Shown one piece after another: positions 1-64,000 of a stretch of DNA of 64,000 nucleotides. The notes below the pieces were generated by a model. That model did no database searches, was not told the origin of the DNA, and saw only the letters and a list, made by a program, of their open reading frames with translations. The translations under genes were made by a program, and so were the position numbers. The stretch's first letter is position 1, and each line of letters begins with the position of its first letter. This stretch comes from a virus (taxonomy: Duplodnaviria > Heunggongvirae > Uroviricota > Caudoviricetes): IMG/VR virus record IMGVR_UViG_2687453522_000001; one strand, given 5' to 3'.

Positions 1-97
1 AAAATCGAGAGCCTTTGTTAATGGACGATTCAGCGCGCCGCTGATAGTAATAGTCCAACAACTGACTCTTATAGAGGTTTGTTGAGACGTCAGACAT
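1..97 (-). CDS. 5' end of a minus-strand gene running off the window start (partial, product unknown)
   Basis: ATG at 97..95 on minus strand with AGGGA-like SD 8-12 nt upstream; frame stays open to position 1. Too short for the ORF track. Confidence 0.25.
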   Translation of the reverse strand, partial: MSDVSTNLYKSQLLDYYYQRRAESSINKGSRF

Positions 98-175
98 GAT
101 TTTCCCTAATCAATGTTGTGAAGCCTCATTGTAAGATAAGTAACTTGTCACCCCGCCCTGCGGACGGGGTGATTG

Positions 176-1015
176 TCACGCATCGCTATCCAACAGCAAA
201 TCATCTGCGCGGGTGCGATCAAACGTAGGCGTTACTTTCACAATAGCGCCACCAGGCGTTGCGGTGATCGGGGCGCTAATCGACGTAACTCCAGTAAGCG
301 AAGTTGTATCCGAAGTTTCAAACCAGCAGAATGCTTTTTCGGTATCAGAAATCTCGTTCAAAGTGATCATGTCGGCCTGTTCATTTACAACAACCGACAA
401 ATAGAGCGTAAGCCCATCAAACACTATATGCAGTGGCAGTAGAGGCTTTACGAACTGATTAAACTTTCTGAGAATTTCTTCTGTAATTGCGGACTGATCT
501 ATCGTTCCAGTAATACCCATTGTCTGGGCCAGGTCGTTTATGGGAATACTGATCATTCCTCTGGAAGTCAGAAACATCTCGCCGAATGTGCCGCCGGTAG
601 TTTCCAGTGTGCTTTCTGGAATCAGGACCGTGCCATAGGGATGACGTTCAAAGTCCACCGGAGCATATATGGGATCCCATAAAACCGATATACCGTTAAA
701 TTCGCGATAAATTGTCTGGTTTATAGGGCGTTCAGTACCCTTAAAATGGATCTCATCAAACCGCTGTTGTAACAACATCGGAACGGAAGATGAATTCGAC
801 GTTCTGATAGTAAAAAACTGGCCAAGTTCATTTGTCCTAGTCTCCAGATCCTCCTTGCTCATGGAGAAAATAGACTTCCGGTTGGTAATTCGCTCCAACC
901 ATGGGTCAACAAAGGTGTCCATCATTGACTGAACCAAATCAGCCAATGATTTATAAAGTAATGACTTTTGCTTAGCTGATGTAAGCCGGTTATTAAACCA
1001 GGAACGCTGCATCAC
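176..1015 (-). CDS. baseplate/tail structural protein
   Basis: 279-aa ORF last in a co-directional block downstream of the tape-measure-like gene; stop/start overlap with the upstream ORF. Function from position only. Confidence 0.5.
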   Translation of the reverse strand: MMQRSWFNNRLTSAKQKSLLYKSLADLVQSMMDTFVDPWLERITNRKSIFSMSKEDLETRTNELGQFFTIRTSNSSSVPMLLQQRFDEIHFKGTERPINQTIYREFNGISVLWDPIYAPVDFERHPYGTVLIPESTLETTGGTFGEMFLTSRGMISIPINDLAQTMGITGTIDQSAITEEILRKFNQFVKPLLPLHIVFDGLTLYLSVVVNEQADMITLNEISDTEKAFCWFETSDTTSLTGVTSISAPITATPGGAIVKVTPTFDRTRADDLLLDSDA

Positions 1016-2445
1016 TCCTCCTCATACGAAATATTAAAGGTGGAGTTTTCTGTATCCAGATAAACGAAATCGTAAAAGCCGTTGGACTCATTCCACTCGA
1101 CAAATTCCAGATAAAAGTCGCGGAAATAACCCAGCGTTTCGATAAATGCCCAAACGTCTTTTTTCTTGATTAGGATGTACTTGCCGACACGGTTCGGATC
1201 AAAGAAAGTTGAGTCACGCCCAAATTTTGTTTCCAGTGCCGACTTCAGCTCATCAGTCACGTTCTCAATGGTCAGGCTTGCCGATATCCGCCCAGTGATA
1301 GTGATCTTAAAGGGGAGTTTTCTGACCTCTTTATACGAGAATTTCTTGTTCAACTCATTCGGCACCTTCTTAAAGGCAGCCAGGATCATTTCTTCAAGCT
1401 CTGACTGGCTTTTGTTTGGATGCCATCCTGAAATAAATATCTTATTGATATTCCGAACATTATAAGCACCATCTAATTTCTCTTGCTGGCCTTCGCCCCA
1501 TGCCTTTACCCAGGACAGTCCCGGGATGTTACGCACCAAAAAATACGTATAGTCCCCGCCCCATACGACCTGATCATCATAGGCAAGGTAATATTGTGCA
1601 CGATTACGTGTGATCTCCGTTGTTTCGGCATCGGTACCTGCGGTTATGGGTGTCGTTGTCTTAACTGAAATCAAATTAGCTAAATTAGCCGCAGAATCGA
1701 CAGGCGTCAGGTTTTGGCCAGCAACCAGGGTTATATCTCCGTTGGTGCACCATACCTTAAGTGTAATGGTCGAGCCTTCTGGCGGTATTTGCCCAATTAG
1801 CCCATCACCGAATCGAACCCCCAACTGCTCGGATGGCTTATAAAACTCAACGTAGACCTGGCTTTTACTACCGGCTAACCGGAACATAGTGCTGGAAGAC
1901 CACTGCGTGGTCTTACCATCGGTCGTCACGAATACTTCCAGCTTATAGCAGACAGCAGTGAGAGCCTTTGATAACACGACTTCCAGAAATTCTTTGGCTG
2001 CCGTAACGGTATATGTCACCTCCTGGATTTCCAACTGTGCCACTTCTACCGTACCGGTGCCGTCAACCAACCTGCATACATCCATAGTCATGTAAGGGTA
2101 CTGGTCGTCAGATATTAAAGGCATGTTTTTGGGGATTACCGCTGGGGCATCTTCACTTGTGGCGGTGATCTCAATCATCCCCGATGACGGTGTTGGCTTG
2201 GTACCAACGTAACTATTCGTTTCTGCCGCTGCCAGGATAGAGGAACGCCGCGTCGCGGTCGATATAAAGCCTTCAGACAGCGCCGCATCGGCATACTGAA
2301 AGCACCTGTAGACAATCTGGGTAATAAACAATGTCAGCATCGAGACAAATTGAGAGCCGACAAACTTCGACCAGAATGAATCTTTCTCGACAAGCTCTTC
2401 AAACTCTGCACGAATACTGTCTTTAGTCGGTGTTGTTTTACTCAT
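1012..2445 (-). CDS. baseplate structural protein (J-like by position and size)
   Basis: 477-aa ORF, translationally coupled on both sides within the tail/baseplate block. Confidence 0.5.
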   Translation of the reverse strand: MSKTTPTKDSIRAEFEELVEKDSFWSKFVGSQFVSMLTLFITQIVYRCFQYADAALSEGFISTATRRSSILAAAETNSYVGTKPTPSSGMIEITATSEDAPAVIPKNMPLISDDQYPYMTMDVCRLVDGTGTVEVAQLEIQEVTYTVTAAKEFLEVVLSKALTAVCYKLEVFVTTDGKTTQWSSSTMFRLAGSKSQVYVEFYKPSEQLGVRFGDGLIGQIPPEGSTITLKVWCTNGDITLVAGQNLTPVDSAANLANLISVKTTTPITAGTDAETTEITRNRAQYYLAYDDQVVWGGDYTYFLVRNIPGLSWVKAWGEGQQEKLDGAYNVRNINKIFISGWHPNKSQSELEEMILAAFKKVPNELNKKFSYKEVRKLPFKITITGRISASLTIENVTDELKSALETKFGRDSTFFDPNRVGKYILIKKKDVWAFIETLGYFRDFYLEFVEWNESNGFYDFVYLDTENSTFNISYEEE

Positions 2446-2801
2446 AGCACCACGTCCTGTGTGATAGTTATATCCCTGATACGAATGGATATTTTCAACT
2501 TATCAAAAGCATCTCCCTCGGCTACTGACAAGCCAGAAATCGGTATGTCAGGTAAATCTACCGTCAGTTTTTGCAACAGCATTGCCTCAACCGCAATTTG
2601 AACATGCGACAAGTTGGTCGGTTCGTGTTTAAACTGCGGTAAAACATTGCCCCATGACGGATCTCCGTATACCTCACCCTGATAAGTGTTTAGCCACTCA
2701 TATAAACGAGCGCCCCAGGCCTCCTCCTGGGACTCATACGTTTTTACGCCGGATAACTCCAGCGTCAGTAAAGGATCAATTTCATTATTGTTGGCCATCA
2801 A
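2442..2801 (-). CDS. small baseplate wedge-like protein
   Basis: 119-aa ORF immediately downstream of the tape-measure-like gene with overlapping stop/start; assignment by position and size. Confidence 0.4.
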   Translation of the reverse strand: MMANNNEIDPLLTLELSGVKTYESQEEAWGARLYEWLNTYQGEVYGDPSWGNVLPQFKHEPTNLSHVQIAVEAMLLQKLTVDLPDIPISGLSVAEGDAFDKLKISIRIRDITITQDVVL

Positions 2802-5800
2802 TCAACTCTCGCGTAGTCATTCATCAACGGATCATCAATTGACAGTGGCACCGTGCGCATAACGCCCGGTTGAGGCGTGCTGACCTTTACGACAGTTCCC
2901 TGGCCTTTCGCCGAGTCTTTAGTGTGCTCTTCAATCCTGGCAAGCAATGAGGTCATCTGCGCAAACAGCCGCTTCGTTTCACCATCAAGTGAAACGGTAT
3001 TATCAGCCAACTGCATTGTCGGCTTGGCACCGGAGCCGCCAAGGTCACTAATAACCTGTCCGTCTATCTGCATACGACCGGTTGGTTGCTGCAAATCGTT
3101 GGCGGCAGTCGTCACCTGGGACGTGGAGGCTGGTTCAGGCGCATTATTTTTCCGCATCCCCGGCGAGTTGCGGAGTTTATCAAATAGTCCATCAATCCCC
3201 ATTTGTGCGCCGAGTTGGTCAAAGTAACTTGAGTTGCTGGCCACCGGACGCGCCTCTTCAACTGGCATCGGAGTATCAACATACACATTGCCAGCTGCTG
3301 TTGCGGTCCCCTTCCCTCGTGCACGTTCTTCGAGCGTTCCCTGAACGACTTCCCGACGCATACCCCGGCCATTCATGAATTTGTTGACCAGATCGTTAAC
3401 GCCAACAGCATTGCCAATTTTGTCTACCAGACCGCCTTTCTCAAACGGGCTATCACCAGGGGTAAACGCCAGGCCAGTAGACTGATCGATAACAGCGTTA
3501 TCAGGCAGTGGTCCCCTCACTCCATATTGCGCCCCACCCTGTGCTCCTGCTCCAGGTGTATAGATTTCACCACCTAAATAGCGAGCACGATGAGTATTGA
3601 CCTTGATCGCGTACTCACGGTTTTCTTTCGATAAGTCACCTGTGCCTTTTTTCCACTTATTGATAGTGCCAAACCCAGCATTATATGCAGTGATGGCCTC
3701 GTTTAAGTCTCCATTGGCTTGCTTCAGATATTTGCTCATGAGAAGAGCCGCAGCTTCTGCCGATTTCACAGGATCAAACGATTCACCTTCAGCTAAGCCA
3801 GTCTCTTCACGAGCAATCCCCGTGAACTGAAACATCCCCAGAGCACCGGTTTGGGATTTTGCATACGGATTACCACCAGATTCAGTTGCAGCAATCGCGT
3901 AAAGAGTGCCTTCTGGAAGACCGTATTTATTCTCTAGTTCAGCAAAATACGGAGCCAACTTATCGAGATTTGCCTTACCTTCAGCTCCAAGACTTCCGAC
4001 TTTTACATCCAAGTTGCCATTATTGTAGGTATCCGCAGCTTTCTGAATATCATTCCTGGTTCCAGTAGTATTACGCGACGATGATGACGAGCTATTTTGA
4101 CCAATAGCTTTATCAATTTTCTGCAACGCGCTATTGCCCGTTTCTACAGCATTTGCATTGATTATCTGATTGGCAGTTTCTTTAACTGTTTTATTGCTAT
4201 CTTTCGCCGTATCTAGGGATGCATTTACAACACGAGTGACAATATTAGCCTTTTTAGAGGTATATTCAGTCTTAGGAGCATTGTCCTCCTGACGTTCTTT
4301 AGCAGGTGTTTTTAATTCAGGTGTAACCTCTTTCGCATCCGCTTTATTGACTAGCTTTGATGCAACCCAGGCCACTGGGGTGCTCTGAACAGCGGCATCT
4401 GCAACCTCACCTGAAAGCTCTTTTGCGGCACTCCATAGATTACTGCCAGCTTCTTTAATGTATTTCCCTGGGTTCTTAATGAAATCAATTGCACTATCAA
4501 TTGCATCACTGAAAACCTTTTTCAGGTTATCGACAGTAAAGAAGTCTTTGATGGCGTCTAATTTTTCGTTCAGACTCTTGGTTGTGTCACTGAACCAGGC
4601 TGAAATAGCATCGCCAATCTTGGCTGTGTAATCGTTGAATGTTGTGGATATGGTGTCACCAAGGTTAGAAATATATGTTTCTAAATTGGTAATCCCACTA
4701 TCAATGGCCTGGGCAATACTTTCCGTCGAAAATGATTGCAACATATTGCCGATATCCTCAAATCCAAGTGATTTGAGAACGCCACCAATGGCATTGCTAA
4801 TACCAGATACCAGTCCTCCCATATCGAGAACGTTAGCCAGTGTATAAGCCGCTTTTTGCTGAAAAGATGGATCTTCCCCATCCTTAAGCCCAAAGGTCCG
4901 ACGTTGTGCTTCTGTATCATTCCAACCGGTTACCGCATCATAGATACCTCCAGCCACCGTGCCGACTAGCGGAATTGCGCGTAAAGCCCCCTTTGCAAAA
5001 GCCTTAACACCTAGTTTCTCCAATCCCTTAGTTGCAAGTTTTCCGGCACCGCGAGTAGCCAATTCGCCAGCTTCTTTGGCAGCAGCTTTTTTCCCACCAA
5101 AGCCCAATAAGCTTGCAACTTTTTTTATACCTAAAGCGCCTAGTGCCATCGAGCCAACTTTCTTTAGTGCCCCACGGCCAAAAATAAGGGAAGCAATACC
5201 ACCGGCCCCCTTCCCTAACAGGCTAAATAATTTGGACAGCAAGCCGCCCTTCTTTTTCCCGGTGTTTTTGGCTATCTGATCAAGGGCGCTGAGAATCTTG
5301 TCATTGCCCTCTTTAATTTCGCTGGTCTGATCCTGAAGTTCCTGAACCGTCCGTTTTTGGGTGTTAACCTGAACGACATCGGCACTATTTTGCGATTTAC
5401 GCCTAAAAAAACCTTTTCTACGGCTGTTATCGTCATTGCCACGAATCACATCGGCAATAGACTTTCTGGCGCCATTAAGCGATCCACCAACTTCTTTTGA
5501 TATCCCGCCAAGCTCCTTCCCTGCTGCCCACAATGGACCAGCAACGGCATAACCTAACGCATCGACGGCACGAGTCTCTGAAGGGTTACCTATGCCTTCA
5601 GCTACTTTTGACAGTTTTTTTAATAAACCTGATTCAGCATTTAGACGCTCATCATCCTCTTTGCGCCTGGCCTTTTCAGCACGTTCAGCACGGGCATCTT
5701 CCGCTGCGGCCTTACTCCCTGACTTTCCAATAAAACGACCACGCGCATCGCGTTGGTTTTGGCTTTTTTGCGCACCGCCTTTTTGATCGAACATTTCGCG

Positions 5801-6493
5801 AGCGTGTTCGGCTGCTTCGGTCCGTTGTGCCTTTATATCCTCTGATATAGCCTTCCTGCGTCTTTTTTTACCCTTTGGTGTAGTTGATTTGGCCTGCTGT
5901 TCCTGTTGAGCAATGCCCTCCTGAACTACACGAGAAACGTCCCCTAAATTAAGCCGTTTCATTGCGTCAACAATAGGGTCTACTGATGGCGCATTGGCCA
6001 CAAAGTCTGGCCGGGAATTTTCGATTGTTCGATTTAATGCCGACACACTGCGAGATACTGGGTCAACCGTTGCAACGCGTTCCCCTTTCAAATCACGAGC
6101 GAGTTTGACCGTTTCTAACCGCTGTGCTTTAACATCCTCTGTTATTGCCTCTCTTCGTCTATTTGGGGGATTGTGCGCTGTTGGTGCAGCCTGCTGTTCA
6201 CGGTTAGTGACTTTGTCCTCCCGTATACGAGAAGCGTCCCCTAAATTAAGCCGTTTCATTGCGTCAACAATAGAGTCCACTGATGGCACATTGGTCACAA
6301 AGTCAGGACGTGAATTTTCGATTGTGCGATTTAATGCCGACACACTGCGAGAGACAGGATCAACAGTTGCAACTCGTTCCCCTTTCAAATCTTCAACAGC
6401 TTCCCGAATACCTGCAAGCTCTTCCAGCTCTTTCGCGCTGGCGGTTTCAACTGTCCTTATAACATCGTCAATATTGGCGTTTTTTCTTTCCAT
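2798..6493 (-). CDS. sit: tail tape-measure-like protein with lytic transglycosylase domain (P1 Sit-like)
   Basis: 1231 aa; SLT-type motif block (GMFQFTGIAREETG ... AITAYNAG), Gly/Ala/Lys-rich membrane-interacting segment, internal 99-aa tandem repeat. Confidence 0.8.
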   Translation of the reverse strand: MERKNANIDDVIRTVETASAKELEELAGIREAVEDLKGERVATVDPVSRSVSALNRTIENSRPDFVTNVPSVDSIVDAMKRLNLGDASRIREDKVTNREQQAAPTAHNPPNRRREAITEDVKAQRLETVKLARDLKGERVATVDPVSRSVSALNRTIENSRPDFVANAPSVDPIVDAMKRLNLGDVSRVVQEGIAQQEQQAKSTTPKGKKRRRKAISEDIKAQRTEAAEHAREMFDQKGGAQKSQNQRDARGRFIGKSGSKAAAEDARAERAEKARRKEDDERLNAESGLLKKLSKVAEGIGNPSETRAVDALGYAVAGPLWAAGKELGGISKEVGGSLNGARKSIADVIRGNDDNSRRKGFFRRKSQNSADVVQVNTQKRTVQELQDQTSEIKEGNDKILSALDQIAKNTGKKKGGLLSKLFSLLGKGAGGIASLIFGRGALKKVGSMALGALGIKKVASLLGFGGKKAAAKEAGELATRGAGKLATKGLEKLGVKAFAKGALRAIPLVGTVAGGIYDAVTGWNDTEAQRRTFGLKDGEDPSFQQKAAYTLANVLDMGGLVSGISNAIGGVLKSLGFEDIGNMLQSFSTESIAQAIDSGITNLETYISNLGDTISTTFNDYTAKIGDAISAWFSDTTKSLNEKLDAIKDFFTVDNLKKVFSDAIDSAIDFIKNPGKYIKEAGSNLWSAAKELSGEVADAAVQSTPVAWVASKLVNKADAKEVTPELKTPAKERQEDNAPKTEYTSKKANIVTRVVNASLDTAKDSNKTVKETANQIINANAVETGNSALQKIDKAIGQNSSSSSSRNTTGTRNDIQKAADTYNNGNLDVKVGSLGAEGKANLDKLAPYFAELENKYGLPEGTLYAIAATESGGNPYAKSQTGALGMFQFTGIAREETGLAEGESFDPVKSAEAAALLMSKYLKQANGDLNEAITAYNAGFGTINKWKKGTGDLSKENREYAIKVNTHRARYLGGEIYTPGAGAQGGAQYGVRGPLPDNAVIDQSTGLAFTPGDSPFEKGGLVDKIGNAVGVNDLVNKFMNGRGMRREVVQGTLEERARGKGTATAAGNVYVDTPMPVEEARPVASNSSYFDQLGAQMGIDGLFDKLRNSPGMRKNNAPEPASTSQVTTAANDLQQPTGRMQIDGQVISDLGGSGAKPTMQLADNTVSLDGETKRLFAQMTSLLARIEEHTKDSAKGQGTVVKVSTPQPGVMRTVPLSIDDPLMNDYARVD
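5930..6397. repeat. two tandem copies of a 297-bp unit inside sit (in frame, about 99 aa each)
   Basis: CGTCCCCTAAATTAAGCCGTTTCATTGCGTCAACAATAG... occurs at 5938 and again at 6235, offset 297 bp; protein shows LKGERVATVDPVSRSVSALNRTIENSRPDF twice. Confidence 0.85.
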
Positions 6494-6574
6494 GATCTTA
6501 TCGCCTACCGTTTCGGTTTAAGTTTTTCTTCCAGTTTCTCCAACAGGAAAAACGCATAGGATTCAGTAAGCCTT

Positions 6575-7456
6575 TCAGCGTCCTGAATCGGTATACCCCC
6601 ATACAAAACCAGGTTGGACACTAAGGTCTGATAGCTTTTCAATCCCCACCTGTGGAATGAAGTCGGTAGCCCGAAAGGGCACCCACAGACGGGTATACGC
6701 ACCCTCTGTGGACTCCTTTGTATCCTGGTTTGGGCATTTGTGCGGCGGGAGACGAAGACGCATTTCGCCTTTATCGATGTAGCACGGTAAACCATGTTCG
6801 AGCTTTTCATGAGCCAGCCGGATGTGTGCCGCCAGCTTCATAAATTCAGTATCAATGGCCATCCGTTTGATCGTTTCATAACGACGCTCAGCCTGCTCTT
6901 CACGAGTACCGCTAACATCGTTATAAAGTTCACACTGATAAGCGAATTCCCAAAAACGCAAATCAACGATCGCTTCTTTGAATTCCGCGTCGTCTTCAGG
7001 TGGCAATGCTGCTCGGCGCATCTCCAGCATTTCCATTGCCCAACCATCAAGCGGCACGATACGCCATTGATAAGGCACGCCCTCTACAGACACCTCAATA
7101 TCGTCAATGAACGGTTCCACTTCCAGGACCTGGATATCTTCAGCCAGAGCATTCATATCGCAATCGTAATAATGCTCTTTACCGCAATGTTTACAGGTGT
7201 AGGTAAATGTCTCGATCGGTGTTTCGCGGGAGCCAGTAAATATCCACCATAACGCGGTAATCCGGTCCTGTGCCGTCCATTTCAGTGGATCATGTTTCGC
7301 AGCTTCAGCCAGCAAGGCTTTTAAATACGCTGTTGTCTGCTGTTCTTGTTCCTCCGGTGTTATCGAGTTGAAACGCATCGCATCAGCAATATTTGGCTGA
7401 CGGAACTGGATTAATTCAGTTGGCCGCGATGGTAGCGGGAAAAGGGGTAAAAGCAT
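6575..7456 (-). CDS. tail-module protein of unknown function (Cys-rich CKHCGKEHYYDCDM motif)
   Basis: 293-aa ORF directly upstream of sit on the same strand; possible Zn-binding cluster. Confidence 0.5.
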   Translation of the reverse strand: MLLPLFPLPSRPTELIQFRQPNIADAMRFNSITPEEQEQQTTAYLKALLAEAAKHDPLKWTAQDRITALWWIFTGSRETPIETFTYTCKHCGKEHYYDCDMNALAEDIQVLEVEPFIDDIEVSVEGVPYQWRIVPLDGWAMEMLEMRRAALPPEDDAEFKEAIVDLRFWEFAYQCELYNDVSGTREEQAERRYETIKRMAIDTEFMKLAAHIRLAHEKLEHGLPCYIDKGEMRLRLPPHKCPNQDTKESTEGAYTRLWVPFRATDFIPQVGIEKLSDLSVQPGFVWGYTDSGR

Positions 7457-7470
7457 CCTTGCTCCTTAAT

Positions 7471-8082
7471 TTAAAGCGAAAAACTAAAGCCCAGAAGGGA
7501 AGCTAAAGAACTTGAGGATTGGTTAAACGTGCTGTGCAACGCGAAGGTCATTGGGAATGACTTAAATTCCGTAACCTGATCCCGCGCATAGGTGACATCG
7601 CCGGTAGTGACCGGGAATACCGTCATCTCATTTTCCAGTTTGGTTAAACCGGAGGACAGCAACCGATAAATACGCACATTGAGCAAATATTTAGACGGTA
7701 TATTCCCGGTACCGTCCGGATTGATCACCCGACTTTTTGCCGTCTTAAACCAGTCCAAAACGAGGCCATCAACGGTATCCCTGACCATCATTGTTATCTG
7801 CCCAGGCGAACGCTCCGTTGGCTGAAGGATATTCCCTCCGCCGATTTTAATCGTTTCATATTCGATGCTGTAATCGTGGTAGGTAATGTCTTTAGCAAAG
7901 AAGTCTGCCCCCTCCAGACCATCAACTTCGACAGAGAACTGCCATCCTTGCGCGAACAGCATTTTGTTCATGATGATTGACGTCAGCTTACCAACTTCCC
8001 GCTCACCAACGCCGGAGCCAAATAATGTCGTCGTTAATGCCGAAGATACATAAGACTTTACTGAAGCAACATTAAGCCCCAT
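7471..8082 (-). CDS. tail-module structural protein (tube-like size)
   Basis: 203-aa ORF in the same operon-like block; assignment by position. Confidence 0.45.
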   Translation of the reverse strand: MGLNVASVKSYVSSALTTTLFGSGVGEREVGKLTSIIMNKMLFAQGWQFSVEVDGLEGADFFAKDITYHDYSIEYETIKIGGGNILQPTERSPGQITMMVRDTVDGLVLDWFKTAKSRVINPDGTGNIPSKYLLNVRIYRLLSSGLTKLENEMTVFPVTTGDVTYARDQVTEFKSFPMTFALHSTFNQSSSSLASLLGFSFSL

Positions 8083-8092
8083 ATCAGCCCCC

Positions 8093-8683
<591 letters not shown>

Positions 8684-8853
8684 TTAACCGATTCTACGAG
8701 TAGTCATTTGTTCATTGAGTGGGAATATTGCCGTCCGGGAGTAATATGGTATCATTAAGTTAGAGTAGGTAGTGTAGATGGAATGAGGAGTATCATATGG
8801 TTATCACACAATCAGGTTGCTTTGAGTCAGGTTGTTTTGAGTAAAACAATAAA

Positions 8854-8879
8854 ACGCCCTTTAATGGGCGTATTTTTTT
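8854..8879. terminator. hairpin plus T-run (terminator-like) at the edge of the AT-rich island
   Basis: ACGCCC-TTTAA-TGGGCGT followed by TTTTTTT; lies between divergent gene starts. Confidence 0.4.
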
Positions 8880-8889
8880 AGGATTTAAA

Positions 8890-9783
8890 ATGCATTCTTT
8901 ACAGAAATACATAAAACATAAATATACTCACTTAACTTTTTTTCTCTCATTACTTTTCTTCATGATATTTGAATCTCGAGAAGATATTATCAAGAAAACA
9001 TTATCTTTTTCTCTCGATGAAGTTTTACCATTCTTAATGTTTGCGTTCTTCTCCGCCTTTATCAGCATAACGATAAAGGAAAAGATAGCAAAAAAATACC
9101 CAGAAACAAACGATGGGATTACCATTATAGCTTTAATCTTTGGTGTAACGCTATATAGTGTATTTATATTATATTATTTATATGGTGATGTATACCAATC
9201 CACAATTGCTTTACTTATAAGTTCTGTGCTACTTGGTTCTGGGTGGTGGGTTCAGGCTACTGTGAGTAAAGTAGCCGCAAGAAAATCACACACCTTAAAT
9301 ACACTAATGAATCAAAGAAACAGTGAATTATTTCACAAAAAAGTCTCATCGGTAGCGAATACGTTCGGGCTTAGAAAAACCATAAATGAAATTATTGCCA
9401 AACAAAGACTTATCCCAAATGATAAAGATTTAAAAAATAAAAAGGTCCATGATAAATACATATCAGCAGGTAATGATATGTTCTTCGTTCTTAATTATTA
9501 TGAGTTTATCTGTTCAGGAATAATAAATGGAGACTTTGATGAAGATTCAATGAGAGAATGTCTTGGACAAATTGTTCCAGGTCTCGAAGTTAGAGCATTT
9601 CATTTTATAAGAATTGCAAGAGAAATTTCAGGGAGTAGCTGCTTCTGTAATTTTGTTGCTGTTTCAGATAAATGGTCTACTAATGGAGGCTCTCTTATTC
9701 TCAGACACGAGAAAGGAGAACCTGTGATCAATAACCTGACCCATTGCTTTGAAGAAACAGCCTGTTATAACACAACATCTTAA
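8890..9783 (+). CDS. polytopic membrane protein with C-terminal soluble domain, unknown function
   Basis: 297 aa; about four hydrophobic helices in the first 125 aa, then a Cys-containing soluble domain; strongly AT-rich coding sequence. Confidence 0.6.
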   Translation: MHSLQKYIKHKYTHLTFFLSLLFFMIFESREDIIKKTLSFSLDEVLPFLMFAFFSAFISITIKEKIAKKYPETNDGITIIALIFGVTLYSVFILYYLYGDVYQSTIALLISSVLLGSGWWVQATVSKVAARKSHTLNTLMNQRNSELFHKKVSSVANTFGLRKTINEIIAKQRLIPNDKDLKNKKVHDKYISAGNDMFFVLNYYEFICSGIINGDFDEDSMRECLGQIVPGLEVRAFHFIRIAREISGSSCFCNFVAVSDKWSTNGGSLILRHEKGEPVINNLTHCFEETACYNTTS

Positions 9784-9789
9784 TATTTT

Positions 9790-9816
9790 GTAACCCATAA
9801 TCGCTTTATGGGTTAC
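9790..9816. terminator. bidirectional terminator hairpin between convergent genes
   Basis: GTAACCCATAA-TCGCT-TTATGGGTTAC perfect 11-bp stem with AT-rich flanks. Confidence 0.5.
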
Positions 9817-9834
9817 GTTAAATTTGCAATAAAA

Positions 9835-10311
9835 TTAATCGCCGCGCTTTAAGCATCCATCGTTTTTAGCTTGTTGATATAATTTACTTAGCCCAGAAAG
9901 AGGAAATGTGGCAATTTTTTCATTATCAACATAAGCATCGATCGCATTAGCATTTGAATCTGCTGCATCTTGCCAAAAGGCATACCACCAAGAATCTCCA
10001 ACCATTGACCCAAGATTGCTAAAAGGGTATTGCTCACCATCTAATGTTAATACTATTTTACTCTTGTCAGCATTATACTCTTTTTTATTATTCGACGACC
10101 TTAGCAACAGGCCTAAACTACCGGCACTATCTGGTGATCCATACATGAAACCCATATCACATAAAAAACTTATCTTATCACCATTTTGATTATGGATTGT
10201 ATATTCTCTCCCCCCTCTATCTTCAATTACATTCCATTGTAGAGGATCAATTTTTGCAAATACTCCTGCTGAAATTAACGATACAAATAATAAAAACCAT
10301 CTCATATTCAT
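9835..10311 (-). CDS. secreted/periplasmic protein, unknown function
   Basis: 158 aa; N-terminal signal-peptide-like MNMRWFLLFVSLISAGVFA; AT-rich. Confidence 0.6.
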   Translation of the reverse strand: MNMRWFLLFVSLISAGVFAKIDPLQWNVIEDRGGREYTIHNQNGDKISFLCDMGFMYGSPDSAGSLGLLLRSSNNKKEYNADKSKIVLTLDGEQYPFSNLGSMVGDSWWYAFWQDAADSNANAIDAYVDNEKIATFPLSGLSKLYQQAKNDGCLKRGD

Positions 10312-10333
10312 TTTTTTCGCTTCTTATCTGTAA

Positions 10334-10684
10334 TTATTCTGCAATATCATTTGCCCATTGCACGGCAGCAAAATGAGTGCCCAAGCCACTCAGGAAAGCA
10401 ATTATTCCCAAAACAATACTAGCTGCTGTTGATTCAAACAAAGCACCAATGCTATAGCCAATAGCTCCCCATACTAAGCTAAAGACAATCATCAATGGTA
10501 TTGCCAGAAATTTTATTCTTAAACTAAAAATCAGTCCAAGAAATGAACCGCCAAAGGCCCACCATGATTTAGACATTAAACCTATCAGTATTGACAGAAT
10601 TCCTATTTCAATAAAGAGAATATTAGATTGCTCTTCATTGAATTTCGCATTTGTTACACCTTTACGAACATGTTCAGATGACAT
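10334..10684 (-). CDS. small integral membrane protein, unknown function
   Basis: 116 aa with 3-4 hydrophobic helices; upstream of and co-directional with the secreted protein gene. Confidence 0.6.
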   Translation of the reverse strand: MSSEHVRKGVTNAKFNEEQSNILFIEIGILSILIGLMSKSWWAFGGSFLGLIFSLRIKFLAIPLMIVFSLVWGAIGYSIGALFESTAASIVLGIIAFLSGLGTHFAAVQWANDIAE

Positions 10685-10830
10685 GATTAACTATCTCCAG
10701 CCACAGATAAAACGCCTTAAAATAACATTTTGTAGCACAAAGTTTCACCATGCAATGGTCAAAGTCTTTGATCCATATCAATTAGAGTTATACATTTTAG
10801 TTGCATAGCTAATAATTTATACGGACACAA

Positions 10831-10847
10831 ATTGCTCTAATTATTTT
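10831..10847 (+). promoter_or_regulatory. C1-type operator-like site
   Basis: ATTGCTCTAATTATTTT, close to the 17-bp ATTGCTCTAATAAATTT motif recurring in this window. Confidence 0.45.
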
Positions 10848-11044
10848 GTTTTTTTAGTTTCATATGCTACATTAACTCGCTTGCGTGCTAATGCATTTTC
10901 GGTTTATCCTAAACAAGCATCTTAGTAAAACGGATGCCGGGATTGGAACCCCGGATAATGCAAAAGGCGACACAGACGCCAAAAGCGTCTTTTTTATGTC
11001 ATGCCATCGCACAACCATACGTAGCACATAGCTACGAGATCAAT

Positions 11045-11124
11045 GGTAGTGCTGGCTGGGCTGCCGAAAGGCAGGCCGGTTCCCTTTTGCGCCGGTAGTT
11101 CCAACCCAGTCAGTGCTACCGCCA
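11045..11124 (+). ncRNA. c4-like antisense RNA (tRNA-like structured RNA of the immunity I region)
   Basis: 16-bp stem (GGTAGTGCTGGCTGGG / CCCAGTCAGTGCTACC) enclosing two hairpins; loop CCCTTTTGC is complementary to GCAAAAGG at the icd RBS (11162-11170) and at 10960-10969; followed by GCCA. Confidence 0.4.
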
Positions 11125-11180
11125 TTGAGATTGGAACCTCACGCGGTAGCTCCTTAAATTAGCAAAAGGAGGCTGCCATT

Positions 11181-11402
11181 GTGGCTACTATCCCTACCCC
11201 AACTCATCCTGAATTTATCTGGCGCTTTTACTCCTGCCAGAAACGTCACTATCACTTCGTTATTGCACCGACAGAAGATGAGGCTCGCTCTCAGCTTCCG
11301 GATGCACCCTGTATTTTCTCTGCCCGCTTTTCTACCGATTCGCGCAATTCTCTCAGTTACTGGAGCCTCCCTGTTAACGCTTCTGCTCAGGAGGGACTAT
11401 GA
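11181..11402 (+). CDS. icd: Icd-like small protein translationally coupled to ant
   Basis: 73-aa ORF with GTG start 6 nt after AAGGAGG; stop overlaps ant start (ATGA). Confidence 0.5.
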   Translation: MATIPTPTHPEFIWRFYSCQKRHYHFVIAPTEDEARSQLPDAPCIFSARFSTDSRNSLSYWSLPVNASAQEGL

Positions 11403-12490
11403 GAACGTCATTAGTCACCCGTGAAGAGATGATCGAGGCAATTGAACAGCACACTGCCTGTATCAGTACCAGGGATATACCAGGCGTTATTGCCAACTAC
11501 TTCATGATCACCAAACAACTTTACCGGAGAAAGGACAAGAACGCGGTTCACCGTATCCTGTTGTCTGATATCCGCGAATACCTGCTCGAACAGGGTCATC
11601 TGAATTACGCAACCGTCGCAGCCGAAGCACGCAAGGAGGCACACAGAATGAAAGCAAATAACGTTAAATTAGAAAAAATTCATGCACCTTCAGTTCAGGA
11701 ATCAGAGCTGGTGGTTGCTCAAAATCAGCCTGATGAAATTCCCGTTCTGGAATGGCTGGGAGTACGTGTAGTGACAACTGAGACTCTTGCTAAGGGGTAT
11801 GGGACCGATGAAGCGAATATTCGTAAAAATTTGTCTCGCAACCCCGATCGCTTTGAAGAAGGTAAGCATTACTATCTCTTAACTGGTTCAAAATTAAAGG
11901 AATTTAAAAGGCTAGTGACTATTAGTCACTTGGTTAGCAAATATACAAGTCAGGTAATTCTCTGGGCCGAGCGCGGCGCTGCACGCATGTCTAAGATCGT
12001 GGACACAAATGAAGCTTGGGCATTCTTTGAAAAACTGGAAGACAGCTACTTCCGGCAAAAAGAACAGCAACCGGTCGCAATCCCCCAAACATTACCAGAA
12101 GCCCTACGCCTGGCTGCCGAGTTAGCAGAACAGAAAATGCAGTTGGAACAACAGCTGGTGGCCGCAGCCCCTAAAGTCGATTTTGCCGACCGGGTATCAG
12201 TGGCCAATGGAATCCTGATCGGGAACTTTGCAAAGGTCGTTGGACTTAAGCAAAACGCCCTTTTCTCATGGTTGCGCCAGAATGGCATTCTCATGGCTTT
12301 TGGAGCGCGCAAAAACGTACCGCGCCAACAGTACATCAACGCCGGGTATTTCACGGTGAAAGAAGTGGTGCTGGATGATGAAAATGGCTACCAGATACGG
12401 CTGACGCCCCAATTAACGGGTAAAGGCCAGCAGTGGTTAACTCGCAAGCTACTTGATGCTGGTTTGTTAAAACCAGTAGCAATAGGTTAA
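11399..12490 (+). CDS. ant: antirepressor (ORF6N-like N-terminal domain plus KilA-C-like C-terminal domain)
   Basis: 363 aa; C-terminal about 140 aa is paralogous to the C-terminus of the next gene (LPEALRLAA(E/D)LAEQK ... TGKGQQWL). Confidence 0.8.
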   Translation: MRTSLVTREEMIEAIEQHTACISTRDIPGVIANYFMITKQLYRRKDKNAVHRILLSDIREYLLEQGHLNYATVAAEARKEAHRMKANNVKLEKIHAPSVQESELVVAQNQPDEIPVLEWLGVRVVTTETLAKGYGTDEANIRKNLSRNPDRFEEGKHYYLLTGSKLKEFKRLVTISHLVSKYTSQVILWAERGAARMSKIVDTNEAWAFFEKLEDSYFRQKEQQPVAIPQTLPEALRLAAELAEQKMQLEQQLVAAAPKVDFADRVSVANGILIGNFAKVVGLKQNALFSWLRQNGILMAFGARKNVPRQQYINAGYFTVKEVVLDDENGYQIRLTPQLTGKGQQWLTRKLLDAGLLKPVAIG

Positions 12491-12502
12491 CAAAAGAAAA
12501 AA

Positions 12503-12527
12503 ACCTGCCAGCAAACTGGCAGGTTTC
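12503..12527 (+). terminator. terminator-like hairpin after ant
   Basis: ACCTGCCAG-CAAA-CTGGCAGGT followed by a short T tract. Confidence 0.35.
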
Positions 12528-12568
12528 TGAGCAGATCGTCCAACCCGATCTGGATCGAGTCAGAAAAA

Positions 12569-12585
12569 TTTGCTCTAATAAATTT
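12569..12585 (+). promoter_or_regulatory. C1-type operator upstream of kilA
   Basis: TTTGCTCTAATAAATTT, one mismatch to the recurring 17-mer. Confidence 0.5.
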
Positions 12586-12654
12586 CGTTTTCTAAGTGCA
12601 AAGAATCACCATTTCGAGCTGGTGATTGAAGGTTGATGCAAATTTGGAGAAAAA

Positions 12655-13455
12655 ATGCAACAAACATTCAATGCGGATATGAATATATCAAACCTTCATC
12701 AAAATGTCGATCCTTCAACCACTCTGCCTGTTATTTGTGGTGTTGAAATTACGACCGACCGCGCTGGCCGTTACAACCTTAATGCTCTACACAGAGCGAG
12801 CGGACTCGGTGCCCATAAAGCGCCAGCTCAATGGCTAAGAACGCTGTCAGCCAAACAGCTCATCGAAGAGCTTGAAAAAGAAACTATGCAGAATTGCATA
12901 GTTTCGTTCGAAGGCCGTGGCGGCGGCACTTTTGCCCATGAATTGCTCGCTGTGGAGTACGCAGGCTGGATTTCTCCCGCGTTTCGGCTGAAGGTAAACC
13001 AGACATTTATCGACTATCGAGCCGGAAGATTACAACCTGCTATTCCGCAGAGTCTCCCTGAAGCTCTCCGTTTGGCTGCCGACCTGGCAGAGCAAAAGCA
13101 ACGGCTGGAGCAAAAAATGCTTATGGATGCACCTAAAGTCGAATTCGCCGAACGCGTTGCTACCGCCAGCGGGGTTCTAATCGGCAACTATGCCAAAGTG
13201 CTCGGCCTGGGCCAAAACTATCTCTTCACCTGGTTGCGTGATAACGGAATTCTGATCGCAACCGGTGAACGCAGGAACGTCCCCAAACAAGAATACATAT
13301 CCCGTGGGTATTTCACCCTTAAAGAAACCGTGATCGATACAAGCAATGGAAGCAGGATTTCTTTCACGACTCGTATAACCGGCAAAGGTCAGCAGTGGCT
13401 GATGAAGCGATTGCTTGATGCTGGTGTGCTGGTACCTGTCGCAGCAACGCGCTAA
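12655..13455 (+). CDS. kilA: KilA-like protein (KilA-N-like domain plus KilA-C-like domain)
   Basis: 266 aa; N-terminal GRYNLNALHRASG...APAQWLR pattern; C-terminus paralogous to ant. Confidence 0.7.
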   Translation: MQQTFNADMNISNLHQNVDPSTTLPVICGVEITTDRAGRYNLNALHRASGLGAHKAPAQWLRTLSAKQLIEELEKETMQNCIVSFEGRGGGTFAHELLAVEYAGWISPAFRLKVNQTFIDYRAGRLQPAIPQSLPEALRLAADLAEQKQRLEQKMLMDAPKVEFAERVATASGVLIGNYAKVLGLGQNYLFTWLRDNGILIATGERRNVPKQEYISRGYFTLKETVIDTSNGSRISFTTRITGKGQQWLMKRLLDAGVLVPVAATR

Positions 13456-13484
13456 CAGACGTAGTAAGAACCACCAGCATTGTA

Positions 13485-14330
13485 ATGCTGGCTAAAGTCA
13501 CTTTCCTGAGCTGTATAACGATGAGCGATTTTACTTTTTCTGGCTATGAATTGGCCTGCTTTGTAACACACTCCGGTCTATCCCGTAGCGCCGGGCATAT
13601 CCTGTCGCAATGTGCAAATCTAGCGGCAACAACCAGTGAATACTTCATTCACAAGCCTCACCGCCTGATCGCGGCAGAAACTGGTTATAGCCAATCAACC
13701 GTCGTTCGTGCATTCCGTGAAGCTGTAAACAAAGGAATTCTGTCTGTAGAGATTGTTATCGGCGATCACCGTGAACGTCGCGCTAACCTGTACCGGTTTA
13801 CACCATCCTTTTTGGCCTTCGCACAACAAGCCAAAAATGCGCTGATTAAAAGCAAATTAAAGATCTCTTCAGCGGCAACCAAGGTTAAAGCTGTTCTCGC
13901 TAAGACATTGTCTTTATTTAATTTTTTATCCACACCCCCATGTCAAAATGATACCCCCTCCCCCTGTCAGGATGACGTGGCAATAAAGAATAAGAAGTCA
14001 CAAGTTAAAAAAACAAAAAGATCAGTTTCCGGCGGTGCCGGAACGACCAGATTCAAAAAATTGACCTCATGGATCGCTGAGGCAAAAGCAAAGGCTGACA
14101 ATCTGCGGTTATCCAAAAAACGCGCTCAAAAACATGAGTTCAAGCAGAAAGTAGAGGCGGCAGCGCGGAAATATGCTTACCTGAAGAACAAGCGTTCTCC
14201 TGATATTAGCGGGGTATCAAACTTCGATAATCTGCCGCATTGCATGACGGTAAACGAAGCTCTTAATGCGGTTTTAGCCAAAAATAAAGATAACGAAAAA
14301 TGGGGTATACCGGCAGGATTCAGAGGGTGA
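13485..14330 (+). CDS. repL: RepL-like lytic replication protein
   Basis: 281 aa directly downstream of kilA, matching the P1 kilA-repL arrangement; assignment by synteny and size. Confidence 0.5.
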   Translation: MLAKVTFLSCITMSDFTFSGYELACFVTHSGLSRSAGHILSQCANLAATTSEYFIHKPHRLIAAETGYSQSTVVRAFREAVNKGILSVEIVIGDHRERRANLYRFTPSFLAFAQQAKNALIKSKLKISSAATKVKAVLAKTLSLFNFLSTPPCQNDTPSPCQDDVAIKNKKSQVKKTKRSVSGGAGTTRFKKLTSWIAEAKAKADNLRLSKKRAQKHEFKQKVEAAARKYAYLKNKRSPDISGVSNFDNLPHCMTVNEALNAVLAKNKDNEKWGIPAGFRG

Positions 14331-14333
14331 TAG

Positions 14334-14350
14334 ATTGCTCTAATCTGGAG
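14334..14350 (+). promoter_or_regulatory. degenerate C1 operator-like site
   Basis: ATTGCTCTAATCTGGAG shares the first 11 nt of the operator motif; just after the repL stop. Confidence 0.3.
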
Positions 14351-14594
14351 TCACCTGGCGTTTTCAGTTTGAGGTCGGAGATGCAATCTGATTTTTTACA
14401 GTTAGCGATTACTTTTTGCAGGGCATCGTTGAGACATATCCATATATAAAAACCCAAAGCCAGATCAAAACTTGTACTGATAAAAACACAGCTAACCATC
14501 ACAACTTGTAACGTTTATAATTAGTAAAAGAGTGATACATTGCTACTTTTACATATTTTTTGACTTAATTCATGGATAGTAATGGAGATGCATA

Positions 14595-15650
14595 ATGACT
14601 TATGCTGGCACACAAACAGCAGATAACGCCGGGGATACCATGAAATCATATGCTATTTGGAATAATAAAGGTGGCGTAGGAAAGACCTACTTATCTTTCG
14701 CTATGGCCTGTGAATACGCAAGGCAAAATCCAGAAAAGCGTATTATTTTTGCAGATATGTGCCCGCAGGCTAACTTATCTGAAATATTGCTCGGCGGTAA
14801 CGGTACTGGTGCTGCTAACCTCGCGAGCTTAATTCAACAACGAAAAACTGTCGGTGGGTACTTTGACAGAAGAACTCGCAGCCCCCACATGCTTACCGGT
14901 TCAGAAACAAGTTTCTTAATTCATGTCTCTGAAATTAACGAGCATGTCCCTGACAATGTATTTTTGATTGCAGGCGACCCAAGCCTGGAAGTTCAGGCGC
15001 AAGTAATCAATCAGTTAAGCAGCGTAAACTTACCAGTTGACTCATGGAAAAGCATCCACCTGTGGCTACGAGATTTGCTTGTTGCATGTGCACAACAACA
15101 AGGTATCGAAGAAACCATTTGCTTTATTGATTGCAATCCCAGTTTCTCTGCCTATACCGAACTATCACTGATAGCAGCAAATGCAATTATAATACCTTGC
15201 TCAAGTGATGGTTCTTCGGCTCGAGCAGTGGATAACCTAAGCCAGTTGGTTTATGGCGTTGGAGTACAAAACGATTATCGTTCTGTTAACTTTTACGATC
15301 GGTGTCAACAGTTTGGTCTAGCGGTTCCTGTCATTCATTCTCTAGTTTTTAATCGTTCGACAGAGTATGACAAACGAGCAAGTAAAGCGTTTTCGGCAAT
15401 GTTCGACGAAATCAGGGATAGAGCTGAAAATCTGCGGACGAATAAACCAACAGCGTTCCAAGGCGGAAATTTAAAAACGTTTACTGTGCCAGATAACCAT
15501 TCCGTAGCTATAGTATCTTCCCATCTAGGAAGACCTCTATTTGATATAAAACCAGGCAGATATCAGATCCATGACACTGAGCCACAAATCAATAATGAAC
15601 CATTAGAAAGATATGGTGCAGCAATCGAACGTCTTGTTCAGAGTTTATAG
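14595..15650 (+). CDS. ParA/MinD-family P-loop ATPase (orphan, no adjacent ParB)
   Basis: 351 aa with deviant Walker A KGGVGKT near the N-terminus; true start may be the internal Met at 14640. Confidence 0.75.
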   Translation: MTYAGTQTADNAGDTMKSYAIWNNKGGVGKTYLSFAMACEYARQNPEKRIIFADMCPQANLSEILLGGNGTGAANLASLIQQRKTVGGYFDRRTRSPHMLTGSETSFLIHVSEINEHVPDNVFLIAGDPSLEVQAQVINQLSSVNLPVDSWKSIHLWLRDLLVACAQQQGIEETICFIDCNPSFSAYTELSLIAANAIIIPCSSDGSSARAVDNLSQLVYGVGVQNDYRSVNFYDRCQQFGLAVPVIHSLVFNRSTEYDKRASKAFSAMFDEIRDRAENLRTNKPTAFQGGNLKTFTVPDNHSVAIVSSHLGRPLFDIKPGRYQIHDTEPQINNEPLERYGAAIERLVQSL

Positions 15651-15681
15651 TGGCTTATCTCAGTCATAATGGCTAAAAAAA

Positions 15682-15708
15682 GGCTGCAACAGAGGTTGCA
15701 GCCTTTTT
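15682..15708. terminator. bidirectional rho-independent terminator
   Basis: GGCTGCAAC-AGAG-GTTGCAGCC flanked by an A-run and a T-run, between convergent genes. Confidence 0.55.
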
Positions 15709-15719
15709 ATAAAATTACA

Positions 15720-16007
15720 TTAACAGACTGGTAGCGATAGTAAATTATTATTCCATCGATTGTCTGCATACGTTCTAATAAACTGCCTTCCACCATTACC
15801 AGGATTAACAACCCCAACTTCTACACGATTACCTGCATTATCTGTTACATAGAATGTATGGAGATTATTATCAATAGCATTAATTACCTGCTCAACAGTC
15901 CATTTCCCATTGCTAGTATTAAATTGAGGACTTCCCACATGAGTAATATGCTCATGGATTGATTGCGAGCCGGAGAGGGTAATGCAAGTAATGCGTACAT
16001 CAGCCAT
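15720..16007 (-). CDS. small protein, DUF3892-like
   Basis: Start moved to the MADVRIT Met; the track ORF extends upstream through an A/C-rich low-complexity tract. Confidence 0.45.
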   Translation of the reverse strand: MADVRITCITLSGSQSIHEHITHVGSPQFNTSNGKWTVEQVINAIDNNLHTFYVTDNAGNRVEVGVVNPGNGGRQFIRTYADNRWNNNLLSLPVC

Positions 16008-16296
16008 ATATGCTTCCTTTATTCTATAGATTATAGGAATTGCGTCGTCCAAAAAAACAAACAACACAATAACAATAAAGAAACATACACACAACAAAAA
16101 CTAACGCTATTTATTGATAGATTTGCCTGATGAATGCTAGCTCTCTTTGCTACCTAGCACTCAAACAAATAACAGAAGAAAGACCCAGATAACATTACGC
16201 GTCCTGCAAGACGCTTAACATTAATCTGAGGCCATATCTATGCTTAGCATATCTAGATTAACCCTCTCCCCTTTTAAGGAGCAAGGAATTTTACTG

Positions 16297-16893
16297 CTAT
16301 GCCGCCTTTCCAGTTATGGATTCTGCGACAAGAACAACCCCATGCTTACTTCGATCCGGATGTTCACTCCATATCTCGGATTCAGGAATACTTTTCCCGT
16401 CATAGCAAACACGTTCGCCATCAAATGGGTAATACTGAGCAGTATCGGTGTCCAGGATAAAAACTTTTAGTTCGGAAGAACGACGAGCGATGTGCTGCCA
16501 AAGAGCCTTTCCGCCTTCGTATTGCTCATTGTCACTTAGCAAAACAACTCCGGCTTTTGAAGCTACGGTTTCATAAACAAAAGTGGCTAAACCGACATCC
16601 CGGACGATTCCATCAACCACGATACCTTCAATCTGGGCAACATCGTTATCTTCCCAGAACTTCCTCACCAGTACGCCTTCAAGCTGTGGGCGACGTTGAA
16701 GTTCAAGAGTAGCGACAACCTTATGGCGCATATCACCATCGATAACAGAAGGAGCAGCCTCTATTACGGCAGCAAATGGGGTTTTGGAATCCCATATAAC
16801 CTGGTAAAGCACACCCTGGATGGTAACTCCGTCCAGGATCGAAAATCGACGAGCGACAGTACCCGGGGAGTACGACATTGGAATCACAGCCAT
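16297..16893 (-). CDS. hypothetical protein
   Basis: ORF of about 200 aa; probable start at the MAVIPMSY Met. Confidence 0.45.
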   Translation of the reverse strand: MAVIPMSYSPGTVARRFSILDGVTIQGVLYQVIWDSKTPFAAVIEAAPSVIDGDMRHKVVATLELQRRPQLEGVLVRKFWEDNDVAQIEGIVVDGIVRDVGLATFVYETVASKAGVVLLSDNEQYEGGKALWQHIARRSSELKVFILDTDTAQYYPFDGERVCYDGKSIPESEIWSEHPDRSKHGVVLVAESITGKAA

Positions 16894-17021
16894 TTTAGAG
16901 TCCCCCTTTAACAGTACAGGCACAAACATCTACCTCAATAATTGTAGTTTATTAGAACATTAATAATCTAACATAAAACTCCAGACAATGTTATCGATGC
17001 ATTTTTATATAAAAAGGTTAT

Positions 17022-17046
17022 AAAAAAAGCTCCCGAAGGAGCTTTA
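17022..17046 (-). terminator. rho-independent terminator after the structural block
   Basis: AAAGCTCC-CGAA-GGAGCTTT, with a T-run on the minus strand. Confidence 0.5.
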
Positions 17047-17064
17047 AAATACAAGGGATGACTC

Positions 17065-17574
17065 TTAATCCCACTCAATCCAGTTGTAGACGATACGAAG
17101 TGACGGGCGCACAGCGGCAGTCACATCTTCGGTACTAAAGTCGATTGCATCACTGTAGATTTTGCAGTCCAACATTTCAATTGTTGTAGCAGCTTTTGTC
17201 ACAGCGTTAACCCCGGAAGATTTGGATTCAGGGGTCGCAGCCATCGTGATATCAACATAGTCCTTCGCCGCAATGCGATCTTTAATGAACTGAAGAATAT
17301 CACCTTCGATAGTCTCCACGCACTGGACCTGGATTTCCCCGGAGTTACGGATTGGACCGTGCTGGTTGAACTTCACACCATTCGGACCATAGTCCTCCAC
17401 ATCCTCGCGGGTCATTTCAGGAATTTGCGACGTGCGAACCAGTACGCTGATATCTTCATGGCCTGCAAAAGTGAGCTGGAATTCAGAAGATACCAGTCGT
17501 TCGCCTTTGGCCGCGTTGGCAGTATAGCGGCCCTTAATAAATTTACGGTTTCCCTTAGTGTTATTGTGCCCCAT
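17065..17574 (-). CDS. tail/baseplate structural protein (tube-size candidate)
   Basis: 169-aa ORF downstream of the sheath candidate in the same block. Confidence 0.45.
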   Translation of the reverse strand: MGHNNTKGNRKFIKGRYTANAAKGERLVSSEFQLTFAGHEDISVLVRTSQIPEMTREDVEDYGPNGVKFNQHGPIRNSGEIQVQCVETIEGDILQFIKDRIAAKDYVDITMAATPESKSSGVNAVTKAATTIEMLDCKIYSDAIDFSTEDVTAAVRPSLRIVYNWIEWD

Positions 17575-17585
17575 ATAAAATCCTT

Positions 17586-18167
17586 TTACTGGAACGCCCG
17601 AACAATATCGGAGCTGTTATATATCGAAGAACCGGTCAACTGGAGGTTGACGGTGTTTTTCAGGAAATATCCATTACTGTCCCTTGGCGCATCGAGATCA
17701 AAACTTAAGTCCTGGATGGCGACATCGGTGATGTTGATCCGGCGACCAATGTTTAGCGTCACGCGCTCCGGGATTCGACCACCAACATTGGCCGCTTTTA
17801 GTTCCGGGCTAATCATGGCTGTCAACGCGGCGATAGCGCCTGAAACTTCAATGAATGGATTGTTCAAAGCAATGAAAGTTACAGGCAGCGTGAACGTCGG
17901 CGGAGTCCCCCCTTCCCAAACCATTAAGCTATTCCAACGGGCAACCGACGTTGTTTCAGTACCTACTTGCACAAAACCACCCAGAGCACCAGAAACAGAT
18001 CCCATGGACATACCGGTAAACGGCGCTTCCCAATTCTGGGCCATGTTCATTGCCGCTCCCTGGCTGATATATCCGGTAACCTGGTACTGAGAGTTCGTTA
18101 AAGTAACTTTCAGATATGGCGATACACCGTCAGCCTGGCTGTAAACCCCATAAGCTATAGGAGCCAT
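17586..18167 (-). CDS. structural protein of unknown function
   Basis: 193-aa ORF in the block 17065-22405. Confidence 0.45.
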   Translation of the reverse strand: MAPIAYGVYSQADGVSPYLKVTLTNSQYQVTGYISQGAAMNMAQNWEAPFTGMSMGSVSGALGGFVQVGTETTSVARWNSLMVWEGGTPPTFTLPVTFIALNNPFIEVSGAIAALTAMISPELKAANVGGRIPERVTLNIGRRINITDVAIQDLSFDLDAPRDSNGYFLKNTVNLQLTGSSIYNSSDIVRAFQ

Positions 18168-18202
18168 TCAAGTTAAAGGCCGGAGTTCCCCGGCCTCCTC
18201 CT

Positions 18203-19018
18203 TTAGCCAAGGCGCTTACGGCGCAGTTTCATTGACTTTTTGCGGGCAAGTTTTGCCGCGCCAGTCTGGGCTTTTCGACGCGCTTTTTTCAGCGCCGATT
18301 TTTGAGCCGCAGTCAGACGTTTTTTACGCAGGCGTTTACGGATGAGTTTGATCTCACCGTTACGAACAACCTTCTTAAATGCTTCAGTCAGCATTTCATC
18401 AGAAGTGCCAGCAACAACAAACGCCGCTTCCAGTTCGTCGCGGTCGTCGCTATCTAAACCAGCGATAGAGGCACCAACATCAGCAGCAGCGTCGTCGTCT
18501 TCATCGTCAGCCAGTGCTTCGATCAGGTCATCATCTACACCGCATGCTGCGAGGAAGTCAGCAACATTTGCCCATGCTTCGTTATAGGCATCGTCCTGTT
18601 CTTCTGTAACTTCGGAGTCGTCGTCATCAGAGATACCAGCGATAGCCTGAACGAAACCATCAAGGGAGTCGAAAGTCAGATCACCGCTATCAGCCCAGGC
18701 GAAAACGGCATCGGCCGCATTACTCAACGCATTCTGCATAGCACTTCGATTTGCAGCTTCCAGAATCATCTTGTGCGCCTGTTCGACGGTCCATTCTTTA
18801 CCATCTTTTCCTTCCAGGATTTGCTCTGGAGCCGGGGCAGATGGAACGTTATCGTTAGTCTGTGCCGCCGGTTCCGGATTATTATTAATAACCGGATCTG
18901 TTGGCGGTTCGGCGCTTGCTCGGGCAGACTCCATCAGCTGCACAGGATCAGAGTTCAAAGCGAAACGGGACAGTCCATTCCCCAAAAATGCCCCGGATTG
19001 AAAAAAGTTTTTGCTCAT
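18203..19018 (-). CDS. structural protein with acidic core and highly basic C-terminal tail
   Basis: 271 aa; Asp/Glu-rich middle and RKRLRKKRL...KLRRKRLG C-terminus. Confidence 0.45.
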   Translation of the reverse strand: MSKNFFQSGAFLGNGLSRFALNSDPVQLMESARASAEPPTDPVINNNPEPAAQTNDNVPSAPAPEQILEGKDGKEWTVEQAHKMILEAANRSAMQNALSNAADAVFAWADSGDLTFDSLDGFVQAIAGISDDDDSEVTEEQDDAYNEAWANVADFLAACGVDDDLIEALADDEDDDAAADVGASIAGLDSDDRDELEAAFVVAGTSDEMLTEAFKKVVRNGEIKLIRKRLRKKRLTAAQKSALKKARRKAQTGAAKLARKKSMKLRRKRLG

Positions 19019-19027
19019 TGTATTCCC

Positions 19028-20617
19028 TTACTTAATAAGCAGCGGTACGCCCTGGATACGACGGCCTACGCCAGTCGGGCAGCAGGCCCAGACTGCTTCC
19101 CATTTATCGAATTCCGCCTGCGTAACTTTCAGCACATACGGTTCTGTACCGTCAGCATCGGGATCACGAGGAGCCACCAGAGCGCCGGAGGCGACAAAGC
19201 GATCTAAAAGTTTGGTCATCCCTTTAGTCAGGCCAGCCGCAGTAATACCGTCCGGGCTATGCTTCATCTGTCGGGCTAACTGGACAAAGAAACGACTGAT
19301 TGCATTCATCAGGGATGGGACGTGCTGGAAGTGCAGATAGTTATCCTGCGTGCAGCAAGTTAAAGCATCGTCGATGATCATCTGGCCAGAGGTGCCAACA
19401 GATACTTTATTGAGACGGCCCTTGACCATTGCTTCTTCGTCCGGGGTATCTTCCGGATACAGCGGTTGAATTGACGCACGAGCAATGACGGCACGTTCTT
19501 CACCAGCCGGTGAGTAATGCCAACCGCCGACATCAGAGTTTTTCTTGACGCCACGAGCTTTCGCCGCATACGCCGCGCCAGACAGACCGAAGACCACACG
19601 GGATTGGGTCCATTTGTCTTTGCAGGAGAACGGGTAGTGATAGACAGAACAGCTTACATAATCGGTACCAAGTAAACCGGTACCCTCAACAGCTGTTAGT
19701 GCTTCTGCGTACCTTAATGTCGGTTTGACATCAAAGAAGCCATCAATCAGGCGATCTGCACAGATTTTACCTAATGCGGTGATAGCCGCATTGTCATAGC
19801 AGCCCAGGCCAAGAACAGCGGTGTACATGTACGGCGCATTATTCAGCACTTTAACCGCACGCAGGTAAGCAGCGGTTGAGATTTTCGACTGATCGCCATT
19901 GGTACCGCCAGTGAATGCCACCGATTTTTTATTTGTTACTTTCGCTGTAGAAATCAGCTCTTCATTAACAACCGCACGCAGATATTTAGAACGGGCTTCC
20001 AGAGCCGTAGGCAGATAACACAAGCGGCCCATGTCATCTTTCGCTTCTTCCGCCAAAGACACAGTGTGTGTCTCCAGGGTCGTTACCACACCGAGCGAAG
20101 TCGTCTGGGTCAGTTTTAAGAGGAAGCGTTCATTACCCGCGCTGTCCGCTGTTGCCGTTTCGATGGTTAACTCACGGGTAGGTGAAATACACGGATCACC
20201 ATCATCAACGTAGATAGCAAAGGCTTCGCCGCTATCAAGTTCAATTTCAGAACCGTATGGCAACGCACTGTTAGCCGGTTCGCCTGATTCATCGAACATA
20301 ATAATCGGGAACTTCGCATCATCCGGAACAGCACGGACAACATAACCAGACGTTTGCTGAATAGCTTCGTACACATGGCGAATTGGTTCAAACTGTGAGC
20401 CGGAAGACGGCTTCAGCGGTTCGCCAAGAACATCTTCGTAATTGGACTCAGTAACCGCAAGAACAGTAAACGGCTTGCCACGCGCAAATACGCCAATACC
20501 AGCCCACAAGCTGCTATTTAATGCAACACCGGTAGATAACGTCGCATCGGCATTGATCGGGCTAACCGCGACGCCGGATGCATTACCTAATGACTGTTGA
20601 ATTGAATATTGAGACAT
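19028..20617 (-). CDS. contractile tail sheath protein candidate
   Basis: 529 aa, sheath-like size and composition, adjacent to the capsid candidate; consistent with P1 gene 22 position. Confidence 0.55.
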   Translation of the reverse strand: MSQYSIQQSLGNASGVAVSPINADATLSTGVALNSSLWAGIGVFARGKPFTVLAVTESNYEDVLGEPLKPSSGSQFEPIRHVYEAIQQTSGYVVRAVPDDAKFPIIMFDESGEPANSALPYGSEIELDSGEAFAIYVDDGDPCISPTRELTIETATADSAGNERFLLKLTQTTSLGVVTTLETHTVSLAEEAKDDMGRLCYLPTALEARSKYLRAVVNEELISTAKVTNKKSVAFTGGTNGDQSKISTAAYLRAVKVLNNAPYMYTAVLGLGCYDNAAITALGKICADRLIDGFFDVKPTLRYAEALTAVEGTGLLGTDYVSCSVYHYPFSCKDKWTQSRVVFGLSGAAYAAKARGVKKNSDVGGWHYSPAGEERAVIARASIQPLYPEDTPDEEAMVKGRLNKVSVGTSGQMIIDDALTCCTQDNYLHFQHVPSLMNAISRFFVQLARQMKHSPDGITAAGLTKGMTKLLDRFVASGALVAPRDPDADGTEPYVLKVTQAEFDKWEAVWACCPTGVGRRIQGVPLLIK

Positions 20618-20677
20618 AACTTTCCCTGTTATGCGCCCCGCGCGGGGGCGCTATGTTAAACGGAGAGCTTCCCCTGA

Positions 20678-22405
20678 TTACTCAGAGTCACCAGCATCAA
20701 TCGTGTTACCGGTCAGGAAGTTAATTCCGCCATTTTTTGCCATAGTCAGAGTTACACGGGTGAAGTAGTCAGCACCGTTGCGTGGATGCATATCGTTGAT
20801 AGCCGAACCCCACAGAGTGGTTCGGTTGACTAGTGCCGGGGTGGTCGGATGCTGGAATGGGACAGCCGGGACTGCATCACCAGTTACGAAGCCCGCTTTG
20901 CCCGGATTTTCATCACGGACGTAGCACAGCACATCCATTGGGCTGAACTGGATACCGTCGGCGGTCAGGTTCGTACAAATACCTTCTGGTACTTCGAACA
21001 CTTTGACGTTGCCGAACAGAGTGCCAATGTAGTGGACGTATGGGGTCTGGATGTAATCTTCTGCTGGCTGGAAGAAATCCTTCGGCAATTGTTTGAAGAA
21101 AGATGCCGCATCAGCACCGGCATACATCCCCATCGCACCAGAAGATTTAACACGCTCAATAATACCGCGATATACCGTCTGGAATTTGCCTCGAATGATG
21201 GTTGCCCACACATCAAAGGTCTGGTTAGCTGGTAGTGCAATATCAAAGGAGTCGGTCGCAAGAGTTCGCCAAATCATGATACGAAGACGAAGCATATCTT
21301 GCTCATGGGACAGGTATTCCTTCAGGGTGCGGAACTGTAGGGAGCCAAGATCCAGACCAAATTCACGCTGTGCTTCATACGCCGCCTGTACCGTGTGCTC
21401 AGCCGCGATGACGAACTGGTTTGGGAACAGGGTGTAACTCTTCATTTCGTGGTTGATAAGTGGGATCAGCTCAGGAGCTGCTTCTATATTGATCTCCGCC
21501 TCAATGGCGATCTCAGTGCCTTTATCCGGCGCTTTGGAGAACGACAGGGCAATCTGACCAACGTTGTAATTCAAAGAGCAAGTAACAGTGATTTGTTCGC
21601 CTGCTTTGTTATTGAATGTGTGAAGCAGAGTACCGGAGCCGTTATCAACAACAGACTTAATACGGTTAACGTAGATGTTTGTGCGACCTTTGCGAATCGG
21701 GACATTCTGACCTTCGACATCTTCCATCTTGAAGGTTGCAGTTTTGCTGGTGCCGTCGGAGCTTGCAACCAGCACATAGCGGCGGCGCAACTGGCTGTAC
21801 ACGCCAACGGATTGCATGTCCAGAACATCGCCAATAGCATAGGAGCCAAAAGAAGAACCCGCTACGTTAAAGATTTCATAGATTTCGGACTTGTCACGCG
21901 TAACCGGAATGAATGTACACGCATCAGCGGTAGCTGCCCCCAACTGAACAGGCAGGATCATCGCCAAGAATAAAGGCAGACGCATAACCCCGTCAGAAAC
22001 ACTCATCATCTCTGCCGCGACTGATTCCAGCATCGCTTTATTGGTGGCGTCCATGCTATTGCGGGTGGACTCAATCAGGCAGTTTTCCAGCGTCTGATGG
22101 CAGGAGGCCAGAATTTCCGGACGTGGCATAGATTTATGTGTTGCGGCGTAGTCAGCCAGTGCACTTGCCCACGCTGTAGCGATTTGAGCGGTGGCATTAT
22201 CAGAGATACCCGCAAAAATTGGGTCTTTACGTGCAGCTTCAAGGATAGATGCGGCACGCGCGGCATCATCTTTAATGAATTGGTTATCAGTACCGAACTG
22301 CGCAGTGCTTGCCCAGCCAAGCACAGCTTTAGAGCGTTTTGCGATATCTGCAATACGATTCTGGTATTCGCGTAAGTTACTCAATTTACTCTTCCTTAAA
22401 CACAA
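20678..22405 (-). CDS. major capsid protein candidate
   Basis: 575-aa ORF next to parS-parB as for P1 gene 23; the track start is TTG, so the true start is uncertain. Confidence 0.45.
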   Translation of the reverse strand: MCLRKSKLSNLREYQNRIADIAKRSKAVLGWASTAQFGTDNQFIKDDAARAASILEAARKDPIFAGISDNATAQIATAWASALADYAATHKSMPRPEILASCHQTLENCLIESTRNSMDATNKAMLESVAAEMMSVSDGVMRLPLFLAMILPVQLGAATADACTFIPVTRDKSEIYEIFNVAGSSFGSYAIGDVLDMQSVGVYSQLRRRYVLVASSDGTSKTATFKMEDVEGQNVPIRKGRTNIYVNRIKSVVDNGSGTLLHTFNNKAGEQITVTCSLNYNVGQIALSFSKAPDKGTEIAIEAEINIEAAPELIPLINHEMKSYTLFPNQFVIAAEHTVQAAYEAQREFGLDLGSLQFRTLKEYLSHEQDMLRLRIMIWRTLATDSFDIALPANQTFDVWATIIRGKFQTVYRGIIERVKSSGAMGMYAGADAASFFKQLPKDFFQPAEDYIQTPYVHYIGTLFGNVKVFEVPEGICTNLTADGIQFSPMDVLCYVRDENPGKAGFVTGDAVPAVPFQHPTTPALVNRTTLWGSAINDMHPRNGADYFTRVTLTMAKNGGINFLTGNTIDAGDSE

Positions 22406-22499
22406 GGCACTTGTGTGAATCCCTTTTCGGAAGAGATTTTATTGAAAGTCACTTGTTGACTTTCTCGTGACAAGCAATTTTTTTATTTTTTTTCGGGAG

Positions 22500-22600
22500 T
22501 AGGGGAGGAAGGTAAAATCCAAGGTGAAATCGTGGCGATTTCACCTTGAAATTTTAGAGTGATTTACTTTAAAAACAGTAGGTTAATAGTGAAATTTGAA
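22500..22600. other. parS-like partition site
   Basis: ATTTCAC/GTGAAAT heptamers and TCGCCA/TGGCGA hexamers (GGTGAAATCGTGGCGATTTCACC...TAGTGAAATTTGAATGGCGA) downstream of parB. Confidence 0.55.
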
Positions 22601-22610
22601 TGGCGAAAGT

Positions 22611-23612
22611 TTAAGGCTTCGGCTTTTTATCGAGGCTCTTTCTAAGGATATGCCCAATCATCCTGTCGAGTTCTTCCTGTAGCTCTTTTGAAAGTCGATT
22701 AAACTCATAAGAAAATGCACGGCCTTTCACGCGCTTCCTTGCAAAGCGATCCTTGTCCTCAAATTTCCATAATTCAGTAACTACGGACTTATCTTTAGAA
22801 CCTTTATCCGTGAGTAGTGAGGCTTCCTTTGTTATCAAGCGCAGGATTTTATTTTTAACTTCATCTTCGGCCATTTCTTCAATGGATAAGATGTCGTTTA
22901 TTTCCGGGGATATGTTTTGAATAAGCTGATCAAACTCTAAATTCTTGTTCCCCATTTCGTCGCCAACAGCACAAAGCGTTTTGTAGTCCGAAAAGGTTAA
23001 TTCCGACTGCACAGGGAAAAGGGCGACTAATTCTTCCGGAGCACTCGCTGCCTGGAGAGCACGCGTGACTTTCGCCTGAGACAGCCCTTCCTTGGCTGCA
23101 ATATCCTTCTGACTCATCCCATCATTTTTCATTCGCATCAAACGCAGACCTATTTCTCGAATGCTGTGCTGCAATGCTGTCTGAACGTCTTTCGCTAAAT
23201 TTTGCGCTTCCTGAACGCTGATCTCCTGGTCCGTGACTAAAACCCGCAACCCTACGTTCTCTAAGATGGCAGAAGCTCGACGCCGGGAACCATCCAAAAT
23301 TTCAATTTTCCCTGTAGCCCGTCTAACACCTATTGCAGGGTAAAATTGCTGATGCTTAATAGTGCTTCGGATACTTTTTAATGATTTTGGCGTAAGAGAT
23401 GCCTGGTCACGCCCGTTGTTATGCTGATCAACAAAGGTATCGCGTTCTACCTGGTTCGGAGGTATTACCTCTTCAATAAATGTGGCCTGGCGACCAGTTG
23501 ATAACTTGAATACCTGCTCGACTCGATCGCCAGAGGCTGAAGAACTATCAAATCCGCTTAATATTGAAGGATTAAGGGTTCGCCCAATTGTTGGTCTGTT
23601 TTTCTTTGACAT
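22611..23612 (-). CDS. parB: ParB partition protein
   Basis: 333 aa downstream of parA; ParB-like N-terminal region and HTH segment. Confidence 0.85.
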   Translation of the reverse strand: MSKKNRPTIGRTLNPSILSGFDSSSASGDRVEQVFKLSTGRQATFIEEVIPPNQVERDTFVDQHNNGRDQASLTPKSLKSIRSTIKHQQFYPAIGVRRATGKIEILDGSRRRASAILENVGLRVLVTDQEISVQEAQNLAKDVQTALQHSIREIGLRLMRMKNDGMSQKDIAAKEGLSQAKVTRALQAASAPEELVALFPVQSELTFSDYKTLCAVGDEMGNKNLEFDQLIQNISPEINDILSIEEMAEDEVKNKILRLITKEASLLTDKGSKDKSVVTELWKFEDKDRFARKRVKGRAFSYEFNRLSKELQEELDRMIGHILRKSLDKKPKP

Positions 23613-23628
23613 GGGGGTTTCTTACTCC

Positions 23629-24825
23629 TCAGTTAGATCTGATAAATTCAATACGGTCAAAAACTGCTTTAGCAAAATCTTCCGCGGCAATTCGCGCGTT
23701 CTTCAATGCATCAGCACTACCAACATACGTTGCCGGGTTAGCTGAAATAACAGTGTCAAAAGACTCGCCGCAACGTTCAAAACCGTCAAGGCGAGGGAGG
23801 ACGACATCGAGCATATCCCCACCGAACACTTCTTTAGCCAAGCTATGGCAATACTTATGATCTGCCTTGTTACTCAACTTGGACATAAAACCAATGTTAG
23901 TCGCAAGCTGGCACTCGCAGCCTTCATCCGAAATGAGTTTCACCAACTCAGGAAGGCGGGCAACGTATTTAAGCGATGAGTGGAAATCGACAGTTGCTGG
24001 CGGCAGAGGTGTAAACAGTATATTGGCCGAGGCCAAAGCATTTTTCAGGAAGGCGTCAAGGTGAGGACCACTATCAACGAGGATAAAGTCATAATCGCTC
24101 TTCAGCTTATCAATCACATTTTCTTTCAGGACAGCATGGATGTTCTGACCCGGTAGATGCTCATTGCACAGCTCTCTCCAATCGGATGCAATAAAGGCAT
24201 CGTCAATCGACGCAGGCATAACGTCAACCCCAGGTACAACAGAAGGAACAATAAACTCCTCTAACAGCTCTTCACGGCTTACATTCTGCAACATAGCCTG
24301 TGCAGATGTTGCGTTTACGATACCAATAGAGTGTTTATGGCTTAAAAACATCGTTGCTGAAGATTGCGGATCAAGGTCAATAACCAGAATCCTTAAATCT
24401 TCCATCAGAAGATGAGGGTGGGCACGCATTGCATGCGCCAGAGAAACCGTCGATACAGTTTTTGACACACCGCCTTTAAGATTGGAGATGAAAATCACAT
24501 ACGCTTCGCTGTAGCGATCCCGGTATTTTGGCACTCCGCGATGTTCATATATGTCAATGATGTTCTGAATTGACATCGCATATTTCATTGAAGAGCCAGC
24601 AGGGCGTTTATCGAAAACATAGCCCTTTTCTTCCATTTCACTTACGGCATAGTCAACGTTCGCTCGAGTCAGTAGAGGCAATTTTGCCAGTGCCGCTTTC
24701 GCATAGACCTGGTAAAACTCGTTCGCGTGTAGCTCATCCTTTTGCAACTGTACTTGTTCAGTCAGAACATTGAGCATTCTGTTTGCTCTTTGAGCAACCT
24801 TGTGAAGCTGGCTGGAATCACTCAT
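23629..24825 (-). CDS. parA: ParA partition ATPase (long N-terminal type)
   Basis: 398 aa; KGGVSKT Walker A after a roughly 100-aa regulatory N-terminal extension. Confidence 0.85.
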   Translation of the reverse strand: MSDSSQLHKVAQRANRMLNVLTEQVQLQKDELHANEFYQVYAKAALAKLPLLTRANVDYAVSEMEEKGYVFDKRPAGSSMKYAMSIQNIIDIYEHRGVPKYRDRYSEAYVIFISNLKGGVSKTVSTVSLAHAMRAHPHLLMEDLRILVIDLDPQSSATMFLSHKHSIGIVNATSAQAMLQNVSREELLEEFIVPSVVPGVDVMPASIDDAFIASDWRELCNEHLPGQNIHAVLKENVIDKLKSDYDFILVDSGPHLDAFLKNALASANILFTPLPPATVDFHSSLKYVARLPELVKLISDEGCECQLATNIGFMSKLSNKADHKYCHSLAKEVFGGDMLDVVLPRLDGFERCGESFDTVISANPATYVGSADALKNARIAAEDFAKAVFDRIEFIRSN

Positions 24826-25098
24826 CGAAAGTCATCCTTTATGCTGTATTTTTGAATTTAATTAAAAATGCTGCATAAAATAATAATGTATGCGTAGATG
24901 CTTGTACATAGCATTCTCTGCATGTTTACTCCTTTGCCAAGTGTGTCACAACATGCTTTGGCATCCTCCACGTATAAAGGACGCGGATTTCTTCTATGTT
25001 CAGGTTGTAGCCTGAATCATTTTGGTGATTTCCTGCTTCAACGGGCAGCCAGGCTTCACTCTCTATCAACTGGTGAGAACGGCTTGCCCGGCAGCTTC

Positions 25099-25382
25099 GA
25101 TGTGTGCTGGAGGGAGAATAAAAGTCTAAGATGTGCGATAGAGGGAAGTCGCATTGAATTATGTGCTGTGGAGGGATCGCTGGTATCAAATATGTGTGCT
25201 GGAGGGAAAGACAGAGAATTACATGTGCGCTGGAGGGAAAAACTGATGGACAGATGTGTGCTGGAGGGAAAGTCTGGGCAAACTGCGGGGCGTCCCCCTC
25301 CAGCGCACATCAAAAACAGGAAATTGGACAAGCCTTCCCGGCAGCACACATTTTTTGAATGCAGCTGCCCTCCAGCACACAC
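25099..25382. repeat. incA-like iteron array (about nine 19-bp iterons, both orientations)
   Basis: Repeats of GATGTGTGCTGGAGGGAAA and its reverse complement CCCTCCAGCACACA, immediately downstream of repA. Confidence 0.8.
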
Positions 25383-26243
25383 TTATTCGGGGAGTTTCAG
25401 CTTTGGATTGCGAGAATGGACGATTACAAAACTTTCCCGGCCTTTCTTCTCAATTGAACAGTCGAGATAGCCGATTGTTTTAAGCTGTTCTATCGCTTTC
25501 TTAATGATACGGTTTTGCTCGCCAACAGCTGACTGCAAAGCCAGGCGCTCACGGATTCGCGCGAACGATAGCGGCAACGGGTTCTGCGGAAGGCTTTCGA
25601 TGAAAGTGTAAATGGCTTGTGCAGCTTCTTTCTTCGGAAGGGCACGCAAGGCGTGGTGTTGCAACAGAACGCGATAATCAAGCTGGAACAGCTCCCACAA
25701 CTTCGAATCAGCCTCCAGCTCTATCAGATCAAGGTCAGCATCAAAACGCCCGACCTTCAGCAGACCAGTCTGATAGCCGCCTTTAGCATCTTTTCCGCGC
25801 TTAAAAGCGATACCCTTGTTACGCAAGCGTCCAAGTGATTCATGAATGGTTAAACGCAGTTTCGCATCCAGACGTTTTGAGGGGAAACCACAGGCTTTAG
25901 CGAATTCCTGAAACGATAACTGGATGGTGTTTGAGGACAAGCCGTATTTGCTGAACGCGTAGATGACACCGATCCACGTTTTGAAATCAGTATCCATATC
26001 GAGTCGAGGACCGGTGATTTTAATATCATCGTAACCCTCGGCTTTAGCTATCTCCAGCTGGGAAAACGCTTTGGTGGCATCAATCTCTTTACTTTCTCCT
26101 TTGCTCTTTGATGGCTTCGGCACGAATACCCCCAAGCGCATCAACGCTACAGGCTGCACAGTGTTGTTTGAATTAACTGTTAGTTCTTTTGCCTTACTTT
26201 CAATGTCTGCGTAAAGAATATCGGAGATAAATGATTGATTCAT
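25383..26243 (-). CDS. repA: RepA plasmid replication initiator
   Basis: 286-aa ORF bracketed by iteron arrays on both sides. Confidence 0.85.
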   Translation of the reverse strand: MNQSFISDILYADIESKAKELTVNSNNTVQPVALMRLGVFVPKPSKSKGESKEIDATKAFSQLEIAKAEGYDDIKITGPRLDMDTDFKTWIGVIYAFSKYGLSSNTIQLSFQEFAKACGFPSKRLDAKLRLTIHESLGRLRNKGIAFKRGKDAKGGYQTGLLKVGRFDADLDLIELEADSKLWELFQLDYRVLLQHHALRALPKKEAAQAIYTFIESLPQNPLPLSFARIRERLALQSAVGEQNRIIKKAIEQLKTIGYLDCSIEKKGRESFVIVHSRNPKLKLPE

Positions 26244-26299
26244 GTTACTTTTTCCGAATTGTGTGGATAGTTTTTATAAGTGGTGATAACTACCCAGGC

Positions 26300-26403
26300 T
26301 TTCCCGTCAGCACACATCCTATATCCCGCCAGCACACATTAGCAACCCGTCAGCACACATTTTTATCCCTCCAGCACACATCGTTTTCCCTCCAGCACAC
26401 ATC
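26300..26403. repeat. incC-like origin iterons (five direct copies)
   Basis: Five repeats of CC(G/T)(T/C)CAGCACACAT at about 21-bp spacing upstream of repA. Confidence 0.8.
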
Positions 26404-26442
26404 GCGATACACTTCTAAGCCAGACGTGGCGCGGCCTGCAAC

Positions 26443-26520
26443 GATCAGGGATCTATATGGATCTAATTGGGATCTGTATGGACCTGATTATTGGATCTAC
26501 CCAGTGGATAATGTGGATAA
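26443..26520. promoter_or_regulatory. origin elements: cluster of five GATC sites and two tandem DnaA boxes
   Basis: GATC at 26443, 26450, 26460, 26471 and 26494; AGTGGATAA and TGTGGATAA at 26503-26520; another TGTGGATAG near 26268. Confidence 0.6.
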
Positions 26521-26569
26521 GTGAAAAACCGGCCACTGAGGACCGATTTCTGTGAAGAGTTGAAGCGAA

Positions 26570-26971
26570 TTAGTTGTCGTTTTCCGTACCTACTTCTTCG
26601 ATCAACAAACTACTTGTATAGATGCGTAACGTATCACCTTTGTAGAGGAATTGATAACCAACACCTCCTATGGCAGGGAGGTCGGGGAACATTTCAGAAG
26701 CAACCCCAGAGCAAATCACGGCGATACAGTCATCCCGCTGTACATCCTTACGCTCTGTACTCAAAGTTTGCTCTTCCCCGATTGCCTTTGTCATCTCCTC
26801 ATCTTCGTACGCAACAGGGATATATTCAATCGCATCAGGCGTTTTGATACCCAGTTCTTCAGCAATCTCGAACGCCTGTTTAAATTGATCTGACCCAGGA
26901 TATCCAACGGTAATACTCTCAATTTCGAACAAAGAAGTAGCGTTGTTTATTTCTTGTTTAACCGCAAACAT
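26570..26971 (-). CDS. hypothetical protein
   Basis: 133-aa ORF. Confidence 0.5.
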   Translation of the reverse strand: MFAVKQEINNATSLFEIESITVGYPGSDQFKQAFEIAEELGIKTPDAIEYIPVAYEDEEMTKAIGEEQTLSTERKDVQRDDCIAVICSGVASEMFPDLPAIGGVGYQFLYKGDTLRIYTSSLLIEEVGTENDN

Positions 26972-27041
26972 GTTGTTTGTCCTTAGTGGCTTCCTGCCAA
27001 AGTAAAGTCATGAGTGTTGATATTACGATTTCTACAGTTGA

Positions 27042-27401
27042 TTAAATCTGCTCGCTGAGCTTTTGCTTCAGCAGATAACCTTCCAGCGGCCAGATTTTCT
27101 CAATGGCGTTCTTACGGGCCACCTTACGGCCAATCTCCGCGTCGAAATTTTCAGGGCTGGCACAGGCGCTTTCCCCGGTAACAATGAATCCATTGCACAG
27201 CACCAAGACACAGATGGTCAGGCTACGCGTAGAGGGATGAACAGACAGCACCTCACGAACGCCTTCGTGCGCAGCGCGAATGCCGTCAAAAGCTGTGAAA
27301 TAATGCTCTTCGGCAATCACACTCTCGATGTGATCAGGAGTCAGGCGTGGTGCTGTTTTGCCTTTGGCCAGAATCTCTTTTTCAATTTCCATATCGGACA
27401 T
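27042..27401 (-). CDS. hypothetical protein
   Basis: 119-aa ORF with plausible start context. Confidence 0.5.
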   Translation of the reverse strand: MSDMEIEKEILAKGKTAPRLTPDHIESVIAEEHYFTAFDGIRAAHEGVREVLSVHPSTRSLTICVLVLCNGFIVTGESACASPENFDAEIGRKVARKNAIEKIWPLEGYLLKQKLSEQI

Positions 27402-27412
27402 AGTTTTTCCTT

Positions 27413-27745
27413 TTAGTTACCGCTGATAGCACGGTTGTAATCATTAACGTTGCGATTCTTCCTGTTAATCCCCTTCAGCATCGTTTCTGTATCGAGGATA
27501 TACGCTGGCAGATCATCAAAATATTCACTGCTAAACTCTGGCATTCTGCACATAAATGCACTTTTGGGGGCAGGGTGGTTAACCTTTGTCGGCGTCGGCG
27601 TTAAATTCGCTGATCGACTCCCGGAGCAACCGCTGAGTGTCAGCAGGAATGCGCTGGCGAACATTACCCGCCGCAACCAGTTGTTTCTGAACTTCAGCTT
27701 TTCGTTCCATTTGCCTGTCAGCATATTTGGCTTGTTCTGATTCAT
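27413..27745 (-). CDS. outer-membrane lipoprotein (o-spanin-like), overlapping the upstream gene out of frame
   Basis: 110 aa; lipobox LTLSGC after a signal-like segment; start lies inside the 3' end of the gene at 27579-28001. Confidence 0.45.
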   Translation of the reverse strand: MNQNKPNMLTGKWNEKLKFRNNWLRRVMFASAFLLTLSGCSGSRSANLTPTPTKVNHPAPKSAFMCRMPEFSSEYFDDLPAYILDTETMLKGINRKNRNVNDYNRAISGN

Positions 27746-28001
27746 TTTTCACTTCCTGGCTGTGAAAATGTTGCTCTGCTTTGTTCATCGTCTCAATGGT
27801 CTGGTTAAGATCCATTATTGACTTATCACGTTCCTTAACAGCCTGATCAAGACTGCCAATTTTCTCCATGGCTTGCTTTAGCTGATGACGTTCCCATGCA
27901 AACCCAGCACCAACAAGTGCGCAAATCAGAACAAGAACACCAGTAGCAGCAAGTTTCTCCTTCAAAGACAAAGCTGTTTTTAACGTAGAAAAGAATGACA
28001 T
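27579..28001 (-). CDS. membrane-anchored coiled-coil protein (i-spanin-like)
   Basis: N-terminal TM helix (VLVLICALVGAGFAW) then charged helical region; start set at the MSFFSTLK Met. Confidence 0.45.
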   Translation of the reverse strand: MSFFSTLKTALSLKEKLAATGVLVLICALVGAGFAWERHQLKQAMEKIGSLDQAVKERDKSIMDLNQTIETMNKAEQHFHSQEVKNESEQAKYADRQMERKAEVQKQLVAAGNVRQRIPADTQRLLRESISEFNADADKG

Positions 28002-28040
28002 GTCTTCCTCCTGAAGAAAAATTATCAATGAAGTCCTTTG

Positions 28041-28829
28041 TTACTGTGCCGCTTTGTTTAATTCATCAAGAACAGAATCAGGAACCAAAGCGGCAACTGC
28101 GCTGGCTGTGCTGACCTTATTTGCTGATGCTTCCGCAAGAGCGGTACCGATAGCATGGTTATAAGCAGTTATGGCTACGTTGGCGCTTTCATTCGCTCGT
28201 TCATACTGCTGTTGTAACGCAGTTGTGGGCGCTGTTGTCTGGTTGAAAACAACCCCAAACTGTTCAGTTGCTACTTTCAGAGATTCAATTTGCTCTTCTG
28301 TTAGTGCTGGTGGGGGAGTGGCAGTGCCGCCGCCTGAACCAGAGCCTGACGAGCTTCCTGAGCCAGTGTTAAGGGTCTGGTTAATCTCCCCCATAGCAGC
28401 GACTAAACTTGTTGTATTAAGCGCGTTAACAGCGTCCTCAAGCGATTTAGTAATATTCACATCACCAATGGCAATAGAGATCGGCAGTTCTGAAACTTCT
28501 CGCTCATTAGCACGGCAGTAAACATCCCAACCAATATCGAGTTGAAGCAGCATTGACAGATCTGCATAACCAGCCAACAGGTCCGCGTGCTTAGTTGCCA
28601 GTTCTCCAATGTTCGTTAAGCCGGTTGTGGTTGTTCTGATCGTTGAAACATAGCTGGTAATAGTGTCGGGATAGACAATTGTATCCAGAATTAATCCGGT
28701 CAATTCTTCTGCAAGCAGTTTTGCTGTGTTAGCACTGTTTCGTGCCGATGTTATGGCACCAGGTGTTTTCATCCCACCGGCGGCGGCCAATTTTTTATAT
28801 GCGGATAACTGGTAGTCTTTTTCCAGCAT
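28041..28829 (-). CDS. hypothetical protein with Gly/Ser-rich linker
   Basis: Start set at the MLEKDYQ Met; GSGSSSGSGSGGG linker mid-protein. Confidence 0.45.
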   Translation of the reverse strand: MLEKDYQLSAYKKLAAAGGMKTPGAITSARNSANTAKLLAEELTGLILDTIVYPDTITSYVSTIRTTTTGLTNIGELATKHADLLAGYADLSMLLQLDIGWDVYCRANEREVSELPISIAIGDVNITKSLEDAVNALNTTSLVAAMGEINQTLNTGSGSSSGSGSGGGTATPPPALTEEQIESLKVATEQFGVVFNQTTAPTTALQQQYERANESANVAITAYNHAIGTALAEASANKVSTASAVAALVPDSVLDELNKAAQ

Positions 28830-28837
28830 GATATCTC

Positions 28838-29122
28838 CTAACTTACCTGAACCAGGCCGTCTCCGGATGCTACGGTAGATCCGCATGAAACAGGGTCACC
28901 AACGCATACGATCCCTTTACCATTGACGGTAAACCATGCCCTGGTTGATATAGCTTGCCCACCGTGCGTACTGTTTCCATCGGTATGCTGTGCATATTGC
29001 TTACCATCAACTAACACTTCGACTCCGTTGACTTTAAGTAGTGGTTCACTCTCTACAGGAGGCCTGGATGGGAATCCTCCGTGCCCCGAACAAATGCTGT
29101 CTTTTGTTGCAATACTTGCCAC
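28838..29122 (-). CDS. small Gly/Val-rich protein, possibly PAAR-like spike tip
   Basis: 94 aa with VNG.G and GD.V.CG motifs; family assignment tentative. Confidence 0.35.
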   Translation of the reverse strand: MASIATKDSICSGHGGFPSRPPVESEPLLKVNGVEVLVDGKQYAQHTDGNSTHGGQAISTRAWFTVNGKGIVCVGDPVSCGSTVASGDGLVQVS

Positions 29123-29202
29123 GTCATCACCAATTATTTGCTCTGGTTTTCGTTATTTTAACTTAGGTTACTTGTGGTCTATATGGTGTTAACTATTGCA
29201 TG

Positions 29203-29219
29203 ATTGCTCTAATAAATAT
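29203..29219 (+). promoter_or_regulatory. C1-type operator upstream of the hrdC-dmt operon
   Basis: ATTGCTCTAATAAATAT. Confidence 0.55.
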
Positions 29220-29290
29220 TGTTTTTTATGTCGTGTTTTCGGTACCATTCAGCCATCGCCCTTCAATGGGTATTTGTTTGGAGTCGTCAG

Positions 29291-29575
29291 ATGCAGATGG
29301 AGCTAATAAGCCGCAAAGAGTTCGATAGCCGTGTAACCAGCGGTGAACTCGACAACTTGCAGGCTATCAAGGTGAAAGAAGGCTTTTGCCTCATTGGGAA
29401 TCAGAGCGGAACAAATCGCGTTTTTATGCTTCGCCGTACGGATTTGAAGCCATTTGTCTGGAAGAACGAAATTGGTCCCAGCTCATACGCTCAAACTAGG
29501 GGGTGCCTCAACCTGGCCTTTTTCTACAAAAACGAGCTTTCTGTGGTTGATATTCAAGGGTTACAACATGTTTAA
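29291..29575 (+). CDS. hypothetical protein, first gene of the hrdC-dmt operon
   Basis: Start set at the ATG 8 nt after GGAG; stop overlaps the rdgC-like start (ATGTTTAA). Confidence 0.45.
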
Positions 29576-30473
29576 GCACTGGAAAAACATTACTATTTAT
29601 AAACTTTCTCGTGAAGCGGATCTGACCGACTTAGAAGATAAAAAGAAAATGATCCTTTTCACGCCATGCGGTAGTCAGGATATGGCCAAGTTCGGTTTTG
29701 TATCTCCATTTGGTGATAATTCCGAAGTTATCGCTATGCATGGAAATGGTTTTATCCTTGTTGAAGCAAAGCGCGAAACAAAAATCCTTCCCCCGCCGGT
29801 TATCCAGCGAGCTATTCAAGAAAAAATTGAAAAACTCGAGCAAGAACAAGCGCGTAAACTGAAGAAAACAGAGAAGGACTCCCTGAAAGACGAAGTTCTG
29901 CATTCTCTTCTGCCACGGGCTTTTTCAAAGTTTTCTGTTATCCAGGCGATCTACGACGGTTCAACTAAACGTATCTATATCAATGCCAGCGCGCGGCAGG
30001 CAGAGGATATGCTCGCGCTTATGCGTAAATCTCTGGGTTCTCTTCCTGTTGTTCCCCTAAGTGTTGAAAATCCCATTGAATTAACGCTGACCGACTGGGT
30101 ACGTGATGGTAGTGCTCCACAGGGATTTCAAATGGGGGATGCGGCAGAACTTAAGGCAGTGCTTGAGGATGGCGGTATTGCCCGAGTGAAAAAGCAGGAT
30201 TTGGGAAGCGATGAAATTTCCACACACCTGGAAGCTGGCAAGCTCGTTACTAAGTTGGCACTCGACTGGCAGAACCGCATTAAATTTACACTGGACCATA
30301 ACTTCAGCCTTACCAGCGTCAAATTTGCGGATGAATTGCTTGAGCAGAACTCTGATATTGATAGTGAAGATGTTGCGCAGCGACTGGACGCAGATTTCTT
30401 CCTGTTGACCAGTGAAATTTCGTGCCTGGTTGATGCTCTGGTAAATGCCCTTGGTGGAGAGGCTAAGCAGTGA
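29568..30473 (+). CDS. hrdC: RdgC-like recombination-associated protein
   Basis: N-terminus [16 protein letters not shown]...[17 protein letters not shown] resembles E. coli RdgC; the track ORF start at 29454 is an N-terminal over-extension. Confidence 0.8.
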
Positions 30474-32734
30474 AAGAGCTGTGCTATGGATCTGTTTGCA
30501 GTGGAATTGAAGCCGCGAGTATTGCCTGGGAACCGTTGGGTATGCGTCCGGCGTGGTTTGCTGAAATCGAGCCTTTTCCATCTGCCGTTCTTGCGCACCG
30601 CTGGCCCCATGTCGCCAACCTTGGCGACATGACAAAACTTGCCAAAAAAGTCCTGGCTGGGGAAATCGAATCCCCTGATGTGCTCGTCGGGGGTACGCCT
30701 TGTCAGGCATTCAGTATCGCGGGCTTACGTGGTGGGCTTGATGATGAACGCGGCGCGCTAACTTTGAAGTATGTGGAGCTTGCAAATGCAATTGACGACA
30801 AACGGTCTGAGTCCTTCCTCAAACCGACAGTTATCGTCTGGGAAAATGTCCCAGGAGTCCTGTCATCGGCAGATAACGCCTTCGGATGTTTCCTTGCCGG
30901 ATTGGCTGGAGAAGATGCGCCATTTGAACCAGGTGATCGACCTGAATCAGGAAAAAGTAACGCGTTCTGGCGGTGGGATGGCAAAACCGGTTGCCATGCT
31001 CCAAAGTGGCCGCAGTGTGGTTGTATTTATGGACCGCAGCGAAAGGTGGCCTGGAGAATCCTTGATGCCCAATACTTCGGAGTGGCACAACGACGCCGAC
31101 GCGTGTTTGTTGTCGCAAGTGCTCGAACAGACTTCGATCCCGCAACGGTACTTTTTGAGTTCGAAGGCGTGCGCCGGAATATTGCGCCGAGCCGAAAAAA
31201 GAAGGAAATCGCTTCCGCCATTACTGCAAATGGCGCTGCAATCAGTGGCGAAAGCCTAAATCCATGCCTACACGCTGGCATGTCCCCCGGTATGAAATCG
31301 ACGAAATCCGTAAACGGTTTCAGGATGGCGGCATTTGGGGAATATATTGACGATGAAACCGCATTGACAGTAAAGGCAAGAGACTTTAAAGATGCCACTG
31401 ACCTTGCCGTTTTTAGCAGCACTGGAGCAGGTTTTTGGTCAGAAGGGCATGGTACATTGCGGGCGCGTGAGCAAGAAAGCCATGAGCATCTTGTTACATT
31501 GGCTTTTCCTGAGCGTATGAGTGGTACACAACATGCAGCAACTAAGAATACTTCACCATCTCTAATGGCTCAAAATCCAACTGCTGTTTGCTATGAAGTA
31601 AGAAACGAAGAAGTAGCTGTCCGCCGTCTTACCCCTGTCGAATGTGAGAGACTTCAAGGTTTTCCTGATGGGCATACATTGATCCCTACGGAAAAGCGTA
31701 AAAAAGTTAATTCAGATGAACTGGCATATCTGCACAATCACTATCCAGATTTAAGCGAAGAAGAGGCCGCAATGCTTGCAGCTGACGGACCGCGTTACAA
31801 AGCGATCGGCAATAGTATGGCGATACCAGTAATGCGCTGGATTGGCGATCGGATTGCCAAGGCTGCATGTCGGCAGAAGGAAGGGAGTGAAACAAAAGAG
31901 CGAAAAGTTAAACCAGCGGCAGAATTCGAACGGTCCATATTCAAATGGGCTGGTGGAAAATTTGGTGTTCTGGAACAAATCTTTCGCTATTTGCCAGAAG
32001 GGAAGCGCCTGATTGAACCTTTCGTTGGTGGCGGAGCTGTCTTCATGAATGCCGGATACCAGGAAAATCTGCTAAATGATGTGAATGCTGACCTGATTAA
32101 CTTTTACAAGACTCTGCAACGCGAGACGCATTCACTTATCACACTGGCGCATCGTTTCTTCCAGGACTACAACACACAGGAAGGATACCTGGCAGTACGG
32201 AATGCGTTTAACAAACAAGTCTATGATGATTTACATCGCGCAGCGGCGTTTTTGTTCCTGAACCGACATTGTTTTAACGGATTGACGCGTTACGACCAGG
32301 CCGGTGAGTTCAATGTCGGTTACGGGAAGTATAAAACTCCGTATTTCCCATTACAGGAGATGGAAGCCTTCCTCGGTGCGGAAGGGCGGTCTGAGTTTGT
32401 ATGCGGTGATTTTGCTGCGGTGATTGAAGCTGCCGGAGAAGGAGATGTCATCTTTTGCGATCCGCCGTATGAACCGCTCCCAAATACAGAGGGATTCACG
32501 AACTATTCCGGTCATGACTTTAAGTTTGAAGAGCAAAAACGCCTGGCGTCTCTGTTGACGGATGCTCATCGCCGAGGTGCAAAGGTTCTCATTACTAACA
32601 GTGGCGCGCCAAACATCAGAGAACTTTATCAGGACAGTGGCTTCAGAGTGGAACCTCTTTTTGCCAGACGTTCTGTGTCTTGTAAGGGGGACACTCGAGG
32701 TGTTGCTCATGACGTTATAGCAATATTGCTCTAA
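30470..32734 (+). CDS. dmt: bifunctional DNA methyltransferase: N-terminal C5-cytosine MTase fused to C-terminal Dam-like N6-adenine MTase
   Basis: 754 aa; [11 protein letters not shown] and ENVPG (C5-MTase) in the N-terminal half; FVGGGAV and FCDPPYEP in the C-terminal half. Confidence 0.85.
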
Positions 32735-32740
32735 TAAATT
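32724..32740 (+). promoter_or_regulatory. C1-type operator overlapping the dmt stop codon
   Basis: ATTGCTCTAATAAATTT, exact match to the recurring 17-mer. Confidence 0.55.
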
Positions 32741-32918
32741 TATTAGTGTAATATCGCCTCAATGAATCGTGATTTATAGAGCGATTTAGCTGTTAGCCGC
32801 GACAGGCGCGGCGGCAAGTATGGCGGGGTAGTGACTCCTTCCCCCTCATGACGCCGAGTTGCCAGGTTGACCATACGCCTAAGTGGCAACACCGAAGTGC
32901 GTTACGAGCTTCCAGTTT

Positions 32919-32945
32919 GCCCATCTTCGGGTGGGCGTTTTTTTC
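32919..32945 (+). terminator. rho-independent terminator
   Basis: GCCCATC-TTCG-GGTGGGC followed by GTTTTTTT. Confidence 0.55.
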
Positions 32946-33409
32946 AGGGTTTTCGTCATGGTTAGCGACTTTGCGGCGGTTTAGAAACTGACCATTAAAG
33001 TAAATGCAAACGATGATCTGATGATGGTAGCGGCCTAAGAAGCCAGACGCCACGGGGTATGAGTCGTCCCCCGTCAAAAAATCGACCGCAGAGTGTCCCC
33101 GTCTGTGTATTAGGGAACGGGGAGGCACAACAGGTAAGGGCGCTGGTGTGATTAACCAGATGAACGAGAAGGGGCCATCTGTTGGTCAGCGTCCTTTCCT
33201 GTTGCGTCTTCTTTTCAGCGTAACAGCGGTGCTTAACAGCACTTTGGGTACAGTTCCACGAATTTACGGGTATATCCCGTCATGCTGAAAGCGCTAATCA
33301 CGCTGGAAGCCAGGGTTATGCATCCCCTGTTACCGAATTGCAGCCAGGGCGCGGTGCGCCGAAAAGCATACGGAGGTGGAAGCCCTCGCCGGAGACGTAC
33401 CCGGCAAGT

Positions 33410-33485
33410 GATGGTGTAGCTCAGCGGTTAGAGCGGTTGACTGTTAATCAACGGGTCGATGGTTCAAATCCATCCACCATCGCCA
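33410..33485 (+). tRNA. tRNA-Asn (anticodon GTT)
   Basis: 76-nt cloverleaf: acceptor GATGGTG/CACCATC, anticodon loop CTGTTAA, T-loop TTCAAAT, encoded CCA. Confidence 0.85.
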
Positions 33486-33487
33486 AT

Positions 33488-33563
33488 GCCGGTTTAGCTC
33501 AGTTGGTAGAGCGCCTGCCTTGTAAGCAGGATGTCAGCGGTTCGAGTCCGTTAATCGGCACCA
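33488..33563 (+). tRNA. tRNA-Thr (anticodon TGT)
   Basis: 76-nt cloverleaf: acceptor GCCGGTT/AATCGGC, anticodon loop CTTGTAA, T-loop TTCGAGT, encoded CCA. Confidence 0.85.
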
Positions 33564-33569
33564 GCACAA

Positions 33570-33674
33570 CAGGTAAGGGTATTTTGCGACGTCGGAGATC
33601 GCCGAGCTTGGCAGAGGGTTCGAATCCCTACGAAGTACCCTTACCGTTGTGATGAATGCGCAGGCTGATGCGCG
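33570..33674 (+). repeat. structured repeat unit A (stem-loop with tRNA T-arm-like core)
   Basis: CAGGTAAGGGTA...TACCCTTACC 10-bp stem around a loop containing GAGGGTTCGAATCCCT; followed by the conserved tail GTTGTGATGAATGCGCAGGCTGATGCGCG. Confidence 0.5.
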
Positions 33675-33836
33675 AAAGACATTGCAGCTATTGCGGAAAA
33701 GAGCTGTTCGGCGGGGCAATTAAACGCCCGTGAGAGTCTGAAATAACCGCAAGCCGGAGATCAGCACCGGTCATCACAACACAACAGGTTGTACTGCACC
33801 CATTTTGTTGGACGATGAAATGGAATAGCCCCTAAT

Positions 33837-34358
33837 ATGTCAAAGCCAAAATACCCTTTTGAAAAGCGCCTTGAAGTCGTGAATCACTACTTCACAACTG
33901 ATGATGGTTACAGGATCATCTCGGCACGTTTTGGTGTCCCCCGAACCCAGGTCAGGACATGGGTTGCCCTCTATGAAAAACATGGAGAAAAAGGTTTAAT
34001 TCCCAAACCTAAAGGCGTTAGTGCTGATCCAGAGTTGCGTATTAAGGTCGTGAAAGCTGTGATCGAGCAGCACATGTCCCTTAATCAGGCTGCTGCTCAC
34101 TTTATGCTTGCTGGTAGTGGTTCTGTAGCCAGGTGGCTGAAGGTCTATGAAGAGCGCGGAGAAGCTGGTTTACGCGCGCTCAAGATTGGCACCAAAAGAA
34201 ACATTGCAATATCAGTTGATCCAGAAAAAGCGGCATCAGCATTGGAGCTGTCAAAAGACCGACGCATTGAGGATCTTGAAAGGCAAGTTCGATTTCTTGA
34301 AACGCGGCTTATGTATCTAAAAAAGCTGAAAGCCTTAGCTCATCCCACGAAAAAGTGA
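33837..34358 (+). CDS. insJ: IS150 transposase OrfA (InsJ)
   Basis: 173 aa MSKPKYPFEKRLEVVNHYFTTDDGY..., HTH-containing OrfA. Confidence 0.9.
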   Translation: MSKPKYPFEKRLEVVNHYFTTDDGYRIISARFGVPRTQVRTWVALYEKHGEKGLIPKPKGVSADPELRIKVVKAVIEQHMSLNQAAAHFMLAGSGSVARWLKVYEERGEAGLRALKIGTKRNIAISVDPEKAASALELSKDRRIEDLERQVRFLETRLMYLKKLKALAHPTKK

Positions 34359-35206
34359 AAGTACTCAACGAGCTAAGGCAGTTTTATCCTCTTGATGAGC
34401 TTCTCAGGGCTGCGGAGATACCGCGCAGTACGTTTTATTATCATCTAAAGGCTCTCAGCAAGCCTGACAAGTATGCGGACGTTAAAAAGCGTATTAGTGA
34501 GATTTATCACGAGAATAGAGGCCGATACGGATACCGTAGGGTAACGCTGTCTCTTCATCGAGAAGGGAAACAGATTAACCATAAAGCTGTTCAGCGCCTG
34601 ATGGGAACCCTCTCACTTAAAGCAGCGATTAAGGTCAAGCGATACCGCTCTTACAGAGGAGAGGTAGGGCAAACCGCCCCTAATGTTCTCCAAAGAGATT
34701 TCAAGGCTACGCGGCCAAACGAGAAGTGGGTTACCGATGTTACTGAATTTGCAGTCAATGGGCGCAAGCTGTATTTGTCTCCAGTAATAGATCTCTTCAA
34801 CAACGAAGTTATTTCTTACAGCCTTTCGGAAAGACCAGTGATGAACATGGTTGAGAATATGCTCGATCAGGCATTCAAAAAGCTTAATCCTCACGAGCAT
34901 CCTGTTCTGCACTCTGACCAGGGATGGCAGTATCGTATGAGAAGATATCAAAATATCCTTAAAGAACATGGTATTAAACAAAGCATGTCCAGAAAAGGCA
35001 ATTGTCTGGATAATGCTGTGGTGGAGTGTTTCTTTGGAACCTTAAAGTCGGAGTGTTTTTATCTTGATGAGTTCAGTAATATAAGCGAACTGAAGGATGC
35101 TGTTACGGAATATATTGAATACTACAACAGCAGAAGAATTAGCCTGAAATTAAAAGGTCTGACTCCAATTGAATATCGGAATCAGACCTATATGCCTCGT
35201 GTTTAA
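34355..35206 (+). CDS. insK: IS150 transposase OrfB (InsK), DDE catalytic domain
   Basis: 283 aa in the -1 frame relative to OrfA, overlapping its 3' end. Confidence 0.9.
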
Positions 35207-35230
35207 CTGTCCAACTTTTTGGGGTCAGTA

Positions 35231-35302
35231 CAGGTAAGGGCATTCTCCCTTATGGGGCTTGGCTTAAATGCATCGAGTGCTCTTACCGTTGTGATGAAGT
35301 GC
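35231..35302 (+). repeat. structured repeat unit B (interrupted at its 5' end by IS150)
   Basis: CAGGTAAGGGCA...TGCTCTTACC stem then GTTGTGATGAAGTGC tail; the IS150 target GGT lies inside CAGGTAAG. Confidence 0.5.
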
Positions 35303-35437
35303 AGCTCTTTGAAGCAACCAGAAGATAAGCATCTGGCTTCACAACATAAACCGCAGGAACGACCAATAAACGGTAGTCCGTATGGAGAACACCCCGTTGA
35401 GGAAGAGGCCTGGCCGGAACCGTAACCGGCACTACAA

Positions 35438-35550
35438 CGTTGAGAACACTGGCGTAACGGGGTCATATCCCAATCTACGAATAAATGTTGCGTTGCAGCG
35501 TGACAACCAGTGTTCTCAACATTGTGGTGAATGCACAGGCTGATGTGCCG
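35438..35550 (+). repeat. structured repeat unit D (14-bp inverted repeat plus conserved tail)
   Basis: GTTGAGAACACTGG ... CCAGTGTTCTCAAC enclosing GTAACGGGGTCATATCCCAATCTAC; followed by ATTGTGGTGAATGCACAGGCTGATGTGCCGC. Confidence 0.5.
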
Positions 35551-35713
35551 CAACTACAGTAGTGCGCGCTTTGCGGGGCTTGCTACAACCCTGTGTCGGA
35601 GTTCAGCACCGACCATCACAGTTTGATTCTCTGGCATGAGCATAACGCTGAAATAAGTCCAGCCTGGTGCGGCCCGATCACCCGCCGTTAGCTCCACGAA
35701 ACGGAGCACGTAA

Positions 35714-35798
35714 CAGGTAAGAGCATTCTCCTGTAACGGGTTCATATCCCAATCTACAGGTCCACCAAGAATGCTCTTTCCGTTGCGGTGAATGCGGC
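35714..35798 (+). repeat. structured repeat unit C
   Basis: CAGGTAAGAGCATTCT ... AGAATGCTCTTTCC stem around GTAACGGGTTCATATCCCAATCTAC; tail GTTGCGGTGAATGCGG. Confidence 0.5.
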
Positions 35799-35937
35799 TA
35801 AGCGCACGCGGGGAAATGGTTATATCAGTCCATTCATTTCTCCTTGTTTCCCCGTCCACGGTGGATAACCAGCCAAAGGACACCGGGAGGCACCCGGCAC
35901 CGCAGCTTTTTTATTCGTTAAATAATGGAGTGAGAGG

Positions 35938-36174
35938 ATGCAGAACAATCCGAACAAATGTCGAACGCTATGGGTGCGGTTATATATTTATGCCGTCCTC
36001 TGTTTGATTGTGTCACTGGTTCTGTATGTTTGGCTTTTGCCAAATATGATCTCATCTAACAGCACAATACTTGTATTGTTGGGAGTCCTTCTCGCGCTCA
36101 TTTACCCGGCTTTCGCAGTAGTCTTTTTTCGTGAAAAAACCAGGAAATTAATTAATGAAAAAAACGTTGATTAG
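35938..36174 (+). CDS. small two-helix membrane protein
   Basis: 78 aa with two hydrophobic segments; 3' end overlaps the start of the lipoprotein gene. Confidence 0.5.
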   Translation: MQNNPNKCRTLWVRLYIYAVLCLIVSLVLYVWLLPNMISSNSTILVLLGVLLALIYPAFAVVFFREKTRKLINEKNVD

Positions 36175-36982
36175 TGCAGCGATTATTTTGGGTTCTTTAT
36201 GTCTGACCGGATGCGATCGGGTAGAGCCAGGTAACGTAGGGATCAAAGTAAATAAGCTGGGGGATGATAAAGGTATCGGTGAAGTAGTTGGCGTTGGTCG
36301 CTACTGGACAGGCTTGAATACTGAAGTTTATATCTTCCCGACCTTTAAGCAAATGAAGACATACGATGAGCCGTTCAGCTTCCAGATGAGCGACGGAACA
36401 ACCATTGGTTACCACATCGGCGTAGCCTACAAGGTTGATCCAGCAAAAGTCACAACGGTATTTCAGACCTATCGCAAAGGTGTAGATGATATTACTGATA
36501 CCGATCTACGCCAGAAGGTTGCAGATGCTCTGAACCGGTTAGCCAGCAAAATGACCACCGACAAATTTATCGACGGTGGCAAATCTGAATTGCTTGATGC
36601 AGCCCTTAAAGACATTCAGGAAGAAATGACGCCAATCGGCATTCAGGTGATGAGCCTCTCTTATGTAGGTAAGCCAGAATACCCGCCAACAGTTATTGAC
36701 AGTATTAACGCCAAAGTCACGGCAAACCAAAAAACCCTGCAACGCGAGCAAGAGGTCAAACAACGTGAAGCAGAGGCCAACATGCTGCGCGCGGAAGCTG
36801 CCGGACAGGCTGATGCTATTCGCACAAAAGCCCAGGCCGAAGCTGATGCCATTCGTTTACGTGGTGAAGCTCTGCGCCAGAACCCCGGTGTTATGGAGTT
36901 GGAAGCGATCAACAAATGGAACGGTACATTACCGCAGTATATGACCAGTAATACCGCTGTTCCGTTTGTTCCGGTGAAATAA
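36155..36982 (+). CDS. plp: SPFH/band-7-like lipoprotein
   Basis: 275 aa; lipobox LCLTGC after signal peptide MKKTLISAAIILGS; C-terminal Ala/Glu/Gln/Arg-rich coiled-coil typical of SPFH proteins. Confidence 0.65.
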   Translation: MKKTLISAAIILGSLCLTGCDRVEPGNVGIKVNKLGDDKGIGEVVGVGRYWTGLNTEVYIFPTFKQMKTYDEPFSFQMSDGTTIGYHIGVAYKVDPAKVTTVFQTYRKGVDDITDTDLRQKVADALNRLASKMTTDKFIDGGKSELLDAALKDIQEEMTPIGIQVMSLSYVGKPEYPPTVIDSINAKVTANQKTLQREQEVKQREAEANMLRAEAAGQADAIRTKAQAEADAIRLRGEALRQNPGVMELEAINKWNGTLPQYMTSNTAVPFVPVK

Positions 36983-37009
36983 AAGCGTAAGCAAAATTGG
37001 CAGTAATCC

Positions 37010-37085
37010 GGCCCTTTAGCTCAGTGGTTAGAGCTGGCGACTCATAATCGCACGGTCACCGGTTCAAGTCCGGTAGGGGCCACCA
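37010..37085 (+). tRNA. tRNA with CAT anticodon (Ile2/Met type)
   Basis: 76-nt cloverleaf: acceptor GGCCCTT/AGGGGCC, anticodon loop CTCATAA, T-loop TTCAAGT, encoded CCA. Confidence 0.85.
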
Positions 37086-37365
37086 TATTTGGTTGTAACA
37101 CGGCGTCTGGCACATGCGTCGTTAGCGGTCTGGTGACGTTAAAAGGGGGGAACCTTGCCCCTAGCTCAGGCAACGAACCAGGTAGCCGGAATGTGCAAGC
37201 CACCGTTTGTTGTTTCTCGGGTAAAGGGATTCACCATCCTGGCGATTCGGTGTGACAGCCGGGAAGAGTCCGGCGCATTAATCCTGATTTTCTGGTGATG
37301 ACTCATATCGTTAGGAGTGATTTGAGTATGCCGATTATATCTGACATTCAGCACGCCTGGGTGGA

Positions 37366-38736
37366 GTGCTAATGTCTGCATCCCCTCTTGAATCCATGCC
37401 AAATTCCCTTAGTGCAGAACAAGCTGTACTTGGTGGCTTAATGCTTGATAACTGCCGCTGGGATGAAGTTGCAGATCGTATAGTTGCTGATGATTTTTAT
37501 ACCAGTGCTCATCGTGAAATTTTCAGTGAGATGGAGAGGTTATTAAGTCATGGCAAACCGATTGATTTGATAACACTTGCTGAAGCACTTGAACAGAACG
37601 GTAAATTAGAACGCGCCGGTGGTTTTGCGTACCTTGCGGAGATGTCAAAGAACACGCCCAGCGCGGCAAATATTTGTGCTTATGCGGATATCGTTCGTGA
37701 ACGCGCGGTTGTTCGTGAAATGATTTCCGTCGCAAATGAAATAGCCGAAGCTGGATATGCGCAGGATGGCAGGGGCAGCAATGAATTGCTGGATATGGCC
37801 GAGCGCCGCGTTTTTGAAATAGCTGAAAAACGACAAAAGAGCGGTAGTGGTCCAAAAGATATCGCCAGCATTCTCGATGCAACGGTATCTCGCATAGAAG
37901 AGTTGTTTCAGCGACCACATGATGGTGTAACGGGGCTTGATACGGGATTTACCGATCTCAATAAGAAGACGGCAGGGCTTCAGCCGTCCGATCTCATCAT
38001 TGTCGCCGCCCGCCCATCTATGGGGAAGACCACGTTTGCGATGAATCTCGTCGAAAATGCCGCAGTTCGTAACGATAAGCCCGTATTGGTTTTTAGCCTT
38101 GAGATGCCGAGCCACCAGCTGATGATGCGCTCACTGGCTTCTCTTGCACGCGTTGATCAGACTCGTATTCGGACAGGGCAACTTAACGACGAGGATTGGG
38201 CGCGGGTTTCTGGCGCAATGGGTATTCTGTTGGACAAGCAGAATATTTTTATTGATGACTCAAGCGCCCTGACACCTACAGAGCTTCGTTCCCGCGCTCG
38301 TCGTGTTTATAAAGAAAATGGTGGTTTGAGCATGATTATGATCGACTACCTGCAACTTATGCGCGTCCCCGAGCTGCAAGATAACCGAACGCTGGAAATT
38401 GCCGAGATTTCTCGCTCACTGAAGGCGTTGGCGAAGGAATTACAAGTACCGGTGGTGGCATTGTCACAACTTAATCGATCGCTTGAACAGCGTGCGGACA
38501 AACGACCGGTAAATTCAGATTTACGTGAATCAGGAGCAATTGAGCAGGACGCAGACCTGATCATGTTTCTGTATCGCGACGAAGTTTATCACCCGGATAG
38601 CGAAATGAAGGGCATTGCCGAGGTAATTATCGGAAAGCAACGAAATGGCCCAATTGGCACGGTGAGATTGGCTTTTAACGGCCAATACTCACGGTTTGAT
38701 AACTATGCTGGTGCTGACTGGCAAGAGGATTATTAA
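37366..38736 (+). CDS. ban: DnaB-family replicative DNA helicase
   Basis: 456 aa; Walker A ARPSMGKTTF, Walker B-like IMIDYLQLM and a RecA-like C-terminal domain. Confidence 0.9.
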   Translation: MLMSASPLESMPNSLSAEQAVLGGLMLDNCRWDEVADRIVADDFYTSAHREIFSEMERLLSHGKPIDLITLAEALEQNGKLERAGGFAYLAEMSKNTPSAANICAYADIVRERAVVREMISVANEIAEAGYAQDGRGSNELLDMAERRVFEIAEKRQKSGSGPKDIASILDATVSRIEELFQRPHDGVTGLDTGFTDLNKKTAGLQPSDLIIVAARPSMGKTTFAMNLVENAAVRNDKPVLVFSLEMPSHQLMMRSLASLARVDQTRIRTGQLNDEDWARVSGAMGILLDKQNIFIDDSSALTPTELRSRARRVYKENGGLSMIMIDYLQLMRVPELQDNRTLEIAEISRSLKALAKELQVPVVALSQLNRSLEQRADKRPVNSDLRESGAIEQDADLIMFLYRDEVYHPDSEMKGIAEVIIGKQRNGPIGTVRLAFNGQYSRFDNYAGADWQEDY

Positions 38737-39734
38737 TGCAATGGAATGAGGAAAAGCCGATGAACATCCTGATCATTGGGCGAAAATTTGCAGCCATCAG
38801 TGATGTGAAAACATATACGGAAATGTGGTCTTATAACCTGGCCTGCGCCTTTAGTGAGGCAGGGGTAACATTGCAATACCATCGTCCATATTCCCCTGGC
38901 GTCGAAAGCCCCGAGGATTATGTTGAAGCTGTGTTGACTGCTGCGACAGCATGTTCTGCGAAGGCCATTTTGGCACCAGGATTGAGGTATTTTACTACAG
39001 TACCCAGGGAAATAGGCATGCAACTGTGTCGCCGATTCTCTGGATGGGTAGCCCAGGTATATGACGGTTCTATGCTGGATTCGGCACCAGTCGATATTAC
39101 TTTTACTGTCCGCGATGATACCTGGCGGTACCTGGATAATCCCGGTCGGTTAGAACGTCATAATCGCTTTAACAAACATGTTGGATGGGCAGCGAATCAG
39201 GAGCTGTTCCATCTGGAAACCAAAACGGACGATGTTCTGCGTATTTTTGTAGACCACGCTGCATTTGATGTTAGTGGTTTTGATCACTCCTTAAGTATCC
39301 TTATGAACCTTCAGCGTCTGACCGTTCCGTATGAGGCCAGAACGTTGATTGATGACGGATTGGTTACCATTGATCCGGGGAATATTTCGGTAACTCCATA
39401 CAGGCGGACGCCGGTGCCAGCAACCGAATTTGCAGCTGAATTGCGTAAGAGTGACGTTTTTATCGTTACGCATCCCGAAAGCCTTGGATTAACTGTTCTT
39501 GAGGCGGCAATGTGCGGGGCGTTGGTATTAACGCCTCCCGATTGCCTTCCGCCAGATCGCCTGGCTTTGGTGAACCATATGGTTATCAAGTCGCGGATTG
39601 ATTGGGATGAGGTTATTGCTCGCGTTGATCGCGTGAAAAATGCTGAAAAGGTCCAGTGTCACACCTGGTCGGCAATTGCGGAAAAGATGCTTGAGACGTT
39701 TATCACGCAGAAACCGTCGCGCGGTAACGGATAA
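38736..39734 (+). CDS. dbn: hypothetical protein downstream of ban
   Basis: 332-aa ORF coupled to the ban stop (ATTAATG overlap). Confidence 0.5.
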   Translation: MQWNEEKPMNILIIGRKFAAISDVKTYTEMWSYNLACAFSEAGVTLQYHRPYSPGVESPEDYVEAVLTAATACSAKAILAPGLRYFTTVPREIGMQLCRRFSGWVAQVYDGSMLDSAPVDITFTVRDDTWRYLDNPGRLERHNRFNKHVGWAANQELFHLETKTDDVLRIFVDHAAFDVSGFDHSLSILMNLQRLTVPYEARTLIDDGLVTIDPGNISVTPYRRTPVPATEFAAELRKSDVFIVTHPESLGLTVLEAAMCGALVLTPPDCLPPDRLALVNHMVIKSRIDWDEVIARVDRVKNAEKVQCHTWSAIAEKMLETFITQKPSRGNG

Positions 39735-39756
39735 AAAATTGAACCCGTCATAACAG

Positions 39757-39779
39757 AAAAGCCCGAACGCCGGGCTTTT
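39757..39779. terminator. bidirectional terminator between dbn and the baseplate block
   Basis: GCCCG-AACGC-CGGGC followed by TTTTC, with an A-run upstream. Confidence 0.5.
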
Positions 39780-39780
39780 C

Positions 39781-42927
<3,147 letters not shown>

Positions 42928-52534: not shown

Positions 52535-52830
52535 GTGTATATCTTATTGATAAACGTCGACGTGGGCAACAAATACCACCTGTAGGAATTCCGAATCACA
52601 CATGGTTTTGCGTACTTGATATCGATGGTATGGATGCGTTGGTTGACACTCGTCATTACTGCGATACCGCAACAGCTACTCCGGCGAAAGCAAAGAAAAT
52701 GGCTGCTCTGATAGAAAACTGGACTCCACCTGATGGTTGGTGCAATGGGAATGATCGAGATTGGCATGAAAAAATGAAGGGCTATATCTGCGATTTCTTA
52801 CGTAAATGCAACGGATTCAGGGTGATGTGA
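52531..52830 (+). CDS. hypothetical protein (GTG start)
   Basis: GTG at 52531, 5 nt after AAGGAGG, overlapping the upstream stop. Confidence 0.45.
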   Translation: MSVYLIDKRRRGQQIPPVGIPNHTWFCVLDIDGMDALVDTRHYCDTATATPAKAKKMAALIENWTPPDGWCNGNDRDWHEKMKGYICDFLRKCNGFRVM

Positions 52831-52831
52831 C

Positions 52832-53389
52832 ATGAACAAGATTGACTATCAGGCACTGCGTGAGGCGGCAGAGAAGGCAACGTGGGGAGACTGGGACTCA
52901 TATAAACCACACCGTGGCGCACGTGGTTATGAGGTCCGACTAAGTAGTCAGGCCATTGCGCAACACGTTCTGAAAAACAACGCTGAATTTATTGCTGCCT
53001 TTAATCCAAAGATTGCTTTGGCACTACTGGATGAACGGGAAAGGAACCAGCAATACATCAAATCCCGCGACCAGGAGAACGAGGATATTGCACTAACGGT
53101 AGGGAAGTTGCGCGTTGAGCTGGAAGCAGCAAAATCAAAACTCAACGAGCAGCGTGAGTATTACGAAGGTGTTATCTCTGATGGGAGTAAGCGCATAGCA
53201 GAGTTAGAAAGTGGTTCTCAGGCACAAAAGTTAGTTGAAGCAATCATTGTTGCGATAGAAAACGAACAGGAACGTCTTTTTGATGAAGATTACCTAATGG
53301 ATTCGAAAGAATGCATTGACGTAATTCGTGAAGAAGTAAAGCGATGGGATGATTCCCGCGCCGCTGGCATTGGCATCAAAGGAGAGTGA
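52832..53389 (+). CDS. Ead/Ea22-like prophage protein, paralog 2
   Basis: 185 aa; N-terminus NKIDYQALREAAEKAT. Confidence 0.5.
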   Translation: MNKIDYQALREAAEKATWGDWDSYKPHRGARGYEVRLSSQAIAQHVLKNNAEFIAAFNPKIALALLDERERNQQYIKSRDQENEDIALTVGKLRVELEAAKSKLNEQREYYEGVISDGSKRIAELESGSQAQKLVEAIIVAIENEQERLFDEDYLMDSKECIDVIREEVKRWDDSRAAGIGIKGE

Positions 53390-53390
53390 T

Positions 53391-53654
53391 ATGGCAACTT
53401 TGACAAAAAAAGAACAAGCATGGTTGAGCGAATTACAGGACGTTCTTGATCGCTGCCCATCACCGAAAAAAATTGGTTTTTACACCATTGGCGATAAAAG
53501 CATTTACCTGTATGACCTGCGCCGCATGGATGAAATCATGGAGGCTCTTGATAATCGTTCGTCAATGGATTGGTGTGTTGCTGTTCATGATATGAATGCC
53601 GGATTTGATGAAAAGATTTTATTCCCCTCATCAGTTGAAAGTACAGCAGGATAA
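53391..53654 (+). CDS. small hypothetical protein
   Basis: Start set at the MATLTKKEQ Met after GGAGAG RBS. Confidence 0.45.
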   Translation: MATLTKKEQAWLSELQDVLDRCPSPKKIGFYTIGDKSIYLYDLRRMDEIMEALDNRSSMDWCVAVHDMNAGFDEKILFPSSVESTAG

Positions 53655-53664
53655 GGACTAACAC

Positions 53665-54264
53665 ATGACCACTATTACCAAAGAGCGACTGCTGACAATC
53701 AGGCAGTGGCGCGAAACATACGGACCTGGTAGCAACGTTGTACTGCCAGCAGAAGAAGCGGAAGAACTGGCACGAATTGCTCTGGCATCGCTGGAGCAGA
53801 ATGTACTATCGGGCAACTCTCCGCTTATTCCTGGTGAAGTGTTGTCCGCAATCCGGGAGGTTGCCAGGATTCGTGCCGATTTCGATGATTTTGACGGTGA
53901 CAGGCGAGGTATCGGTGATTGTCTGGATGAGGCCGAGCAAGAGCTTATCGTTACCATTAACAAATATGCCAGTCAGTTGGCAGCAGAACCTATAGCGCCT
54001 AATGACGTTCGAGAGCAGACAGCCATTCCGCAAGTTCCGGTAACTCCGGATGGTTGGATAAGCTGTAGTGAGCGAATGCCGAATACCAAAACAGCCGTTC
54101 TTGTTGCCGTGGAGTTTGACAGGAAAGGTGACTGGCGAATGAAATGGGCTACTTACATCCCGGGGCATCCTGACGCTAATGATGGGTGGATAATTCCTGG
54201 TGCGTCGTGGAAACCGTCACACTGGATGCCGCTACCAGAACCGCCGCAGGAGGTGAATCAATGA
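53665..54264 (+). CDS. DUF551-like prophage protein
   Basis: 199 aa; C-terminal W...P...HWMPLPEPP pattern. Confidence 0.5.
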   Translation: MTTITKERLLTIRQWRETYGPGSNVVLPAEEAEELARIALASLEQNVLSGNSPLIPGEVLSAIREVARIRADFDDFDGDRRGIGDCLDEAEQELIVTINKYASQLAAEPIAPNDVREQTAIPQVPVTPDGWISCSERMPNTKTAVLVAVEFDRKGDWRMKWATYIPGHPDANDGWIIPGASWKPSHWMPLPEPPQEVNQ

Positions 54265-54344
54265 GCTGGCCTGAAGCATTCACCACGGTAGGAATTGTGA
54301 TGGCGGCAGCACTGGGTTTGTATTCAATTTGTCGCTGGTGGTAA
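54261..54344 (+). CDS. 27-aa hydrophobic peptide (candidate small membrane protein)
   Basis: MSWPEAFTTVGIVMAAALGLYSICRWW; ATG overlaps the upstream stop (CAATGA); absent from the ORF track. Confidence 0.35.
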   Translation: MSWPEAFTTVGIVMAAALGLYSICRWW

Positions 54345-54346
54345 CG

Positions 54347-54580
54347 ATGGGAAAAATAACTTTTGTAGTCGAATTTGAGGATGGTAAAGAGCCACCTGTT
54401 AGCGCCAATCTTGATGTTGCTGGTGGCAGGCTTGTTTCGGTTCTATTTGGTGACTACCGAGATGATTTCTTCCAACCAGAAGAAGTTGATGTGGTGCGAG
54501 AGGCATTAAACGAGTTAAGTGTTGATAACGATGATGCTCATGCGGAAATCATCCAAAAAATGGAACTGCTAACTCACTAA
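54347..54580 (+). CDS. small hypothetical protein
   Basis: Start set at ATG 54347 (MGKITFVVEF...); the track start at 54329 is TTG. Confidence 0.4.
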   Translation: MGKITFVVEFEDGKEPPVSANLDVAGGRLVSVLFGDYRDDFFQPEEVDVVREALNELSVDNDDAHAEIIQKMELLTH

Positions 54581-54758
54581 ATTATCAATTATGGTGCTAT
54601 CACCTACGACACCGAGAGAAAATTTATAATGTCAAAAGTAAATGTTTTGATTTTTTCAGTAATTGTAGGTTTTGGTTTTTCTGCTGGAGTGCATATTTAT
54701 ATTACGTGGGAAAAAATCATCAACTACGTATGGAGTTGTTTTATTAAGTGAGGTAAGT

Positions 54759-55052
54759 ATGTGGAGAGGTAATAGTCATGGCAAAAGCCAGATGATACTT
54801 ACCGAATATCAGTTTGACCATAAAACCAATAAATCACGTTCAGTATATTTGCTTCGGCACAATAGCCGCGTAAGGAATACCGTGCTGGAACAAAATCTGA
54901 CAGTTGAAATAGATAATTACGGGGGCTTCAAGCCAACAATTTCGCTTGATGATTTTCCTCGTGGTTTAAGCGAAAGAGAAGCAATGCTGAAATTAGCAGA
55001 ATGGCTACAAAGATTAAGCATTGCTATTGAAGATAACTGGTCTGAACCTTAA
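54759..55052 (+). CDS. small hypothetical protein
   Basis: Start set at ATG 54759 after TGAGGTAAG. Confidence 0.4.
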   Translation: MWRGNSHGKSQMILTEYQFDHKTNKSRSVYLLRHNSRVRNTVLEQNLTVEIDNYGGFKPTISLDDFPRGLSEREAMLKLAEWLQRLSIAIEDNWSEP

Positions 55053-55058
55053 ATTTAT

Positions 55059-55433
55059 ATGATGACACTAAAACATTTTCTTGACCGCCCATTATGGGCG
55101 GCAGCCGCAGGCTATGACTTTAATTATATGGATTGCATGTCTTATACTGCCAATGCATACGACCATGCGTTCAGCCTGCTGTTTAATTCTTTAAGAATAT
55201 TGCCGGAAACAGAAGTTGGAGAGCTTCATTTATGGATATTGAGCTTTATCGCGGCAGTCGTTGGTATTGCTGTATGGCCTTTTATTTTCTGGCTGGTGGC
55301 TGTTGTAGTGTGGTTTAAGTGCAAGACATACCGGAGAAAGTATTTCTTAGGTGATGGAATGACCGATATTGCCAAAATGAACATTGAAAAATGGACTAAG
55401 GAATGTGAAAAGAAATGGCGCAAAAAGAAATGA
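55059..55433 (+). CDS. small membrane protein
   Basis: 124 aa with central hydrophobic helices (IAVWPFIFWLVAVVVWF). Confidence 0.45.
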   Translation: MMTLKHFLDRPLWAAAAGYDFNYMDCMSYTANAYDHAFSLLFNSLRILPETEVGELHLWILSFIAAVVGIAVWPFIFWLVAVVVWFKCKTYRRKYFLGDGMTDIAKMNIEKWTKECEKKWRKKK

Positions 55434-56347
55434 CCAGAATCACTGAAGAGCGTATATCAGAGATTATTTCCCGTATCGAAATGTATGGTCACGGTGCTGG
55501 ATATACGGCAGATGAAGTATTGGCACTTGCCCAAATGGCTTTGGCGGCTTGCAAAGATGATAAAAAAATGAAGCTTATCGACTTGTTAGTGAAGGAGCTG
55601 CCTAAGTGCGGCGGGTGGCCTGATGGAATGAGTTATTGTTACCTACCCAGTGTCAATTTAATGGCACCATGCGCGACTTTTGCTTTTGGCTCAGACCACA
55701 AAAAAGACACTTTCTTTGGGCGCAATTTTTGTTGTGAGATTGAGCTTCCAATTGGTGACCTTGATAGCGATGAATACCAGTCAGTTGTCACTCGCGAACA
55801 ATACGAATCAGCTCTCATAGCGTCGCAGAAAGTCGAGTTCAATGGTGATGAACTTGAAAGTAAGACTTACAGGTTGGATTTTGGGCAATGGCTGGAACAG
55901 CAACGCGGGAAAATCGATGTGGACTGTGGTTGTGTGTCCACTGAAACATTCATGCACTGGCTGCGGGTAGCTTACGAGGCTGGCAACTATCCGGATATTC
56001 CGGATAGTTCGGTGCCAGGGCCAGGAAAGGGCGTCACCGGTGAACGTATCCGCATTAAACCGCATGTTTATCGCGAACTGGTTAACCGTCTCCACGATAC
56101 AGCGATCAAGTGTGCTGGCACCCAGCAATTACGAGAAAGAATTAGCCGTGTTTTGGGCGACGTTATTACACCAGATCATCATAAACAAGCCGAGAAAAGT
56201 GGCCTGGAAAGGTGTCACCTTGAGGCGGCATTAAACATTAAGCCGGGGCATACGCTTGGCATTATTGATGCACTATTGGTTCATAAGATGGCCAGGGCTT
56301 TATTGCCGCTGGTGGATGCTGGCGATACAAGCGAGGGTGAAGTATGA
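55415..56347 (+). CDS. hypothetical protein
   Basis: 310-aa ORF. Confidence 0.5.
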   Translation: MAQKEMTRITEERISEIISRIEMYGHGAGYTADEVLALAQMALAACKDDKKMKLIDLLVKELPKCGGWPDGMSYCYLPSVNLMAPCATFAFGSDHKKDTFFGRNFCCEIELPIGDLDSDEYQSVVTREQYESALIASQKVEFNGDELESKTYRLDFGQWLEQQRGKIDVDCGCVSTETFMHWLRVAYEAGNYPDIPDSSVPGPGKGVTGERIRIKPHVYRELVNRLHDTAIKCAGTQQLRERISRVLGDVITPDHHKQAEKSGLERCHLEAALNIKPGHTLGIIDALLVHKMARALLPLVDAGDTSEGEV

Positions 56348-56706
56348 GAGTTGCAGATCACATCAAACACCTTGAAAGAATTATCGAAAACGGTGAACTC
56401 TTAAGAGATCAGATGAGACGCACGGCAGAAGTCAGAGAGGCGATAATCCGCAGTCAGGCTGGTAAATTAAAGCAATTATCAGAGATTAACGCGCTATACA
56501 AGAACAGACGTAACCGGGCGGCGCTGCGGCTTCAGAAAGCACGTAATGAAATTAAATTGGTGGAGGCAAAACTGAAAAAACAGATTCAGCGTTACGATCA
56601 GCAAGATGCTTTTTATGCCGCCATCAAGGCGGCTGCTAATGAAATAGGCATCTGGAAGTTGCTGGTGGAGAAAGCAAAGACGAAGTTAAATGCCAACGAA
56701 AGCTGA
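56344..56706 (+). CDS. small coiled-coil protein
   Basis: 120 aa, Lys/Glu/Arg-rich helical; last gene of the long plus-strand operon. Confidence 0.45.
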   Translation: MRVADHIKHLERIIENGELLRDQMRRTAEVREAIIRSQAGKLKQLSEINALYKNRRNRAALRLQKARNEIKLVEAKLKKQIQRYDQQDAFYAAIKAAANEIGIWKLLVEKAKTKLNANES

Positions 56707-56780
56707 ACTACAGGTACCCACCAGCACATACAGAAAATGATTGTTTCCACATCAAGGAGATTTTAATGTTTCACTGAACA

Positions 56781-56918
56781 TTAAGTAAGCCAGTGCATAA
56801 TTCCATTTTTTACTGACCTTAAAAGCAAAATCAAAACGATGATGAGGATGATCGCCAGAATCTGGCTAATAACAGGCGCATCTAAAAATGCACTCAGGAA
56901 CTGAAAAAAAGCAGTCAT
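56781..56918 (-). CDS. 45-aa hydrophobic peptide (candidate small membrane toxin or holin-like protein)
   Basis: MTAFFQFLSAFLDAPVISQILAIILIIVLILLRSVKNGIMHWLT; AAGGA SD 8-12 nt upstream on the minus strand; absent from the ORF track. Confidence 0.4.
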   Translation of the reverse strand: MTAFFQFLSAFLDAPVISQILAIILIIVLILLLRSVKNGIMHWLT

Positions 56919-57367
56919 TAAGGTGGTTCCTTGTCAAATGTAAAGGAGCACTTGCTCACGTTGACGTAGAAACCCAACCCCTATATAGTTGGATTCGGTG
57001 AAAGAAAGTCGTTAACGTGAGCTTACGGCACATGTTTTCGGAACAACATCAGGGAACGGCTAATTCCTTGATGCGGATGGGGTCTGTAATGCAGACCCTA
57101 TCTATTAACGTCATGATTGCATCTCAAATTTTCTCCTTATCTTCATTAATCAAAATTCATTTCATTTGTGAAACATCACAATATTTAGAAAATGGCCCTC
57201 TTGCAAGTGCATAACTTTGTGGATAAATCAGGAAGAAAAAAGTTGATTCTGCGCACGGCAAGGCAGATAAGCTGTGCACAAAAATCAATGGGAAAAGAAA
57301 AAAAATTAAAAGTTACTTTGCTGGTTAAATAATAGTCGTTACGCAATTGTTCTGGATGGGATTTGAT

Positions 57368-57619
57368 ATGCACGATTGGAATATTGCAGCTAAAAGTCAG
57401 GAAGAACGGGATAAGGTTAACGTTGATCTGGCTGCCAGCGGTGTGGCGTACAAAGAGCGATTGAACATACCTGTCATAGCTGAACAGGTAGCCCGCGAGC
57501 AACCAGAGAATCTGCGCACCTATTTCATGGAACGGTTACGGCACTATCGGCAGTTAAGCCTCCAGTTGCCAAAAGGGAGCGATCCGGTGTATCAGAACGA
57601 GGATGCACCAAAAAAATAA
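57368..57619 (+). CDS. small protein upstream of humD
   Basis: Start set at the [10 protein letters not shown] Met; weak RBS. Confidence 0.4.
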
Positions 57620-57704
57620 CGGCAAGATGGGGGAGAAATGTGATTAGCCCCCAGCGTGGCGCGCCTACAAACCCCGCTTTCACAAACTATGCCTTTTCAA
57701 TGTA

Positions 57705-57724
57705 TACTGTATGAATAAACAGTA
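57705..57724 (+). promoter_or_regulatory. LexA (SOS) box upstream of humD
   Basis: TACTGTATGAATAAACAGTA fits the CTGT-N8-ACAG consensus, 19 nt before the humD start. Confidence 0.6.
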
Positions 57725-57742
57725 TCATTGAGGTAAAACGCT

Positions 57743-58132
57743 ATGGGCTTCCCTTCTCCTGCGGCGGATTATGTTGAAAGCCGAATTTCTCTTGATCAGC
57801 AGATAATTAGACATCCTTCAGCGACCTACTTCATGCGGGCAGCTGATAGCCATCACCGTGAGGGAATATTGCAGGGTGCTTTGCTGGTGGTTGATTCCTC
57901 GCTTACTCCGGTTGATGGTTCTCTGCTTGTGTGCGCTATGGAGGGTGAATATCGCATAAAGAGATACAGGAAGTATCCGCGCCAGCACCTGGAGGATTTA
58001 AGCACCGGGAAGAAAGAGGCGTTACCAGTAGATGACGATGGATACACGGGCAGTAATGCTGTTTTTGGTGTGATCACTCATGTCATCAATGATGCCCGAA
58101 GTGGGGAATTTGATGATTGTCCGGTTATTTAA
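57743..58132 (+). CDS. humD: UmuD'-like protein
   Basis: 129 aa; S24-peptidase-like C-terminal domain without the LexA-type N-terminal arm. Confidence 0.85.
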   Translation: MGFPSPAADYVESRISLDQQIIRHPSATYFMRAADSHHREGILQGALLVVDSSLTPVDGSLLVCAMEGEYRIKRYRKYPRQHLEDLSTGKKEALPVDDDGYTGSNAVFGVITHVINDARSGEFDDCPVI

Positions 58133-58204
58133 GCTGCAAAGTGCTGGTGCTTTATGCCTGTGAAGTTTATAATTGTGTACACATAACGAGTACACGAGGT
58201 GTTT

Positions 58205-58426
58205 ATGCAATCCATTAACTTCCGTACCGCGCGTGGCAACCTTTCTGAAGTGCTCAACAATGTTGAAGCCGGGGAAGAGGTTGAAATCACCCGCAGAGGC
58301 CGTGAGCCAGCAGTAATTGTCAGCAAGGCTACTTTCGAAGCCTACAAAAAAGCGGCGCTGGATGCTGAATTTGCATCCCTGTTTGACACCCTGGACTCCA
58401 CCAACAAGGAACTGGTTAACCGATAA
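58205..58426 (+). CDS. phd: Phd antitoxin
   Basis: 73 aa [39 protein letters not shown]...; stop overlaps the doc start (TAATG). Confidence 0.9.
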
Positions 58427-58806
58427 TGAGGCATATATCACCGGAAGAACTTATTGCGCTTCATGATGCGAATATAAGCCGCTACGGCGGCCTGCCGGGA
58501 ATGTCTGATCCGGGTAGGGCAGAGGCCATTATCGGGAGAGTTCAGGCCAGAGTTGCCTACGAAGAGATCACCGACCTTTTCGAAGTCTCCGCCACCTACC
58601 TGGTGGCTACAGCGAGAGGGCATATATTCAATGATGCCAATAAGCGTACCGCGCTAAACAGTGCGCTGCTATTTCTACGCCGTAACGGGGTGCAGGTATT
58701 TGATTCACCTGAACTGGCAGACCTTACTGTAGGCGCTGCGACTGGCGAGATATCTGTATCTTCTGTCGCCGACACGTTACGTAGATTGTATGGTTCTGCG
58801 GAGTAG
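58426..58806 (+). CDS. doc: Doc toxin (Fic-fold kinase)
   Basis: 126 aa [25 protein letters not shown]... with Fic-like [11 protein letters not shown] motif. Confidence 0.9.
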
Positions 58807-58810
58807 ATTA

Positions 58811-58990
58811 ATGGCACGCAAATACAACAAATTGTCCCGTGAAGCGTTAAAGATGCTTCTTGATGGCGTGAGTCGCCGCAAGGTAAAGCAATACCTGGTT
58901 GGTAAGCAAATTGGAGTCAGGACCGCTATTGCTGTGTTATGCCGTCAGGAAATGGTTGTGCTTAAACAGAGAATGCCGGGCAGCAGATAA
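58811..58990 (+). CDS. small protein downstream of doc
   Basis: 59-aa ORF starting MARKYNKLSREALK, 5 nt after the doc stop. Confidence 0.45.
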   Translation: MARKYNKLSREALKMLLDGVSRRKVKQYLVGKQIGVRTAIAVLCRQEMVVLKQRMPGSR

Positions 58991-59017
58991 AGCCCAATCA
59001 GTGATTAAAGGTGTGAT

Positions 59018-60061
59018 GTGAAAGCCGTAATTACTCCCTTTGTACAGAAAGAGCTTGGCCTCGCCACGTTCAAAGTGGATCAGGAGGTCAGAAAGCTGGT
59101 GGAGGCTGGCCGTAAATTTATTATGGAGCCGGTGCCGCGTGAGTTAATCGAGCACATGGAAGACGGCCTCGTTGTTACCGAGCAAACCATGGCAACAAAT
59201 GAGGCGTTGCAGCCGTTTTTTAACAGCGATGAACTGTTTCGCCGTATTGGTGGAATTGACGCGCTGGTGGCGTGGTTGCGTAGGAAAGAGGGTCAATGCC
59301 AGGCCGCAGATCGTAGTTGGTGTGACAACCATATTGTCCACGCTGAACGAGACAATAGCGCGGTGTTGTTGTGCTGGCATCACGATAACCATTACCGGAT
59401 GCGTGGTTTTAATGAGCTGAAAGAAACGCTGCATAATAATCGCGTTAACTGGATACTGGATGTCGCCCGTCAGGAAATGGGGCTTTCAGATGGCCATGAT
59501 TTAAGTATTCAGGAACTGTGCTGGTGGGCTTTCATGCGCAACATGATGCACCTGATGCCGGAAGAAGTTTGCCGTATATCAATAAATAAGATGAAAGCCG
59601 CAACGCAGGATAGCGGACCTCTGAAAGAGGCGGATATTCGCCCGTATGACGATCGCGCTACAGCATATGTTCAGATGATGGAAGAACGCGCCGCGCCGAT
59701 GCGTGCAAAAGTATGCCCTGTGGATGTTGACTCCGACCCTGGCATGGCGCATTTCAAAATACCAAAACTTCAATCGCTAAAATTGCCCGAGTACATGGAT
59801 TTTGTGGCTTCCCGTCCATGCTGTGGCTGTGGAGCTGCGGGAGCTGGCGCTCACATTACGCCTTATATCGTTCGTCATAGTCGATTATGCGCGCATGACA
59901 TTTATGCTATTCCTCTGTGCCAGTCATGCCAGCGTGATATTGAGCGTGACCGCGATAATTGGGAGAAGACGCACGGTAGGCTGGCGATGCATCAACGATT
60001 GTTCTTTGATTACGCGCTTGGAGTCGGCGCTATCACAAGTCATTCGTCGAGCGTTAGATAA
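59018..60061 (+). CDS. hypothetical protein with C-terminal Cys cluster
   Basis: 347 aa; [16 protein letters not shown]...CQSCQRD near the C-terminus. Confidence 0.5.
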
Positions 60062-60062
60062 A

Positions 60063-60079
60063 ATTGCTCTAATGTATTG
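60063..60079 (+). promoter_or_regulatory. C1-type operator upstream of lpa
   Basis: ATTGCTCTAATGTATTG; TTGACA at 60121 between it and the lpa start. Confidence 0.45.
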
Positions 60080-60149
60080 CTATTTCTTTAATCGAGGGTA
60101 TTATATTCGACGTTGATTAGTTGACATGGGCTAATCAGTAGGTGACAGG

Positions 60150-60602
60150 ATGTTACTTAACTGGCAGGGACGCCACTTCATGGAAATAAATCACTCACGA
60201 ATAACATCGTACGAGATTGCGGATTACATGATCCGCACTAAATCTCTTCTATCAGCGAAAGATCTCGCAGCAATTCTTGAAAAGGAATACCCGCATCTGG
60301 ATGTCGATAAGCGCGATGTTTATCTGCGCTTAAAGGCTATCGCTGTGTCTAAGTATTCGTCTGTTTTGATTGATGACAGTACACGCCCACGTAGATTTCA
60401 GATCCACTCTCTGAATCCTGAATTCTTTCGCCGCAGCCGCGCTCCGCGCCGGTTTGATGAAAAACTCCAGAACGAACTCTATATGACGCAGGACGAAAAG
60501 GAACGCCGGGAGCACCAGCCTTGGGTGATGGCGCGTCAACTTTTCAATAAGGTGGTCCGTCAGCACCGTCATTACGGTAATGCCACATCCGCACGTATCT
60601 GA
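60150..60602 (+). CDS. lpa: late promoter activator-like protein
   Basis: 150-aa ORF directly upstream of pacA with an operator in its leader; assignment by synteny and size. Confidence 0.5.
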   Translation: MLLNWQGRHFMEINHSRITSYEIADYMIRTKSLLSAKDLAAILEKEYPHLDVDKRDVYLRLKAIAVSKYSSVLIDDSTRPRRFQIHSLNPEFFRRSRAPRRFDEKLQNELYMTQDEKERREHQPWVMARQLFNKVVRQHRHYGNATSARI

Positions 60603-60688
60603 TTGATTGCTTGCCCGTTCCGGGCCTTTTGACATGTGACTTTCGTTACCCTCGCGTCAAAAAGAGTTTTATACGAAAGGAAGCATAA

Positions 60689-61882
60689 GTGACCTGGGAC
60701 GATCACAAGAAGAATTTTGCTCGCCTGGCGCGAGATGGTGGTTACACCATCGCACAATATGCCGCCGAGTTTAATCTCAACCCAAACACCGCACGTCGTT
60801 ATCTCCGTGCATTCAAAGAAGACACCGGAACAGCGGACAGCCGTAAGCCAAATAAGCCTGTCAGGAAACCACTAAAAAGCATGATCATTGATCACGCTAA
60901 TGATCAACGTGCAGGTGATCACGTTGTGGCTGAAATGGCTGAAAAACAAAGAGTTAATGCTGTTGTCAGTGCCGCAGTCGAGAACGCGAAGCGCCAGAAT
61001 AAGCGCATAAATGATCGTTCTGATGATCATGACGTGATCACCCGCGCCCACCGGACCTTACGTGATCGCCTGGAACGCGACACCCTGGATGATGATGGTG
61101 AACGCTTTGAATTCGAAGCTGGCGATTACCTGATAGATAACGTTGAAGCGCGGAAGGCCGCGCGCGCTATGTTGCGTCGGTCCGGGGCCGATGTTCTGGA
61201 AACCACTCTTCTGGAAAAGTCTCTCTCTCATCTCCTTATGCTGGAGAACGCCAGGGATACGTGTATTCGCTTGGTTCAGGAAATGCGCGATCAGCAAAAA
61301 GACGATGATGAAGGAACTCCGCCTGAATACCGTATCGCGAGCATGCTAAACAGCTGTTCCGCGCAGATAAGCAGCCTGATCAACACCATTTACAGCATCC
61401 GGAATAACTATCGAAAAGAAAGCCGGGAGGCGGAAAAGCACGCTTTGTCTATGGGGCAAGCTGGCATTGTTAAGCTGGCATACGAACGAAAGCGTGAAAA
61501 CAACTGGTCAGTGCTGGAGGCAGCTGAATTCATCGAGGCGCATGGAGGGAAAGTACCGCCCCTGATGCTGGAGCAAATCAAAGCCGATCTGCGTGCTCCT
61601 AAGACCAATACCGATGATGAGGAAAGGCAAACAGCCGTCGGTGGCCCTTCTCTTGAAGATCTGGACAAAGTTGCGCGAGAACGGGCCGCCAACCGCCGCG
61701 CCGATGCCGCATTGTGGATTGAGCAGCGTAGGGAAGAAATCGCCGATATCGTTGATACAGGCGGTTATGGAGATGTTGATACTGAAGGTGTATCAAACGA
61801 CCCATGGCTGGAACAAGACCTGGACGAAGACGAGGAGGAAGACGAAGAAGTTACCCGCAAGCTATACGGGGATGATGATTAA
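60689..61882 (+). CDS. pacA: terminase small subunit-like packaging protein
   Basis: 397 aa; N-terminal HTH-like region ([18 protein letters not shown]); contains the pac hexamer cluster. Confidence 0.8.
60882..61039. other. pac-like packaging site: 4 + 3 TGATCA/G hexamers
   Basis: TGATCA at 60882, 60889, 60901 and 60916; TGATCG/TGATCA at 61011, 61023 and 61034. Confidence 0.6.
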
Positions 61883-63366
61883 TGGCCAGAAGTTGCGTAA
61901 CGGATCCACGTTGGCGAGAGCTGGTGGCGCTATATCGTTATGACTGGATTGCTGCCGCTGATGTTTTGTTCGGCAAAACACCTACCTGGCAGCAGGATCT
62001 GATTATTGAGTCTGTGCAGGAACAGGGTAGCAAGACATCTGTTTCGTCTGGTCACGGTACCGGGAAATCAGACATGACTTCTATCATGATCATGTTGTTC
62101 ATAATCATGTATCCAGGTGCCCGTGCCATTATCGTTGCGAACAAAATTCAGCAGGTAATGACCGGTATATTCAAGTACATCAAGATAAACTGGGCTACTG
62201 CCACCAGCCGTTTCCCATGGCTTGCTGATTATTTTGTTCTGACAGAAACCGCTTTCTATGAGATTACTGGTAAAGGTGTATGGACTGTAGTACCGAAGGG
62301 CTTTCGTCTGGGAAGTGAAGAAGCTCTCGCCGGTGAACACGCAGATCATCTTCTGTATATTATCGATGAAGCCTCCGGTGTCAGTGATAGAGCTTTCGGT
62401 ATCATCACCGGTGCTCTTACCGGACAGGATAACCGCATCTTATTGCTGTCACAGCCTACACGCCCAAGCGGCTATTTCTACGATACACACCATAAACTGG
62501 CCAAGCGGCCTGGTAACCCTGATGGCGTTTATACGGCGATCACGCTTAACAGTGAGGAATCACCGTTGGTAACGCCAGCATTTATCAAAATGAAGCTGGC
62601 GGAGTACGGCGGGCGTGATAACCCTATGTACATGATTAAGGTACGCGGCCTATTCCCTAAATCACAGGATGGCTTCCTTCTTGGACGTGATGAGGTTGAA
62701 CGTGCAACGCGGCGGAAAGTCAAGATTGCAAAAGGATGGGGCTGGCTTGCATGTGTGGACGTTGCTGGTGGTACGGGACGGGATAAGTCCGTTATCAATA
62801 TCATGATGGTGTCCGGCCAGCGAAATAAACGCCGTGTAATCAACTATCGAATGCTGGAATACACAGACGTTACAGAAACGCAGCTTGCCGCCAAAATTTT
62901 CGCAGAATGCAATCCTGAGCGATTCCCAAATATCACCATAGCGATAGACGGCGATGGCCTGGGTAAAGCAACGGCGGATCTGATGTACGAGTATTATGGT
63001 ATTACCGTACAGCGTATACGCTGGGGTAAAAAGATGCATAGCCGTGAAGATAAGAGCCTGTACTTTGATAAACGTGCTTATGCCAACGTTCAAGCCGCAG
63101 AGGCCGTAAAATCTGGTCGTATGAGACTGGATAAGGGTAATGAAACTATTGAGGAAGCGTCGAAAATCCCTGTAGGGATTAACTCCGCAGGTCAATGGAA
63201 GGTGATGAGTAAGGAGGATATGAAGAAAAAACTCAACCTGCACTCACCAGACCATTGGGATACATATTGTTTCGCTATGCTGGCGGATTATGTTCCCCAG
63301 GATGAAGTGCTTAGCGTCGAAGACGAAGCGCAGGTTGATGAAGCTCTGGCATGGCTTAATGAATAA
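61882..63366 (+). CDS. pacB: terminase large subunit (ATPase/nuclease)
   Basis: 494 aa; Walker A-like SGHGTGKS; start overlaps the pacA stop. Confidence 0.85.
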
Positions 63367-63390
63367 CTCATTGACCATGCCGGATAGAAA

Positions 63391-64000
63391 CTATTGCGCG
63401 CTTTCGGGGTTGTCGTTTACTGGCTGCCCCTTCTTAGTTTTACGGCTGCGCGTAACTGATGCGGCTGATTTGACCTTTTTCTCTTCGCGAGTGATGGCAA
63501 TTTGTTTTTTTACATTTTCAATATCTGCCAGGCGATATATTTTTGCCTGCGGCCAGCGGTCGCAGATGATCGGTTCTATAGAGTCATAAAGGCTAAATTT
63601 TGCTTTCTCGAATTCACCGTTGATGATGATTCCATCACGGAGAGTTTCATCGCAGATAAACACACCACACAGCGGCACATGGTAACTAACTGATTTACCA
63701 TCATTGTAGTTAGGGCTACTGGAAATGTAGTGGACGCGCAGCATTGTTTCGCTAAAGCCGTGTACACGCATACGGAATTTTTCATCCTCCGGGTACTGCT
63801 TCATTAGCTCTTTTGTTGCTTCCAGGTTCTCTATGTATTTCGCACTGTGCTCATTGATCCCCGCGCTTTTCTGGATGCGAATGTCCTTATCAATCAGATG
63901 AATAATGCGGCCAGCGGTCATGTTGACGCTGTTCACAGCTTCTGTCTGATAAGTCGTAACCTTACGCACACCGCGAAGGATGTTAGGCACAGGATATAAA
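63391..64000 (-). CDS. c1: C1-like repressor, C-terminal part (gene continues beyond the window end)
   Basis: Minus-strand reading frame open from 63391 to the window edge; position convergent with pacB as in P1; identity by synteny only. Confidence 0.5.
   Translation of the reverse strand, partial: LYPVPNILRGVRKVTTYQTEAVNSVNMTAGRIIHLIDKDIRIQKSAGINEHSAKYIENLEATKELMKQYPEDEKFRMRVHGFSETMLRVHYISSSPNYNDGKSVSYHVPLCGVFICDETLRDGIIINGEFEKAKFSLYDSIEPIICDRWPQAKIYRLADIENVKKQIAITREEKKVKSAASVTRSRKTKKGQPVNDNPESAQ

Follow-up and report, generated by a model that had tools for sequence, protein, structure and literature searches.

SPFH proteins are universal; since 2022 many more of their cages have been solved by cryo-EM, and what the proteins do in prokaryotes is mostly unclear. 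In cellular SPFH systems the membrane component is supplied either by the protein's own N-terminal transmembrane (TM) helix or by an NfeD partner. The proteins have been described as oligomeric rings or domes covering a membrane patch. In the HflK/HflC cage around FtsH of E. coli (7VHP/7VHQ/7WI3/9CZ2), two paralogues, each with an N-terminal TM helix, place their SPFH domains on the periplasmic side of the inner membrane, and the hflKC operon continues with a small two-TM gene, yjeT. In SPFH-NfeD operons (QmcA-YbbJ, 8Z5G; stomatin/NfeD), the scaffold gene adjoins, and is co-transcribed with, a co-oriented gene for a small membrane protein, and QmcA faces the cytoplasm. The prohibitins (SPFH4; human PHB1/2, 9O9Z/8RRH) are anchored by an N-terminal TM segment; SPFH4 has been described as diverse, probably periplasm-facing and devoid of NfeD. 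A phage pair, MbpV-MbpS, is known from the Kayvirus group (Staphylococcus phages K, G1 and P4W), where the small membrane-protein gene mbpV abuts mbpS on its upstream side.

The DNA analysed here (hereafter "the window") is a stretch of 64,000 nucleotides from a tailed virus (IMG/VR record IMGVR_UViG_2687453522_000001), to which all positions refer. It exhibits a gene for an SPFH lipoprotein preceded by a gene for a two-helix membrane protein. The SPFH/hairpin feature as such is common and already annotated. What is new is that a lipid-anchored SPFH protein and a hairpin that is not of the NfeD type constitute a two-gene module that stays strictly linked in very diverse phages, that the evolutionary rates of scaffold and partner are very unequal, and that the cassette carrying them is an alternative allele of the P1 variable region 7.

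An exchangeable cassette in the ban operon of a P1-type element

A megablast search against phage genomes assigned positions 33300-37400 to a P1-type element (Punavirus), the best matches being vB_EcoM-813R1 (99.9%), RCS47 (99.1%) and several isolates named "P1". Judged by these matches, the element carrying the pair is a P1-like phage-plasmid. The landmarks of the locus are as follows.

32725-32741, plus strand: exact operator for the C1 repressor, ATTGCTCTAATAAATTT, at Pban/Op72 and ahead of the entire operon
33410-33485: tRNA-Asn (ARAGORN)
33488-33563: tRNA-Thr (ARAGORN)
33790-35232, plus strand: IS150, 1443 bp, between the operon promoter and the cassette, interrupting the minus-strand gene plp
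35554-35745, minus strand: upl, intact in the window
35881-35897, plus strand: GC-rich hairpin CACCGGGAGGCACCCGG, a predicted stem-loop on the left flank, just before the cassette boundary
About 35905-37000, plus strand: exchangeable cassette that stands in place of tciABC; SPFH allele of P1 "variable region 7"
37010-37085, plus strand: CAT-anticodon tRNA (ARAGORN), the right-hand landmark of the slot, tRNA-Ile2/trnI in the P1 annotation
37366-38736, plus strand: ban, encoding a DnaB-type helicase, located downstream in the same operon

The pair lies between tRNA-Thr and the CAT-anticodon tRNA. The first-pass annotation of this DNA had placed it in a variable slot between tRNA genes, beside IS150, and the ARAGORN predictions, the alignment with P1 and the position of the insertion sequence all bear this out. 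The IS150 copy is flanked by a 3-bp target duplication (GGT), ends in the terminal repeats expected of it and matches annotated IS150 copies at 100% identity; it breaks plp after codon 107. The pair was also considered as P1 upl/plp itself. This identification was rejected, as upl and plp are separate minus-strand genes by tRNA-Thr and both are also present in the window. A search of the slot for structured RNAs or leaders with Rfam reported only the three tRNAs.

Homology to P1 (NC_005856) stops at 35904 and restarts at 37001, 9 nt ahead of the tRNA. Between upl and trnI, P1 itself carries tciA-tciB-tciC. As delimited by this allele alignment, the cassette is a cleanly bounded 1.1-kb unit, an alternative allele to tciABC inside the C1-repressed ban operon. 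The GC-rich hairpin on the left flank is common to both alleles. A foreign base composition of the cassette was rejected, its GC content (43-48%) being similar to that of the backbone. The two alleles occupy exactly the same slot, and both combine one non-membrane protein with small TM proteins (TciB, 54 aa, with two TM helices, and TciC with one). They share no sequence relationship, and they differ in location: TciA, of TerB type, is cytoplasmic, the SPFH protein predicted to be periplasmic.

A comparison of P1-like phage-plasmids has counted tciABC among eight variable regions and described about half of the elements as having "lost" it, with SPFH nowhere mentioned (PMC9603915). The replacement for tciABC in P1-like plasmids said to have lost these genes is now identified. 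Among PLSDB plasmids, 659 have the slot flanks, 194 the SPFH pair (188 of them full-length) and 289 tciABC (191 full-length). Matches also occur in 459 of 5,426 complete E. coli genomes (about 8%), at 310 places on chromosomes and 200 on plasmids. Alignment of the chromosomal copies with the window begins only at the lipobox Cys codon, which indicates that the partner and the signal peptide diverge as a single block.

The P1 annotation has Pban/Oban controlling ban. Given the C1 operator upstream of the slot and ban downstream of it in the same orientation, we infer that the cassette is co-transcribed with ban and repressed in the prophage. The pair would then be made early in lytic growth, upon release from C1 repression. 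At the scan threshold, the sequence directly in front of the pair shows no sigma-70-like promoter, and IS150 separates the cassette from Pban; it is therefore uncertain whether this particular element expresses the pair, and IS150 may have a polar effect on the cassette in the window. A local RNA fold that might mask the ribosome-binding region of the partner gene is weak (z = -2.25).

The SPFH lipoprotein and its hairpin partner

The two genes and the parts of their products map as follows.

35927-35937, plus strand: Shine-Dalgarno region GGAGTGAGAGG of the partner gene, read from the sequence
35938-36174, plus strand: partner gene, a 78-aa two-TM helical hairpin, predicted N-in/C-in
36155-36982, plus strand: gene for the SPFH/band-7 lipoprotein, 275 aa, its first 20 nt shared with the end of the partner ORF
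36155-36217, plus strand: lipoprotein signal peptide with the lipobox LTG/C and Asp at +2 (Cys20 codon at 36212-36214)
36218-36778, plus strand: SPFH (Band_7) domain, aa 22-208 (Pfam envelope), an alpha/beta domain in the model
36686-36880, plus strand: single long helix, aa 178-242, EA-rich and of coiled-coil type (AF2 secondary structure)
36908-36934, plus strand: top-conserved C-terminal motif I-x-K-W-(N/D)-G-x-x-P, aa 252-260 (homologue alignment)

The first-pass annotation had described a 275-aa lipoprotein with an SPFH fold and a long C-terminal helix, whose gene overlaps that of an upstream 78-aa two-helix membrane protein. Both ORFs are present with an overlap of 20 nt, and the Pfam Band_7 match and the AF2/Foldseek results agree on the fold. 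The product matches Band_7 (PF01145) with an E-value of 9.7e-31 and 107.6 bits against a cutoff of 23.6, over profile positions 2-176 of 176, and it belongs to PHROG 200 ("lipoprotein", E = 2.3e-113). Its N-terminus, MKKTLISAAIILGSLCLTG followed by C, exhibits a lipobox, so that the N-terminal membrane attachment is a predicted lipid anchor and not a TM helix. A lipobox is present in 109 of 137 unique family members. Asp is the commonest residue at +2, with Ser in 22 and Glu in 18 of the 109; as many relatives thus lack Asp at this position, inner-membrane retention may fail family-wide.

The AF2 model, built on 31 homologues, is of moderate confidence (mean pLDDT 73.8). It consists of a beta/alpha domain (19-175), a 65-residue helix (178-242), a short helix (246-253) and a disordered C-terminal tail. 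Foldseek against the PDB returned 64 matches at E<=1e-3, led by SPFH proteins or major vault protein. At the top are PHB1/2 (4e-13) and HflK/C (1e-12), followed by erlin, stomatin, flotillin and QmcA-YbbJ (7.5e-8), all of them cage-forming SPFH proteins, with major vault protein further down the list. A structure search of BFVD found many viral Band 7 proteins. The first-pass annotation had staked its reading on structure prediction recovering an SPFH fold, and it does, with E-values of 4e-13 to 1e-12 against the cage subunits of prohibitin and HflK/C and with erlin matched too.

With HflK and HflC the window protein thus shares the SPFH fold, the long helix and the C-terminal segment, and its SPFH domain is predicted to lie on the same, periplasmic side of the inner membrane. 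These are its nearest solved structures by sequence and are among its top fold matches. Three of the four matches in a sequence search of the PDB are HflK chains (E = 2e-4 to 4e-3), mostly through the EA-rich helix, which aligns to the helical region of HflK. The best partial NCBIfam matches are likewise HflC and HflK, at 24.7 against an equivalog cutoff of 134.4 bits (TIGR01932) and 23.3 against 159.4 bits (TIGR01933). In contrast to the HflK/HflC system, there is a single SPFH gene and not a K/C pair, its product has a predicted lipid anchor in place of the N-terminal TM helix, and the small membrane-protein gene lies upstream and lacks detectable homology to YjeT. PHB1/2 are the best structural match, and some of the phage homologues carry a prohibitin-family label; however, the identity is only 13-15%, and the prohibitins differ in their TM anchor. 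Taking the profile match, the model and the NCBIfam scores together, the 275-aa product is a bona fide SPFH protein and not an HflK or HflC orthologue. Existing annotations call it "SPFH domain-containing protein" or, sometimes and wrongly, "serine protease"; this propagated label is hereby corrected.

Residues I252, K254, W255, G257 and P260 of the C-terminal motif are invariant in homologues down to 22% identity. Such conservation is compatible with ring or cage assembly, of which a sequence motif is no proof.

The partner belongs to PHROG 1130 ("membrane protein", category "moron/host takeover"; E = 6.4e-16). It exhibits two hydrophobic segments and basic termini, with TM1 at about aa 12-34, a turn at 40-42, TM2 at about 43-64 and a basic C-tail; the modelled helices span residues 5-39 and 43-77. 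Pro35 and Ser39 are placed where the predicted TM1 reaches the periplasm, and TM2 contains a conserved Gly49. Across 112 unique partners the proline and the serine are conserved in 100% and the glycine in 95%, and there are no other fixed residues. At E<=1e-3 the SPFH protein has 719 homologous clusters; the partner has 52 close clusters, one of them found on at least 1000 contigs, in addition to its PHROG 1130 match. Neither gene is therefore a chance ORF. The overlap of 20 nt is the majority state and is also present in RCS47. A T6 run in the window and in RCS47 is T5 in 813R1, where a shorter small ORF is annotated.

The first-pass annotation had suggested looking for an NfeD fold in this pair. 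An NfeD-type partner was rejected: no NfeD match was obtained with Pfam even at E<=1, and the 78 residues form an all-helical hairpin. The pair resembles SPFH-NfeD operons in that the scaffold gene adjoins a co-oriented gene for a small membrane protein, but its partner is without an NfeD/OB-fold domain, and the window protein is predicted to be exported, unlike the cytoplasm-facing QmcA. Homology of the partner to YjeT was rejected as well (hhalign probability 1.2%). When 1.84 billion representative proteins were searched with a narrow profile of the partner, only 26 clusters came up. Their members are 61-87 aa long in 25 cases, the remaining one being a 723-aa protein matched over profile positions 6-24 alone. 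The breadth of the family is for this reason better shown by synteny than by sequence.

Linkage of the two genes across phages

Of 50,697 phage records searched with tblastn, 795 (roughly 1.6%) gave a match to the SPFH protein, and these come from virulent as well as temperate phages. Carriers include Staphylococcus Kayvirus (mbpS), Pseudomonas Bruynoghevirus, Vequintavirinae, Caulobacter phages, jumbo phages, Erwinia/Klebsiella phages of about 70-75 kb, one crAss-like phage and Halorubrum tailed viruses. In six diverse contexts that were inspected, a small ORF lies directly 5' of the SPFH gene in all six. Among 80 near-identical IMG/VR loci, a two-TM partner is present in essentially all that have enough upstream sequence, the genes overlapping by 20, 7, 4 or 1 nt.

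An iterated partner HMM, applied to the 12,680 ORFs of 246 diverse loci, matched exactly one ORF in 210 of them. In 204 of these 210 the match is on the same strand as the SPFH gene and at most 500 nt upstream: 185 matches lie less than 60 nt upstream, 19 at 60-500 nt with one small ORF in between, and none is on the opposite strand. Six clusters (at 70% identity) have no HMM match. Four of them nevertheless exhibit an upstream two-TM ORF with a P-x-(L/M)-x-S-like loop, and the other two (Staphylococcus and Caulobacter) have partners of different architecture. No third conserved gene was found, each cluster of neighbours being restricted to one or two SPFH lineages. PHROG 200 and PHROG 1130, to which the adjacent genes of the pair belong, are annotation bins that do not record that the two families are linked.

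The Staphylococcus case is that of MbpV-MbpS. MbpS is 26% identical to the window protein over 98% of the query, and its small membrane-protein gene is likewise immediately upstream. In contrast, MbpS has an N-terminal TM anchor and not a lipobox, MbpV consists of one TM helix and a charged coil and is missed by the partner HMM, and the two genes lie in a lysis-gene neighbourhood.

The partner is far more variable than the protein beside which it is encoded. In the near-identical IMG/VR loci, SPFH proteins that are 92-100% identical are accompanied by partners of three very different alleles (78, 67 and 62 aa). Partners are 15-45% identical beside SPFH proteins of 92% identity, and their identity averages about 33% where the SPFH proteins are 80-90% identical. 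On these comparisons, the partner evolves much faster than the SPFH scaffold, a divergence that fits a loose or generic contact between the two as well as a specific one.

The P2-like phage P88 has a homologous pair, gp11/gp12, with a 4-nt overlap, flanked by cox and the replication gene within the early operon. A P2-type defence hotspot position (tin/old or Z/fun) was considered and rejected, given that early-operon location. In a lambdoid prophage the pair lies between cI and xis-int on the same strand, a position compatible with PL-type or prophage expression.

Possible role of the module

We tentatively propose, as a reading to which we would give slightly less than even chances, that the coupled cassette builds a periplasm-facing SPFH cage which, together with the hairpin, sets up an inner-membrane microdomain with a protective pay-off. 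The two ORFs would be translationally coupled parts of an accessory cassette, transcribed with the C1-repressed ban operon. The 275-aa product would be exported and lipidated at Cys20, and its Asp at +2 would, by the known retention rule of lipoprotein sorting, keep it on the periplasmic face of the inner membrane. The SPFH domain, the long helix and the C-terminal motif may then form a ring or cage over a membrane patch, as in HflK/C, prohibitin and stomatin. The 78-aa hairpin, made in step, would be the integral-membrane component and would presumably pair physically with the lipoprotein, Pro35, Ser39 and Gly49 being placed where it would touch the latter at the periplasmic surface. The outcome would be a fenced inner-membrane microdomain in the infected cell, early in lytic growth. 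As to the pay-off, our guess is protection or insulation of the inner membrane against the entry of superinfecting DNA, pore-formers or premature depolarisation. We favour such envelope protection or exclusion because the module is accessory, early and interchangeable with the membrane-associated, TerB-type tciABC.

The first-pass annotation had hinted at a defence or exclusion context. This hint received no direct support: PADLOC-DB v2 has no defence model for the SPFH protein and gave only 12 bits (E = 0.023) for the partner, and the P1 and P88 modules lie in repressor-controlled early operons and not in known defence hotspots. The literature that we found on phage SPFH proteins consists of annotation-level remarks and speculation, with no exclusion or protection phenotype and no functional study.

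The best surviving alternative, though an unlikely one in our estimation, is that the lipoprotein mimics HflK/C. A periplasmic SPFH ring would bind or enclose the host FtsH and alter the proteolysis of membrane or regulatory substrates, so that phage proteins are stabilised or the choice between lysis and lysogeny is biased, as lambda CIII and the host HflKC do. The HflK chains among the PDB sequence matches, the partial NCBIfam matches and the predicted periplasmic orientation all point this way, as does the location of the pair in early operons, the site of cIII in lambda; promotion of lysogeny through FtsH has been raised as speculation for the Burkholderia phage CSP3. However, the NCBIfam scores are far under their cutoffs, the HflK sequence match comes mostly from the EA-rich helix, and the structure is about equally near to prohibitin, erlin, stomatin and HflK/C. 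The protein also lacks the N-terminal TM helix and the K/C paralogue pair. Homologues occur in haloarchaeal viruses, the hosts of which, to our knowledge, have no FtsH.

A somewhat smaller probability attaches to a control of lysis or permeability, in which the hairpin would be a holin-like or channel-forming effector corralled or timed by the SPFH ring. In its gross features, which are generic, the partner looks like a class II holin: 60-85 aa, two TM segments, predicted N-in/C-in topology and a charged C-tail. In Kayvirus, mbpS and the upstream mbpV lie between the endolysin gene lysK and the lysin gene tgl; the authors noted that MbpV resembles holins, and help with the Sec export of a lysin has been offered as speculation. 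But MbpV has no detectable homology to the enterobacterial partner, and the match of the latter to the holin family PHROG 565 is insignificant (E = 0.099). The pairs of P1, P88 and virulent enterobacterial phages lie in early or DNA-metabolism regions and not in lysis cassettes. The slot is surrounded by tRNA genes, upl/plp, IS150 and ban, with no endolysin neighbour, and P1 has a holin and an antiholin of its own elsewhere.

We regard as improbable that the module serves counter-defence, with a cage that shields the inner membrane from depolarising abortive-infection effectors or sequesters them. The occurrence in 795 records of virulent as well as temperate phages, the status of an accessory module in a variable slot and in early operons, and the fast evolution of the partner would suit such a role. 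Against it, the argument is purely inferential, we found no mention of SPFH in the anti-defence literature, and the highly conserved SPFH protein is unlike the usual inhibitor engaged in an arms race. Least credible of all is a surface or virulence lipoprotein of lysogenic conversion that acts on the animal host and not in phage biology: the HflK/C-like PM0222 of a Pasteurella multocida prophage, at most a possible orthologue, is released with outer-membrane vesicles, stimulates TLR1/2 signalling and plays a part in virulence, but the family abounds in strictly virulent phages and archaeal viruses, Asp at +2 predicts retention at the inner membrane, and the P1 pair is under lytic-cycle control according to the annotation.

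Returning to the fenced inner-membrane microdomain, one may extend it beyond P1. The pair might be a general, portable phage device that seals the inner membrane of the infected cell, for exclusion of superinfecting phages or colicins or against abortive infection by depolarising effectors; we hold this wider version to be rather doubtful. If true, it would explain why the pair is carried in the early operons of many unrelated virulent and temperate phages, and why a fast-evolving membrane partner accompanies a conserved scaffold. The module represents a minimal two-gene SPFH system, made up of a lipid-anchored scaffold and a hairpin of 60-85 aa. The P1 slot, being genetically tractable and provided with a natural alternative allele, offers a handle both on how an SPFH cage acts on a bacterial membrane and on what a phage gains from making one early.

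The SPFH lipoprotein and its chromosomal relatives

The SPFH protein (window 36155-36982, plus strand) has Band_7 as its only Pfam domain match. In several records, namely RCS47 (FO818745, 77509-78336), the Stx2 phage LC567820 and the Erwinia phages S6 and Pastis, this protein is labelled "putative serine protease". Pfam detects no protease domain in it, and the annotation seems to be an error passed from record to record, with the NfeD/ClpP-type partners found in other SPFH operons as its possible source.

In nucleotide alignments, homologues in E. coli chromosomal prophages (H119-H124) match the window, at about 86% identity, no earlier than the lipobox cysteine codon (36212 onward). Divergence thus takes in the partner gene together with the signal-peptide part of the SPFH gene as a single block, the mature part of the SPFH protein being conserved.

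Variation in the partner gene and the alternative cassette

Close to its 3' end, the partner gene has a run of six T (36124-36129), where phage vB_EcoM-813R1 has five. The result there is a frameshift and a shorter partner ORF; the difference could be a sequencing artefact of the homopolymer or a genuine inactivation. Another record, IMGVR_UViG_2529293038_000017, is a rare disrupted copy: it carries a 1.95-kb insertion (at about 999-2951) within the partner ORF, at the equivalent of window 36106-36111, the remainder of the P1-type locus being identical. Upstream, a predicted local RNA fold (35860-35945; MFE -25.5 kcal/mol, z = -2.25) pairs the Shine-Dalgarno region of the partner gene with a U-run preceding it, a weak signal consistent with possible translational masking.

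The alternative allele occupies the following position in P1:

3996-4692 of the P1 locus (L001): tciABC cassette

TciA is soluble and TerB-like, TciB (54 aa) has two transmembrane segments and TciC (35 aa) has one. The layout is comparable to that of the SPFH cassette, each allele combining a non-integral protein with mini membrane proteins.

The operon upstream and downstream of the cassette

Other features of the region, in window coordinates unless stated, are as follows:

32725-32741: exact C1 operator at Pban
32853-32945: P1 "dicF-like" region, 3' of the operator, ending in a strong terminator-like hairpin (32915-32937) with a T-run
33790-35232: complete IS150 (1443 bp), with a 3-bp target duplication GGT (33787-33789 and 35233-35235)
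35203-35553, minus strand (3235-3612 in P1): plp ORF, Cys-rich, with a non-ATG start
37010-37085: tRNA with a CAT anticodon

ARAGORN predicts the last as tRNA-Met (CAT); the identical P1 gene is annotated as tRNA-Ile2 (trnI), an identity that would need lysidine modification. In P1 the plp ORF overlaps tRNA-Thr in antisense, and no lipobox was seen in its translation. As a genuine lipoprotein gene, plp looks doubtful. In the window it is split by IS150 past codon 107 of 139.

To reach the tRNAs, the cassette and ban, transcripts must read through the terminator-like hairpin. IS150 in turn lies between the C1-controlled Pban on one side and the SPFH cassette and ban on the other, and therefore may be polar on both.

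Follow-up and report, generated by a model that had tools for sequence, protein, structure and literature searches.

A candidate type I toxin-antitoxin-like cassette in P1-family phage-plasmids, pairing a predicted 45-residue membrane peptide with a divergently oriented structured RNA

The window, that is the whole 64,000-nucleotide stretch of viral DNA analysed here, is by its sequence a P1-family phage-plasmid. Around the small ORF described below, 1.5 kb are 98-100% identical to phage P1, JL22 and vB_EcoM-813R1, and show the same 98-100% identity with ~100 IncY-type plasmids of Escherichia, Salmonella and Shigella. Adding 29211 to a window coordinate gives the corresponding coordinate of P1 (AF234172). 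The features of the locus, with neighbouring genes taken from the curated P1 record and the three upf genes from the curated P1 and P7 records, are as follows.

56344..56706, + strand: pmgV, neighbouring gene
56715..57256: ~540-bp cassette common to three lineages, bounded by lineage breakpoints
56781..56918, minus strand: 45-aa ORF MTAFFQFLSAFLDAPVISQILAIILIIVLILLLRSVKNGIMHWLT, ATG to TAA, stop codon included in the span
56888..57001, + strand: upfM
56919..57174, minus strand: putative ~255-nt 5' leader of the ORF mRNA, assuming a start at the nrdA-like promoter
56927..56932, minus strand: Shine-Dalgarno sequence AAGGAA, read from the sequence, 8 nt before the ATG of the ORF
56961..56989, + strand: sigma-70 promoter TTGACG-17-TATAGT, directed away from the ORF, equal to the predicted 'PupfN' of the curated P1 record
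56996..57108, + strand: putative ~110-nt non-coding RNA, candidate antitoxin, both ends predicted
57017..57214, + strand: upfN
57109..57145: conserved stretch past the RNA hairpins, 89% identity
57178..57206, minus strand: nrdA-like sigma-70 promoter facing the ORF, named 'nrdA-like promoter' in the 1993 record M95666
57192..57332, + strand: upfO
57206..57226, minus strand: two DnaA boxes, TTATCCACA at 57226..57218 (perfect consensus) and TTATGCACT at 57214..57206
57369..57619, + strand: hot (DNA polymerase III theta homolog), neighbouring gene
57743..58132, + strand: humD, neighbouring gene
58199..58806, + strand: phd/doc, neighbouring genes, 1.3 kb from the cassette

The sequence and the ORF list agree that the 45-aa ORF is real and is contained in the interval (56707..57000) in which the first-pass annotation had reported it. 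The peptide was printed there with 44 residues, one Leu of 'LILLLRS' having been lost, whereas the ORF itself stands at 45 aa. The Shine-Dalgarno sequence claimed for it is confirmed, with the 8-nt spacing given above and a GAGGA at the same position in the divergent lineage. Its description as unannotated is right for P1 and P7 as curated, where the ORF is absent and upfM, upfN and upfO are placed on the + strand instead, but does not hold for PGAP, which calls exactly this ORF in RefSeq plasmids as hypothetical protein WP_000123562.1. The ORF is therefore missing from the reference annotation, not from the databases. No mention of the peptide or of WP_000123562.1 was found in the searchable literature. 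The gene-poor interval surrounding the ORF had been put at 1 kb; it measures ~660 bp, because hot fills 57369..57619.

A tblastn search against plasmids returned three allele classes of the ORF: one identical to the window (~100 plasmid records), a P7-type allele with 2 amino-acid changes (~97 records) and a divergent class with 58-60% amino-acid identity (~30 records). The divergent allele MIVFFQFLSAFLNAPVLSQVLAIVFIVVLIWFFKSVINRGVRWLI is exactly 45 aa long, its start and stop codons align with those of the window and its GAGGA is equally spaced from the start. The ORF is intact in 58 of the 59 independent loci drawn from plasmids and IMG/VR. The reading frame is kept in relatives, with 45 codons and the same start, stop and Shine-Dalgarno positions in three lineages at ~40% amino-acid divergence. 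Between the P1-type and divergent lineages the ORF retains 78% nucleotide identity with 0 indels, compared with 66% and 3 indels in its 3' flank and 61% and 1 indel in the segment holding the Shine-Dalgarno sequence and spacer; hot, a genuine gene, retains 83%. Because upfM, upfN and upfO are reduced to 12, 9 and 34 aa in the divergent lineage, the minus-strand ORF is the only frame of the interval kept in all lineages.

Peptide replacements between the alleles are conservative (I/V, L/F, R/K). The 31 nucleotide substitutions in the ORF are distributed 11/8/12 over the three codon positions, and 18 of the codon changes between the P1-type and divergent lineages are non-synonymous versus 8 synonymous; this even spread and this ratio therefore indicate weak selection on the exact ORF sequence. 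In a neutral simulation, the observed substitution spectrum was placed at random and the start, stop and open frame were scored. All three were retained in 9.5% of the trials (P = 0.095), or at P = 0.026 when a BLOSUM score at least as high as that observed was required jointly. The support for retention of the ORF beyond chance is moderate, with P at ~0.03 to 0.1, and the open frame is possibly luck. These same numbers would be explained if the ORF were untranslated, constraint acting instead on RNA or DNA (the + strand RNA, its promoter and the nrdA-like region) while an AT-rich, T-rich stretch happened to keep the frame open. The lack of third-position bias, the preponderance of non-synonymous changes and the simulated chance of an open frame, with three lineages only, all agree with such an account, as do the conservation of the non-coding block above that of the ORF and an exhaustive search that gave no relatives beyond P1-like elements. 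It does not readily explain why the ORF, at an identity of 0.78 and with 0 indels, exceeds flanks at 0.66 and 0.61 that hold four, or why the Shine-Dalgarno sequence and its spacing are preserved. Nor does it explain why the best-conserved N-terminal third has 2/3 changes synonymous, why the replacements keep the hydrophobicity and the basic tail, or why all other frames contain stops. We consider an untranslated ORF unlikely and, from this pattern of conservation, regard the 45-aa ORF as probably a translated gene.

A strong sigma-70 promoter on the + strand lies upstream of the start codon of the ORF and fires away from it (TTGACG at 56961..56966, a 17-nt spacer and TATAGT at 56984..56989; 10 of 12 consensus positions matched). 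An opposite-strand promoter had been proposed here as TTGACG-N15-TATATA; the promoter exists, but its spacer and -10 hexamer are those given here. It is 98% identical between the P1-type and divergent lineages. In the multi-lineage alignment, the best-conserved stretch of the locus is 56955..57145 and not the ORF, and the ~110 nt after the promoter retain 89% identity versus 78% for the ORF and 83% for hot. The putative RNA is predicted to fold into an unpaired 5' tail followed by three hairpins (57009-57041, 57047-57073 and 57075-57103). On the + strand, the segment 56994..57112 has an MFE of -43.8 kcal/mol (z = -5.05), which none of 200 shuffles equalled, while the same segment on the minus strand has -32.3 kcal/mol (z = -3.1); the + strand fold is the stronger because seven G.U pairs become C.A mismatches on the minus strand. 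Substitutions within the block lie in loops (e.g., GGCU to UGUG in hairpin 2), are compensatory (one pair in hairpin 3, U-A to C-G) or are one-sided but compatible with pairing (n = 2; G.U to A-U and A-U to G.U). Covariation in the three hairpins is not significant (73 of 500 shuffles were as good), there being one compensatory pair and three lineages only. Hairpin 3 is GC-rich and is followed by UAUCUAUU, a weak terminator-like tail present on the + strand only and not flagged by the consensus terminator scan. The lineage comparison gave no conserved ORF on the + strand of the block, and Rfam at E <= 10 gave chance-level matches only. The hairpin-2 DNA pattern was also used as a source of relatives; its 9 metagenome and genome loci were all chance palindromes without further homology. 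Past the hairpins, the conserved stretch 57109..57145 carries on its minus strand a strong Shine-Dalgarno-like UAAGGAG (57136..57130) and the start codons of mini-ORFs in the putative leader.

The curated annotation would have upfM and upfN as the real genes and the minus-strand ORF as their shadow. Both are annotated in P1 and P7, and upfM matches PHROG 31823, a group presumably composed of these very annotations in P1-like elements. The divergent lineage has a upfM of only 12 codons, and its upfN is cut to 9 by a 1-nt indel. The collapse of these frames in DNA that is 89-98% conserved fits constraint on RNA or DNA rather than on coding, and we judge the curated annotation very improbable as an account of this interval. 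Single-gene knockouts of upfM, upfN and upfO are listed as viable (PMC9024508, as tabulated in PMC10695390). Across the knockout and CRISPRi papers the three genes are non-essential, with upfM lying outside one CRISPRi test set. These knockouts are uninformative for the present question because deletion of upfM takes the ORF start and the RNA promoter together, and deletion of upfN takes most of the RNA together with the nrdA-like promoter.

The nrdA-like promoter facing the ORF consists of a -35 hexamer TTGCAA (57206..57201), a 17-nt spacer and a -10 hexamer TATTGT (57183..57178), which reads TACTGT in the divergent lineage. The segment 57188..57243 is identical at 53 of 56 positions to the ypaB-nrdA intergenic DNA of E. 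coli K-12. The match includes TTATCCACA, TTATGCACT and TTGCAA and stops just past the -35, the -10 being P1-specific. By sequence, the promoter thus has the two marks of the nrdA type, DnaA boxes immediately upstream of TTGCAA and homology to PnrdA. The DnaA boxes and both promoter hexamers are kept in all three lineages, the boxes having been inherited with the nrdA promoter fragment. The adjoining upfO is a YpaB homolog, and the region is therefore a captured chromosomal fragment. The first ~30 nt past the promoter are the most variable part of the locus, with 40% identity and a 19-nt insertion in the divergent lineage.

Transcription from this promoter would give the ORF mRNA its ~255-nt leader, complementary to the + strand RNA along all of 56996-57108, or -78 to -190 from the ATG; unless the nrdA-like promoter is used, there would be no such antisense overlap. 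The first-pass annotation had suggested that the opposite-strand promoter could give an antisense transcript. While the promoter is real, the RNA would be divergent and antisense only to the long 5' leader, not to the coding sequence, because its promoter is upstream of the ORF start and directed away from it. We also rejected a full-length antisense RNA starting at the curated 'P1upfM' promoter, as the -10 of that promoter (CATAAT, 56796..56801) falls in the last codons of the ORF and is unconserved in the divergent lineage. The leader is predicted to form a long hairpin GCUCACGUUAACG...CGUCAACGUGAGC (57022..56954), and in the predicted folds the internal loop of this hairpin is complementary to the 15 unpaired nt at the 5' end of the + strand RNA. 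As read from the fold, hairpin 3 on the minus strand has no U-run after it, and a consensus scan from the nrdA-like promoter to the ORF start codon gave zero terminator-like sites. The fold of the whole ORF mRNA is unremarkable (z = -1.4). A leader fold-back in which the start codon pairs with -195..-197 is predicted in both lineages but was no better than shuffled controls, and we discount it.

The 45-aa peptide is very hydrophobic, with a 19-residue Kyte-Doolittle maximum of 3.08 for the window allele and 2.59 for the divergent allele, and has a basic C-terminal tail (R34, K37). AlphaFold2 places a helix at residues 2-12, a break at D13-A14 before P15 and a second helix at 15-44 (pLDDT 88). 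The product is thus predicted to be a single-pass membrane peptide, and with fewer than 60 aa and a predicted transmembrane helix it has the size and hydrophobicity of a type I toxin. No meaningful match was found in Pfam, NCBIfam or PADLOC; Pfam at E <= 10 gave no match to the Ldr, Hok or Fst models, and PHROG 1184, a group of unknown function, was matched at E = 0.056 only. A word-indexed search of 5.8 billion proteins returned only two alleles along with truncated or fused forms of the peptide, and an exhaustive HMMER search of 1.84 billion representatives yielded nothing beyond the alleles of this locus, again including truncated and fused forms. A peptide-pattern scan of 185,579 species-representative genomes gave zero matches, and the IMG/VR scan gave 54 loci, all with the same three alleles. 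Judged by these searches, the peptide family is an orphan restricted to P1-like elements.

The size of the peptide, its single transmembrane helix and its charged C-terminal tail superficially resemble those of small holins or pinholin-like proteins, and the first-pass annotation had offered a holin-like protein as one reading. A role as holin, antiholin or other lysis-timing protein does not fit the surroundings: searches for Lpa late-promoter boxes and C1 operators gave none facing the ORF, the sole nearby box being LPhot at 57310, which serves hot on the opposite strand, and the genes next to the ORF in the curated P1 record (pmgV, hot, humD and phd/doc) are not lysis genes. The P1 lysis genes lydA/B, lyz and lydC-E sit elsewhere in the genome. 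Pfam and PHROGs gave zero holin-family matches, and the knockout of upfM, which overlaps the ORF, is entered without a plaque defect (PMC9024508, as tabulated in PMC10695390). We therefore hold a lysis function to be highly improbable. The absence of an Lpa box or C1 operator facing the ORF fits expression in the lysogen.

Comparison of the lineages also defines how far the conserved unit extends. Homology to the divergent lineage starts ~65 bp past the ORF stop codon; beyond that point, the divergent lineage has type I restriction-modification genes or other cargo in place of the whole of pmgV. At the other side, close P7 homology stops just beyond the DnaA boxes. Together, these breakpoints mark off the promoter, the leader/RNA segment and the ORF (56715..57256) as one unit. 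The downstream + strand gene varies, being hot in P1 and other ORFs and IS903 in P7. Co-occurrence of ORF and RNA block is ~1:1, most of the ORF being present in 227 plasmid records and most of the RNA block in 228. The full cassette was found in 215 of 5,426 complete E. coli genomes (~4%), on plasmids in every case. It edges a cargo hotspot, beside restriction-modification genes in some lineages, and some P1-like phage-plasmids carry resistance genes such as blaCTX-M-55 (PMC9603915).

Natural variants affect the 3' part of the ORF. Two are frameshifts, at K34 in locus L010 and at K37 in P0001. P0002 is an IS-type fusion beginning after residue 31. In a fourth variant, IS1 has inserted at ~56803-56810, giving the peptide six new residues at its end without altering the 45-aa length, and in P0003 the divergent allele has independently received another IS1. 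All five disruptions (2 frameshifts and 3 IS-type fusions) change the ORF from codon 32 on, 3' of most of the transmembrane helix, and none of the five lies within the RNA block. This is the pattern expected if loss of the RNA alone is costly, the numbers being small.

Among known type I systems, ldr/rdl of E. coli K-12 (LdrA-D/RdlA-D) comes nearest to the cassette in layout, with a small hydrophobic peptide and a divergent sRNA gene upstream. The sRNA starts 49 nt upstream of the toxin start codon in ldrD/rdlD and, by its predicted end, ~78 nt upstream in the cassette, and in both systems, taking the predicted transcript ends of the cassette, the sRNA is antisense to the toxin 5' leader rather than to the coding region. 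Both peptides also have an 'AP(V/I)' motif where the transmembrane helix begins, and the 'AAPVIAG' motif was the lead to Ldr. The two differ in dimensions and setting: Ldr has 35 aa and the cassette peptide 45, Rdl has ~65 nt and the cassette RNA ~110 nt with three hairpins, and ldr/rdl occurs in chromosomal long direct repeats whereas the cassette is plasmid- or phage-borne and single-copy. Homology to Ldr was rejected, since blastp against LdrA-C gave E values of at least 0.045 in a three-sequence database and hhalign a probability of 7.2%. Membership of the Ldr/Rdl group was likewise rejected, with no Pfam Ldr match, no Rfam Rdl match and DNA similarity of at most 9-mers.

The hok/sok system (plasmid R1 parB; srnB, pndA) has a plasmid-borne, membrane-active small peptide, as the cassette would. 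A strong constitutive promoter supplies its short cis-antisense RNA, which targets the mRNA leader, the layout we propose for the cassette, and post-segregational killing would be the expected role of both. Membership was rejected here too, there being no Hok_Gef match in Pfam and no Sok or hok-mRNA match in Rfam. A mok-type coupled frame is not demonstrable in the cassette, although small leader ORFs are present, and the hok-type pairing of the 5' end with the translation initiation region has its counterpart in the predicted fold-back that was no better than chance. Divergent toxin and sRNA genes with long structured toxin leaders are also seen in tisB/istR-1, dinQ/agrB, zorO/orzO and shoB/ohsC, none of which has sequence similarity to the cassette. 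Transcription of the tisB and dinQ toxins is tied to LexA, whereas the cassette has DnaA boxes derived from nrdA; and the sRNAs of these four systems do not overlap the toxin gene and act by short trans-complementary pairing, while the cassette RNA would be fully cis-complementary. Across the Pfam, Rfam, NCBIfam, PADLOC, PHROGs and Ldr comparisons, the cassette showed no similarity to a known toxin family or antitoxin RNA.

Taken from its sequence, the cassette is tentatively explained as a new, orphan type I toxin-antitoxin-like pair with the layout of ldr/rdl but not homologous to it, a reading to which we attach slightly less than even confidence. The copy of the nrdA promoter with its two DnaA boxes would drive a minus-strand mRNA whose ~255-nt structured leader follows from the predicted start, and this mRNA would be translated into the single-pass membrane peptide. 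The near-invariant, strong + strand promoter would produce the three-hairpin non-coding RNA of ~110 nt (predicted ends). As the perfect complement of the central part of the leader, 78 to 190 nt before the start codon, the RNA could pair with it, and translation of the peptide mRNA would be blocked or the mRNA broken down, in the manner of ldr/rdl and hok/sok. Were the RNA lost or outrun, for example on plasmid loss or when DnaA control changes, the peptide would enter the inner membrane and growth would stop. A type I toxin-like peptide with an antisense RNA is what the first-pass annotation had envisaged; the sole conserved frame, the 98% identical promoter and the structured RNA block that always accompanies the ORF support this in part, with a geometry different from the one it had proposed. 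No P1 transcriptome and no report of a type I toxin-antitoxin system in P1 was found in the searchable literature.

A somewhat unlikely alternative is that the ORF encodes a genuine small membrane protein that is not a toxin, e.g., a modulator of a host membrane protein or an exclusion or defence factor, the RNA being an independent sRNA or the 5' leader of the + strand gene. Many enterobacterial membrane proteins of 30-50 aa are regulators and not toxins, and the conservation and membrane character of the ORF would suit such a protein. So would the tolerance of the C-terminal tail for IS1-derived residues and the position bordering the cargo hotspot, with restriction-modification genes close by in some lineages (PMC9603915). 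However, the RNA block stays with the ORF while the downstream + strand gene differs between lineages, and the tight divergent layout with the RNA conserved more strongly is a type I hallmark. PADLOC gave zero matches. We continue to prefer the type I toxin-antitoxin-like pair.

The cassette and phd/doc lie 1.3 kb apart on the same replicon and would share one presumed purpose, the stabilisation of the prophage plasmid. While phd/doc is an experimentally proven protein-protein type II system with a kinase toxin, the cassette is a candidate only and would be RNA-controlled and membrane-targeted. The 1993 addiction-gene study behind record M95666 reportedly ascribed plasmid addiction to phd/doc alone. 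A more specific proposal, which we consider doubtful, is that the cassette is a second addiction or stress module of P1, with a toxin expressed from the nrdA promoter so that its expression follows the DnaA and replication status of the host, and with the cis-antisense RNA keeping it in check. If so, maintenance of the plasmid prophage, or an abortive response, would be tied to the replication cycle of the host, and the cassette would found a new type I toxin family without relatives outside P1-like elements.

P1 is among the most-studied phages and a standard genetic tool. If the type I reading is right, P1 would have, in addition to phd/doc, a second maintenance or stress module, this one under RNA control, and a minus-strand peptide gene and an sRNA gene would replace the annotations upfM and upfN. 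The short and narrowly distributed list of type I toxin families would then gain an orphan with an unusual DnaA-box promoter. Should the peptide be non-toxic, the locus would still appear to hold a small membrane protein and a structured RNA, both conserved, in a model phage.

Four features of the interval are listed first:

56888..57001, plus strand: upfM, a curated P1 gene
57017..57214, plus strand: upfN, a curated P1 gene
57188..57332, plus strand: upfO of P1, homologous to YpaB (b4605) of E. coli
57136..57130, minus strand: UAAGGAG, a strong, conserved Shine-Dalgarno-like site in the 57100..57140 stretch of the inferred leader

In the divergent P1-like lineage, only 12 codons are left of upfM and 9 of upfN, while the DNA is nonetheless 89-98% conserved. 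The curated P1 upfM and upfN are, on this sequence comparison, probably not protein-coding genes. For upfO, the homology to YpaB, together with 95% identity between the 56 bp adjoining P1 upfO and the ypaB-nrdA intergenic region of E. coli, indicates that a chromosomal fragment was captured by P1. The DnaA boxes and the -35 of the nrdA promoter are included in this fragment. The P7 copy of upfO resembles YpaB more closely than the P1 copy does, and in the divergent lineage upfO is shortened to 34 aa.

As read from the sequence, UAAGGAG in the leader is followed by a mini-ORF that reads MQS* in P1 and M*, a start codon next to a stop, in the divergent lineage. A 21-codon ORF (MTLIDRVCITDPIRIKELAVP) follows the site as well and is open in the divergent lineage too, with 6 replacements. 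The site and its small ORFs could represent a mok-like leader ORF, or a decoy or standby site. A 13-nt inverted repeat at 56954..57022 (GCTCACGTTGACG / CGTTAACGTGAGC, 12/13 matching) encloses the plus-strand promoter, with an inner repeat, CCAAC/GTTGG, flanking its -10. This repeat could act as an operator for a DNA-binding protein and could also form a hairpin in the RNA of the minus-strand leader.

IS1 has entered the 45-aa ORF at its 3' end in at least two independent insertions, one per major allele: that in plasmid locus L077 (NZ_AP026785.1) lies at window-equivalent ~56803-56810, and the other is in the divergent allele P0003. Both change the C-terminal residues of the peptide to ...VMTPTY and detach the native 3' UTR.

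The LexA-regulated gene lxr, located between hot and humD on the minus strand of P1, is absent from the window (57620..57742 versus P1 86837..87409); the match to P1 falls into two pieces with a ~630-bp P1-specific segment between them. Beyond the 3' end of the ORF, pmgT/U/V of P1 are exchanged in the divergent lineage for type I restriction-modification hsdM or other hypothetical genes, as seen in plasmid loci L006 and L008 (1636..3135) and in L007 and L009. The cassette borders a cargo-exchange hotspot, named 'region 8' in PMC9603915.
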